Origin: Oculina patagonica
Lineage: Eukaryota
Length of the DNA stretch: 64,000 bases
Reading direction: 5' to 3'
Assembly (NCBI RefSeq): GCF_052425735.1
Contig: NC_135761.1
Span: forward strand, 36,952,001 to 37,016,000
In this document: piece after piece, positions 1-64,000 of the stretch
Layout of the letters: the number at the start of each line of letters is the position of its first letter
How positions within the stretch are numbered: the stretch's first letter is position 1
The notes under the pieces: model-generated
Database searches by the model: none
The model's input: the letters and a program-made list of their open reading frames with translations, nothing else
What the model was told of the DNA's origin: nothing
Made by a program: the position numbers and the translations under genes

Positions 1-2195
1 GCAATTTCATGCAAACAGCCAAACCCTTCTTTAGTAAGATCAGCTGCTACGAGAGGGAGACATTGGGGTTTTCGGTATTGGACAATTTTTCATGTGTTAT
101 TTCGGTAATAGCGGTATTGGGCATGCGGTATTCTTTTACATGTGGTATACGTTTTCTTATCGTTTTGGTCAAAATAACCGGTATAGAAACTTATGCTTCA
201 CATGTTTTTGAACCATTTTTACCCGTTTTGGTTGTTTCAGAGGCAAGCTGAAACAACCTTATTTTGTTAAACACTTTTATCTACAATTTGACTGTTTTAA
301 CCAGTCGTGTCATTGTTCTCATGCTACCATCGCTTGATTTCACCTCGCTTTTTGCTTTCACTTTAACAATTCCGCCATTTCTTTTTTATATTTTGAAATT
401 GTAGTATTTGCCAATCATTTTTGGGTTGTGTGGCATTAATTGCAGATTTTTGTTTTTGCACTAATGCGGTGTGTGCTTAGCACCCCCTTTCAATGTCTTC
501 CTCCTACTATTGCATAGAATTGTCACTCAGCATCATTATAGTTAATACTCCTCTTCTTTGGTCATCGTAGCTAAAAAATAACAAGCAAACTGCGATGATA
601 AACTAGCCAGGGTCGTAGCTAGTAAGAGTCAATACGAGGTACTTGACTCGTCTAGATTTTTACCCGAAAAATACAAAACAAAATACGTGGTTGGTAAAAT
701 AATTCCTAGTTCAACGAGATTTTTTAATGAAAATGCACTATGTCAAAATGGATGTCAAAATTGTCTGGGGACCATGTCCCCAGATCCCTCAAGCGGCTCA
801 CGCCTTTCACAATCACAAATTTTGCCCCGTCTATGTCAAAAATCTGGTTACGGCCCAGCTAGCCTGAGTAAACTGACGTATCTCATCAATTTAAAAGTGT
901 GTTGAACTTAACAAGAAAAAGATGTCTCGTACATTAAAAAACAAACCGCGAGTAAGAACTAAATATTTAACTTCTAGGCTAAAATTTGCCAATTAGACCC
1001 CCTCTTTGTTATAAATGAAGTGAATATTGTTCATACTGGTGTATGATAGGAATGAACGACTGCTAGTCGAAAGACTAGCAGTATTGCAGTCAAAAGGTCA
1101 CGATCAACATATCAAAGCGATTCTATCGTGAGACAAACAAATCAACGTTCATTCCAAGATACCTTTTTATAATGAGTAATTAAGCCTCAACTGAATTTAC
1201 ATGTACAAACAGTTAGGTTGTTATTGACCATTGCTTAACGTTTTGTAAAATAGGATAAGTCTGCATCCTTTTTGGAGATACGTAACCTAGAAGCCTTATC
1301 ACTCCAGTTGCATTATAAGGCCAAAGTCAAACACCGATTAAAGTACTCATCATTGCAAAAACTAAGTTTTTGCAAATTTAGTAGGGTTTAGTTCCAATGT
1401 GAAATATACGTTTGTTTCATAATATCAAGATGTATTGTTTAATGTTGCAATTATTTAATGAACTATAGCTAAATTCATAAAATTCTAGATCTTTCTTGAT
1501 CTTTCCGTTATTGTAAAGATCAATCGTTATTTTAAGGCTTGTCTAACTATAGAGTTTTTTATCCTTTTGGTGTAGGTATTTTAGATAACTTAGAACGTTC
1601 TTATTTATATAAATATTCAGAAGGAATTTACCAAGTACAGCTCTGCATGCAATATTGGATACCTTGTTATGTACTTCTAAGTATCGTGTACAAAACTACA
1701 AGTCAGTTTTCACAAAGGCACCCCAAACTTCACTGTTGTAGGTTAAGGTTGGTTAGATCTTTGAGAAAAGAGCTTTACATGCTATTACAGGTTTTAGTTT
1801 ATTGAAATCCGTGTGCCGTCTTAGACTAAAGAAAGCATGAAGAGCTTTTTGTCTTAGGTGATCAAGTGAGAGTGTAAAGATGAGATGCAAAACCCTAAAC
1901 ATGAATAGTCTTAAACAATAAATATCCTCAGCATTCGTTATCCCCTACATATAAACCCATTACATGGGCTATTATAATAACCTTGTAAATCATAGAAATG
2001 AGCTGAAGTGGAAAGTTATTGCCCGAAATAAAAAGGACGTGTTAAAATTAGCAGGCTTACGTTTTGTTTAAAACACTGATGATAGAACTGATATTTCATT
2101 ACAGTTTAAAAGTTAAAGATGCTACCCACAAACGGAAAGCCACGACCCTGGGCATGTCAACACACCATCCTTCATTTGCTGGTTGGCCCTCAAAA

Positions 2196-2660
2196 TATCA
2201 GGCCCAGAAACGCTCCGGGAAGCCAAATCCACTAGCCGGGGGCCCAGACATGCAGCCAAAGTGCAACCCGGGAGTTGGGGGCACCAGTCGGTAGCTTTTG
2301 GGCCCCCAATAATTATCAGGCCCAGAAACGCTCCGGGAAGCCAAATCCACTAGCCGGGGGCCCAGACATGCAGCCAAAGTGCAACCCGGGAGTTGGGGGC
2401 ACCAGTCGGTAGCTTCTGGGCCCCATTATCAGGCCCAGAAACGCTCCGGGAAGCCAAATCCACTAGCCAGGGGCCCAGACATGCAGCCAAAGTGCAACCC
2501 GGGAGTTGGGGGCACCAGTCGGTAGCTTCTGGGCCCCCAATAATTATCAGGCCCAGAAACGCTCCGGGAAGCCAAATCCACTAGCCGGGGGCCCAGACAT
2601 GCAGCCAAAGTGCAACCCGGGAGTTGGGGGCACCAGTCGGTAGCTTCTGGGCCCCCAATA
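2196..2660. repeat. GC-rich tandem repeat, ~118-bp unit, 4 copies
   Basis: The unit TATCAGGCCCAGAAACGCTCCGGGAAGCC...GGGCCCCCAATAAT starts at 2196, 2314, 2427 and 2545 (periods 118/113/118). Confidence 0.95.
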
Positions 2661-3050
2661 TCTGTTCGATTTTCCAAGAACCTGGCGCCCAAGGTCCAAA
2701 ACAGCCCGGGGCTAGTAAAATTCCCCAGGCCTCCCCCCAGGCTAGGAGGTTGTCACCCCAGGAGCCCAGCTGGCAGCTGCAACACCGGCCGGGTGCCTTC
2801 TACACAGGGAAGCCTGCACCGGTGTCATTCAAAATATTCACAGACTACACAGGTGCATTCCAAGTTCACACAAAATTTCTCAAAGGGGCATGAAGCAAGC
2901 TAGGCCCAGCGGTCAAAAGTGACACCCTCCCCTCCCCCCAGCTTTTGACGGCTACCCCCCAGCTGGACACCAGCAGAAAGCCCAAGGCCTGGGCAAGGTC
3001 CCCATACCACGGTTGACGTCAAGCCCCCTCAAGTTAAGGTTGCTGGCTAG

Positions 3051-3102
3051 GCTTGAACTCGGGCTGCGCCCGAGTTCAAGCGAAAACCTGGCAGCCAGGT
3101 TT
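3051..3102. other. Two adjacent perfect hairpins at the end of the GC-rich segment (possible element terminus)
   Basis: GCTTGAACTCGGGC-tgc-GCCCGAGTTCAAGC (14-bp stem, 3051-3081) and AAACCTGG-cag-CCAGGTTT (3084-3102). Confidence 0.85.
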
Positions 3103-3248
3103 CTGCGAATTCTCTGAGATATATACATATACAAATAAACAAACAGAAATTTTTATGAAGCCATGAAAGCCTTAGAAACAGAAAGAAAGATGTAAATAAA
3201 TTACAGAAGGCTTTCGACACACGTCTCTGAAATGAAAGAAAAATTACA

Positions 3249-3320
3249 TGCCCCGAGCAGGATTCGAACCCACGTCTCCCTGTTACTAGCCAGGTGTGAT
3301 ATCCACTACACCATTGGGTC
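3249..3320 (-). ncRNA. tRNA-derived (Thr-AGT-like) sequence, probable SINE head or pseudo-tRNA, copy 1
   Basis: The minus strand reads GACCCAATGGTGTAGTGGATATCACACCTGGCTAGTAACAGGGAGACGTGGGTTCGAATCCTGCTCGGGGCA. It has an A box, a B box (GGTTCGAATCC) and a CTAGTAA loop, but mismatched acceptor and anticodon stems. Confidence 0.7.
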
Positions 3321-3329
3321 ACCTCGCTG

Positions 3330-4118
3330 GATACGGATGTTTCGATCTATAGAAACTTTTCTGTTTCTCAGTTAGATTGTATCACTTGGGATTTCCCCGC
3401 GGCCTGCTCTTTCTGAAATCTATTATAACAGGTTTCCATTCTAGGCTAACTTCGTGCATGAGTACATTGTTCTCCTCAATTTCATTATGGAGCCAACCGG
3501 CTTCGTGAATAAACTGAAGGGCATCTGCTATTTGTTTAAAAATTTTTTCAAGCTTTTCAAAGACGATTATTTGATGCTTAACTGCCTTACTTCATGAATA
3601 CGACTTACTGCCCTTACCATAAAACTGGGTTATCATTAAATAGGGCATTTCCTTGGCGCAAATGCCCAAAACAATTGGTAAGTTCGGATGGTGATTTTTT
3701 TGAAGCACCAAAATTACTCCAGTTTCTTTTCTGACTTCATACAAGTCGTTCCTCTTGAACTCCCTTACAGCTACAAGACACGAGCTTCCATTGTAGTGCA
3801 TTAGGTGTGTAACTCTGTACGTTCCCTCACCCAGCACTATGTCTTTATCACCGGAGCAGGACAGAAGCGCACAATTCAATTCGGGCACCGTAACTGACCT
3901 GGTCTTTTGGCTTCCAGCATGCACATCTCTTCTACTCGGAAGGACAGCCGATCGACGATTTGGCGTAAGAAAAGTTGTGCGAGGATTCCTGCTAGCAACC
4001 ATTCAAACAATGGTGTGGGCTCTTGTTGGTATTTGCCGCGACAACTGACCAGCGTTCCGAGGAGCCACAGCTGATGACAGTTTTGCTACATTGCAAGGAT
4101 TGCAATTGGTCGATACTT
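3330..4118 (-). pseudogene. Protein kinase relic (subdomains I-VII), copy 1
   Basis: LGEGTY, VAVREF, HHPNLPIVLG, LQFIHEAGWLHNEIEENNVL and IIDFRKS; contains in-frame stops and is truncated before APE. Confidence 0.8.
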
Positions 4119-4129
4119 CAAAAATTATT

Positions 4130-4560
4130 TCTTCTTGTTACTGGCCTCCTCATTTAGGTAGCGCCAACAAATCATGGTATGCCCATTCTTTAAATATCAG
4201 CCCTTAGTTATGTGTTGCTCATGTAAAAAGCCCCATGGGGAAGTGTCACCAAATTATAAAAAATCTATTTTCGCCACCATCTTACAGTATTGGCCTTGCA
4301 AACAGCTTTGTTGTAAGATGAAAGAACAGTTGCTGACTCATTGTTTGTGGAGCAACGACAGAACATGATAAGGTGGCTAAAGCCATCAATGCAGTGATGG
4401 GGCAAGGGATAGAGTAAACATGTCGCTGAATTGCTGGCCTCTTTCATGTCGTCACAGAGGGATCTAAGTCATGTATAGGAGAAGTAACATGTTAACACAG
4501 ATACGAATACCTGCAGGAATTCATTCGCATTTGTCCTGTCTAATCACTCACCAAGAAAAG
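4130..4560 (-). pseudogene. Degenerate DDE integrase-core transposase (IS3EU-like), copy 1
   Basis: Across frames: AIQRHVYSIPCP / HHCIDGFSHLIMFCRCSTNNESATVL / DGGEN. This matches the RRxYSVPxP...HGGIDGFSRLI..L.CSTNN.A.TVL...DxGGEN integrase-core pattern. Confidence 0.65.
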
Positions 4561-4678
4561 AGAAGAGGCCTGAATTTGCTTGACTTCTAAGTTTAAGCAC
4601 AAGTTTGTCTCTTGATACGTTAATATATTTTTAAATACTAAGATACTGCTTCCCTCGCCAGTTAACTTGATACTTGGA

Positions 4679-4933
4679 AGATGGCGCAGTGGTGAGAGCG
4701 CTCGCCTCCCACCAATGTGGCCCGGGTTCGATTCCCGGACCCGGCGTCATATGTGGGTTGAGTTTGTTGTTGGTTCTCGTCCTTGCTCCGAGGGTTTTTC
4801 TCCGGGTTCTCCGGTTTTCCTCCCTCCACAAAAACCAACACCTCTAAATTCCAATTCGATCGGGAATCCGAGGGACACAGGTTTGTCAGTCGAAAGACTG
4901 TTATGTGCAACCCTCGTTAAACAAAGTTGATTT
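4679..4933 (+). mobile_element. tRNA-derived SINE inserted only in repeat copy 1
   Basis: A box TGGCGCAGTGG and B box GGTTCGATTCC, followed by the body TGTGGGTTGAGTTTGTTGTTGGTTCTC...TCCGGTTTTCC. It is absent at the homologous site in copy 2 (~7958-7975). Confidence 0.9.
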
Positions 4934-6665
4934 ACTCCCTAAGATTTAACACTGCTGATGGATTAACTGGCAATGCGTTCAGAACCTTTTGCATAAGTCC
5001 CCTCATTTGAACTCTTTGTCTGATGTCTTTTGCACGGCATGGGCTATGTTGGAGTAGAAGTTTGGAACAAGAGGTAACAGAGAACGTGCAGCTGGATCCT
5101 CCTCAACTGCTGGGCTGTCATTAAAAAATGGGGCATCTTTGTCAGATTCCTGCAACAAATAGAATTTAATTTACACATATTAGTTTCAAATATTACTCTT
5201 TCTAAAATATTAAATTATGGAGTTTCATAAAATTACTATAACTGTTATAATTATTAAATAATTATAACTCTTTTACATTCATTTCTTTTAGGTAAGAACT
5301 TTTAATCACACGCAACCTTGCTTTCTCTCATAATGGACCTCCAATTGTATCCAATGGCCTTATTCAAAAAAAGACCTTTCACAACTCAAACATGATTTCG
5401 TACATGTGTGGATGAAAAATTTATCCTTACTTTATATAAAGAAACAAGTTTTCAAACGAGTTATCCTACCACTTTAAACCCGGCATTCCAATAAAAGTAA
5501 AACTAGTGGTAACCACAGGTTAGAAAATGTGGACCTAGATGCACCTTTCTTCACCTCCATGTGAGAGAAGCGTCAATCTTAGTTGACAAACTGAATGTTA
5601 TTGACACTTTCTTCGCATTCTAATCGAAAAAATTCTCAACTTCTTGTTTGAACAACACATTTTCGAATCCTTTTTTAATGTTGAAGAACAAATAACTTAG
5701 GTCACCTTATTTTCACGCCGGAAATTATTCCGACAGGTCGCGAAAATTTCTCAGAAGTGTCGATAAATTGCTGGACAAAAGACAATTACTATTCCAAGTA
5801 ACGCGTCACGCAAGGAATGCATGATTTAATCGAGCATGCGGTGTACCTGGTCGGTGTAATCGAGATGTGATCTTGTTTGGTCGGTGAACTCGCTATGTTA
5901 TCAATGTGATCAGAAATCATTCGTTTTGCCGTGGTTTATCTGTGATACAGTCATAGTAAATCTTCTCAAAACCAATGCCTAAACAACGTCGGCCAAACGT
6001 AGGTCCAATCTTCCATGTGACAGAAGCATTGATCTTATGTGACAAACAGTTAAGATTGACTTATGTTTCGCATTCTAATCGTTCTTGAATAACAGATTTT
6101 CAACTTCCGATGTTTCAACAAACTGTTGTGATTGACACATTTTTCGCATTCTGATCGTTCTTGGTGGAAGAACAAAATTTTCAACTTCCGCTTTGCAGCT
6201 AGCCTTTATAAACGTGGTGCGCACGCGTTATACGCAATCCGCTGGTCACTGTCAAGATTAGGGTTGCGGGCCTCTCTTGGGCCCGCAATTAGCTGTCCAA
6301 AGCATGGCTGTCTGTTGACAGTTTAAGTCCCCACCAAGTCTTTAAAACACAAAAATTGAACACCCCCATCGCCTGTTCTTTTTTCTATTTTACAATCTAC
6401 TACACACAATACAAATACATCATGTATAATTAAGATAACTAAAAACAAACAAACAAAAAGCCGTGGAGAAGGAGACAACCGAAAGCGCAATGGCACCATA
6501 CTAGGGATGTCCCCACTTATTAAAATTTAAGATAAATATATACATATACAAATAAACAAACAGAAATTTTTATGAAGCCATGAAAGCCTTAGAAACAGAA
6601 AGAAAGATGTAAATAAATTACAGAAGGCTTTCGACACACGTCTCTGAAATGAAAGAAAAATTACA

Positions 6666-6737
6666 TGCCCCGAGCAGGATTCGAACCCACGTCTGCCTGT
6701 TACTAGCCAGGTGTGATATCCACTACACCATTGGGTC
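6666..6737 (-). ncRNA. tRNA-derived (Thr-AGT-like) sequence, copy 2
   Basis: Near-identical to 3249-3320. Confidence 0.7.
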
Positions 6738-6749
6738 ACCTCGCTGGAT

Positions 6750-7401
6750 ACGGATGTTTCGATCTATAGAAACTTTTCTGTTTCTCAGTTAGATTGTACC
6801 ACTTGGGATTTCCCCGCGGCCTGCTCTTTACGTTGTTCTCCTATTTGTTTAAAAAAAATTTCAAGCTTTTCAAAGACGATTATTTGACGCTTAACTGCCT
6901 TACTTAATGAATACGACTTACTGCCCTTACCGTAAAACTGGGTTATCATTAAATAGGGCATTTCCTTGGCGCAAATGCCAAAAACAATTGGTAAGTTCGG
7001 ATGGTGATTTTTTGAAGCTCCAAAATAACTCCAGCTTCTTTTCTGACTTCTTACAAGTCGTTCCTCTTGAACTCTTTTACAGCTACAAGACACCAGCTTC
7101 CATTGTAGTGCATTAGGTGTGTAACTCCGTACGTTCCCTCACCCAGCACTATGTCTTTATCACCGGAGCAGGACAGAAGCGCACGATTCAATTCGGGCAC
7201 CGTAACTGACCTGGTCTTTTGGCTTCCAGCATGCACATCGATTTGGCGTAAGAAAAGTTGTGCGAGGATTCCTGCTAGTAGCCATTGAAACAATGGTGTG
7301 GGCTCTTGTTGGTATTTGCCGTGACAACTGACCAGCGTCCCGAGGAGCCACAGCTGATGACAGTTTTGCTACATTGCAAGGATTGCAATTGGTCGATACT
7401 T
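6750..7401 (-). pseudogene. Protein kinase relic, copy 2 (internal deletions)
   Basis: GEGTYG, VAVKEF and HHPNL are present; most of the catalytic-loop region is deleted near 6830. Confidence 0.75.
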
Positions 7402-7414
7402 CAAGAATTATTTC

Positions 7415-7850
7415 TTCTTGTTACTGGCCTCCTCATTTAGGTAGCGCCAACAAATCATGGTATGCCCATGCTTTAAATATCAGTCCTTAGTTTTGTGTTG
7501 CTCATGTAAAAAGCCCCATGGGGAAGTGTCACCAAATTATAAAAAATCTATTTTCGCCACCATCTTACAGTATTGGTCTTGCAAACAGCTTTGTTGTAAG
7601 ATGAAAGAACAGTTTCTGACTTATTGTTTGTGGAGCAACGACAGAACATGATAAGGTGACTAAAGCCATCAATGCAGTGATGGGGCAAGGGATAGAGTAA
7701 ACATGTCGCTGAATTGCTAGCCTCTTTCATGTCGTCACAGAGGGATCTAAGTCATGTATAGGAGAAGTAACATGTTAACACAGATACGAATACCTGCAGG
7801 AATTCATTCGCATTTGTCCTGTCTAATCACTCACCAAGAAAAGAGAAGAG
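7415..7850 (-). pseudogene. Degenerate integrase-core transposase (IS3EU-like), copy 2
   Basis: HHCIDGFSHLIMFCRCSTNNKSETVL (ORF 7548-7730). Confidence 0.65.
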
Positions 7851-9711
7851 GCCTGAATTTGCTTGACTTCTAAGTTTAAGCACAAGTTTGTCTCTTGATA
7901 CGTTAATATATTTTTAAATACTAAGACACTGCTTCCCTTGCCAGTTAACTTGGTAATTGGAAGAGCAATTGACTCCCCAAGATTTAACACTGCGGATGGA
8001 TTAACTGGCAATGCGTTCAGAACCTTTTGCATAAGTCCCCTCATTTGAACTCTTTGTCTGATGTCTTTTGCACGGCATGGGCTATGTTGGAGTAGAAGTT
8101 GGAACAAGAGGTAACAGAGAACGTGCAGCTGGATCCTCCTCAACTGCTGGGCTGTCATTAAAAAATGGGGCATCTTTGTCAGATTCCTGCAACAAATAGA
8201 ATTTAATTTACACATTAGTTTCAAATATTACTCTTTCTAAAATATTAAATTATGGAGTTTCATAAAATTACTATAACTGTTATAATTATTAAATAATTAT
8301 AACTCTTTTACATTCATTTCTTTTAGGTAAGAACTTTTAATCACACGCAACCTTGCTTTCTCTCATAATGGACCTCCAATTGTATCCAATGGCCTTATTC
8401 ATAAAAAGACCTTTCACAACTCAAAAATGATTTTGTACATGTGTGGATGACAAATTTATCCTTACATTTCGGAAATGGCTACCATTCTTTGTACCACTAA
8501 CTTTTAAAGAAACAAGTTTTCTAACGAGTTATCATACCACTTTAAACCCGGCATTCCAATAAAAGTAAAACTAGTGGTAACCACAGGTTAGAAAATGCGG
8601 CCCTAGATGCACCTTTCTTCACCTCCATGTGAGAGAAGCGTCAATCTTAGTTGACAAACTGAATGTTATTGACACTTTCTTCGCATTCTAATCGAAGAAA
8701 TTCTCAACTTCTTGTTTGAACAACACATTTTCGAATAGTTTTTTAATGTTGAAGAACAAATAACTTAGGTCACCTTATTTTCACGCCGGAAATTATTCCG
8801 ACAGGTTGCGAAAATTTCTCAGAAGTGTCGATAAATTGCTGGACAAAAGACAATTACTATTCCAAGTAACGCGTCACGCAAGGAATGCATGATTTAATCG
8901 AGCATGCGGTGTACCTGGTCGGTGTAATCGAGATGTGATCTTGTTTGGTCGGTGAACTCGCTATGTCATCAATGTGATCAGGAATCATTCGTTTTGCCAT
9001 GGTTTATCTGTGATACAGTCATAGTAAATCTTCTCAAAACCAATGCCTAAACAACGTCGGCCAAACGAAGTTCCAATCTTCCATGTGACAGAAGCATTGA
9101 TCTTATGTGACAAACAGTTAAGATTGACTTATGTTTCGCATTCTAATCGTTCTTGAATAACAGATTTTCAACTTCCGATGTTTCAACAAACTGTTGTGAT
9201 TGACACATTTTTCGCATTCTGATCGTTCTTGGTGGAAGAACAAAATTTTCAACTTCCGCTTTGCAGCTAGCCTTTATAAACGTGGTGCGCACGCGTTATA
9301 CGCAATCCGCTGGTCACTGTCAAGATTAGGGTTGCGGGCCTCTCTTGGGCCCGCAATTAGCTGTCCAAAGCATGGCTGTCTGTTGACAGTTTAAGTCCCC
9401 ACCAAGTCTTTAAAACATAAAAATTGTACATCCCCATCGCCTGTTCTTTATTCTATTTTACAATCTACTCCATAATTATACCTCATGTATAATTAAGATA
9501 ACTAAAAACAAACAAAGAAAAAGCCGTGGAGAAGGAGACAACCAAAAGCGCAATGGCACCATACTAGGGATGTCCCCACTTATTAAAATTTAAGATAAAT
9601 ATATACAAAAATACAAATACAAATAAACAAACAGAAATTTTTATGAAGCCATGAAAGCCTTAGAAACAGAAAGCTTTCGACACACGTCTCTGAAATGAAA
9701 GAAAAATAACA

Positions 9712-9783
9712 TGCCCCGAGCAGGATTCGAACCCCCGTCTCCCTGTTACTAGTCAGGCATAATATTCACTACACCATCGGGTC
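9712..9783 (-). ncRNA. tRNA-derived (Thr-AGT-like) sequence, copy 3
   Basis: Diverged copy with the B box intact; the acceptor stem GACCCGA/TCGGGGC pairs better than in copies 1 and 2. Confidence 0.65.
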
Positions 9784-9794
9784 ACCACGCTGGA

Positions 9795-10830
9795 TACGGA
9801 TGTTTCGATCTATAGAAACTTTTCTGTTTCTCAGTTAGATTGTACCACTTGGGATTTCCCCACGGCCTGCTCTTTCCGAAATCTATTATAACAGGTTTCC
9901 ATTCTAGGCTAACTTCGTGCATGAGTACGTTGTTCTCCTCAATGTCATTATGGAGCCAACCGGCTTCGTGAATAAACTAAAGGGCATCGGCTATTTGTTT
10001 AAAAAAAATTTCAAGCTTTTCAAAGACGATTATTTGACGCTTAACTGCCTTACTTAATGAATACGACTTACTGCCCTTACCGTAAAACTGGGTTATCATT
10101 AAATAGGGCATTTCCTTGGCGCAAATGCCAAAAACAATTGGTAAGTTCGGATGGTGATTTTTTTGCTGCCCTTACCGTAAAACTGGGTTATCATTAAATA
10201 GGGCATTTCCTTGGCGCAAATGCCAAAAACAATTGGTAAGTTCGGATGGTGATTTTTTTGAAGCACCAAAATTACTCCAGTTTCTTTTCTGACTTAATAC
10301 AAGTCGCTCCTCTTGAACTCCCTTACAGCTACAAGACACGAGCTTCCATTGTAGTGTATTAGGTGTGTAACTCCGTACGTTCCCTCACCCAGCACTATGT
10401 CTTTATCACTGGGGCAAGACAGAAGCGCACGATTCAATTCGGGCACCGTAACTGACCTGGTCTTTTGGCTTCCAGCATGCACATCTCTTCTACTCGGAAA
10501 GACAGCCGATCGACGATTTTGCGTAAGAAAAGTTGTGCGAGGATTCCTGCTAGCAGCCATTCGTACAATGGTGTGGGCTCTTGTTGGTATTTGCCGCAAC
10601 AACTGACCAGCGTTCCGAGGAGCCACAGCTGATGACAGTTTTGCTACTTTGCAAGGATTGCAATTGGTCTATACTTTTTCTGCTCGTTCCTCCGCTCTCC
10701 TCTTACATTCCTTTCTCCTTTTCCTGCATCGCTTCTTGTCTTCCTTGGAATGTCAATTTGATTTCTTGCTTTTCAGTTTGATCCATTTTCTCTCGAACTT
10801 TTCCTTGTTCTTACTTTTCCGTCAGCAATG
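9795..10830 (-). pseudogene. Protein kinase relic, copy 3, with basic K/R-rich N-terminal extension
   Basis: GEGTYG, VAVREF, HNDIEENNVL and IIDFGKS; a ~96-bp internal duplication at ~10070-10260; an upstream K/R/E-rich frame with stops. Confidence 0.8.
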
Positions 10831-11265
10831 TACCTAATACACTCAGTAATTAGATGGCGTATTGAGTTGTCTGATAAGGATTGAGTAACGCAACTTGAGT
10901 TGCGAAGGCTTGCACACGAAGGCTTGCACAATGCAATTCTGAAGTTGAATCAGTTCATCCGCACTTACCATAGTAGCAGTGTTCTGATGATAGATTATTC
11001 TCCAACCATTCTGATTACAAAATTTCTTTAGCTTCTTGTTGACATTTCTAATAGAATCTGTAGGAGGCTTGTTTTAGAGTTGCTTTGTAGTGCCGTTTTT
11101 AGTTAAACGAAATTTCTCAAAAAAGGCATTCATCAAAGTAAGGTCTAAGCACACGTTATTGTAAGCAGGGCGGTAAGTCACGCGCGGACTTGCGCGTAGC
11201 CTCCCATGCAGTCGTTCTTAGGGGCAATCGTGTTTCACTTCTCCCCTAAGAACGATCGCCCCTAA

Positions 11266-12717
11266 GGGATGGACCGTTATATTTTTGAGGGGGTGGGGGG
11301 GGGGGGTTGGGCAATTTTGTCTTGTTAAGAATTTTTTTTTCTCCTTTGGGCTGTGCAAGAATTTTTTGTAGCACCTTAAGGTTGTGCACGAATTTTTTTT
11401 CTTCAGTTTTCAGTCCTCATATTTATTAAAGTACAGTCAACTCTCTTTTAACGGACACCTCTATAAGACGGACACCTCCATAAGACGGACACTTGGTGAT
11501 GGTCCCTGCCGTTTTTCAGTCATTTTACTGTAAGAAAACTCTCTGTAAGACGGACACCTCTCTAAGACGGACAACGGTCAGTTTGAAACTGCCAACGGAC
11601 ACGCACAAATAGTTATTTTTTAGTGAATAATACTTCAAAACTTGTTAGGGCATCAAAGATTTAGCGTTCTACTTACAGTATTACCGTTTGTTATTAACAA
11701 ACAAGTCAAATTTCTGACATTATTGTTGTTCCACTTTATAGTTTTTGCTAACGTAAGCGACTAAAAACAGTCGTGTATTCGTTGTGAATAGCCGTTTAGC
11801 TTTATCGTCTCAAAATTTCTGGTGTCACGTTACCTCGACTCTCTATAAGGCGGACACCTCTCTAAGATGGACAGTTGGAGCCGGTCCCGACGGTATCCGT
11901 CTTACAAAGAGTTGACTGTATCACCAAAAATGAGCATTTCCTTCGCAGATGACATCAAATTCATAATTGTCCTTTACTATCTTGGCATCAATTCTGTTGC
12001 ACAAATCCCAGTTTAAGAGATACAGTTTGTTGAAAGAAAAACATGGTATGTTCCCACCTCTCCATTTATATAAAATATAACAAAACCAAACAACCCCACT
12101 ACCCCCGCCCCCCCCCCTCATAATTCTGAACTACAAAAATATAAAAAAGCATAGCGTGGCATGGGCGATGATCACTGGAAGTCCGCTTTTCGATAAAAGC
12201 GTATGTCGAAACACAACTCTTGCACTTTTTTTGGTCCTGTGAAAGTGCCATAATCTAATTTTCAAATAGTTATTGTTTATTTAATTAAATGAGATATCAG
12301 ATATGTTGAAGATAGCTGAAAGTTAAATTTTAATACAAGTTATATTTTAATATAAAATGATATTTTAAGACATTAATTTTATATTATACCAGATTCAGTG
12401 AAATGGTTCAAATTTATGTTTTAAATACAAGAGATGAATAGAAATGATGTATTTATGATAAGAAACACAAAGAGTTGAATTATTTTACAAACAATTACAC
12501 AGCATTTTTGTCTGTTGAAATAAAATTATGACAAAAATTACAGATTAGTTTTTTATTTGGTCTAACAGGATCCTACGAGTAGAAAGGCTTGCTCGATTTT
12601 TATTTTTCCTTGGCCCGCTGTGCATGATTTTTTTTCCTCTACTTTTGCTGTGCAGGAATTTTTTTTGGTAATAACCCAACCCCCCTCCCCCCCCTCAAAA
12701 ATAAAATGGTCCATCCC
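11266..12717. mobile_element. PIF/Harbinger-type MITE with TAA target duplication
   Basis: TIR GGGATGGACC(G/A)TT.TATTTTTGAGGGGG at both ends; TAA at 11263-11265 and 12718-12720. Confidence 0.85.
11434..11918. mobile_element. Tc1/mariner (pogo-like) MITE with TA target duplication
   Basis: TA-CAGTCAACTCT...AGAGTTGACTG-TA, with internal TAAGACGGACAC repeats. Confidence 0.9.
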
Positions 12718-14082
12718 TAAGAACGACTGCGTGGGAGGCTAACTCGCGCGCGGAGCTGAGCGCTGCGAAGGAACCTCGTTCCCAGGGTCTCGCAAAGAAA
12801 GAGAGTACCATGTGCCAATATAGGCCTGGTTACTCATCGTCACATCACCTTCGACTGTTGCGACTTTTCAGCCATTTCGAAGCCATTTGCAACACATTGG
12901 CAGTTTTTTTACGATAGGGAGAGCTTCAGGTGAGTAAATTAACTTCGTTTACACAAATTTCTTTTCTACCTAAGCAGCTACGGGAGAAATTAGAGGCATT
13001 TTGGTATCTGCTGTTCGGCAGCCATAATTTTCGAACTACAAACCACTCGCTTGCAGATCAGATTCTGCAGATTTAGCTGTGCATATTTGTCTTGCGTCAA
13101 GTGTATATGTTGTGGATTTTGCTTTCCAAAGTATTCCAGTTTCCTTCTTAGCTGTTCCTAGCATTCTAAGTGACTGGTTTGTATATTACAGGTTTCATAT
13201 GGTCTGACTGTGTGTTGGAATGTTCCTGTACAAAGATGGCGGTCAAGAAGCAGAGTCGAGACACTTCATTCACCCTGAAGGTTTTTATATATTCATGTTA
13301 AATAGCAATTTGTGTCTTTTGCTTAAAAGCACTTGAAATTCTTGTCTGTTATTCAATCATTTAAATTTGCACTTTGGTCAATTAATAATAGTAAGGTTAA
13401 ATTGCAGAGTTTTCGGATATTTATGCAGTTCAAAGTCAATGGAAAGAGGTAATCAATTTCCTCATAAACATTTTTGAAAGTCACACTCTTTTGCGTTGAT
13501 GTTTGAAACATATATTTTGCTCAATCTAAGAAAAAGATAACAATAAGTTAAAGTTATTTATACTTTGTTAATAACAAAACATTACAAATCACTTAGTATT
13601 TATATAATTGTATAAAACAAATCCATTTTTTACATGGTGACTTATGGTTACACCATAAGGAACATACTTCTGGCCACCTAGTAACCAGAAACTGGGATAC
13701 AGGCTTTGTGACAGGATTTTTATCAGTGGCATGGGTGCTCAAAGAATTTCTTTCGAAAAAAACACAAAATAAGAAATGGGTCTTTACATGTCCAAAGGAC
13801 ACTCCTGAAATAGTCAGTATATTAATATATAATAACATAGCTTAAAGGGAAGCCACTTGAGCACAAGTAGACTATTCCCTTCACTTTCTGCATTAAGCTG
13901 CTTGTCTCAGAATCATATAGGAAGTTAATTTACTGTGTAACAGGACCAAAACTGGTTTCCCTTTTTATATAAATGTTTAAGAGAAATTGACTGTATATTT
14001 TCTAATGCTAAAAGTATTTTTTAGTGTATTGTTCAGTTAAAGTTTTGTAATGTAAATCGCTTTGGCTCGGTTTTTTACTTAA

Positions 14083-14817
14083 TCCTTTCACCACCACTGG
14101 CCGGTAAACCAGCAAAAAGTAAAAGTCCGTGAACCCCAGTGGCCGGTAAACCGGCCAAACAAAATGCCTGGAAACGATTTTGTTGTTCTTTTGTTTTGGG
14201 AAAAATTTGGGCACTACTTTCCATATTTGGAAAACTTATTTATGCAAATGAAAGCACATGCTTTGAAAACAAAATGGCGGTCTGTTTTCACGAGCTGACG
14301 GATGAAGAAAGCATTGTAAAACGAAGAAGAAAACTTGCCGCGCGATTTTTTTCGCCATTTTCAGCAACAACCAAAAGTGAAGTCAATATTCAAGATCAAA
14401 TTAAACCGTGAATTTCAAGAGTTAAAGTCAAATATCTTCAAAATAGTTCGATCGATTACTAGTGAAGATGTGTAAAACATTTTAAGCGAACTGTAGACCG
14501 TAAACAACAAGAAATTCACTTGAATGTGACAGGGATGCTCTCAAACGATCTTTACATAATGTCGTAAGAGTTGTGCAGCATTTTCACTGTTTTTTTTTTG
14601 TGAATGTTTTGAATGAAATAAATATAACGGTTTTTATGTATTTGTTAGCTGTGAAATTATCTTTGCAGTGATGTATTTTTTAGTTAGATAGGATGTTTGT
14701 AGTGCACGCTAGCTTCGTTTGAAAAATTTGTACACCATTCCTTCCTGAGAAATCGCCATTTTCTAAATGGCCAGTGTTAGGGGCACTTTTCTGTCAAAAC
14801 GTGTGGTGGTGAAAGGG
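14083..14817. mobile_element. piggyBac-type non-autonomous element
   Basis: TTAA-(T)CCTTTCACCACCAC...GTGGTGGTGAAAGGG-TTAA. Confidence 0.85.
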
Positions 14818-15018
14818 TTAAGCTTAGTTCTGTTGATAAAAAGGAAAATATATACTTCTTGGAGATTGAGATTGTCCACTAGGGCACCAGAGATGAATTT
14901 ATCATGCAACACATTTCTTAAAATACATCATGTTTGACAGAACGTTGTAACTCGTATTCATAAATAAAAATGATTAATATGAATCAAAAGTAATGTTTGT
15001 CAGTGTTTTGTTACAATA

Positions 15019-15700
15019 TCATTCATCCTCTTCCAGCTGTCTCCATTTCCAGTCCCTCCAAGTTTCATATTCATGTTGTTCTCTAGGGCTCAGAGGTAAC
15101 CACCCATCACTGTCATCTCGCTGGAAGAGACTCCCTGCATCTATTTCAGTTGCTGTTGTCTCTTTAGTCCATACTTCAAGTGCTTTATCCCACTTGAAAT
15201 ATTTGTATCGTCTTCTGCAATCAACATAACGATCTGGCTTGATAGTGAGGTCACCGTGATGAGGCAGACTACTGATCACACGGATGCACGTTTCATATCG
15301 TCTCTTTAGTCCATACTTCAAGTGCTTTATCCCACTTGAAATATTTGTATCGTCTTCTGGTCTTTCCCTGTCTGACCATCCGCCAGCAATCGAATTCATT
15401 GTATTCCTCCATTGTTAACACAGCGTGGTAACATCCCTTTGGAACAGTCTTATCGCTGGAAGAGACTCCCTGCATCTATTTCAGTTGCTGTTGTCTCTTT
15501 AGTCCATACTTCAAGTGCTTTATCCCACTTGAAATATTTGTATCGTCTTCTGGTCTTTCCATGTCGACCTTCCGCCAGCAATCAAATTCATTGTATTCCT
15601 CCATTGTTAACACAGCGTGGTAACATCCCTTTGGAACAGTCTTATCGCTTCTCTTGTGCCATTCATAAAGAAATCGTTCCACAATTGGAGTGAGTCCCAT
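15019..15700 (-). pseudogene. Unidentified coding relic with internal duplications (~194-bp tandem plus partial third copy)
   Basis: RRRYKYFKWDKALEVWTKET is encoded three times and CYHAVLTMEEYNEFDCWR twice, with frameshifts. Confidence 0.5.
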
Positions 15701-18700
15701 GATTACATTTTCATGACACTTTGAGTACATATTTGACAAGTAATTTACCTTAAAAAGTAAAATAGATAACCATAAGTACAGGAAGGAAAATTTGGTTTTT
15801 ATATTAAGTAGATATGTCCAGGATTGAACGCTAATGAGATGCACGTTCCACATGACAGGCATCACAAGGTGTCCTCATTAATAAAAGTTCACCAAAACAC
15901 ACCAAAATCTGCCATATATGAAGTAATATGGAAATGTCAAATAACACAGTCAAACATGAAGTACTCATTGAACAATACTTACTTTCAATCCTGGACATAA
16001 GTGATATTAACTAGAATGCCACCTTATTTATATTTCAATATGATCTATTTATTTCTACCCTTCTGCTACATGTATCGTTGTGTTTAGTTACAGGAGCGGA
16101 TCGAAACCTCCTGATAAGTGGGTGCCCCAATCATCAAGAGTAGACTTGCAATAAGAGGGGAGCGCATTCTCAAAAATAACCCCTTTAGGCCCTACTAGCC
16201 TGCGTAGTAGTAATAGTCAATATATAATAACATAGCTTAAAGGGTAGTCACTTGAGCACATTAGACTATTCCCTTCACTTTCTGCATTGCATTTCTGATG
16301 CAATGGCTCAACAAAATTTTTTGGCAAGGTAAATCAAAGGGAAGGCAATGAAAGTCTGGGTTTCTTTGAATTAAGGTTTCATGTAATGGCCTGACATACA
16401 TGGTGCAAAGAGTTCAAGAAGGTTTTAATTGTTTTACATATCTGAGTGACTATTATAAAAGTACAAAATCCTTCCACTTATGACAAACTTATGTCAGAAT
16501 TTTAAGAGTTTTTTTTAATCATCTTTGTCCGATCTTTCACTTTTTGTGTTTTGCTGCAGCCGCAATGGCTGCAAGCAAAACACATTGAGAGCTGAAGTTT
16601 GTGCCGTAAGGTGGTAAGTGCCGTAAGGTGTAAGTGCCGTAACAGAGGAGAAATCTGAACTACCGATGTCAATCAAATCCATGAACAAACAAAATCGAAA
16701 CCAATGAACCGTAGCGCTGATCGCATTCGAAGTTACGGGCCAAAGTATTCGAACGCAAACCACGTTGGACACGTTGGAAAACAGAAAACCGATTTAAAAG
16801 TATATCGCATTGGGAAAGAAAACAAACTGTGGCGCGACCACTCCAGTTTTATGAGAAAATTATTCTGCAGTTTTCATCATTTACGAAAAGAGCGAAGACT
16901 TGGAACCTCGCCGAAGGTCATAAATATTTTCTCCAAAGGACCGGTTAGTGCACAGTTTGTAAACTTTCGCTTTGAAAATAAACTTACCCTCACCTTGTCT
17001 ACACTGTCTACAGCATACTAGTACTGTATTAACTCTGAACTTCATATTTTAAAATAAAATGTATGAACGTGTAACTTGTCACGCAAAGACAGCTGGAAAG
17101 GAATATACCATGCTGGTAGGCTGCACCGCTAATTGTAGCTGTATTCGAGCTATATAAAAGACAGCTAGAAACGAATTAATACTAGTAACATCACAATGGG
17201 AAAGAAACTTATTCAGTGGTGCACACCGTCGAAAACAAAGAAATATTAAAGGAAGTTCTCATTCACCAGATTCACTGCATCAGATGCAACATTCGTCAGT
17301 TCGTGTTTAAATGCGTGGCGACCAGTTTGTTTACTAGTTATTAAAAAATAATACGGTCTTCATTTAATAAACAGTTCATCCTTAAATTTCAGCTTTTCTA
17401 CGACTGACAGGTAGGTACTATAGTATAAGCCCCGCTAAAATAGCTGGAAAGGGAAAGGTTTTTGAAAAATGAATTTTTGACTGCCAGACGCGCTGGCGCC
17501 ACATGTTTATTTTGTGCGGAAGATTAATTAAACGCCGTGAAAAATAGAATTTGATGTCCAGCGAGCCACTGCATCTTCGGCTACGCAGTCCTCAGTGAAT
17601 CCTCCAACTTCACAAATTTCTAAAACTTTAAGAAAACGAACTTTCGCAGAATCAAAAATTGGTCCTTATCGATCTTCCGATCTTGTTGTGAAGACACTGA
17701 AATTCGACGAGTGTTCATGCGTGAAGGGATGACTGACGAATGATAATAATTATTTGTAAACTTTCGCTTTCAAAATGAACTTTGCGTTACGTTCAACAAG
17801 CAGCAAAACACATGGACCCATTGGGGCCCTATTTTTAGAATTGACAACACAGCAGTCTGCTTTAATTGTTCCTCCATAGGAATTCATTTCCTCTTCATGT
17901 TTATAATAGAAGTTTTTAAAACTCCATTGTTCAGTCGATCCTTAAGCTCTTTAAATTGCAAATAACAACAATATTGTGATTTGGATTAAAATTATTTCAT
18001 TTAAATGATTTACATTGACATCACATCTGGTATGAGAGCATTTCCTCGTTCATTGTTTGTAAGACCCATGTGGGAATTACATTGCAAGCTTCGAAAAATA
18101 TCAGCTGGTTTTGTACTTGCTGGCTAACGTACTTAGGGACTTTTTCACATCGTCTTCCGATTGAGTTTTTCTAAGCTGGCAGTCAAGGATCTAATAAAGC
18201 ACGCCAAGGTCTTGATCCATCTTTTCACAACAGCATGGTTGACGGTTTACATGACTGTAGTTCAACTGATCGAGGAAATATAGCTGCTTTGTGAGTCAAA
18301 AAAGTGTGCTGTCATATGAAACCCAATGAAATTTTGTTTGAAAATGGGAAAATTTCGACCTTTTTGTAAAAATTGCTCACTTGATCTAGTTTTATAAAAG
18401 AACGCCAGAGAAGTTAAGGCTCAAATCATTAAGTGCAAGCTTTTCTTGTTTCAGCAGTTTATTTGTCGAGAGTTAAAAAAATTAAGAAAGTTGCAAGAAC
18501 ATTAATTAGGTTGAGTTTCTATTCTTGCGACCACCAGGCTGAAAGAACTGCCATTTGAAGACTCTTTGAATGATAATCTAAGCCTTGTAATTTGATAAAG
18601 AAATGGATTGATTTAAACTTATGGAACTGCCAACAATCTTATATTTAAATCTTTTTTGCAGTTCACCAAAAGTTTAATTTCACACGCAGCGGAGTGATTG

Positions 18701-19669
18701 TTACTATTTTTAGCGGTCACAGCATTTTGACAAACTTGTGATATCCTACGAAAAGTCCATTATTAACGTAAATACATTTGTATATTTTAAACCCTTATAT
18801 TGTTAAGAACTTTTTGAGTTATTAATTCTTTTAAGCTAAATGACAATTACAATTTATCAAGATTTAGAGTGCAACAAGTCGTTGCTAAATTAATCTATTC
18901 CTTCAGAACAACTGCAGACGAAGCCAAAGAGGCAGAAATTTGCATACAAAGAATTTTATTTTATGTTAACACTAACGCACTGCACTAACAAAAACTGTTG
19001 ATACCAAAATAAATGAGAACTAAACCATTTCAAGGAAAAAATCAAGATTTTCAACCCATATTTTTGCAATGTTCGTGCAGTTTGTCGCATCCAAAGTCAA
19101 GCTCTTGTTAAATCATGTGGAACGACCTACAGTGTGGAACGGCGAAGAAGAGGGCCGGGTGCCTGGCCGGGCGTCCAGTTTTATTTTTCAGTCGCCCCAA
19201 GACCAAATGTTAGTCGCCTGAGGCGACCGGGCACCGCTAGAGCACAGCCTTGGTCTTCTTGCAAAGACACCTCCTGATCTTTGGACAAGAGTTAGAAACA
19301 AAAGGGCTTGCTTGTTGTGTTCTTCACAGGTAAAATGACTCAGTGAAGCAAACAAACTTTAATACACAATGAATAAACAAGAACTGACTAGAAATTTACA
19401 AGCACATTGTCTTTACGATAACAAATATTAACAAGTGACATAAAAGCTCTGAGTAATGTAACTACCAAAGGGTTAATCAAAACAACATTGCTGATATCGC
19501 TGTTCAAATACAGAACCAACAACTGGAAATTTCTCAACAAATGTCAATTTCTCACCACTGTTCCCTCCACTTTCTCCCCCTTTTCCTCTCCATTCACTTC
19601 TTCATTGCTGAATAATTCTAGCTCATCATTTTTCTCTGCTTTATCACTTTTGCTTACATTGCCATCTTG

Positions 19670-20140
19670 GCCTGACATACATGGTGCAAAGAATTCAGGG
19701 ATCTTTTAATAGTTTGGTATTTGAGTGACTATTATAAAAGTAAAATATCCACTTATGATAAACTAATGTCAAAATTATAAGAGCTTTGCAAGTCCTTCAC
19801 TGTCTAAAGACACTGATGGTGCCACAGGTTTAAAAAACTCTTCATGATAGATGTCTCTGTCATGAAAAGGACTTCTTCTGTGCACGTCATCATCACATTT
19901 TGCACACATTATGTCCTTCAACCCACACTGCAGACACCGGACATGAGCTTGGTCTTTCCTGCAGTGAACTTAAAGACTAGATGGTGAAAGGGATTCTATC
20001 TCTATCAGTGACATCATAATTTTAGGTCGTTTGCTGGCCCAGCTTTTGCCCAGATCTTACATCCTTGCAGTTTAACTCTTCTGGACTGTTGGTCGCTTGG
20101 TATAAGGTGAGCATTCATCAAAGAGTTTATCTAAATCTAC
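19670..20140 (-). pseudogene. Cys/His cluster resembling the CxC3-associated N-terminus of KDZ (Kyakuja-Dileera-Zisupton) transposases
   Basis: Minus-strand HCRKDQAHVRCLQCGLKDIMCAKCDDDVHRRSPFHDRDIYHEEFFKPVAP, with stops nearby. Partial diverged copies of the flank occur at ~16355-16530 and ~20214-20385. Confidence 0.55.
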
Positions 20141-20689
20141 AAAAAATAACAATTTTGTGTAAAACATAAGTAACTTAACATAACATTATGACTGAGAAAC
20201 TACCTCTACTACCTCTGGGTTTCTTTGAATTCAGGTTTCATGCAATGGCCTGACATACATGGTGCAAAGAATTCAGAGATTTTTTAATAGTTTTGTATCT
20301 GAGTGACTATTATAAAAGTAAAATATCCACTTATGACAAACTCATGTCAGAATTTTAAGAGTTTTTCGAATCCTCCTTGTCCCATTTTCCACTTGTCCTC
20401 TTTAAGTTAATAATAGAAATGTTCAAAATTTCCTTCTTCTTGAGTGATATAAACAGTTTTGGAATTTTGTGTCGACTACCGTAGCCCATGATGTGCCATT
20501 TGCCAAGATGCTCCATTTCTAAAACATATGACATTGCAGTCTTTTATATTTATGTGCTTGTGCCTTGCTTGCAAGGAAACCTCCTGATCTTTGGACCTGA
20601 GGTAGGAACAATTGGAGAGGGCTTGCCAATTAAGAACCACGTCCATCACGATTGGAAAGGCGTAAAAAATTAACGATCTACCATAACCA

Positions 20690-21190
20690 GTTGGCAGACT
20701 TGCATAAACGTCTTTCCCATCATGTTGGTTTGCTCCTGGGAATTAACTGTGCACGTGCCATCAAGCCAAGGGAGGTAATTCCAGGGAGCGATGATGATCC
20801 TTATGCGAAGAGAACCGCTCTCGGTTGGGGAGTAATTGGCATGGTTTCCTCTGATGCTTGCGAGTGTGAAGAACTGGGAGTAAACCACATTATTAGTCGT
20901 GAAGTACAGCATGACCCAAAGAAGACCTGTCACTTCACCTTTAAGACGCACACTAAGGAGATACTAAACCCACTTCAAATAACCAAGATGTTCGAACAGG
21001 ACTTTGTCGAGACAAGGCGGGAGGAGAGACCATTTTCCTTTGAAGATAGAAAATTTATGAAGAAGATGACAGACGGTGTTCACCAAGGGAAGGACAATCA
21101 TTACGAACTGCCCCTACCATTAAGGGAAGAATCTCTCAAGTTACCAAACAACAGGGAGGTAGCTTTAAATCGATTAAACAAGCTCAGGTG
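20690..21190 (+). mobile_element. BEL/Pao LTR-retrotransposon pol fragment (protease-RT linker)
   Basis: VGLLLGINCARAIKPREVIPG..DPYAKRTALGWGVIG...EDRKF...HYELPLPLR...LPNNREVALNRL. Confidence 0.9.
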
Positions 21191-21379
21191 GCAGACTTGC
21201 ATTCTTCCCATCACATAGAGACTTCTAGAATGTCTCACTCAAGGCAAATGACGTGATACATACACCCTTCTTCTATATCTATATAGTGGGGTCTGGCAAA
21301 AGGAGACATGCTCCCATCACTGCAAGACTATTATAAAAAAAAAAATAATATGCAAGGGGGGGGGCGGGGGCTTAAAAAT

Positions 21380-21610
21380 GTACAATAAAATATGTACATA
21401 ATTTAAAAAGATTACAAGAAAAGAAAAATTGAAAAAAAAACCTATACATCAAGTTAATTTAGATTAAAAATTAAAACCTAATTATAATGTCATCACTCGA
21501 ATCTAAGAGCGTTCTTGAATAATTAACGTTTTTAACATCTAGAACATCATTGGGTGAGGCATTCCATTCTCTGATAGTTCTAACAATAAAACATACATTT
21601 TATTTATTAC
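21380..21610 (-). mobile_element. 3' tail of an L2/CR1-group LINE
   Basis: Minus-strand FIVRTIREWNASPNDV resembles the FxxRTIxxWNxLP ORF2 C-terminus, followed by an AT-rich 3' UTR. Confidence 0.6.
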
Positions 21611-21849
21611 AAAAAACATCTTCTTGTTCACTGTCCATCTGGCTGCACACACGACAGGTGGCAACGGTGGTTGTTTTGTTTATTCAGACCATGATGAAAG
21701 ACAACCAGAAAGCTTTACTTGGAAGTTTTTTTGAGTGAATTTGTTCCAAAACAAAAAACGTGTGGCTTTTGCATGCAATTACATCACTGCCAGCTGCAGG
21801 TGTACACTAAAACTGCCATGCAGCAAAAGTCACTCCTTGTGTTCGTTGA

Positions 21850-22665
21850 TTTTTATCCTCCCTTTTACATCTTCTTCTACCTCTCAGCGTTCCAGCGACC
21901 GGAGCACTGGCCATGCCAGAACCTAATAATATTTACAACAAGTAATGAACAAAAGAGGCTCGGGCAGCGATTACATCAGTAGGCAGAAGAAAATACATAC
22001 ACAGCTGCCTGGCTAAGGTAAGCTAATACATATATAAGAGCGGCTAGCTGGCTTGGCGGCCCCAACACCATTGAAGCGAAGGCAATAAATAGATGGGCTC
22101 ATTATTTAAGCGTGGTGAGCTTGTCCACATGTACCGGTCGGAGGACTCGGCGTTTTCAGGGTGTTCCAGCATCATAACAGGATGCGGAAGGTGCTCTTGT
22201 GGAAGTGCTGGTAGATCCACAGGCCTCTCTCGCAGGTGACAGCTGAGAGTAGGCTGAGTATAGGCCGCCCCAGAGCCATCGACACCGACAAGGTCTCGGC
22301 TGACGCACGGGCCATCAGCCCCCTCCAGTTGAGCGTCACAGAGGAAAAGTGCACCCGTTTGTTACTGACATTGCGCTCAATCCAGCATCGGATGTCCGGC
22401 ACATCGTAATACTGAACCTTACGCAGGTGGCATTCGTTCAATACCGTGTTATCCGCCATGATAGTCAGATAGACGTGTCCCTCTCTCTTGTGTTTTTTGA
22501 GTTGGTATAGCGGGCTCACGGATGCATGTCCATCCACGTTTACAAGCGGTGGTCTGGATCACGGTTGCAATTCTATCGTGTCGGGCGATCCGTGAAGCAT
22601 GAGTTCGTGGGCACACCTGGAGGATGTGCCCCAAGGTCTCAGGGCGCCCGCATGCATCGCTACCT
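21850..22665 (-). mobile_element. 5'-truncated R2-group (restriction-like endonuclease) non-LTR retrotransposon
   Basis: DACGRPETLGHILQVC (CCHC), RIARHDRI, IREPAIPT, RKVQYYD and VTLNWRG; a frameshift/deletion near 22490; a 3' UTR to the left of 22172. Confidence 0.88.
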
Positions 22666-23329
22666 TGTATGTGCATTTGGTATCCAGTAACTGACATCCT
22701 TTTTCATCCTTTTTTTGTTATCCGCTCTTTACAACTGGTAGTCTACACTGTTCTTATCAAGGTGGGAATGGAGTTTACATTCCTCCATGCTATTGATATG
22801 GCCTCTTCAGTGCTGTGTTTATCACAACAATGACAACATATTTCAGAACACATCTGTAAGGAATAGCTGCGGCATCTCAAGTTACATATATGGCCTAACT
22901 GAGAAATATCCATGGAGTGGTGAGCCAAGCAGAGATGCATGTACTTTCTTTTGAACTTTTAACTGTCTTTCCCTTCGGTGATACATACTTGTGATGCGTC
23001 TGTTCGGACAAGACTTAGCACTGTGTAGCTGTCACCATGGGGTGGTGAGCCAAGAAGAGAGGCATTTCCTCATACATTCCAATACAAGGAATGTGGCTGA
23101 AGTAGCTGTTGACCACATTAACAATATTTGATGGACGCTTCCTAAACCTTTTTGAGCAAGTTCAAGTCATGGTTGCTAGGCAACCAGTACCAAGCATGTT
23201 ATTGTAAAAACCAAAACCAAGCGACTCAGTTTCCGAGTGTTTGCTTTTTGGGATCTTAAGTTAGTATGGAGACACTGTGTTTGCTAGCTAATGAATGTAT
23301 GCCATGAAAAGGATTACTTACATGGTGAA

Positions 23330-24005
23330 GAAAAACAATTTGTGAACAATATAAAGAAAAAAATTACTTGTCATCGCACGGAACATTAGTAAGGGATATG
23401 ATTCCTGACAATTGTCTGTTTATGAAATGACGGAATCATGTTCGTATGCATGATGTGTACATGTGAACCTTGTTTGGAGGGTTTTGTATTTCTGCATAAG
23501 GATTGTGATGGTGCCATCCACCTGCAAGAGTGCAACATTCCTGTTACGGAAGTGGACGACAATGAAAGGCTCTTAAGGCTTCCCGTGAACGCTTCCCGTG
23601 AACGCTTCCCGTGAACGCTTCCCGTGAACGTTCCCTTTTTGTCCTTGCCACTTTAAAACGCGACCGCTGTAGGTATCTTGCTTGGAGCACTTCCTTCCTC
23701 CCTTAAAAGAAAGAGAGTGCAGAGTGTATTTGTGCATGTGGATTATGATGGTGCCTGCCATCCACCACCTGCAAGAGTGAAACATTGCTGTTTTGAAAGT
23801 GGGCGGCAGTGAAGGGCTTTTCAATTTCTGCTTCCCAGACAATCTGCAGGGTCCTAAATTCTAACCCTCATTCTGGTGGAATATGGCAATCCAACAATAA
23901 TAGGAGAAGGTTGCTGGCTTCCCGTTCACGTTCTCTTTTTGTCCTTGCCAATTCAAAACGCCACCACTGTAGGTATCTCACTTGGAGCACGTCCTCCCTT
24001 TCTTA
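23330..24005 (-). pseudogene. Duplicated exon-like relic, tentatively tyrosine-recombinase-like
   Basis: Two diverged tandem copies (~23480-23727 and ~23728-24027), each ending in a polypyrimidine-AG acceptor on the minus strand. Peptides include LLLLDCHIPPE*GLEFRTLQIV and ITILMQKYKT. A 14-bp GCTTCCCGTGAAC-type microrepeat (x4) lies at 23578-23630. Confidence 0.35.
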
Positions 24006-24526
24006 AAAGAAAGAGAGTGCAGAGTGAAATAAGTGTAGACATGAATGAATAAATTGATAATCCCATGAAAGACGCCAATGAAACCTTCGTATCCATTTCA
24101 TTTTGTTTCATTTTAATGGTAATTGAATTTCTGATGTTTTTACTGGGTAACGGAAGTGTTTATAAATATAATTCCCAACCACACAGGTGCGGATTGATTT
24201 GAAAACTTATCCATTCTACCTACCAGTCAAGCCATATGTTCAGCACTCTAAGCTGTTGGCGTGTAGTCGTCCATTCCATGTTGCCCTGTTTCTAAAACGC
24301 AGTTGCGGTCCTGTGCAGTGGTCATATCAGGGGGACATCCGTAATATTTCAAGGGGTACAGCAGGCTGCTCGCTTGGTTGGCGATTGTGGCGTTTAATAA
24401 ATTACACACGCGCAGTAAAATAATACATAATTTTTAAATTCTAGCAAAGTTCCTGTTTTTGTATGTGTAAATATAAGATTAGCTGTGTTTTGGACAAGTG
24501 TCCAAAATAAGAGTGTCCGAAAAAAA

Positions 24527-25075
24527 TTTTTTTAATAATTTATTCAAATAAAAAAAAATGTTACAAGTACAGCACAAGTAAAACTAGAACGATATACAAC
24601 AAACAAAAAGAGAGAGAAAAAAACCGGAAAACTAACTACAGTATAACAATTCTCCAATACACTATCAAGCAATTTTAAATACACTATGTAAAGTATATTT
24701 CCATCTCTAACAATTAATTTAATTTGAGAAAGGGTTATTAATCTTTAAGGTTCTACCATAGTTATTAAATTTATTTTGGAATTCTTTTAGACTAAGTTGA
24801 CTGTTCCACACTTTATTATAAATTATGTAATGTCTTAGATATATAATAAAGATATTTTCTATTTGATTCGTGTTATCAGCTGTTTGATGTTCTGTTCCAA
24901 AGAGTAAAGAGTAGTTATTTATAACCAGAGACTTGTTTGTTTTCTGCTCAAACCAATTACGTGCACTGGAAATGAGGTCGAGCACTGATTTGTATTGAAA
25001 AAGGCAGTGTTCTATAGAGTCCTCTTGTTTACAATAGATACATTTTGCATCTTTGGCAATATTACAGAATGCCAG
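24527..25075 (-). mobile_element. 3' end of a Tx1/L1-group LINE (zf-RVT C-terminus, 3' UTR, polyA)
   Basis: KCIYCKQEDSIEHCLF...LLFG...RHYIIY, followed by AATAAA and an A-run on the minus strand at ~24527-24545. Confidence 0.85.
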
Positions 25076-27489
25076 TGTCCGAAAATGAAACGTCTCAATT
25101 ATGCAAGTTATGTTATGAAACGGTGCATGCATATTTCGGAACGGAACAGTATATGCCCATTAAAAAAAAAAAACAAGTCGCGCAAATATATGTAACAATA
25201 ATTTTTCAAACAGCCCTAAAACTGGTTCGCAAATCCATCAACTGAAGAATGAGTTTTGAGAGCTATTCACCCCTACACATTTAAACAGAAAGCTGTCCCT
25301 TGCTTTCACACCTACTAATCGAGACCGGGAATCGAGATCCATGCCCTTTCAAACAAGTTAAAAGTAACGGTGCAGCACAAAATGAAGCCCACCTACAATC
25401 TATATAAGCGTATAACGCTAAGTGTTGTACTATTAAATTCACAAATCTATATGGTGCTTCATAGTGTTTTACTGTATTTGTTGATAGAACACAATCAGAG
25501 GATTAAAAACAAAATATACTGGTAATGTTTGGTTTGTGACCTAAAAATACATAAAATAAAGGTTTTTGGCTCCAATACTTCAGAGGTTAGACCTTATAAA
25601 ATATTAAACTAGTAAGTAACCTTAGATTTGCAAGAGTGATAGTCAACTTGGTTGCACCGTGGTGACTATTCACTAATGTCAATCGCACTGTTATAATCTA
25701 AAATTATTACTGTAAGAAACTAACCCTGGATAAGTAATAATTAGCTTTCCTAATAGAACTTTCTGACTACAATAACATTTTACTGCTTATTAGCTCCACT
25801 TTCTCCTTCAATTCGAGGTCGGCCCTGGACATAAAAATGCCCCGTTTGTGCTTTAATAGCACCTTCTTGAATCATCGTATCCTTTAAATTCTTCAAAATC
25901 ATCGACTGAAGTAAAAAGGACCACATTGAAGGAGGTCAACTTTGTGAAGTTAAATCGATTAACAAGAGCGATGACATCAGAGGCATTCTGTGGAAAAAAT
26001 TAAAGGAGTTTTCAATATATAATCGTGCTTGGTATAAAAATAAGGGCTCCTCCAAAACGGTTTTCATGAAGTGTAAAATCTTACGGTTCTATAATAAATA
26101 AGAAAGACAAATCTAAAATTAAACGAATGTTTAAAAAAAGATTCTTCAAAAAGTTCTCCCTTAAAACTTTAACATAATGTCAAATGGGTTGTAGCCATCT
26201 TCCGTTTCCAGTTGCAGAGTGCCACCTGAAACAATTTCAATTTTTTTTTGAAAGGAAAAACAATTGATCCACCGTAAAATTGAACCCAATCACCACTATC
26301 GTCTGAATTCCTTAACAGGAACACAAGCAAGCCCTTAATGCACACATATTCCAGTCTGAAACTCAAGCTCTTCTTAGCTTGGATAATGGATCTCTGCTCA
26401 GGGGACATGCAGGTGGAGATGTCCAAGTATTCCTATCTGTTGAAAATGTTGACTTATGGTTCTGGTAGAGCAAATGTTTAGTCACTGAAGCAAAGATTTT
26501 CCGTGGCAAGAGGTGATATAGATCTTCTGATCCAGAGAGATCCAGTTCGCAGAGCTCAGCTTCTCCCTATCTTGTGACTCTCGTAAGGTCTTCAATCTTC
26601 AAGAAACTAAAGACTTCAACCAAAATCAATGCCAGAAACATTACGTTTAACTGATGGATTGTATTCTCTTTATCACGCTGCCAGGCTGTGGCAGGTTTTT
26701 GTTTCACCTTTTCATTGGTGCAATTTCATCCTTACAGCACTGTAATCTCATGTCTGTTTGAGATCGTTAATTTCATACAACCAGTTTGCAGGCATTCTAT
26801 TTTAGGCCAGGAGATATAGTCAAATGAAATCTTCAATTTTGTTGTTAAAATGTGTATAGATTTTATTTAAAGTTACAGTGACCGGTTTCTTGTCAAGTTA
26901 TGCAATGCAGAATCCCTGTTATAGTCTTCTTGATGCTTTTTCCCCGAGATGGTCGGCGATGAGGTCCCAAAGATTGTTTAGGATCTCAGTGAGACAGTCC
27001 AAATACTATAGCTGTTTCCCAGCTGGAGCTGTGGCAATAGCAGTTGTCAGGTATTTGTGGATCTTGTAAATTTAACTGAATTCAGGAAATTCTTCTGTGT
27101 GTCTCGCGGAAGAGGACTGTAATGCATGGTCAATGCATAACCTCACACAACTAGTGTACCTAAATAGAAAATACAACAGTGCTAAAACTGTTCAGCTGTA
27201 TAATTATTTACTCCAAATACTTAAAACACGAAGCCTAGCTCTCCCCTGAGAACTGAACAGTCCAATAATGGATGAAGGAACTCCAAACACTTCAACACAA
27301 AGCGCTAGGGTGGTTGTTTTGAAAATGAAAATTACAAAGGTTACCATAGCAACCATTGTCGTTTTCTTTTGCTTTCAAACAAGCCTAATTTTCTCGAAAT
27401 CTAGATTGACTCTTGGTATTAATTTTTTGATATGTTTAAGTTTAATAGATTGCCTAACTGTTGACGAAATTTTAGAACAATCTGTAAGG

Positions 27490-27882
27490 TAGTTTGGTAT
27501 TTGAGTGACTATTATAAAAGTAAAATATCCACTTATGATAAACTAATGTCAAAATTATAAGAGCTTTGCAAGTCCTTCACTGTCTAAAGACACTGATGGT
27601 GCCACAGGTTTAAAAAACTCTTCATGATAGATGTCTCTGTCATGAAAAGGACTTCTTCTGTGCACGTCATCATCACATTTTGCACACATTATGTCCTTCA
27701 ACCCACACTGCAGACACCGGACATGAGCTTGGTCTTTCCTGCAGTGAACTTAAAGACTAGATGGTGAAAGGGATTCTATCTCTATCAGTGACATCATAAT
27801 TTTAGGTCGTTTGCTGGCCCAGCTTTTGCCCAGATCTTACATCCTTGCAGTTTAACTCTTCTGGACTGTTGGTCGCTTGGTA
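27490..27882 (-). repeat. 393-bp apparently identical copy of 19710-20102
   Basis: Line-by-line comparison shows no differences by eye. Confidence 0.92.
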
Positions 27883-28700
27883 CTCTACGCCATTATCAAG
27901 TCAAAAGAAGTGATAGTTAAAATAAGAATATATATAGCGTGAAACAATAAAAATAGTTGTGTGTCCTATGGGCATAATACGTAAAGTAAAACAATGGAAA
28001 AACTAAAAGTTCTAATTAAAAATAGGGAAGTGTCAAGTAAATAATTTGGCGCGGATAGAGTCACTCTGGGTGTTCAGGGAAGGATTAATGTCCCTGATGA
28101 ACAGCATTTCATATACGAGGCAGTCAAACTTGCTTCTGCATTTCTTTAACACTTTGAAAAGGTGATTAATCTTTGCTGCTTTGCTGCCATGTTGTGCCTC
28201 AAGGTGTCTACCGATCGCAGAATAACGGTGCTCACTAATGCGTTGATGTAGGTGTCGGGCAGTAAACCCGACATAATTTGCATCGCACAAATCACATTGA
28301 AACAAGTAAACAACGCATTGTGTGTTCACGATCGGGGGCTTGTTTTCCTTTACGCACAAAATCTGTGACAGTTTTCTGCTGGTAAAGACGGGTTTGACAT
28401 CGATGTTGATCTTGGATCCCAGAGAATGAATTTCTTTGCGGACGCGATTAGCTGATCGTTGATCTTTAAACGGCAATGAAATGTAGACAGATGGCTCTGA
28501 TGGGGTTGCGGCGTGCGGTTCTGTATTAGTTTCTTGCCTGAACTTGCGTATTGTGGAATCGACTAATACGTTCGGATAGTGTAGTTTTGAAAACATGGTG
28601 CGTAACTTGTTGCACTCTTTCGTGAAGGCTTCTTCGGTGGAGGATAAACGGTGCGCCCGATCAACCATTGTGTTTACCAGGCCTTTCTTTCTACCTTGCT
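27883..28700 (-). mobile_element. 5'-truncated Penelope-like element (RT thumb plus GIY-YIG endonuclease)
   Basis: ORF 28033-28668 contains VVYLFQCDLCDANYVGFTARHLHQRISEH...CLVYEMLFIRDINPSLNTQ; the 3' UTR ends in CTTGATAATGGCGT. Confidence 0.93.
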
Positions 28701-28836
28701 CGAAAAAATCACTGCAAGCTAGATCTCAAAATTTTGCCACGATAGGAAAACCATTGTGTTTACCAGGCCTTTCTTTCTACCTTGCTCGAAAAAATCACTG
28801 CAAGCTAGATCTCAAAATTTTGCCACGATAGGAAAA
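28663..28836. repeat. 86-bp tandem duplication spanning the Penelope 5' junction
   Basis: AACCATTGTGTTTACCAGG...GCCACGATAGGAAAA starts at both 28663 and 28749. Confidence 0.92.
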
Positions 28837-28888
28837 ATGACTGGCGCCCAGGCTTCGCTCGTCCATTGAAGATGTGCCTTTGTAAGTA

Positions 28889-29148
28889 CAGTAAAAACCC
28901 GCGTATAAGAACTTGCTTTTTTAGAGTTTGGCAAAACAGGTTCTTATATTTTGGGGTACTTACTGGCATTTTTTAGCTTCCCTGTGCAATTTTTGATCTC
29001 TAAAGACATCCTTTTTGATAAAATACAGTTATTGTATTATAAATAAAATAGTTTAACCCCACATATAAGAACCTTTTGGGGTATTAAGGAAGCAAATTTC
29101 TGCCATGAGGTTCTTAATTTCTAGGTTCTTATACGCGGGTTTTTACTG
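28889..29148. mobile_element. Tc1/mariner-type MITE, TA target duplication
   Basis: TA-CAGTAAAAACCCGCGTATAAGAAC...GTTCTTATACGCGGGTTTTTACTG-TA (24-bp perfect TIR). Confidence 0.92.
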
Positions 29149-29214
29149 TATTTTCTTTGGAAATATGTCAAAATTCTGTGCAGAGCATAAAAATAAAGTA
29201 CGTCTTTTATCCAT

Positions 29215-30445
29215 AAGAATAGAACTCCTCTTTATACCTAATTAAGTAACTGCCTTAATTAGTAAAGAATAGAACTCCTCTTGATGCCTAATTAAGTACC
29301 TTCCTTAATTAGTAAAGAATAGAATTCCTCTTGATACCTAATAAAGTACCTTCCTTAATTAGTAAAGAATAGAATTCCTCTTGATACCTAATAAAGTACC
29401 CGCCTTAATTAGTAAAGAATAAAACTCTTCTTGATACCTAATTAAGTACCTTCCTTAATTAGTAAAGAATAGAATTCCTCTTGATACCTAATAAAGTACC
29501 CGCCTTAATTAGTAAAGAATAAAACTCCTCTTGATACCTAATTAAGTACCTGCCATAATTAGTAAAGAATAAAACTCTTCTTGATACCTAATTAAGTACC
29601 TGCCTTAATTAGTAAAGAATATAATTCCTTTTGATACCTAATTAAGTACCTGCCTTAATTAGTAAAGAATAGAATTCCTTTTGATACCTAATTAAGTACC
29701 TGCCTTAATTAGTAAAGAATAGAATTCCTCTTGATACCTTATTAAGTACCTTCCTTAATTAGTAAAGAATAGAATTCCTCTTGATACCTAATAAAGTACC
29801 CGCCTTAATTAGTAAAGAATAAAACTCCTCTTGATACCTAATTAAGTACCTGCCATAATTAGTAAAGAATAAAACTCTTCTTGATACCTAATTAAGTACC
29901 TGCCTTAATTAGTAAAGAAAGAACTCCTCTTGATACCTAATTAAGTACTTGTCTTAATTAGTAAAGAATAGAACTCCTCTTGATACCTAATTAAGTACCT
30001 GCCGTAATTAGTAAAGAATAGAACTCCTCTTGATACCTAATTAAGTGACTGCCTTAATTAGTAAAGAATAGAACTCCTCTTGATACCTAATTAAGTGACT
30101 GCCTTAATTAGTAAAGAATAGAATTCCTCTTGATACCTAATTAAGTACCTTCCTTAATTAGTAAAGAATAGAACTCCTCTTGATACCTAATTAAGTACCT
30201 GCCTTAATTAGTAAAGAATAGAATTCCTCTTGATACCTAATTAAGTACCTGCCTTAATTAGTAAAGAATAGAATTCCTCTTGATCCCTAATTAAGTACCT
30301 GCCGTAATTAGTAAAGAATAGAACTCCTCTTGATACCTAATTAAGTACCTACCTTAATTAGTAAAGAATAGAATTCCTCTTGATACCTAATTAAGTACCT
30401 GCCTTAATTAGTAAAGAATAGAACTCCTCTTGGTACCTAATTAAA
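29215..30445. repeat. 50-bp minisatellite, ~24-25 copies
   Basis: Consensus AAGAATAGAACTCCTCTTGATACCTAATTAAGTACCTGCCTTAATTAGTA, head to tail with no spacers. Confidence 0.97.
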
Positions 30446-32129
30446 TATTATATTTACCAAGTTGCTTTTATTTTTTGTGTAAAAAAAAGATGATAAAAAC
30501 GGTAGATTCACTAGCAACCTTTGAAGGTGTTATAATATGGGATCCACAAATGAATGGGTAATAAGTAAACCTAAGAAGTCGAACATTTTATACTTAACAT
30601 GCTAGGTTAGTTTCCATTTGTAGCAGTTACGCTTTCAGAATTCAGAGCATTGCGTGATTCTTGCCGATCGGTGCCTTGTGAAAGTAGAAATTTGCTAACG
30701 TCAGCACATTCCAGGACACAGACGTAATGTAAATAAATGTAAACTCTTGCCCGCTAAAGCGAATTTTTTTTTTAAAGCATCAAATTTTAGTATTTTCTTT
30801 GATTCAAACGTTTCAAAATACTTCACACCAAAGGAGTCGCAAATATTTCAAAGGTGGCTGGATAGCTTTGAAAAATTACGTGACTCGAGGTCTAGCCGAT
30901 CGAAAGTGAAACTTGTCATGTCAGCACATTCTTTTCCACCAACGTAATGGTATTTATTCACAGATTCTGGCCCGCTGAAATATATTTTTCTTGCGACGCG
31001 TGAAAATTTAGAAATTTCTTTGAGTAAAACGCTTCAAAATCGGACATCTTACGCTAAACATGCTTATTAAGACCAAAGCATTTGAAAATTTCCCATTGGT
31101 AAGTTTTTTCTAGCTTTTAAACCTTGCGTGACCCAAGCCCGACCGAGCGGGGGCATCAGTCTGGTCACTGAGAAAAAAAAAACCGCTTGCAGAGCAAGAA
31201 CTGCGCAGCGCAATTAAAAAAGATCACGTTTCGCACGAAGTAAACAACTAAACGATGTGAAGTAAGGCGCATTCATGTGTGCATTTTTTCAGTTTTTCTT
31301 TCGCATGAATTGTATAATTGAATTTTTGCTAACTGTAAAATGCGTTAATGCGTTAATTGTCAATATCATGTCTGCTGTATCTACAAGGTCCATAAACTTC
31401 TTTATGGCGAATACTCTCTCATTAAATTAGGGATAAGCATTTTCATATCTCTTGTTTATAGCCCATAAGTTTGTCATGGCCAAGGGTGGCAGCTAAGACA
31501 CCCTCCAAGTGTCAAAGAAATAAGCCCGTCATTGGTGCGCAAGAGAACTAAGATCGCGTTAATCAGTCTTCCTCCCCCCCCCACCTTCTTAAACACGCCT
31601 CTATTCATCATAGAAGAAGTGGTTTATTATACAGTCGAAGCTCTCGTAAGCGGACACCCTGGGGACGAGAAAAAAGTGTCCGTAACTGGAGCTGGCCGCT
31701 TACGAGCATGGTTCTTGTTAGCGGCCACTAGAGGTGTAAGGGATAAATGGCGAGACCAAACGAGCCTGATATGCCGCCGAAGCGTACCAAAAAGGTACTA
31801 TTAGGTATTTACTGTACCCAAATTCAGCCAAAAATCCGGTGATATTATTCGCTCTGTTGAAGCCACGCTTGCCAGACACGTAGTGCAAAATGTGTTGACC
31901 TGCTTGTATTAATACTTTTTTGGTTTAACACTTTTATCAAGTCCCCTTCTCACATTTTTTACTCGTTTGTTTGGAGTTTCATTCCCTAAATTTTCAAAAT
32001 CTAAATTTGGCGAAAAATTTGGAAACTCCGAGTCCATTGTTCCAGTGTGAATGTTTCAGTACTCGTCGGTAAAGATCGCACAATTGGCGCTCAAGTTTAG
32101 TTTTGGCGGGAAAGTTTTTCTCATTTTAC

Positions 32130-32669
32130 GACTGGTAAGCACCAGCTTATTAAAAATACTTGTTTCTGTTGTATTAGGTGCGACTATAAATGTATAAAAA
32201 ATTCCTAAGGGACCGATATAAAAAGTACCGGTAAAAAATGTCACAATGATGTAATAGAGTGATTTGCACACAGTCACGTAAAGAGTTTGGTGTGAATAGA
32301 GTCTTTCTGAGTATTTAGCTCAGGGTTCAATTCCCTAATAAACTGCATCTCGAAAATTAAGCAGTCAAACTTCGATCTGCAGTTTTTCAAAACAGAGAAT
32401 TTTGTTTCGTCCAAATCAGCCTTTGATAAACCATGTTCCTCCAGGTGCTTCCTGATTGCAGAGTATTTTTGCTCGTTGATGCGTTGGTGTAAATGTCGTG
32501 TGGCGTACCCGACATAATCTGTGTTGCACAGATTACATTCATATTTGTAAACCACACATTGATTGTTTACAATCAGAGGTTTCTTCTCTTTTGGGGCGAG
32601 AACCTGACGAATGTTCTTGCTCTGGAAAACAGGCTTTATCTGAACGCCGATATTACGTAATTTATTCAT
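32130..32669 (-). mobile_element. Second Penelope-like GIY-YIG fragment (different subfamily)
   Basis: ORF 32274-32669 contains VVYKYECNLCNTDYVGYATRHLHQRINE...CLIFEMQFIRELNPELNTQ. Confidence 0.9.
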
Positions 32670-33419
32670 GCCGTTTTTTTTTTCTTTGGAAAAGGGGATC
32701 AGTGGCTATGATGAGGAGTGAGGAAAAAAGGCGTAAATTAATTTTTCTCTGCAAACATTCAATGCCACAAGTTAAAATACCCTGACCTTTATTCTTTCCA
32801 CTGAACAACAAGAGCATTGATTCCTGAGACTTGCCATGTTCTTGAACATCCACTGAAAAAATGGATGACAGGTTCTGCTTTTGACAATATCCCTCACTGT
32901 AAGTATCTCTCATATTGCATATTGGTATTCATCAAGTTTACCTACGTGGAATTTTGTTTACCACTGCTCATTTTATATTTTCTTACAACAGACCTGTTCA
33001 AGCCTGGCATAAAAATGATGTAGTGTGACATGTGCCCATTTTTCCTGCAAGGGTTTTGACATCTACTTTGGGTGACATTGTGAACGGAATTCCATTCTCT
33101 CTCCATCTCTTATGCGATGTTATCACAAGCAGGGTTACAAAGTCCTTGTTTTTTTAGAAACTGGCAATAAAGATGAAATGAAAATGTCCCTACTTTCCTT
33201 TGCAGAGTCAATTTGGTGTAACCTTGAGGAAGATTGGGTGTAAGTTGGGAGCACAGTGATTTATTATAGCTCTTGCGTATGAAATAAGAAAAAAAAAGAG
33301 TTCCTAGATTTCATTCGACTCAGATCTCTGGCTCTGTCACCTGCAAAGAAATTATCTTGAAGAGAGCCTGGTCTCTAGCACAAAGGTAAAGTTGAATCAG
33401 AGACTTGCTGGCTCTTTTC

Positions 33420-36400
33420 ATCGTCTAAGGATCTTTCAAATACTTATAAACTGGGGCTCTGCTTGTGCAGAAATCACTCTGGCCAGAAGCTGTTGTGGGC
33501 ATATTTCTGAAAGGATCCAATTGTACTAGATCTGCAATCATTTTCTTTTCATCTTTTAAGAAATCACAAGTGGCATGCTGCACAGAATTAGGATGAATGC
33601 CAGTAGTCAAGTCAAATTGTTCCTTTACTTATTTGTTGCCATTTGTTGATTTCCCAACTTTACTGATGGACTGGAAGGTTTTATTGGACCCCATTCTTTG
33701 CACAACAGACTTGCTCACGCCCTTAAAAATTTCTTTGACCACGTCATCTGCAATGTTGTTTCCAGCATCGCCTTTCACCATCTGCCTCTGCTGCAGTGTC
33801 TTTCAGTTGAGGATAGTGAGAACGATTAAGCAAAGGGCATAATTAGTGACATGGTCCAACTCGTCTCCATTCATGTTGAAATTTTTTTGAAGGTGATACA
33901 CATCAATAAATTTAGCAAAGACATCATGAAAATATTTTGTCTTGTTCTCCTCTGGTTCAAAAGTTGGGTGGAAACTTGTTAATGGATGGAACATCATCTA
34001 CACTTGCCATTCCAAAGAAGCTGAGGGCTGCAGTAATTATTTATACCCTCCCAACACTGTGGAACAGTTCTTCACTTCCTCCATATGAATGAAGGACTTT
34101 GGTTGGGGAGATTTCGGGGTTAAAGTTCTCTCTACAATATTGAAGAGGTTCAACTTGATTCACTGATTCTGCTTTTTGGAGGAAAGAATAAAATATTGAA
34201 GCAGTGATGCTTTAGTTTGCCACATGTCTGGTTTAATGGGGGACTGTACAAAACGATCAGATGGTGTATGAGATCCTGAAAGTAAATCTTTGGCTCCAGC
34301 AAATCTTACTCTTGTCAGCTGGTAACCAGCAAAAGCTATCTTCATTTCCCTCATGGGATCATCTGCGGAATCCTCCGTATAAACTTTGGTTTAACCAGGT
34401 GTCGCTGGTCCCTCTCGTACTTCAGGGTTTTCATGATCGTAACTGATCTTATAAACGCCCGAGGCGTCTATTAAATTTTAGGTGTCCTAGGGGAGGCGTT
34501 TATTAGAGAGAGGCGTTTATTTAACTTAAACTGTAGTATTGCAGCAAAACAAATAGGATGCGTAGTGTGCTAGCGGAGTAAGATACAAAATAGATTTGGT
34601 GAGTAGGAGACTTATCTATCTTGAGCTAATGCAAAGCGTAGAGATGTCATTCTTAGTTCGGTATCAACGTTTTGATCATCATCGGGGTCAACCATGTTGG
34701 TGTTGTTGCCCTCTTCAATGTCTGACTCAAGTAAGAAACTAACTCTATTGGGTGATTCTACTCTATGGAGCATTTTCTTGGTTTTTGAGATTATTCTTGG
34801 AGGGAGCGTCTATTAGATACGGGGCGTTTATTAGAGAGGGGCGTCTAATACAAACTTTACACTTCAGGGGTAGCGTTTATTAGATACGAGGCGTTTATTT
34901 GAGAGTGGACGTTTATTAGATAATTTTGCTTTCACATGAATTTCTGTAATCCACTGCTCATTTGAGTGTAGAATTTCTACGCAATCTTCATACTCAGCTT
35001 TATTGGTATCAAGAAGGGCAAATAATGATGGTGGACTTGAGCCATTTCTTTGCTGTAGACAGGGAATATGTGTTCAGGGATGACTGACTTCAGCCATTTT
35101 AACTTAGGAGGTATTATATCAAATGCGAAGGGCAGTGTTTCATTAAGATATCCAACACCGAGAAGAGAGTTGAAAATATGATGTCCAGCAGAGTATTTTT
35201 GAGAAATTCGAGGTGTCTCAAGTGTTTGATATATCTTCTCAATCAGGAAAGGGGAACAGAAAAATAGAATCATATAAATCAATGCTACTAAAGATCGGGT
35301 ATCCAAATCGCTGTCGCGGTAATGATTTTCTTCGTTTTAATGTGATGAATTATTAATGAGTTCGAGAATGAATTCAACAATAACCCACGAAAACGTTTGC
35401 ACAGTTTATGTACAATTTCCACTCAGTAACGTTTAATGAAAAATGCTGACATGGAAAAGTTACAATGTTCCCATTTGGAGGAACATTAGGCAGATGCGAA
35501 AAGTTTACCCTATTGTCAATTTGGTTGGATGCCAATAAATGTAGATCTTCATTTACATCCTTTCTCATCTGGGCTTTCAGTACCTCTATGTCCAAGAGCC
35601 GGACCTGACTTTCCAAACAACTTTATCTGCAGTGTCTACCAAGTAGTTTCAGAAGGCTGTCCGCCTTCCATGGGAGAGACAAACACCAAGTTTGTTCAAT
35701 CATTCCTGAAGCTGGTTTAATAACCGAAAGAAAAATGCCACAATTAGAATAAAACAGTTTTGCATCTGGCTTGTGATATTTGGTGATAATAGAATTTTTT
35801 AATATTTTTAATAATGTAATTATTAAAAAAAGGGAACTATTCTTCTCATTTGTACACACAATTAAGTACAATTGATTCTACACTTATTAAAGTATACAGG
35901 TCAAATTTAGTTAATATGAATACACATCTCAGAAAAGTTTTCGCTGGTATTTGACTGTTGAAAGCTGTAATTACACTTTTCATGTCAATGTTCACCAATG
36001 CAATGTTGCAATTGGTGGGATAATACTTGTTTTCGTCTGCTTCAACTTTAGACCAAAATAGCATTGTGTCAGTTACCCTCACTAATTTTTTAGAATTTTT
36101 GTACTAACTCCGAACATTGCAACACATACTGAGTGTGTTCATGGCGGCCATATTGGAGGAGTGAAACCATAAAACGATTTTCCTTTGGGAAAAAACTCAT
36201 GCAAATATGTTTCATTGTTTGACTTCTCCAACATGGCTGCCACGAAAATACTCTATATCTGTTTCTTTCCAACTAAGATCTCATTTGCGTCCTTGAGTTG
36301 ATCATGATGAGCTTGGTGAGCTGCATTTGGGGTCAAGAACAGCTACATACTCATCAGAGGGCAGAAAATATTGTTGTATCTGAGCATTTCTCCAAACACA

Positions 36401-36500
36401 AGGTCATCACTACTTTAAATTTCTTGCCTTAGCTTTGCGGCCAAATTCTGTGCCAGATAGTGCATCTGCACAGTTTGTCAGTTTGACCTGTTGCCTGTAT
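33420..36500 (-). pseudogene. DUF6589-type (AcademH-like) transposase pseudogene, interrupted by small repeats
   Basis: Colinear peptides [83 protein letters not shown] (GDQLT-like), VTNYALCL and DEKKMIADLVQLDPF. There are many stops and frameshifts, and MITE-like inserts at ~34450-34920, ~35110-35390 and ~36130-36257. Confidence 0.65.
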
Positions 36501-39500
36501 ATCAGTGACTCATGTAGGCAGATAATTTTGATAACTAGGTTTCGATCAGTTCAGATTAAATCTAAATATTTTAAAATTAGTATATTTCTGTTAGTTATTA
36601 AAAAATCAAAGTTAGAAACATGTAGACTGCACTTTGGATTTAATAGCGGAGCTCGCACGGCGCCGAAGGCGGAGCCCCATTGGTTCATGCGGACAAAGCA
36701 GATAAACTGAAACCCGTCAAGCCGAAAAAGTTTGGTAGTCACGTGACCTTCCGTCCGTCTGTCCGTCCGTCCGTCCGCCCTGATTAGGACTGGGGATGAG
36801 TTTGTCTTCCGGGGAGCCCGCGTTTGTTGGTGGGAAAATGTAGTAGGCAAAGATTTTCAATTTTTAATTTTGCAAAGAAGCTTTCAAAACGACTTCAGTC
36901 TCTAGATTCAATACGTTTATTCAGCCGGTCTGAAGTTTCAAACACGAGAAAAACTTATTTTTTCTAATCTCTTGTTGTGTCGATGTTGACAAACGAGAGT
37001 AGAGCGAATTGAACTTCGGGGAGAAAAGCGATCCGCGACGTGAATAGTAGCGAACAACAACGACAAAGAGAGCATGAAAGAGCCCAGCAAAAGAGCTGAA
37101 AAGAGGCAACGAAGTAGCGAGGAGCATCGCGAGAGAGAAAAACAAAGAGAGTTCAGAAAAAAAACGAGCGACGTTTTGGAGAATGTGAGTATTAAAAGTT
37201 AAGTTATAAAATAATAGGCTTATTCATTTATGGAAAATTTGTCTTGTCAACGTTCTTACTTCGGAGTTTAGAGTTTTCAAAGTAAATGATTAATCAGCAC
37301 CATATGCTAGCATTTTTCAACTGACTAGTAGGCATTCGCTTCTCAAATGTCGAGGATTTTGCCTGGTTACTTTCCCTTAGCTTGCTGAACTGTTTGTAGT
37401 TTAGTTAAATCGAGAAACAGGTCTCTTCTCAAATTTGGTGTTTCCGGAAAGAGGTAGATTTATTTGCGTTTCACAATGTAAATAGTTTACTTAGAAATGT
37501 TTTTATCGATGAAATGTCACCCAAAGTACATGTATTTGGACTCTAATTCCAGTTTCATTGGTACTGTCTGAGAACTACTTTCGTCTTCATTTTTTCAAGA
37601 GCCATTACAATGTAAACATAGGATAGCAAATACACAACAGACAAGTTATTCACTCTACATTACTGAAGCTTATGAAGTAATTCAAGCTGATGTCAAGGGT
37701 TAGATTTCCATGGTTAAATACTAAAAGTGGCAGGAGTTGCCCAATGAACAGATATCAAAACAATTAAAATTCATTAGATGATAATTTGTGCTTTTTTGTG
37801 TAAAGTATGGCACATACGCAGTGTAAAAACAATTGTAGAGTTTTCTGTTTGTTTTGGAGCCATTGTTTTCCTCTAAGAGAATACCAACAAGAAAGAACAG
37901 CATGACCTTTGTAATTTAAAAATGAAACTTATTCAACCCCTTGGGAACTGAGGGATTTTAATTTAGTCTTTAATACATATTCTAAAATGACTTGTGCATC
38001 TCATTTTATCTCTAATGTACCTGTTCATTTATGCATGCAACTGACAACATGGACAAACAAACACTGGGTAGTGTCTGTATTTGAAAAATCCAGTCAACCC
38101 CATGGGATAGCTTAGGAGAACATTTCATACCTAAGGCATTACCTTCTTGCTTTTTTGTTGTTTTTTTTTTTTGGGGGGGGGGGGTGCTGCCCAAGAAAAT
38201 TTTACAAATTTTGGCCTTTTCGAGTGCATTTCCCACATTCTGACACCAACATATAAAAACATTTTGAGGGCATTGACATTCAGTTATTTTATCTGAATAA
38301 AAAGCAGTGTTTTCAGGAGAAAAAATACATGCACCATATGTGTTTATTTGGTGCGAACAGGTGTAATGTTTTTGCGAGTTAAAAGGGGAGGCGAAAGACG
38401 GGGCGTAATAGTATATTAAGGCTATTTTTTATCGTTGCAATTTTTTTTTAACACTCATACATATGCATATTGCACAATAGCCTGTGGCATGGCTTGGATG
38501 TACATGTACCATAGCTAGTTTTAAATAAATGTAATGTATTGTGACTTTTTTAGATATAAAACATAACTTTATTTGTTGACAACAAGCTACTTAAAATAAA
38601 CTAAATACATTATGCTACTTAGAACAGAAGAAGATAATTACATTTCCTTTATAAGAATAAGTTAACAGTAAAAATTATTGTTTCCTTGCAATTCTGCCTC
38701 TATTGAGGAATTTAGTACACAATTTACATGTAAAAGCAAATGTAAATAAACTGTTATCATTGCTCAAGAAAAGAGGGGGCAGGGGAGGGGTTTGAGGGCA
38801 AAAACCTAACAAGATCTGCTACCTGACCCGACAAATTACTGGAATTAATACTTGTAATGATTTTGTGGGAGAAGTGCAAATTGACCTGTTTATCTTGTTG
38901 TGGTACTAGGCAAATGTAGAAAGAAAACCTGAATTCAGCTGAAATTTCTCATAAAAGCAAAGACTTACTAAACTTTTAGAGCTGCTAAGGCTAGAAAAGA
39001 CAGCTGGGCTTGTTGATGTGCCCGCAAAGTGTCTCTTAGCTACATCCCTGATAAAAGTTTTGGGGAGAATATGCAAGCCTTTATGAAGTTAATCAGACAG
39101 TGCTTTCAGCAGCACCTGTCAGAGAGTAACATAAAAGTCTTAAGATACCTCATTTTAAAGGGAACTCATGAATTTTAGCCAGTGGCTCACCAAAACACTC
39201 ACCAAAGCCCTGACATGTGCCGGGTCTTATAAAAAGCACTAATAATGTTTTCAGTAGGTTGAAAGCAGTTGTGCTGATATACTCACTGTGAAAGGATTTT
39301 TTTTTGGTTCTGAACATATCCCTCAACACAGTCCCTGGCCCAGCCAAAAATTGGAAAAATATTTCCCTATACATTGTATCTGTAGATCAGTGTTTTGAAT
39401 AACTTTGGAATTATAAATATTAATGCCAATGATAATCAACAAAATTTTATCTGTCTTTTTTGCCTTTTTCAGGGTTAACACAAGTACCAGATAGCTGCAG

Positions 39501-40049
39501 GGACAGGGAGAGATAAATGAACAATCAAATTATTATATTATCTCTTAATTGCATGTACAACTAATACTTAATGTACTTAAATATGGACAGGTGTAATTTT
39601 AAAGTTAATGAAAAAAAGCCAGTTGTGGTACAATCATGTATATTTCTTAAAGGATTTCTGATAGCACAACATAAAAATTATCCTTAATTCTCAGTGCTCA
39701 CACTGTGAAGAACAGTAATAAATGAGAAACACAGTTCATTAATCTCAAAATTCAGTAACATTGTATGTTGCAATACAATAATTAACTGATGAAATATTTA
39801 TTTTTCCTAGGCAAATTTTGACTTTACCAAAACCAAACTATACACAGCTATAGATTGTATTATGTGTAAATAAGTGAAAGGAGAAAGGAACAATACTCAT
39901 TTAATTAGGGAAGAAGGTGCTATGGTTTTGGGGGACCCTACATGTACATGTATTTGTCAGAATATACAGAATGTCACTATTTTGGCTTGCAGCTAGCTTT
40001 TAGTCTGGTGTGCTAGCAGAAAGCTGTTATTTTTGGTATTGGGCAATAA

Positions 40050-40320
40050 TTAACAATTATTCATCGTAGTGGAGATGAATATTGTTGGATATTTACCGAG
40101 CCGCGAAGCGGTAAATATCCACCACATTCACCAACGCTGAAGTAAATAATTGTTTTAATATGTACCACACAAGTTGAATAACAAGCAAACAAAGCGATGC
40201 ACGAAGGCAGTTTGTTTTTCTTAGCTGTAATGAGGTCAAAAGTACTTTGCAAATCACCTCCGAGTTAACCAATCAGCGTGCACGAAAAGCACTACATTGT
40301 ATTCACTTGTGTTGTATAAT
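40050..40320. mobile_element. Non-autonomous interspersed repeat (Crypton-like) nested in the Helentron
   Basis: Palindromic AACAATTATTCA...GGATATTTACCG-AGCCGCGAAG-CGGTAAATATCC...AATAATTGTT head, then AACCAATCAGCGTGC. Confidence 0.45.
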
Positions 40321-41377
40321 TATAATAACTTTTGTCACCGTTCTATGACAAAGGGTGCCCATTTGGGGGGGGGGTGGGAAGGGGAGGGAAGGTGCATGTA
40401 AAACTTTCCAGTTGTATGCTATGTGTACAGCTGGAACATACCAGCCAGAACTAGAACAACATTTTCTTTGTTTTATCTCCTCTTTGAGAGTTTAACCTTG
40501 GACATACATGTACATGGAGGGGGGGGGGAGTGGATGCCACCCCCCTCCAAACTTTTTTTAAAAAAATTTTGAATTTAATTTTCGATTAAACGCGCAGGCA
40601 AGGCAACGCGCAGGCAAGGCCAGCGCTTATATGAGGGTGTCGTTTATTTCAAATTCAATTTTATTCTTGCTAACAATAGTATGGTAACTGAACATTTGAA
40701 TTTTAAAAACAGAAAAATGTTTTTAGTGCTCATCTGAAAAGGCTTTAATCAAGGAAAATATTTCTTTTGAGCCTTGGTTCAAACTTGATTACTATTGCAT
40801 TTGCTTTTTGACTCTATTATTGGAATAAACGCCACATCATGATGCAGCGTGTATTTAAGGGCGGCGTCCATTAATATTTGTGCCCTTATCTGCGGCGATT
40901 ATTCGAGGGAGGCGTTTAATCGAATAAATACGGTACTCTACAATGCTGAATTTTTCAGTAGTTGTTCATTCATACCTTGCAAAAATTTTCATGTGTTAAA
41001 TCATATGTTCATGATATTTGATGTTGCCATGGCAATGCCATAATTATAATGAGGTCTGGCGAAAAATCGTCATGTTTAACATTTTTCTTTCTTTTTTTTT
41101 TCATTTTGTTTTTAAACAAAATGGTACGATTTGATTTGTTTTGCATTCCATAAGCATTCTAGCTTGATTTTGCATCAAGATGACAGCTATATTGACGTCA
41201 CAGCCAACAAAAATTATGTCATCTTGTGGAGTACGCTACGGGCTTTCTACTCAGTGCACAAGTACATGTATTTCACTGCACCTTAATAGGATGAAAACTC
41301 TGGGGAGGGTCTCCAAGCCCCCCCCCCCCAACCCCTTATACGATGGTGGGAGTACAGATGATGGTGATGGTCTTGTA

Positions 41378-41554
41378 CAGTTGGATCCCAATAACTCGAA
41401 CCTTAAGGGAAATCGAAAATGGTTCGAAATATCAGAGGTTTGAGTTAGCGAGGGTAAAATTATTTTAAAAAATTGACCTTAAGGGGAATTCGAAAAGGTT
41501 CCAGTTAGTGAGAGGTTAAAGTTTTTGTGAGTTCGAGTTGTCGAGATTCAACTG
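41378..41554. mobile_element. Tc1/mariner (pogo-like) MITE nested in the Helentron
   Basis: TA-CAGTTGGATCCCAATAACTCGAAC...GTTCGAGTTGTCGAGATTCAACTG-TA. Confidence 0.8.
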
Positions 41555-41989
41555 TACATCCGAGGGTTAAGAAAAGTTACTGCTAATTGATAATCCTTTT
41601 TTAATTGATCAATTATTATAACATGAATAAAAAAATCGGTCTAAAAAAGTATAAAGGGCAAATAACCGGGGAGCTCCGCTTTTAGGCTTGCCTAAATCTA
41701 TATATTATTTTTTCACTTAAATGCACTGAATCAAGTGGAGTCTATGGTCACTAGTGATCATAAAAAATGCATGATTGTAGGTCTACTGTATTATCACCTC
41801 ATCAAAATGTCCTTCTTGGGCGAAACACCCTACAGCTATTGCAAAGAAGCATTTGTTAAAGCCTTTTTTCTCTTTTTGAACTAATACAAATAAATGATAT
41901 TTTTAAAATCTGAGGTTAGTTGCACTTTAAGCAGGCTTGAACTAACATGTCTCAGACATCCTCAATGTATCTTTCTTTATCTGTCTCGA

Positions 41990-42150
41990 CGACAGAGCAA
42001 AGCAAGCCTATTTACACTCTCCACAAGCAGGAGAACAAAGTGGACCAAACTTTACGGAACTGCATCTTCTGGTGCTACAGTTGCTCTTATAGTTGCAGTT
42101 GATTGCTTTTAGCAGGTACACTGGAGCTGGTGGCATGTCCGTCTGAACTC
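41990..42150 (-). pseudogene. Cys-rich (CXC/Cys8) C-terminal motif of the AcademX-transposase type
   Basis: TDMPPAPVYLLKAINCNYKSNCSTRRCSSVKFGPLCSPACGECK. The second copy at 46988-47110 reads NCNCKSNCSTRRCSCVKFGLLCSLACGECK. Confidence 0.6.
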
Positions 42151-42533
42151 AATCTAATTAACGATTCAGACTCCAACATCTTTTCTACTCTGGTCTTCCA
42201 TCAAATGCAGACACCCCTTAAGTTGAGTGTTTTTCTCTGTGTAAGACTTTTGATTTGTGCCTTAAATTGCTCACACCTGGAGCACCTTTCCTCCATTCCA
42301 TTCTCTTCCTCTTAATTGGTTGTCTTCTCAGCACCTCCACTACAGGTGCCTTCTTCATCAAACCCTTTAGAATGTTACAAGAAAAAATAATTAATATTAA
42401 ATGCTTTATACTAGAAATATTCAGAATGTGCGTGCCAAAGCGTTACGTTTAATAATATTTGCAAATGGAATCATCGAAATTTGTAAGAAATCTTAAGCCA
42501 AAATAAGGCAGAAAGTATTTCAAAACTCTTTGT

Positions 42534-43170
42534 TTAATCCCAGTCTGAATTGCTCGTGATAAAATGGACGTGACGACACTTAATAGGCTTCACACTTGAA
42601 ATGGCTGATCTTGAAGACTTGCAGCTCCTGAAGTTGAATGAAACCCTGCAGTAGTTGAAAGTATTCAACAGATTTTGCTCTTGAGCTCTCATTATTGCCA
42701 GATTAAGCAATGTGAAACTATGTTGTAATCCAAGCGCTGATGAATTTGGCATCAAAATCGGTTGCAATGGCATTCACGCTCTCGGTGGTTAAAGAAATTG
42801 AGCTAAAGACCCAAGCAGCACTTATTGGCCATACACCTCTCTGGATACTGTCGGTTGTGGATTTATGCTATTCCTTCTAAAATGGCATACTTGTCGTTGT
42901 TGTCTAATGACCTAATGGTCTTGGGTCCGGTGACCTTTACAGTTGCTGACCATTCAAAGTTCACTTTCTTCTTTTTAGCTCACAACCATTTTGCGAGCGA
43001 TGTGGTTGGTAAACTTTTTGTTGCGGCTCTCAAGAATAGTGGCGGCTCTCAAGAATAGTGTTTGCAACAATGCTCGTTATCATATCATCTACGTTGTTTT
43101 GGTTGTACTTTATAAACCACATGTTGTTATCTGGCTTTCTGGCAAAATGGTGGTTTCCATGATTTCTATT
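42534..43170 (-). pseudogene. Crypton-type tyrosine recombinase C-terminal relic
   Basis: Across frames: KPDNNMWFIK..., FTNHIARKMVVS (HxxR), VKVTGPKTIRSLDN (TGH..SL..Y-like), and the tail TFNYCRVSFNF...SNSDWD*. A 19-bp duplication lies at 43023-43059. Confidence 0.7.
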
Positions 43171-43547
43171 TTATAGGCTGTTAAGTTTCATACATACATC
43201 GTTGTGGACATTGCCTGTAATTAAAGCAGTTGCTTCTCGCAAGAAATAGTCATAACTTGTAGTTAAATAGTTTTTGAGTGTGCAAAAATAATCACTGATG
43301 ATTAACTACACAAGCCTTACTGCCAACTTTATTTTTTAAAAATCAAATGACAAGATGAATGGAAAAGTTAAGCTTTATCAGTAAAAATAACATAACTTGA
43401 TGTACCTTATGTCTTTCGTTATTTCTCTTTCTTTAACTTGAGGAATTTTTTCTTTCTGAGTGATATTAAATAAATGTATTTAAAAATCATTAGTACCAAA
43501 CCTGTGGAAAAAATTAGGAGTAGCCCATTGCAAGTTGGTTTTTCTCA

Positions 43548-43990
43548 TTAATATTTGGCTCGCTCAATTGCAAGTTTAGTTATAACTGATATCTCTCCAT
43601 GTGGCAATTGGTTCTGCCAAGGTTGTTTCAGGTTTAGGTACAGGAGCTCGTACATCACCATTCTGAATAAGTAGACATCTCTGCATATTTTCGGTGGTAC
43701 CAAATTGCGAACTAAGTATTCAGGTGGCATAAATGCAGCTGTTCCTGCTACACTTTCAGTAAGTCTGCAACGCAGACCTTGCGGTAGTTGTAATGGACCT
43801 GTGTGTTTCACCAAAGTCTTTAAGCTTAATTATTACCAATCGTCGTCCTTGCCTCTTACAAGTGCATTCACACTCTTAAGATTGCAGAGTGTGGGCCGCA
43901 TGGCTCGTGGCTTCCCTTTTTATTTTAATTCGATTTGATAAATATTGTAGCCGTATAGAAGTGATCTTGATCTTAATCCAGGGGTCTGAA
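43548..43990 (-). pseudogene. TKL/RIPK-like protein kinase relic (subdomains VI-X)
   Basis: LQYL, NLKSVNALV, IKLKDFGE, VAGTAAFMPPEYL and DVYLFRMVMYELL, with frameshifts. Confidence 0.75.
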
Positions 43991-46900
43991 AATATCACAC
44001 CTTGCAAAGACCTCCATTTAAAAATCAAAACGATCTATTTTGAAACAGCAAATAATTATACTATCAAAATATTGATAGATATACACTTTTTGAATGGTTA
44101 TTTTCTAAGTTTGAATTTATATTAAAAATATAGTGTGCATTAGATTGAGTCATTTCACGCAGGGAAAAATTAACAAAATTGAGGGCCTAAAATCATTTCC
44201 TGGTAAATGAGCTAAGTTAAAGAAACTGATACCACGTGAGAGAGTATTGTTTCATTGTTAAAAATTCGTTTCAAAACCACGGGCAACTAAAAAAACGATT
44301 TTTAACAGCCCGAAATGAAAGTAGTGCTTTTGTGAAATTTAAGCTTTGCGGCGACAGCTTCATGATGCTAAAAACTCACAAAAGCATAACAAATAAACAT
44401 ATTCAAACAACGCAGCTTTACGAAAACTTGTGAATAGGTACCAGGACATATCCGCCAGACTATTTTGCGTGATGTGGTATCATTTTTAAAGATATAAAAA
44501 ACATTTTAGCCGTTTTTGACCACAAGTACCAAAGTAACAGAAACTAAACACAGATCATGCAGCATTTGTCAAGGTTAAAGCACTCTTTATCAGATCAAAT
44601 TGAAATAAATGAATTTGATTTGTAAGACAGATAACAACAGCTATAATCAAATAATGTTCATACCTTATAATAAGTAATCGTAGCACCCTGGAACCTCTAA
44701 AAAGCCCATTGAAAACAACATCTATTCTTTGCTGGTTTGATCAACTGTGCTTGTTGTTGCCTTGCGTTACATAATGGATAAACCGCTGACAAGCTATTAT
44801 ATTCTGGGGGCTTGGTTCTACAGAAGAATGTTTACCCTTGCAGTCTTCTAAACCAAGTCCAAGACCAAGGTATATTCTTTCCCGCTGCAATGTTGTATGC
44901 CTTCCATACAGTGACACAGTCCTCTTGGTAAAACTCAAAAGAATAACAAATGGATGAAAAAGGTGTATATTAACACTGGGACTCCAATACAATAGTCATG
45001 GGATAGGTTGTCAGCAATGTTTTTAGAAAATACCATAATCATTTGCACTTGAATCCATTCACGTGTAATTGTCCTATACTACAGGGCACATAAACTGTTC
45101 ATTAACACAGGCAAGATAAAACTATTAATGTTAAGCATGATGGCATCATGTCATGAAATGTTAAAATTCCTCAAATAAAACTGATGCAGTGTTAATTGTT
45201 CCTAATGGTTACAATTTAAAAGGGTTTATGGGTGGAAGGAAGTTAACTAAAGCACAAATCATATCGACAATGTCACTTGCACTTACTAGAGCTTACAACT
45301 ATGAAAAAGAAATAAATAGACAGCATCCAAACAGTTCACGAACCTCTGTTGACTCTGTCCATATATATTAAAGATATGATAGCTTACCTCAATAGCCATA
45401 ATCCATCCCTTCCATTTCTGCCATTGCTGATTCGATTCTCCTTTTAATCCTGTGTATGGAATCTTCATTGCACTTTACTTCCCACACACAAGGGATAAAT
45501 GCGCCATGTTTGATGCACCAGAGTTGTCTTTGTCGTTGTGGGCTTGCCTGATATGGTTCTAGCACACCAACAAAAATATAGCAGGTAAATTAACTTAAAT
45601 TCGTGCTACATCTCGGTTCATGTAAAACTTAATGTGTTTATAAACTTGGTAGTCTTGGCATTTCTGGAGAAAATTGTTTCAGTTAAAGATAAGTACTCTA
45701 TTACTGTGCATTTAAATATAGGTAATGTGACCGATTCATATGAAATAAACTATAATTCAAGTAATTAAGTACCATTAAGTACCAAACGGTTCACTCAATA
45801 AATCCAACAATCACATTTTTAATATATTTAACGACTGGTGTGCCAGCAAACTGACATAGTTCGGCCGGCATTTCCGGCATTATTTTGGGACTGTGAGTTG
45901 TTGATCTCTAAATTGATTCTTGAACTCTTAAATGTAGACAACTTACCCTTCAATGGGGTACATTTTCCCACAGTCCAAAAGGTGTTTTAGTTCCCTATTT
46001 AAAAAGTATTGCACCCGGCCAATCTGTCTTCCAGCAACTTGTCTCAAAGTGTGTGTTTTTGCTCCTCGATAGGAGTGGCACATCTAGAAGTGTCCCAGGT
46101 ATTTAAATAAATATTAAAGTAAATTAATATAAAGAGAGGAAAAGGGGCTCAGAATTTAAGCCAAACCAACAAAATGCCATTTTTCCAGCCAGTAGGATAC
46201 AATTTCTTTGTCTCTGGCCCTATCCAGGAAGGTTCGTACTTAGAGCCTCGGTTGTACTCTTTTATTTTTTCTTTTGAAATCTTTTTTTCTTTTTTTTGCA
46301 GGGGCTTTTACCACAGGCTGTGTAATATATTTTTGACTTGCGTGTAACCAAAGACAAACAGCAGGCTATAATACAATAATTAGTATCCTTTTTGTCAAAA
46401 TGTTGTTCTTTTTTAAGTACCTTTAATTTGTTGTTACTTATATAGGGAGGACTATTTGTATTTTTGGGAGGGGATGTGCTGCTGGGATTGTGAAACCCTT
46501 ACCCTATACCAGACCATGTTAAGCTGGTTTTGCAACTCTGTATTAGACTGTTTTTAGTGAAAATCCATCTTTGAACAACATTTCTGTTTAGGAACTACTG
46601 CTGATCAGTTTCCCAGCAAATGACTTCCTATACTAAAAAAAAAACATACCCATTCCTTTCACAGCAGCACATACCCATAATAATAATTTACATCTGGGAG
46701 TGCCCTCACCCTATGAGAATTCTTTTTGGCTTACATGAACAATAATTCATGTAAATTATACATAATGAGTTTTACATCCTGTAAAATTTATGACTTTGAA
46801 TTATATTATTCAATAGAAAAGTAGATCGGGTCCAGGTAAATTTTTCTCCAGATAATTGAAAACATGTTTTTAAAAACAGAAACGAAGGTTAAAAACAACT

Positions 46901-49110
46901 TCGAGCGCTCAAAAGCATACAAAAGGACATAGACATCCTCAATGTAACTTTCTTTATCTGTCTCGACGACATTAGAGCAAAGCAAGCCTATTTACACTCT
47001 CCACAAGCAAGAGAACAAAGTAGACCAAATTTTACGCAACTGCATCTTCTGGTGCTACAGTTGCTCTTGCAGTTGCAGTTGATTGCTTCTAGCAGGTACA
47101 CTGGAGTTTGGCCTTCCATCAAATGCAGACGCCCCTTAAGTTGAGTGTTTTTCTCTGTCAGACTTTTGATTTGTGCCTCAAATTGCTCACACCTGGAACA
47201 CCTTTCCTCCATTCCATTCTCTTCCTCTTAATTGGTTGTCTTCTCAGCACCTCCACTACAGGTGCCTTCTTCATCAAACCCTTTAGAATGTTACAAGAAA
47301 AAATAATTAATATTAAATGCTTTATACTAGAAATATTCAGAATATGCGTGTCAAAGCGTTACGTTTAATAATATTTGCAAATGAAATCATCGAAATTTGT
47401 AAGAAATCTCAAGCCAAAATAAGGCAGAAAGTATTTCAAAACTCTTTGTTTAATCCCAGTCTGAATTGCTCGTGATTAAATGGACATGACGACACTTAAT
47501 AGACACTTAATTCTCCTTTTAATCCTGTCTATGGAATCTTCATTGCACTTTACTTCCCACACACAAGGGATAAATGCGCCATGTTTGATGCACCAGAGTT
47601 GTCTTTGTCGTTGTGGGCTTGCCTGATATGGTTCTAGCACACCAACAAAAATATAGCAGGTAAATTAACTTAAATTCGTGCTACATCTCGGTTCATGTAA
47701 AACTTAATGTGTTTGTAAACTTGGTAGTCTTGGCATTTCTGGAGAAAATTGTTTCAGTTAAAGATAAGTACTCTATTACTGTGCATTTAAATATAGGTAA
47801 TGTGACCGATTCATATGAAATAAACTATAATTCAAGTAATTAAGTACCATTAAGTACCAAACGGTTCACTCAATAAATCCAACAATCACATTTTTAATAT
47901 ATTTAACGACTGGTGTGCCAGCAAACTGACATAGTTCGGCCGGCATTTCCAGATATATTTTGGGACCGTGAGTTGTTGATCTCTAAATTGATTCTTGAAC
48001 TCTTAAATGTAGACAACTTACCCTCACGGCTTCAATGGGGTACATTTTCCCACAGTCCAAAAGGTGTTTTAGTTCCCTATTTAAAAAGTATTGCACCCGG
48101 CCAATCTGTCTTCCAACAACTTGTCTCAAAGTGTGTGTTTTTGCTCCTCGATAGGAGTGGCACATCTAGAAGTGTCCCAGGTATTTAAATAAATATTAAA
48201 GTAAATTAATATAAAGAGAGGAAAAGGGGCTCAGAATTTAAGCCAAACCAACAAAATGCCATTTTTCCAGCCAGTAGGATACAATTTCTTTGTCTCGGGC
48301 CCTATCCAGGAAGGTTCGTACTTAGAGCCTCGGTTGTACTCTTTTATTTTTTCTTTTGAAATCTTTTTTCTTTTTTTTGCAGGGGCTTTTACCACAGGCT
48401 GTGTAATATATTTTTGACTTGCGTGTAACCAAAGACAAACAGCAGGCTATAATACAATAATTAGTATCCTTTTTGTCAAAATGTTGTTCTTTTTTAAGTA
48501 CCTTTAATTTGTTGTTACTTATATAGGGAGGACTATTTGTATTTTTGGGAGGGGATGTGCTGCTGGGATTGTGAAACCCTTACCCTATACCAGACCATGT
48601 TAAGCTGGTTTTGCAACTCTGTATTAGACTGTTTTTAGTGAAAATCCATCTTTGAACAACATTTCTGTTTAGGAACTACTGCTGATCAGTTTCCCAGCAA
48701 ATGACTTCCTATACTAAAAAAAAACATACCCATTCCTTTCACAGCAGCACATACCCATAATAATAATTTACATCTGGGAGTGCCCTCACCCTATGAGAAT
48801 TCTTTTTGGCTTACATGAACAATAATTCATGTAAATTATACATAATGAGTTTTACATCCTGTAAAATTTATGACTTTGAATTATATTATTCAATAGAAAA
48901 GTAGATCGGGTCCAGGTAAATTTTTTTCCAGATAATTGAAAACATGTTTTTTAAATGGTCATTGGCCGAATAGTATTTATAATTTTTCACCAATATAATA
49001 AATGAAATTGCCTGTCAAGTCTTCATATTCATGTGTTTATGTTCAGCAAAAATAGTTTTCATCACGTACAAACTACAGCTATAATTAAGTCTACTTGGAA
49101 AAAATCTGAC

Positions 49111-49733
49111 CTGTAAAGCAGCTACTTCCTCTTTTAATTTTGTGCACTTGGCACGGTCGCCGATGGTTTTTAGTGCCGCTCTTAGGTCTGTGGTACTTGT
49201 GCCCAAGAATGAAAATTTGTTAATCTGGTGATAAAAATTAAAGGGTCAATGGGTAATTTAATGGTCAATTTATAAAGGGTTTAAAATGTGTAACTGTATG
49301 CAACATGGTCTCACCTGACACTACGTTTCAAAAATACACTCAACAAAACATGCAAAACATGTGTCTTACAGATAATTTACACACCTGCGAGTGTTTGTGC
49401 CAGTGAGGGGCACGTCAGGCGTACAAAGCTGGCAAATTCTTTGACGCCCATCAAGTCAACCTCCTTGCCACTGTCGACCTGTGTTTAAAGAAATGTTTTC
49501 ACCAGTCACGGTAAGGGCAATGAACTTTCATGGCTAAAATTTGTTAATTAGATGATTTCTCATAAGCTGAATAGTAAAATGAATAACTCGTACCTCAGGC
49601 CACAAGGAGAGCTGTGGAAGGGTAAGAGTTTGAAACCAGTTTTTAAAGCGGAATTTTGGGCCCAGAAGTGGAAATAAGTCTTCAAAATCGGCCTCCTTCA
49701 GGCAACAGAATGCCTTCCCGTCCATGTCGTCAG
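49111..49733 (-). pseudogene. Three spliced exons encoding tandem SAM-like domains
   Basis: Exons with GT-AG signals at 49594-49733 (DDMDGKAFCCLKEADFEDLFPLLGPKFRF), 49385-49478 and 49111-49224 (INKFSFLGTSTTDLRAALKTIGDRAK). The last acceptor is out of phase. Confidence 0.55.
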
Positions 49734-52700
49734 CTAGAAAACAACAGAAAATAATTAATGTGTGTAAGCACTGAATTTTTCTTCTTTGCATGTTTAGGAT
49801 TTAAATAACAAATTATTTTTTTTTTGGAAATGTTTTCTTATTACAACACAACCAATGTTCTGGAAAAAACTATTCAGTCAATAATTAAATTTAGATGTTG
49901 AAGAAGGTAGACCCTGGGAACAAGCTGGAATTTTCCTCAGGTCTCCTCATGGGAAAGGTATCGCACCAAAATACATTAATATGACTTATGAATTTGGTTT
50001 GGTGCAGCAAAAGCACGACGTTTGAACTACAGCCGTACCAGAGTCATGTAGCACGGCATGGCGTGTCTAACTAAATTGGTTTACCGAACTTAATTCAAAA
50101 GTTTGATTAAGGCACCAAACTTCTGCCGTGCTTTGTAGAACTTAATTCCTGAATTCAGTTTGGCACGGCAGAAGCATGACGTCTGAACTGGGCCTTAATT
50201 TTATTGAAATGGCCCCAGTTATCACAGAACAAACGGAATAACCTTTGTATCAGATGAGAACGTGATAACGAGTGAAAATAACTCGCAAGACAATGAATGA
50301 CAGTTCTTTTTATTAGTTCGTTTTCTTTTAAAGTACATTGAATGAGGGTAACCTCTTCTTCAGTGTAGCAAACACAAGACTTATGTGATACTAGTGTTAA
50401 ACACTCCACAGTTCCTTATGAACGAAAGTTACAGTTTTTAATAGGATTCTTTAATCAACTGAATATACACTCTCACAGTACTTGTACACCATTCCCAGAT
50501 GTACTTCTTTCAGAAAAACATTGCCTTAACGTCATTAATTATTCAAATTGATATGATTTTCTATAAAAATTAGCGTATATGAAAATGTTCTCTTATAAAA
50601 AATTGATCTGAATCGCGATACAGAAATACACATTAATTTTGTAATTTTCGACAAAACAATATAAATATTAATTCTTGCATTATTAACCATTTAATGCTTG
50701 GGTAAGAGGGGTACTCCTTCAATGTTTCGGTGGTGGAGCTCGTGTCTTAAAACCATTATTCACTTTTAACACTAATTTTACGATGTTTCATGCTCTTTTT
50801 GCATACCTCATCAATGTCAATGATTTGAGTCAAGAAAAGAAAATTAAAGAAAAAATAAACAATGTCTGACCAGGCAGCAAAAAATATCCATGTCCACAAT
50901 TTTTTCACACTTTTTTTAGACTTATTTTTACACTTATTTTAAGACTAAACTGGGATAGAGATCATTCCTTTCAGTGCGGTCCCAAGGATGTCAGTACCAC
51001 TGGCTTGTTTTTCAGCACTTTTCAAATTGATGCCACAGTAAAGCAAAGCAAACCACTATACATAAAGCAGTAAAAGGCAATCATTTGATATCAAGTTCAA
51101 ACATTTGACTTAAGAGGAATGACATTGTACAAAACTTAAGAAGCAATAGGGGGAAGATGAAACTTTATAAATCAAACACCATATCAAGCCATTTTTGCAC
51201 TGATACAGCCAACTGCTGCCTGAAGAAACATTGCATATCGACTAGTAGCACAACCTGATAATAATCCAATTATAGACTTGCATTGTATATTTCAAAAGAC
51301 TCACTATGGTCCAAAATGAATCAACAAGTAAAGACACTAATATAATGTAGTAAAAGTTAAGAGTGTAAGTATTTTAGCACAATCAGTAAGGAGATATTGT
51401 AATGTATTGAAAGCTATGTTTCTAAATAAAAATTTAAAAGTAGTTTATTTTATTTCGTCCTGTAGCTTGCAGCAAGCTGTTTAGGAATACACACAATGCT
51501 GGGAGTCGGGATTTTCCAGCCAACTATCACAGGAAAAAATTCTGAGATTCCTAATTTGGGGAAACATTGGTTATTTTTTTGTAAAACATTGGGAATTTAA
51601 TGGAAAATTAGTAAGTATACCAATAGACCATTTGCATTATGACGTAAAAGCGCAAAGAATTCTGGTAGTTGTAGTTAGGTTCGCGGGAAAACACCATTTC
51701 TGGCTTGTGATTGGCTAAGGGCAGCCAAGCGCCAAGGTGAACATCCAAGACTTTTGTTTGAAGCTTGAAGCTGAGCTGTTAAGTTTACGCTTTTGTCGCT
51801 CGGTTACCAGTCAAAAATATAGAAAACAGGATGATAGCTTTGGAATGAAACTTGACTGACAAATGTTGTTCGTTTTCAAGTAAGTTTAATATGTACATTT
51901 TGTGCGGAGTTGACTTGGTAGAATTTCATTCATCGGGGCCAACAACTTCTCTTCGTAAATAATTTTATCCTAAAATCACAGCTTCAAAAAACCGCGCAAC
52001 AGAAACAGATTGTTGAAAGGACGAGTCTAGGATATGATTAAATTTGTGTGGAATCAAGTGAAAGCAAGGCAAGCCATTGACTTTGTTCATCATCTATTTT
52101 CAGACGCTCAACAAACGATCACTTCCATCGATCGCAGGTTAATTAATTCTTGACTGAAAAGCTTAGAAAATTTACCATAAGTTATACTATGATTACTCGG
52201 CGGGGCGGTCAGTTTAATTTATTTTTACAGTGAGACAGAGAAACTATTCAAATAATTTTCCTTGTTCAATCGAGCTTCATCAATGAATCATGAAGGGTCA
52301 ATGATAGAGGATCTCCAAGCTGATCAATCAAAACTTCCCTGCGGCTGTGCCGGTGAATACAGGTTATTTGTTTATTTATCTTAAAATTGTATTTCTTTTT
52401 TCGTCAAATTAGAACTAATTGCAATTTTCTTTAACAAAGAAGCTTTCTTGTTTTTTGTAGTGAAAATGTCAACTCGTCGATTTGGAGTTGTGGTTTCAAT
52501 ACGAGCGAGGGCCGTGTGAGCAAATATAATTTTATTTACATAATTGTGTTGATGAGCGATTACTTGTGAGACTCGAAAGGTGAGCTTCAAAGATTTTTAC
52601 GAGTGCAGACATTATGTACTGTACTCCCCAATGTTTAAAAAAAGGAAAAATATTGCGTCTTTGTATACTATTTGAAAATACCTGGCAAGCAAAAGCTTAA

Positions 52701-54017
52701 GGAATTTAATTAAATAACAGCGCGACTGAGACTCGACTGGAGGAAACACTCGTTGTCTTGTTGAAACTTCACTACAAAACGCAACCCAGCAAATATACAA
52801 TTTCTTTCATACCTTTTTTCATTTTAACAGACTTGGTTTTATTATACTGAGAACTTGCTTTTTGCCTTTTAAGTGGCGCCTTAGGAACGCCTTTTTCGGT
52901 GAGAGTAATTTTCTTTACCTTCATCACGATTTTCTTGGGCTAGCGGGCTTGATGACAATTCAAAATTTCCCGCGAAAGGTGTTTTTTAAGGCTTAGATTT
53001 CTGAATGCAGGTACATGAAATATTACAGCACATAACAGCTGTGCGCTGTAATCGGAGAATTTTCAGTCTCTGTCGGTTTCTCTGTATCTGTTTCGGCTGC
53101 AAGCAAAAAAAGTAAGAATTAGGTTACTTATGTGAAGAAGATAAATCCAATGTGCTAAAATTCAGACACTGAATCTAGATGTAATTCAAGCTTTAATAAA
53201 ATTTATACATGTGTACATGTAATGACTGCTACTTATTTGTGATTTCATAGAAATAACAGAACTAGGGGGATTACTCCCAGGGGGTGGGGTACTCCCATAA
53301 ATTTCAGATAGGGGCGTGCCGCTAAGGTTCGTAAACCCTGACCCTATTTAAGGATAAAGAAAGCGAAAATTGATACCATTTTAAGGCCCAAGAATGAGTT
53401 CATTTGTCATCATTAACTTACCGAGGGCTTCGCTCATTTCTGGTTCACTTAAAATGGCCCTTTTGGCTGGTCTTCTTGATTTCTATTGAAGCAAAAAAAA
53501 ACCCAACAAAGTTGTCAATGATGTAACACTTTTAAGTTCAAGCAGCCGCTGAAAAAAAAAATCAGAAAAATGGAAAACTGGTCATTGGGTCATTGAACTG
53601 CTCTTGTAGATTGCTACATTTGCATAAATTAGCTCTGGAGAAATGCTTCAAAAATTCCAGCCTTGATAATGATATGAGCCATTACCATACTAGTTAAATT
53701 GCTATAAGCAAGTCTCGTAAAACTAGAATCCATAATAACATGTATTCCTGTCAACAAAAAGCCCAGTATATTATAGTAAAAGGCACTGTCAAGCTGCAAA
53801 ATTATTTATAACAAAATACTGCAATGGTAGCAGCTTTTATCAAAGCTACATGCATGTTGGTTAAGGGGTTACTCTTTAAAATCTAATAATAGAATGAGGA
53901 TTATTTTATCGAAATGTTTACTAGCATGGTGATGTCCCATGCACAGGTCTTGTTAAACTAAAAGAAAATTTCAGCTAAACCATCAAATAACAGCTATTTA
54001 TGTATACTTGTCCTAAC

Positions 54018-54375
54018 CTTGGCCAAATTCTATTTCTGGAAGTTCACAAGAGGCCTGGAGTGAGGATACTAACTCTGACAATATCAAACTGTTATTGTTG
54101 TTGGACCTAAAATAAATCTTGGTATTTCCTTGCCATTTGTTCTGGCATTCCTTCCGAATAATCTTAATCCTAAAGAGAACAAGTAAATAGAAAATTAATT
54201 AGAACTGGTTGGATGCATGTCTCACCAATTAAAAAAAACATCCTTACTTACTTGCGTTGATACAGAGCTTTTTGTTCTGGAGTCTAGCTTTTCTTATCGT
54301 TTTTTGTTATTTTCACTTTCATGGTTGTGTCAGACACATTTGGCAAACTTTCCTTTTGTTGGCTTTCTTTTTTGT
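54018..54375 (-). pseudogene. Two phase-compatible exons of unknown product (one in-frame stop)
   Basis: Exons 54252-54375 and 54018-54169 have canonical acceptors and donors; the joined peptide is ...KKS*TPEQKALYQRKIKIIRKECQNKWQGNTKIYFRSN... Confidence 0.45.
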
Positions 54376-54594
54376 CTAAAACATGGCACAAATGACTTTT
54401 AATTTACATTTAGTATATATGCTATATGTAAATATGTGATTTCCAAGTTAAGGCATAGGTGCTAGAAATGTTCAACATGACTCCTCGTGAGCTCACCTGT
54501 GTTGTTCTGGTTATGAGTGGGCCATCAAAATCTTATTTGACCAATATAGAGGTGTGAGGGGAAGGGGAGAACAAGAACAGAAAAGTTACATTCA

Positions 54595-55087
54595 GGGCCT
54601 GATTACATGAGCCGGGCTGGCTCGGTTTGCCGAGATCTCGGAACGTCTGTTAAACGCAACAAAAATCAACTTCGCGATTACATGACAGCCGGACCAGCCC
54701 CGGTTAGCCGAGATCCCGGTATCGCGATGCCGAGATCTCGGCTAGCGGGGATGAAAATTTTCCATGTAATCGCGTTCACCAGGGCCAGCATTATATTTCT
54801 CTTCTGAGTACAATATCCGACAAAAAAATCAATGCAACTCCTTCTAAATAGGATGTAGAGGTAAAGTAACCCATCCAGATGCATAAGTGCAAAAAATTAA
54901 CCACCAAATAATTTTTTTATTGCCGGAAAAAGGTGATTAAGATCATTCATGCTCTGATCATTTATGCTAAAACCGGGCTGAAAGTCATCTCGGCAAACCG
55001 GGCCAGCCCGGCTAACCGGGCTCATGTAATACCGAGCTGAAAGTCATCTCGGCAAACCGAGCCAGCCTGGCTCATGTAATCAGGCCC
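54595..55087. mobile_element. PIF/Harbinger-type MITE
   Basis: TIR GGGCCTGATTACATGAGCC / GGCTCATGTAATCAGGCCC, flanked by TCA and TTA (imperfect 3-bp TSD). Confidence 0.85.
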
Positions 55088-56229
55088 TTAGTGTAAAATT
55101 CCCAACTAGAGTCACTTAAAGAAAAACCCCATCCCGGATTGTCTGACAAGGTTGGTGAATAACCCCACCCTGAGAGTCAATAAATTGGCATTGAGCAACC
55201 AATTTCCAGGGTTACGTACTGTATGAGCAAGTTTGGAATTGCTTGAGATGTCTGTTGAGATAACCTTACTTCCTGTCTTCATTGCAAAACATATAACACT
55301 GTCAAAGTAAAGTTAAATAAAGAGATAACAAACATTTAGGGAAAGTAGAGTGGATAGTAATGTTTAAGAGCAAGTTTGTAGAAGAGTCGAACAAAAAATG
55401 TTTTTTGCGGCAATTCTTAAAATACAGGGATTTCGCTCATCTTCTACATGAAGGTAGTCCTTTTTTCAAATATTTTTATTTTTCTGAGAAAAACGAAATT
55501 TTCGATTTGACGTCTAGACTCGATTGAGAGGGTACAAATTGGGTTGAAAATTGACCATTTTCAATCGATTTGTATGTCAAAACCATCACGCGCAGAAAAA
55601 AATAAATACAACCGGTCTATTGCATGACTCTTCCTTGTCCAAATAAGCTTAGTTTCAAGAGTTTTGGTTTAATCTAATTATTTTACGGTAAACAAAACCA
55701 GACTATTCTCGCGCGAAATGAAAGTCGGTCGGTCAAAAGAATCGTAATTTTCACTATGTGCCATATCTCAGAATTCCTTGAGATAAATATATTTCAACTG
55801 TAGAAGGATGATACTTTCAAAATATTCAAAGTTTTGTCTAGGTAAATGATTAAGCACTTGTCAAAAAATTATTCAAAATCGTACAAAAAACGTCACAAAA
55901 TCACGCAAGCTTTCGAATGCGTGACCAAAAGTATTACCACCGTATTTGTTCTTTAAATCAATTTAGTCGCAACACTAGCAATACCAAGGCATAAATCATA
56001 ATAAATATGTTCACCTTTGCTTGATTATGATATCCTGTCCCATGCAATACGTTTTTTCCTGTCATTTCTTCAATGGCTTCCCGTTCAGTTCGCATGCCAC
56101 TTGTCAGGAATCCGTCTGCGACTGGTGAATTCTCACTGAGGCATCTAAGAAATTGTTTAATTTTTCCAAGATTGTCACCTCAAAGTCTCCTTGTCCAACA
56201 TTGCTAATGGAATCTTCCTTTTCATCATC

Positions 56230-56760
56230 ATCTAATGAGCCAGGAGCAGCTTGAAAGTGACAATTGTTGGCTAACTCATGACTGCTTTTCAGATGCTCAA
56301 AATAGGATTGAATTGGTGGTGTTACCCTTATCCTTTTCTTGTTTTCAACTGACAGAATTCGCTTTTCATTTCACATGTAAACAAAGATGCCAAGAAGTGC
56401 TAAAGCAAACTAAATACCAAGCCGTGACTTCTTCAAGGTTTCATTTAGGATTCCATGAATCTTTTCATTTCGGCTCGTACCACCAAAGGGTTCAATGTCA
56501 GACAAGAAACCTTCCCCGTCATGGACTAGTAATTTGTCTATTTCATTTATGGCACACTGGGGAATAAGCTGTATGTCATCATGACGTACATCTTTCCACT
56601 TTCTAAGGAAGTTTTGGATGTTTTGTAACAACAATGTGGCACAAAAGAACGTCACTGTGAACTGTCAGCTCCCATCACCACAGGATTTGCGATATCTGCG
56701 GCAAGTACCAGCAGCCCTACCTTCAATCATACGAAAGATTCGACGTCAACGAGGCGTTCC
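56230..56760 (-). pseudogene. Unassigned transposase-like coding relic
   Basis: NIQNFLRKWK...EIDKLLVH..GFLSDIEPFGGTSRNEKIHGILNETLKKSRLGI*FALALLG, with stops. Confidence 0.4.
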
Positions 56761-58161
56761 CTTGTGCCGCGGAATGCCCTGCCTATGCAGAAAACAAAAT
56801 CCTCAGAGATTATTTGGCCAAATTTGATGCTGACAATCTCAGTCCTATACCTATGACCACTGCCTACTTGAAATTAAAGCTGGAGAGTGAACCAACCTGG
56901 AAGTGGCACAGTTGACAAAAGAATATCTAAGCCTTGAAGATGATTTAATAATAATGGATTACAATGGGTTTTGAATATTAGACAACCCAAGCACCGGTGG
57001 TAAAAATTTAACACTTTTGTCAACCTGAAAGCCATAAATATAAAAAGAGTATTATACCTTGGGCTCTGTCCACAGGCATTGATAAAGTGAGGAAGGATGA
57101 AGGCCTAGGGTGAGGGAGGTTGTAAGGCCAGACTGATAGTGTGAGAATTAAACTTGAAAAAAAATAGACTACCGTAAATGATCGATTATATGCCCCAGCG
57201 CTTATTTTTCCTGTTTAAGATGTGGTGCTTATTTCAAATACCTGTAAACACTGACAGGAAAATAGAGAGATGAAGTGAGACGTGTTTGGACAATTTAATA
57301 TTAAATTATTGGGAAAAGACATGTCTTTGCGACAGAAAAATAAGTGCACTTCTCTTTGCCCTGGATGCCATCTCCCGAAAGCAGAACACCGTTTTGGGAC
57401 ATTCACAAAAATTGTAATTGCCCTGATGTTAGTGACTCGTAGAGAATCATGGACGAACTCGGAGCTGCTGCCCTGTTTTACTCGTCAATGTGGAAGTCTC
57501 CACTAAGGTAATGCTGCGCTTCTCCAGGCCATAAGGGTACTCGTTAATCAAGTGGCCGCCTAACAGATCGAGCAGAAATCTCTTCACAAGATTGTGGGTA
57601 AAAAGGGGGGGGGGGGGCGATCCCCAAACAGAGACACCAGCGTGGCAACATCGCAAGATCCACCTTCAGACACAGGTAACGTTCGGCCTATTAAGCCTGG
57701 AGTAAACATACAGACAGGGTATCTTGCCAACTATGCAAGCGTGAGCACCATCTTATACGAGATTCTTCCCTTCACCTGAAGCTGTGGTTGGAGGAGAATA
57801 AGAGCAGCAAGAAAACCGTCTCGTAAATGTCTGGAGACTTAAGTCGACAACAGAAATATGCAAAATGGTGAGCACAGTGTTGCAATGATTTTAGGTGTAC
57901 TTGTTGACCTTGCAAAAATTTGCAAACTCAAAAAGCTATTTAAAAGGCACCTACTGTCGCTTGCATCTACCTGTGAACACGCGCACTCAAAACCATGTTT
58001 TCGAATGACATCAAACGTCAGTGTTGTCAAACTTTGAAGTTTCCCCGCCCAAATTGTGAAGCTTACGTGACTCAAACGTTTCGTTTCATTTATCAAACTT
58101 TGAAGTTTCCACGCCTAAAAGTGAAACTTTCTACTCGAAGTGAGTATGATATATAGCTACT

Positions 58162-61090
58162 ATGATTTTTGTAAACAAAAATGGACGAGATTATCAGAAA
58201 GGCGTCCCACTTTCAAGTGATTTGCGGAATCAAGTGAAAGTACTAGCACAGAATCATCCCTTTTCAGAAGTTGGGCAAAGATTACGCATCAGCAAGAGTG
58301 TTGTTTCAAAAATCGTGAAGCAGTACAACTTGACTGGAAGCACAGCTCCCAAAACGTTGAATCACGTCCGAACAGCTCCAAAATGCAGTTTCCAAGACTC
58401 TATTCTGTTGGAAACCATGGTACAAGCAAGTGCTTCGTCCTCTCTTAAGGAATTACGAGTTTATTTGGCCATTAACGGTGACTGTGGAGAACTTTCAACA
58501 TCAACAATTTCCAGAAATATTAGGAACAGACTTCCAAGTGGCTGCAACTATTCACGAAAAAGGCTAGACAAATGTGCGTCAGAGCGTTTTACTCCCAAAA
58601 ATATAGTGTACACTCAGTTGTATATTGACCATTTAAAAGACAAAGATCCTTCCTCTGTTAAGTTTTTTGATGAGTCTGGTTTTCAGCTGCCTGATGCCGG
58701 TCACAGAAACTATTGTTTCTTACCTGTCGGTGACGGTTGCGTTGAATTGCGAAGATACTTGTCTACCGCGAACCTCACGCTAAACTTTCTGGTTAGATTT
58801 TATGGAGTTAAGTATGGAAACGTCATAGAAGGAGCGTCGAACTCTGTACAGTTTTTACAATTCTTTGATGAGGCCTCGCAAACAGTTGATCCAATAACGC
58901 AACGACCAATTATCGAAGTCGGCGACACTGTAGTGGTAGACAATCTTGCCGCACATCATGGCGAAGCGGAAAGAGCGCTGCGAAGCTTCCTGAATGATCT
59001 GGGGATGGAGCTCGTTTTTCTCCCAGTGTATTCTCCAGACCTTAATCCTGTCGAGGAGGTATTTTCAAAGCTGAAATATTTGTTGAAGGACAAATACCGG
59101 GAACTACAATCCTCGTCAATACCCTTAGGAAGGTCGTCAAGTTTTCGCTCCCCTTCCTCCTCATTCAATGTTGAAGTCTACCTACAGACTTCAATCACAG
59201 CATATTGTCTATAATGTCTATAATGTTCAGAAATACTTCAACATTGATATGGGGGAGAGGGGGGGCCAAACATCTTGTGTAGGTACCTAGAGACTACATT
59301 TATGTCGAAGTTTTTGAAATTGCGGTGTATATGTGCAACCTTCCCAAGAGGTTATGTCTGGGATTGTATGTGAAATGACTGGGCGTTGTAGTACATCTCG
59401 GGGTCTTTACGGACTGAATTGAAAGTGTTACATGCAATCTTAGTGGATGAAATTTTCAGACGATGTTGTGTATTACCAGGCACTTTCTCCAAAGTAAACA
59501 TAATTAATTTTTCATTAAATAAAATTGGAGTGTGACGAGTTGATCGACGGGTGGAAATTATTGTTGTTTTCACAACATTGGAATTAAGAGATGTTAAATG
59601 TGAGATGGAAATTCATACAGTTTTGGCGACCAATTCCACCAGCTGAGCAGTGAAACTTGGTACCGTGTGGACACTGCTTTCCTCGCTTAGTTTTGGACAA
59701 CATCGAATAATAAATGTTATCTCTATTGTAAGCTGTCAACACCTTGTTAACAAGTTGTGTATCGCAGACAACAGTACTCCGGGAAAATACAACAGTACTC
59801 CATTAATGTTTCAGAAATTATAGCACTCGGAGTTGATTTAACAGGAAAGTATGTGGACATGGTTAATGTTTATAAAGAAATGTTTCGTTGCAATGAAACT
59901 TGAAGTACATGTTGCTTTATTAAGGGGAAAGCACACAGTACTCCATCAAAACAAGGTATTGCAATGTTATTATTCACATTATCTTTTAAACTCGAGTTTT
60001 CAATGGAGTACTGTTCAAAATCACTCAAAAACGTTACTGCAAGATAAAAGCTCCGTCTCACTTGCTTGGAGTTTCACTGCCTGACTTATAGTTAAGAAAA
60101 GCTGCATTAAATATCTTAAAATAGCGTTCTTTGGCGCGATTTTCTCATGGAGAACTGTGGAGTACTGTGAGACGAAATGTTTACAGTGTAATTAAGTTTA
60201 CTATTCCTTGCCTGCGAGAAGTCACGGAAACTGTTCACAACGTTCGCATACGGTAAATAATAATGTCACTTGGAAACAACTATGGCATTGTCCCTAGTGT
60301 TCTTTAAAGAGCGCAATAACACTGAACTAAAGATACCAAATCCCAAAAACGAATAATTCCACCCTTCTACTCCGAAGATGTTTATGTTAACTCTCCTTAC
60401 TGGCTGTATACATTTCTTTAAATGTTAGTTCGGAGAAATGAGACATGAAGAGAACAGTTTCAGTATTTTCAGTATTTTACGTTGGTTTTTGACGTCTTAA
60501 CCAAATTAGTTACACACTCCATACAGGTAAATGTTTATAAACATCAGAACATGTCACGCAATAACAACACCGCTTTTAAACCGTCTTTCACCTAATCGGT
60601 AGTTTTTATTGCTTCAACTTACAACTTGACCAAAAGAAAGAATATACTATATCTCTTGACCACACCAAACTTCAGCTTTATAGCGTACATAGTTTTTTGG
60701 TTATGGAATATTTTATGCTCTATGTCTGATTCAGACAATCCTCGTCAATACCCTTAGGAAGGTCGTCAAGTTTTCGCTCCCCTTCCCCCCTCATTCAATG
60801 TTGAAGTCTACCTACAGACCTAAATCACAGCATATTGTCTAACATAATGTTCAGAAATACTTCAACATTGATATGGGGGAGAGGGGGGCCAAACATCTTG
60901 TGTAGGTACCTAGAGACTACATTTATGTCGAAGTTTTTGAAATTGCGGTGTATATGTGCAACCTTCCCAAGAGGTTATGTCTGGGATTGTAGTATGGGAA
61001 AACCTGGAATACGCACTGTTGAGAGAAATTGGGGATGTAACAGCGGCTGATATGTACGGCTACTACAAGCATGTTGGTTATTTTATTTGA
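58162..61090 (+). CDS. DD37E transposase (paired-like HTH plus DDE_3), interrupted; 58162-59106 joined to 60992-61090 gives 347 aa
   Basis: FFDESGF; VVVDNLAAHH...FLPVYSPDLNPVEE with 37 residues between D and E. The C-terminus VWENLEYALLREIGDVTAADMYGYYKHVGYFI* resumes in frame after the insertion. Confidence 0.92.
59107..60989. mobile_element. Composite insertion: MITE copy (59107-59366), 1369-bp cargo, MITE copy (60736-60989); TA target duplication
   Basis: Two near-identical direct repeats, each bounded by imperfect TIRs (CAATCCTCGTCAATACCCTTAGGAAGG / CCTTCCCAAGAGGTTATGTCTGGGATTG). TA lies at 59105-59106 and 60990-60991. Confidence 0.9.
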
Positions 61091-61425
61091 GAAATCAAAC
61101 TGTAATTTTGGACAAAACGGTTAGTATTTTACTATTGCCATGGACGAGTATAAGAAATAGAGTGAAATATTGTAGTCATCTGAGCCAGAACTGAAGTTAG
61201 AAACGTTTGTACTACATGTACCCTAGTTTGCTAGTAATTTGTTTACTGAACTGTTCAGCAGCGTTTATATTCGACAAATTTTGCTTTGTAATTGTCACAA
61301 TATGTAATGCGAAAATCTGAAATTAAAAAGGCCTGTTGCCTAACACAATTCCAAATGTATTGTTCAACTGTTTTTGCACACAGGTGTTTTACAAAGTATT
61401 CATCCCTTGCATGAAATACCAGTAG

Positions 61426-61773
61426 CCCAGGGGGGTACTCTTGGGTCCAAGTGACGGGGATGTGCGAAGGATTTTTTTGGGGTCGAAATTTTCAATTCTG
61501 GGATTTTTTGGGTAGGAGAATTTGGCAGGTATTTTTTTGGGTGACTTGATTTAAATAGGGGATTTTTTTGGGGTATTAAAATCAAACTAAAGTGCCTTAG
61601 CGCGGCCTTGGCAATTTAGGGGTAATTTGACTAGTGATTTTTTTGGCCGTTTTTTTTTTTTGGTCCAGGGATTTTTTTGGGTAATGTCGGAAAACTTAGG
61701 GATTTTTTTGGGTCCTGAGTTTTGCCTCCATTCGATCATCCCCGTCACTTTGATCCCGGAGTACCCCCCTGGG
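61426..61773. mobile_element. MITE with CCC...GGG ends and 2-bp AG target duplication (CMC/EnSpm-like)
   Basis: AG-CCCAGGGGGGTACTC...GAGTACCCCCCTGGG-AG, with internal GGATTTTTTTGGG repeats. Confidence 0.85.
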
Positions 61774-62522
61774 AGTCACGGTTGTGTTAATTTACTTTTT
61801 AGTATACTGTCAGTTTGACCTAAGGTACTAGCCGCGCCACAACTTAGTACAGAAGAATCCATGAAGTAATCACAATAAAATATTGTCTAATAGTTTGTTT
61901 AAATTTATTGAATTTATCTCAATATCTGAGAAAACGGGTTAGTTAATTCTCCACTAGCTAAGTTTGTGTAAAAACGTACACATGCGAATAAACCATGCAC
62001 CGGTATGCAAATTCGACAACAAATGAATTTTCTGTTTTAAAAACATTCTTACATTTACTGCTTAAACTGGGAAAAAAGGAATTAAACAATTCGAAAACTA
62101 GCCTTGATTTTACACAATAACATTATTAACAATAACAGTAAAATTATTAACAATAACAGTAAATTTATTAACGGTAGAACACGCATGTGGTTAGGAAAAA
62201 TACAACACAGTCAAAGTTTCATTTAAGGACAGAAAATTCTGTGTTGGCCGCTTCTTTTGTTCCGTGTCATCTCTATTGTCAATTTATTGAATTGAAGCGT
62301 ATATGAGGCAACGCTTAGTTTTTGTATATAAACGTACACTTGCGAAAAATGACTATCGATGTGCCTTTTCGACAACAAATGAAAGATTTTTTCTTTCACA
62401 ACATCCTAACATTTACCGCGGAAATGTCGACTAGTTGTGATCTTACAATTCTTACGGTAAAAGCATTAACGCTAAAATAGCACAAAAGCTAGTTAAAATA
62501 CCACACAAAGTCAAAGTTTCAT

Positions 62523-63751
62523 TTATTCCTTCAAAGACTTGAAGGTCAGCAAAATATTGGCCGCTTCTTCTGTTTGTTCTGTGTGATCTCCATCATGGCC
62601 GGCAGAAGGATCAGAACCAAGAGACAACTTTTTAGCCATGTAAAGCTGCTCTTCCTCTTTCTCTGGTGTGTTAGGCGACAAGCAGAAACTGGTTGAGCTA
62701 GTAAAATTTCGCCGATCAGGGAAAGTTACACCGTAGCTCTCCAGTCGGACTCTGGTTTGCGAGCAACTTTCAGTAGTTGAGCTGTTTGCGGCGGCGTCAC
62801 GTTCTGGAAGAGTTGGAAGGCTGAGGCGCTTGTCGGAATTTTTCCTCTCAAGGAGAGACTTCACAATTTCTCGTCGAGGGGGTCCACTGGCCTCAATGAT
62901 TTCTTCACAAACGCAATGTCTTGCTGAATTTTTAGCCAGTTTCTTGATTTATTCTGGACATATTCTTCTGGGTATTCTTCAAGCAGCATGTCTTCCAGTT
63001 GTTTGTTAACAGACCCATGCACTCTATCAAAAGCTGCCTCCCGAGACCTTAGTTCTTGTTCTAGTTTAGTTGCTGATGTTTCTAATGCTTTTATTTTGTT
63101 CTTCTGCTCTTGAAGCTTCATCTTTTCGTCAGGATGTCGAGTTATTTCGCCACAAAAAAATGCTGACTTGCACTTTTCCATCTGACAACTGCAAACAGTA
63201 TGGTTTTTGTAATGGCAATTACTACATCGTTGGCCGGTAAGGTTATTTCTAGAAGAAGCCTCCTTTATTCTTCGGTTTTGGTCTTCGAGCACTTTTCGTT
63301 TTTCAGCTGCTTTTGCAAGTTTTTCCTCAATGGCGCGGCATTTTTCTTTGATAAATCGTTCTCCAGGGGACAGTAATCTCCGTCTACTTGTTGGGTGCGA
63401 GTCTTTGGTTTCAAATTGCGACCTTTGAGCTTCTTGTCCAACACTAGTCTCGTCTACAGTCAAAACAGTTTTTTTCCTCGCTGGGGATTTCGATGGACTT
63501 TTCTCTGAGGATGAGGAGAAGCTGAACTCAGCTTGAGGCCTTCCACGGTTCTGTATCGGCGTTCTGAGTCAGCCTACCATATTTAAAATGAGCCGTTTAT
63601 GCCCTTCAGGAATGGCAGCAAGATCATTCTCTCTAAGATACCTCGCGCTCGCAGTGCTCGTGAAGCCATTGCTTCTCAATTCACCGGCATAAACTAACAA
63701 ATCCTCGTCAACTTCTTTTAGAAAGTTTTCTATGCTTTTTCGATACTCCAT
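62523..63751 (-). pseudogene. Transposon ORF2 (~409 codons): SAM-like N-terminus, Cys/His knuckle, coiled coils; one premature stop and one frameshift
   Basis: ORFs 63569-63751 and 62861-63463 are in the same frame, separated only by the TGA at 63569-63571. A frameshift near 62870 leads into 62523-62864. Confidence 0.8.
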
Positions 63752-64000
63752 ATTCCTCAGATTTTCTTGACTTCTGCGACAATTTTAATGAGTGGACCAC
63801 GGATCACAAAAACACAACTCTGCCAAGCAAACTTCACATTTGGGCGGGGAAAGGTCAAAGTTTGATAAATGGAACGTAGACGTTTGAGTGACGTAAGCTT
63901 CGCAATTTGGGCGAAGAAACTTCAAAGTTTGACAGCTGAAACCCTGACGTTTGACGTCATTTGAAAACATGTTTGGAGCGTGTGCGCTCACAGGTAGATG

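Follow-up and report, generated by a model that had tools for sequence, protein, structure and literature searches.

A probable member, with two deletions, of a family of cnidarian DNA transposons that have long terminal direct repeats, most likely inserted as one unit at a TA in a transposase gene of Oculina patagonica

The window, i.e. the whole stretch of 64,000 nucleotides of contig NC_135761.1 of Oculina patagonica analysed here (positions 36,952,001 to 37,016,000), has its end filled by a long-TIR element of about 6 kb. The transposase gene of this element is interrupted by an insert of 1883 bp, in which a pair of long terminal direct repeats (LTDRs) brackets an interior of 1369 bp. The features of the locus, in window coordinates, are as follows:

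58162-59106, + strand: first 315 codons of the host gene, a PAX/HTH and DDE_3 (DD37E) transposase, from Pfam and homologues
59105-59106, no strand: left copy of the duplicated TA target, from the sequence and the single TA in the uninterrupted relative L001
59107-59366, + strand: LTDR1, the left, MITE-like long terminal direct repeat of 260 bp, aligned end to end with the L008 and L006 repeats; its own inverted ends lie at 59107-59136 and 59337-59366
59141-59271, + strand: hairpin of LTDR1, running from a C-rich arm through a CAATGTTGA...TCAACATTG stem to a G-rich arm, from the inverted repeat and the DNA fold (z = -4.8)
59367-59581, + strand: 5' interior, homologue of the Rep-upstream region, aligning to L008 3173-2955 and L006 276-498
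59582-59710, + strand: Rep remnant comprising the last 42 codons with one in-frame stop, 83% identical to L008 Rep 403-444 by tblastn
59771-60168, no strand: cluster of ACAGTACTCC sites, five exact and one near, oriented + + + - - -, between the 3' ends of the genes
60169-60474, no strand: what is left of the 3'-3' intergenic region, as far as the stop of the transposase, aligning to L008 down to about 862
60475-60735, + strand: 3' interior, homologue of the transposase-upstream region, aligning to L008 3687-3432, L006 1399-1646 and L003 594-798
60736-60989, + strand: LTDR2, the right long terminal direct repeat of 254 bp, from the repeat comparison and the hairpin; its own inverted ends lie at 60736-60765 and 60960-60989
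60779-60887, + strand: hairpin of LTDR2, from the fold and the comparison with relatives
60990-60991, no strand: right copy of the duplicated TA target, from the sequence and the single TA in L001
60992-61090, + strand: last 32 codons and stop of the host gene, from homologues colinear across the break

Removal of 59107-60991 restores the frame of the host gene, and five homologous transposases (60-85% identical) are colinear over the break without a gap. L001, a long contig from a cnidarian-holobiont assembly, contains a relative of the host element that is free of the interruption and shows one TA precisely at the break point, and hence represents the empty site. Together, the empty site and the colinear host protein establish a precise insertion with target duplication, i.e. 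1883 bp and one TA were added precisely to the DD37E gene and the TA was duplicated. The outer ends of the insert are accordingly flanked by TA on either side, as in Tc1/mariner elements, and within the insert a TA comes after copy 1 and a GA before copy 2. The two repeats are in direct orientation and show 95.0% identity over 261 columns, of which 13 differ. All differences fall within the first ~155 bp, mostly in homopolymer runs of C or G and in a 9-bp slippage repeat, and the last 109 bp are identical. Gene conversion, considered as a cause of this clustering in the 5' half, explains it less well than do the slippage-prone runs. Both repeats start with CAATCC and end with GGATTG, and their inverted ends of about 30 bp are imperfect. 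This geometry, its flanking dinucleotides and the restored frame had all been reported in an earlier note on this DNA, and each of these observations is borne out, the last by the five homologues and L001. Since the repeats differ by 5%, the insertion is either not very recent or involved the movement of a unit whose repeats had already diverged. No further copy of the 27-nt end sequence, the repeat or the 1369-bp interior occurs in the 64-kb window (none is expected by chance for the end sequence and the repeat). The 12-nt match to the repeat end that is seen at 63700 is no more than chance would give in a region of this size.

Relatives of the insert in other cnidarian-derived assemblies were recovered by means of its interior. 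A 77-codon ORF of the cargo matched two proteins, whose contigs include DNA that is 80-90% identical to the cargo, and an invariant 22-mer of these sequences recovered five more contigs from JGI metagenomes. A search with the translated MITE ORF yielded no relatives, and the repeat end sequences had no match in viral contigs or JGI metagenomes. The decisive arrangement is that of L018 and L019, which represent the same sequence in two samples, on long-read contigs 663 kb and 22 kb in length. Here a TA is followed in order by a repeat of 266 bp, the dinucleotide TC, a gene for a replication protein (Rep, 449 aa) on the + strand, a transposase gene (364 aa) on the - strand, the dinucleotide GA, a second repeat of 265 bp that differs from the first by a single G, and another TA. 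In L008 a single repeat lies between homologues of the cargo end and the cargo start, and the first and last 120 nt of the contig are identical, closing it into a unit of 4107 bp. In the Logan contig L010 the Rep and transposase genes, both intact, point away from a MITE-like segment of 254 bp, and the contig closes on itself through a terminal overlap of 30 nt. In both of these short-read copies, which assemble as circles or tandems of 4.1-4.2 kb, the one repeat is placed between the 5' ends of the Rep and transposase genes. Since end repeats that are identical become merged into a cycle during short-read assembly, such closure is to be expected and these contigs do not prove the existence of circles. 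A linear contig, L006/L007, displays a left repeat, an interior homologous to that of the window, a right repeat with an 85-bp deletion and then a TA, of which only this right TA was used because the left flank lies at a T-rich end of the contig that is not reliable. The derivative L017 has Rep only and ends in a truncated repeat followed by TA. Rep homologues were also found on the Tara-type contigs L011-L016, with no transposase within these short contigs, which hence do not bear on the layout. Across the family the repeats measure 254-268 bp and the full-length members about 4.3 kb, with near-perfect inverted ends of 27 bp in L008 and L018. The earlier note had favoured looking for longer versions encoding a transposase, and L008, L010 and L018 are such versions.

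The inner junctions GA/CAATC and GATTG/TC are common to L006, L008, L010 and L018. The dinucleotide before the second repeat is GA in all lineages and that after the first is TC in all except the window, where it is TA, the inner dinucleotides being features of the family, not decayed target duplications.

When compared with L008, the window interior lacks about 1.2 kb corresponding to Rep codons ~1-403, with the deletion junction at 59588/59589, and about 1.3 kb corresponding to the whole transposase coding region, with the junction near 60470-60478; the divergence from L008, which amounts to 25-30%, masks any microhomology at the deletion junctions. Searches with the L008 proteins using tblastn recovered no remnant of the transposase gene in the interior. 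What the window copy has kept are both end repeats, both promoter-side regions, the 42-codon tail of Rep and the site cluster; no non-coding part has been lost. The interior had been read as non-coding, which needs correcting for this Rep remnant at 59582-59710. The cargo ORFs matched no Pfam family significantly, the only listed match, to Piwi_N (E = 0.042), being sub-threshold with 14.5 bits where the cut-off is 27, and scans for bacterial promoters and terminators remained at chance level. As judged from its homology to these relatives, the cargo is not captured host DNA; it is the interior of an element of a conserved family, stripped of nearly all of both genes. The deletion breakpoints of the window copy, of L006/L003 and of L005/L009 are all different, indicating that non-autonomous copies arose more than once.

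The L008 unit codes for a 444-residue Rep with HUH, YxxK and Walker A/B motifs, which is 53% identical to the Rep of L010. At E ≤ 0.001 the Rep family comprises 2714 cluster representatives, and in 20 aligned full-length members the HUH histidines, the catalytic Tyr/Lys motif, a P-loop and a Walker B are conserved. Among these 20, Pfam matches were to REP_ORF2-G2P in ten, Parvo_NS1 in eight and Gemini_AL1 in three. The match of the Rep profile to solved Rep structures was weak, and the neighbours in the protein atlas are cnidarian "replication-associated" clusters and parvovirus NS1. The Tc1-like transposase of L008 is split over two ORFs, one with the HTH_23 and the other with the DDE_3 domain (Pfam DDE_3, E=7e-15). 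In L008, L010 and L018 its second Asp and the Glu are separated by 34 residues, a spacing that marks it as a DD34E enzyme of the Tc1 type, which fits the TA target. Full-length members of the family carry an HUH-endonuclease and SF3-helicase Rep, convergent with a DD34E Tc1-like transposase. No capsid gene is seen among the long ORFs with family matches in L008, which are Rep and the transposase only, the other ORFs of ≥60 aa being short or overlapping with these two, and the gene calls of L010 and L018 agree.

Two further elements are conserved with these genes. The hairpin of the window repeats recurs in the repeats of L008, L010, L006 and L018, even where the remaining repeat is unalignable, with DNA-fold z-scores from -3.6 to -5.4 across the repeats. 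No Rep nick motif was identified in it, and Rfam returned sub-threshold miRNA-like matches only and no tRNA. The second element is the cluster between the 3' ends of the genes. Its ACAGTACTCC sites are invariant in L002-L009, whereas L010 has them in a variant form and in L018 it is the core that is shared. Sites with the ACAGTACTC core, oriented + + + and then - along the cluster and expected at 0.015 per kb, number four to six in L002-L009, five in variant form in L010 and four in L018, and none lies outside the cluster in the window. The retention of the cluster in every deletion derivative suggests that it is needed in cis. Longer inverted similarity around the sites (z ~3) falls within the range of shuffled sequences and adds nothing beyond the sites themselves. 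The viral contigs scanned contained no match to the site motif or to Rep.

Taken together, these observations indicate that 59107-60989 is probably a non-autonomous, doubly deleted member of a cnidarian family of DNA transposons with an LTDR-interior-LTDR layout, and that it most likely entered the host gene in one piece. Of the two readings offered in the earlier note, one was a family that targets TA and has terminal direct repeats, and it is now supported by several lineages, including the full-length, TA-flanked copy in the long-read contig L018.

The alternative that survives best, although unlikely, is an origin in two steps, with a solo repeat (the MITE) first occupying the TA and a circle of repeat plus interior recombining into it later, either by homologous recombination or by the action of Rep. 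Such a route, which has also been proposed for KolobokP (PMC9587614), would leave the TA duplication unaltered and produce the same structure. It would accord with the assembly of L008 and L010 as closed 4.1-4.2-kb units with one repeat and with the affiliation of the family Rep to a kind that replicates circles. However, circular assembly is predicted equally well by the collapse of end repeats, the ~100 kb of DNA covered contained no solo repeat, and the complete unit in L018, its repeats almost identical and a TA at either side, is accounted for by simple transposition. Hence, of the earlier claim that the whole 1.88 kb arrived together, the precise insertion at a single TA stands, while arrival in one piece is probable and falls short of being established.

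The other reading of the earlier note, a one-off composite transposition (macrotransposition) in which two neighbouring MITEs moved jointly with the host DNA between them, is very improbable. Its appeal lies in the likeness of the layout to bacterial composite transposons and Ac/Ds macrotransposons (PMC3260210) and in the TA that follows copy 1. The cargo of host DNA that it posits is refuted by the conservation of the interior and of both inner junctions in other genomes, spanning at least four diverged lineages in other assemblies. The interior, moreover, consists of the remains of Rep and transposase genes, and the inner GA is a feature of the family and not a mutated TA. These related loci, being 58-90% identical and having different flanks, do not represent contamination from the window locus. 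It is similarly improbable that the HUH Rep, instead of the transposase, inserted the unit by a rolling-circle route in the manner of Helitrons. While the family does encode such a Rep and has a conserved hairpin in each repeat, the exact TA duplication, the inverted ends and the co-resident DD34E transposase constitute a signature of Tc1-type cut-and-paste transposition, whereas insertion of the Helitron type makes no target duplication. That a single MITE was falsely expanded through misjoined reads, as 260-bp repeats might induce in an assembler, is scarcely credible, given that the two copies differ at 13 alignment columns and are hence no collapsed duplicate, and that the same layout recurs in independent assemblies, including long-read contigs of two samples.

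Under the preferred reading, that of a transposon family moving as a unit, the DD34E transposase of the family, supplied in trans, would bind the inverted ends of the repeats and bring the two outermost ends together, one belonging to the left repeat and the other to the right. The unit so paired would then be pasted into the TA of the DD37E host gene, with duplication of the TA. Both the action of this transposase on the repeat ends and any role of Rep, the hairpin or the site cluster are read from sequence features, and the latter might be accommodated by a more speculative extension. This holds, tentatively, that the family leads a double life as transposon and episome, with the end repeats carrying the ends used by the transposase and also, in the hairpin, the origin used by Rep. 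The integrated repeat-interior-repeat structure would in that case amount to a partial dimer already in place, allowing Rep to release a unit-length circle and replicate it by the rolling-circle mode. Concatemers of this circle might in turn supply the repeat-interior-repeat substrate that the transposase inserts at TA. The ACAGTACTC sites could be binding sites of Rep or the transposase that are required in cis, which would account for their retention in all deletion derivatives. If correct, this would make the family a virus-like replicon without a capsid that uses a Tc1 transposase as its integrase.

KolobokP is the only lineage of DNA transposons described with such repeats, and its authors regarded the layout as unlike that of other DNA transposons (PMC9587614). 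The present family extends the layout with terminal direct repeats to a second superfamily, Tc1/mariner with its TA target, and combines it with another kind of second enzyme, a Rep of the virus type. It would seem, then, that joining a transposase to an enzyme for DNA nicking or replication brings selection for this layout. The family, which is possibly a hybrid of transposon and replicon, connects cut-and-paste transposons with Rep-encoding ssDNA replicons in animals, and its natural intact copies make the idea of such a hybrid testable. There are also consequences for annotation, as such units are liable to be mis-called as two MITEs and unique DNA in genomes or, in metagenomes built from short reads, as circular viral contigs. 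In the literature searched, a body of sources separate from Repbase, no Tc1-type element that combines Rep with terminal direct repeats is described.

Several known systems share parts of this organization. With Tc1/mariner elements and their Stowaway-like MITEs the family has in common the TA duplication, inverted ends that begin with CA, an N-terminal helix-turn-helix in the DD34E DDE_3 transposase and the occurrence of non-autonomous copies with internal deletions. Ordinary Tc1/mariner members consist of one pair of inverted ends and one gene, whereas each terminus of the present elements is an entire direct repeat of 260 bp that has both kinds of end, and Rep is a stable partner. Composite transposons, Ac-Ds macrotransposons and the FB-flanked Ising TE similarly have two copies in direct order, the outermost ends of which are used together. 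These are opportunistic pairs around arbitrary host DNA; here, in contrast, both the pairing and the interior are inherited.

With respect to Rep, a partial precedent for its pairing with a transposase is the geminivirus-like transposon of Tuber melanosporum (Liu et al. 2011, PMC3198968), which has ORFs for an HUH Rep and a transposase within inverted repeats. That element differs in being fungal, in its 37-bp terminal inverted repeats and geminivirus-like Rep, and in having neither an evident target duplication nor terminal direct repeats (PMC3198968). Rep-encoding ssDNA replicons of the CRESS or parvo-like kind resemble the full-length relatives in their HUH and SF3-helicase Rep, of which the window retains 42 codons only, and differ in that no capsid gene was found in L008, L010 and L018. 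Replicational release from partial dimers, as far as the 1991 work is cited in PMC4148390, likewise involves a Rep gene between direct, hairpin-bearing segments, and according to that citation Rep can release unit-length circles from such an arrangement; for the present family, circle release of this kind would be an analogy only. Helitrons are defined by a RepHel of the PIF1 type and the lack of both target duplication and inverted ends, as against the SF3 helicase, TA duplication and inverted ends seen here.

The closest likeness in layout that was put forward at the outset, that to KolobokP (Kojima and Bao 2022, PMC9587614), holds as an analogy. In both cases an interior lies between long terminal direct repeats with short inverted ends of their own and codes for a DDD/E transposase and a second enzyme of the nuclease type. 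Both also have non-autonomous deletion derivatives (1.7-3.3 kb in KolobokP). Circular or multimeric forms of repeat plus interior have been discussed for KolobokP (PMC9587614), and here the closure of L008 and L010 may reflect a tandem, a circle or collapsed end repeats. The defining Kolobok features, namely target, termini, transposase and nuclease, are all different here (PMC9587614): the target is TA as opposed to TTAA, the termini are CA...TG as opposed to RR...YY, the transposase is a Tc1-like DDE_3 (DD34E) enzyme as opposed to a Kolobok DDD/E one, and the partner is an HUH and SF3-helicase Rep as opposed to a His-Me homing endonuclease. The repeats are likewise shorter, at 254-268 bp against ~450 or ~660 in KolobokP, and the hosts are cnidarians, a phylum absent from the KolobokP host list (PMC9587614).

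The element that hosts the insert and a further small element nested within it occupy the following positions:

Window 57954-64000: host element with long structured inverted ends
Window 61426-61773: small nested element of 348 bp, the second in the host element

The inverted ends of the host element are structured, span about 170 bp and contain sub-repeats of about 66 bp; its right end is also the end of the window. Besides its DD37E transposase gene it possesses a second, convergent ORF of 200 codons, to which no Pfam family is assigned. The 348-bp element lies immediately 3' of the host transposase stop, and is typified by 43-nt inverted ends that are 86% complementary (CCCAGGGGGGTACTC...) and by internal GATTTTTTTGGG repeats, with no obvious target duplication.

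Within the insert's own family, the Tc1-like transposase is a single intact ORF in two full-length copies, namely L010, a Logan contig (368 codons), and L018, a long-read contig (364 codons). In the copy that closes into a 4107-bp unit (L008) it occupies two frames (3928-4179 and 117-887) split near residues 81-93, a break that a frameshift or a short intron could explain, as could an error in assembly; this copy is otherwise complete. The contigs L005 and L009 represent a further deletion derivative, in which the 3' end of Rep, together with four site motifs, runs straight into transposase codons 1-50. Their homology to L008 ends within the region upstream of the transposase, short of any end repeat. 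A Rep-only derivative on another contig has a truncated right repeat, the outer side of which is directly abutted by a tandem array:

L017 7700-9120: tandem array of a repeat of about 146 bp

Three Tara-type marine metagenome contigs of about 2.5 kb (L012-L014) encode an intact Rep of 446 codons that belongs to this family (42% identity) and is shared at >99% identity by three independent plankton assemblies. The transposase is absent from these contigs, and the family may extend beyond its transposase-linked lineage.
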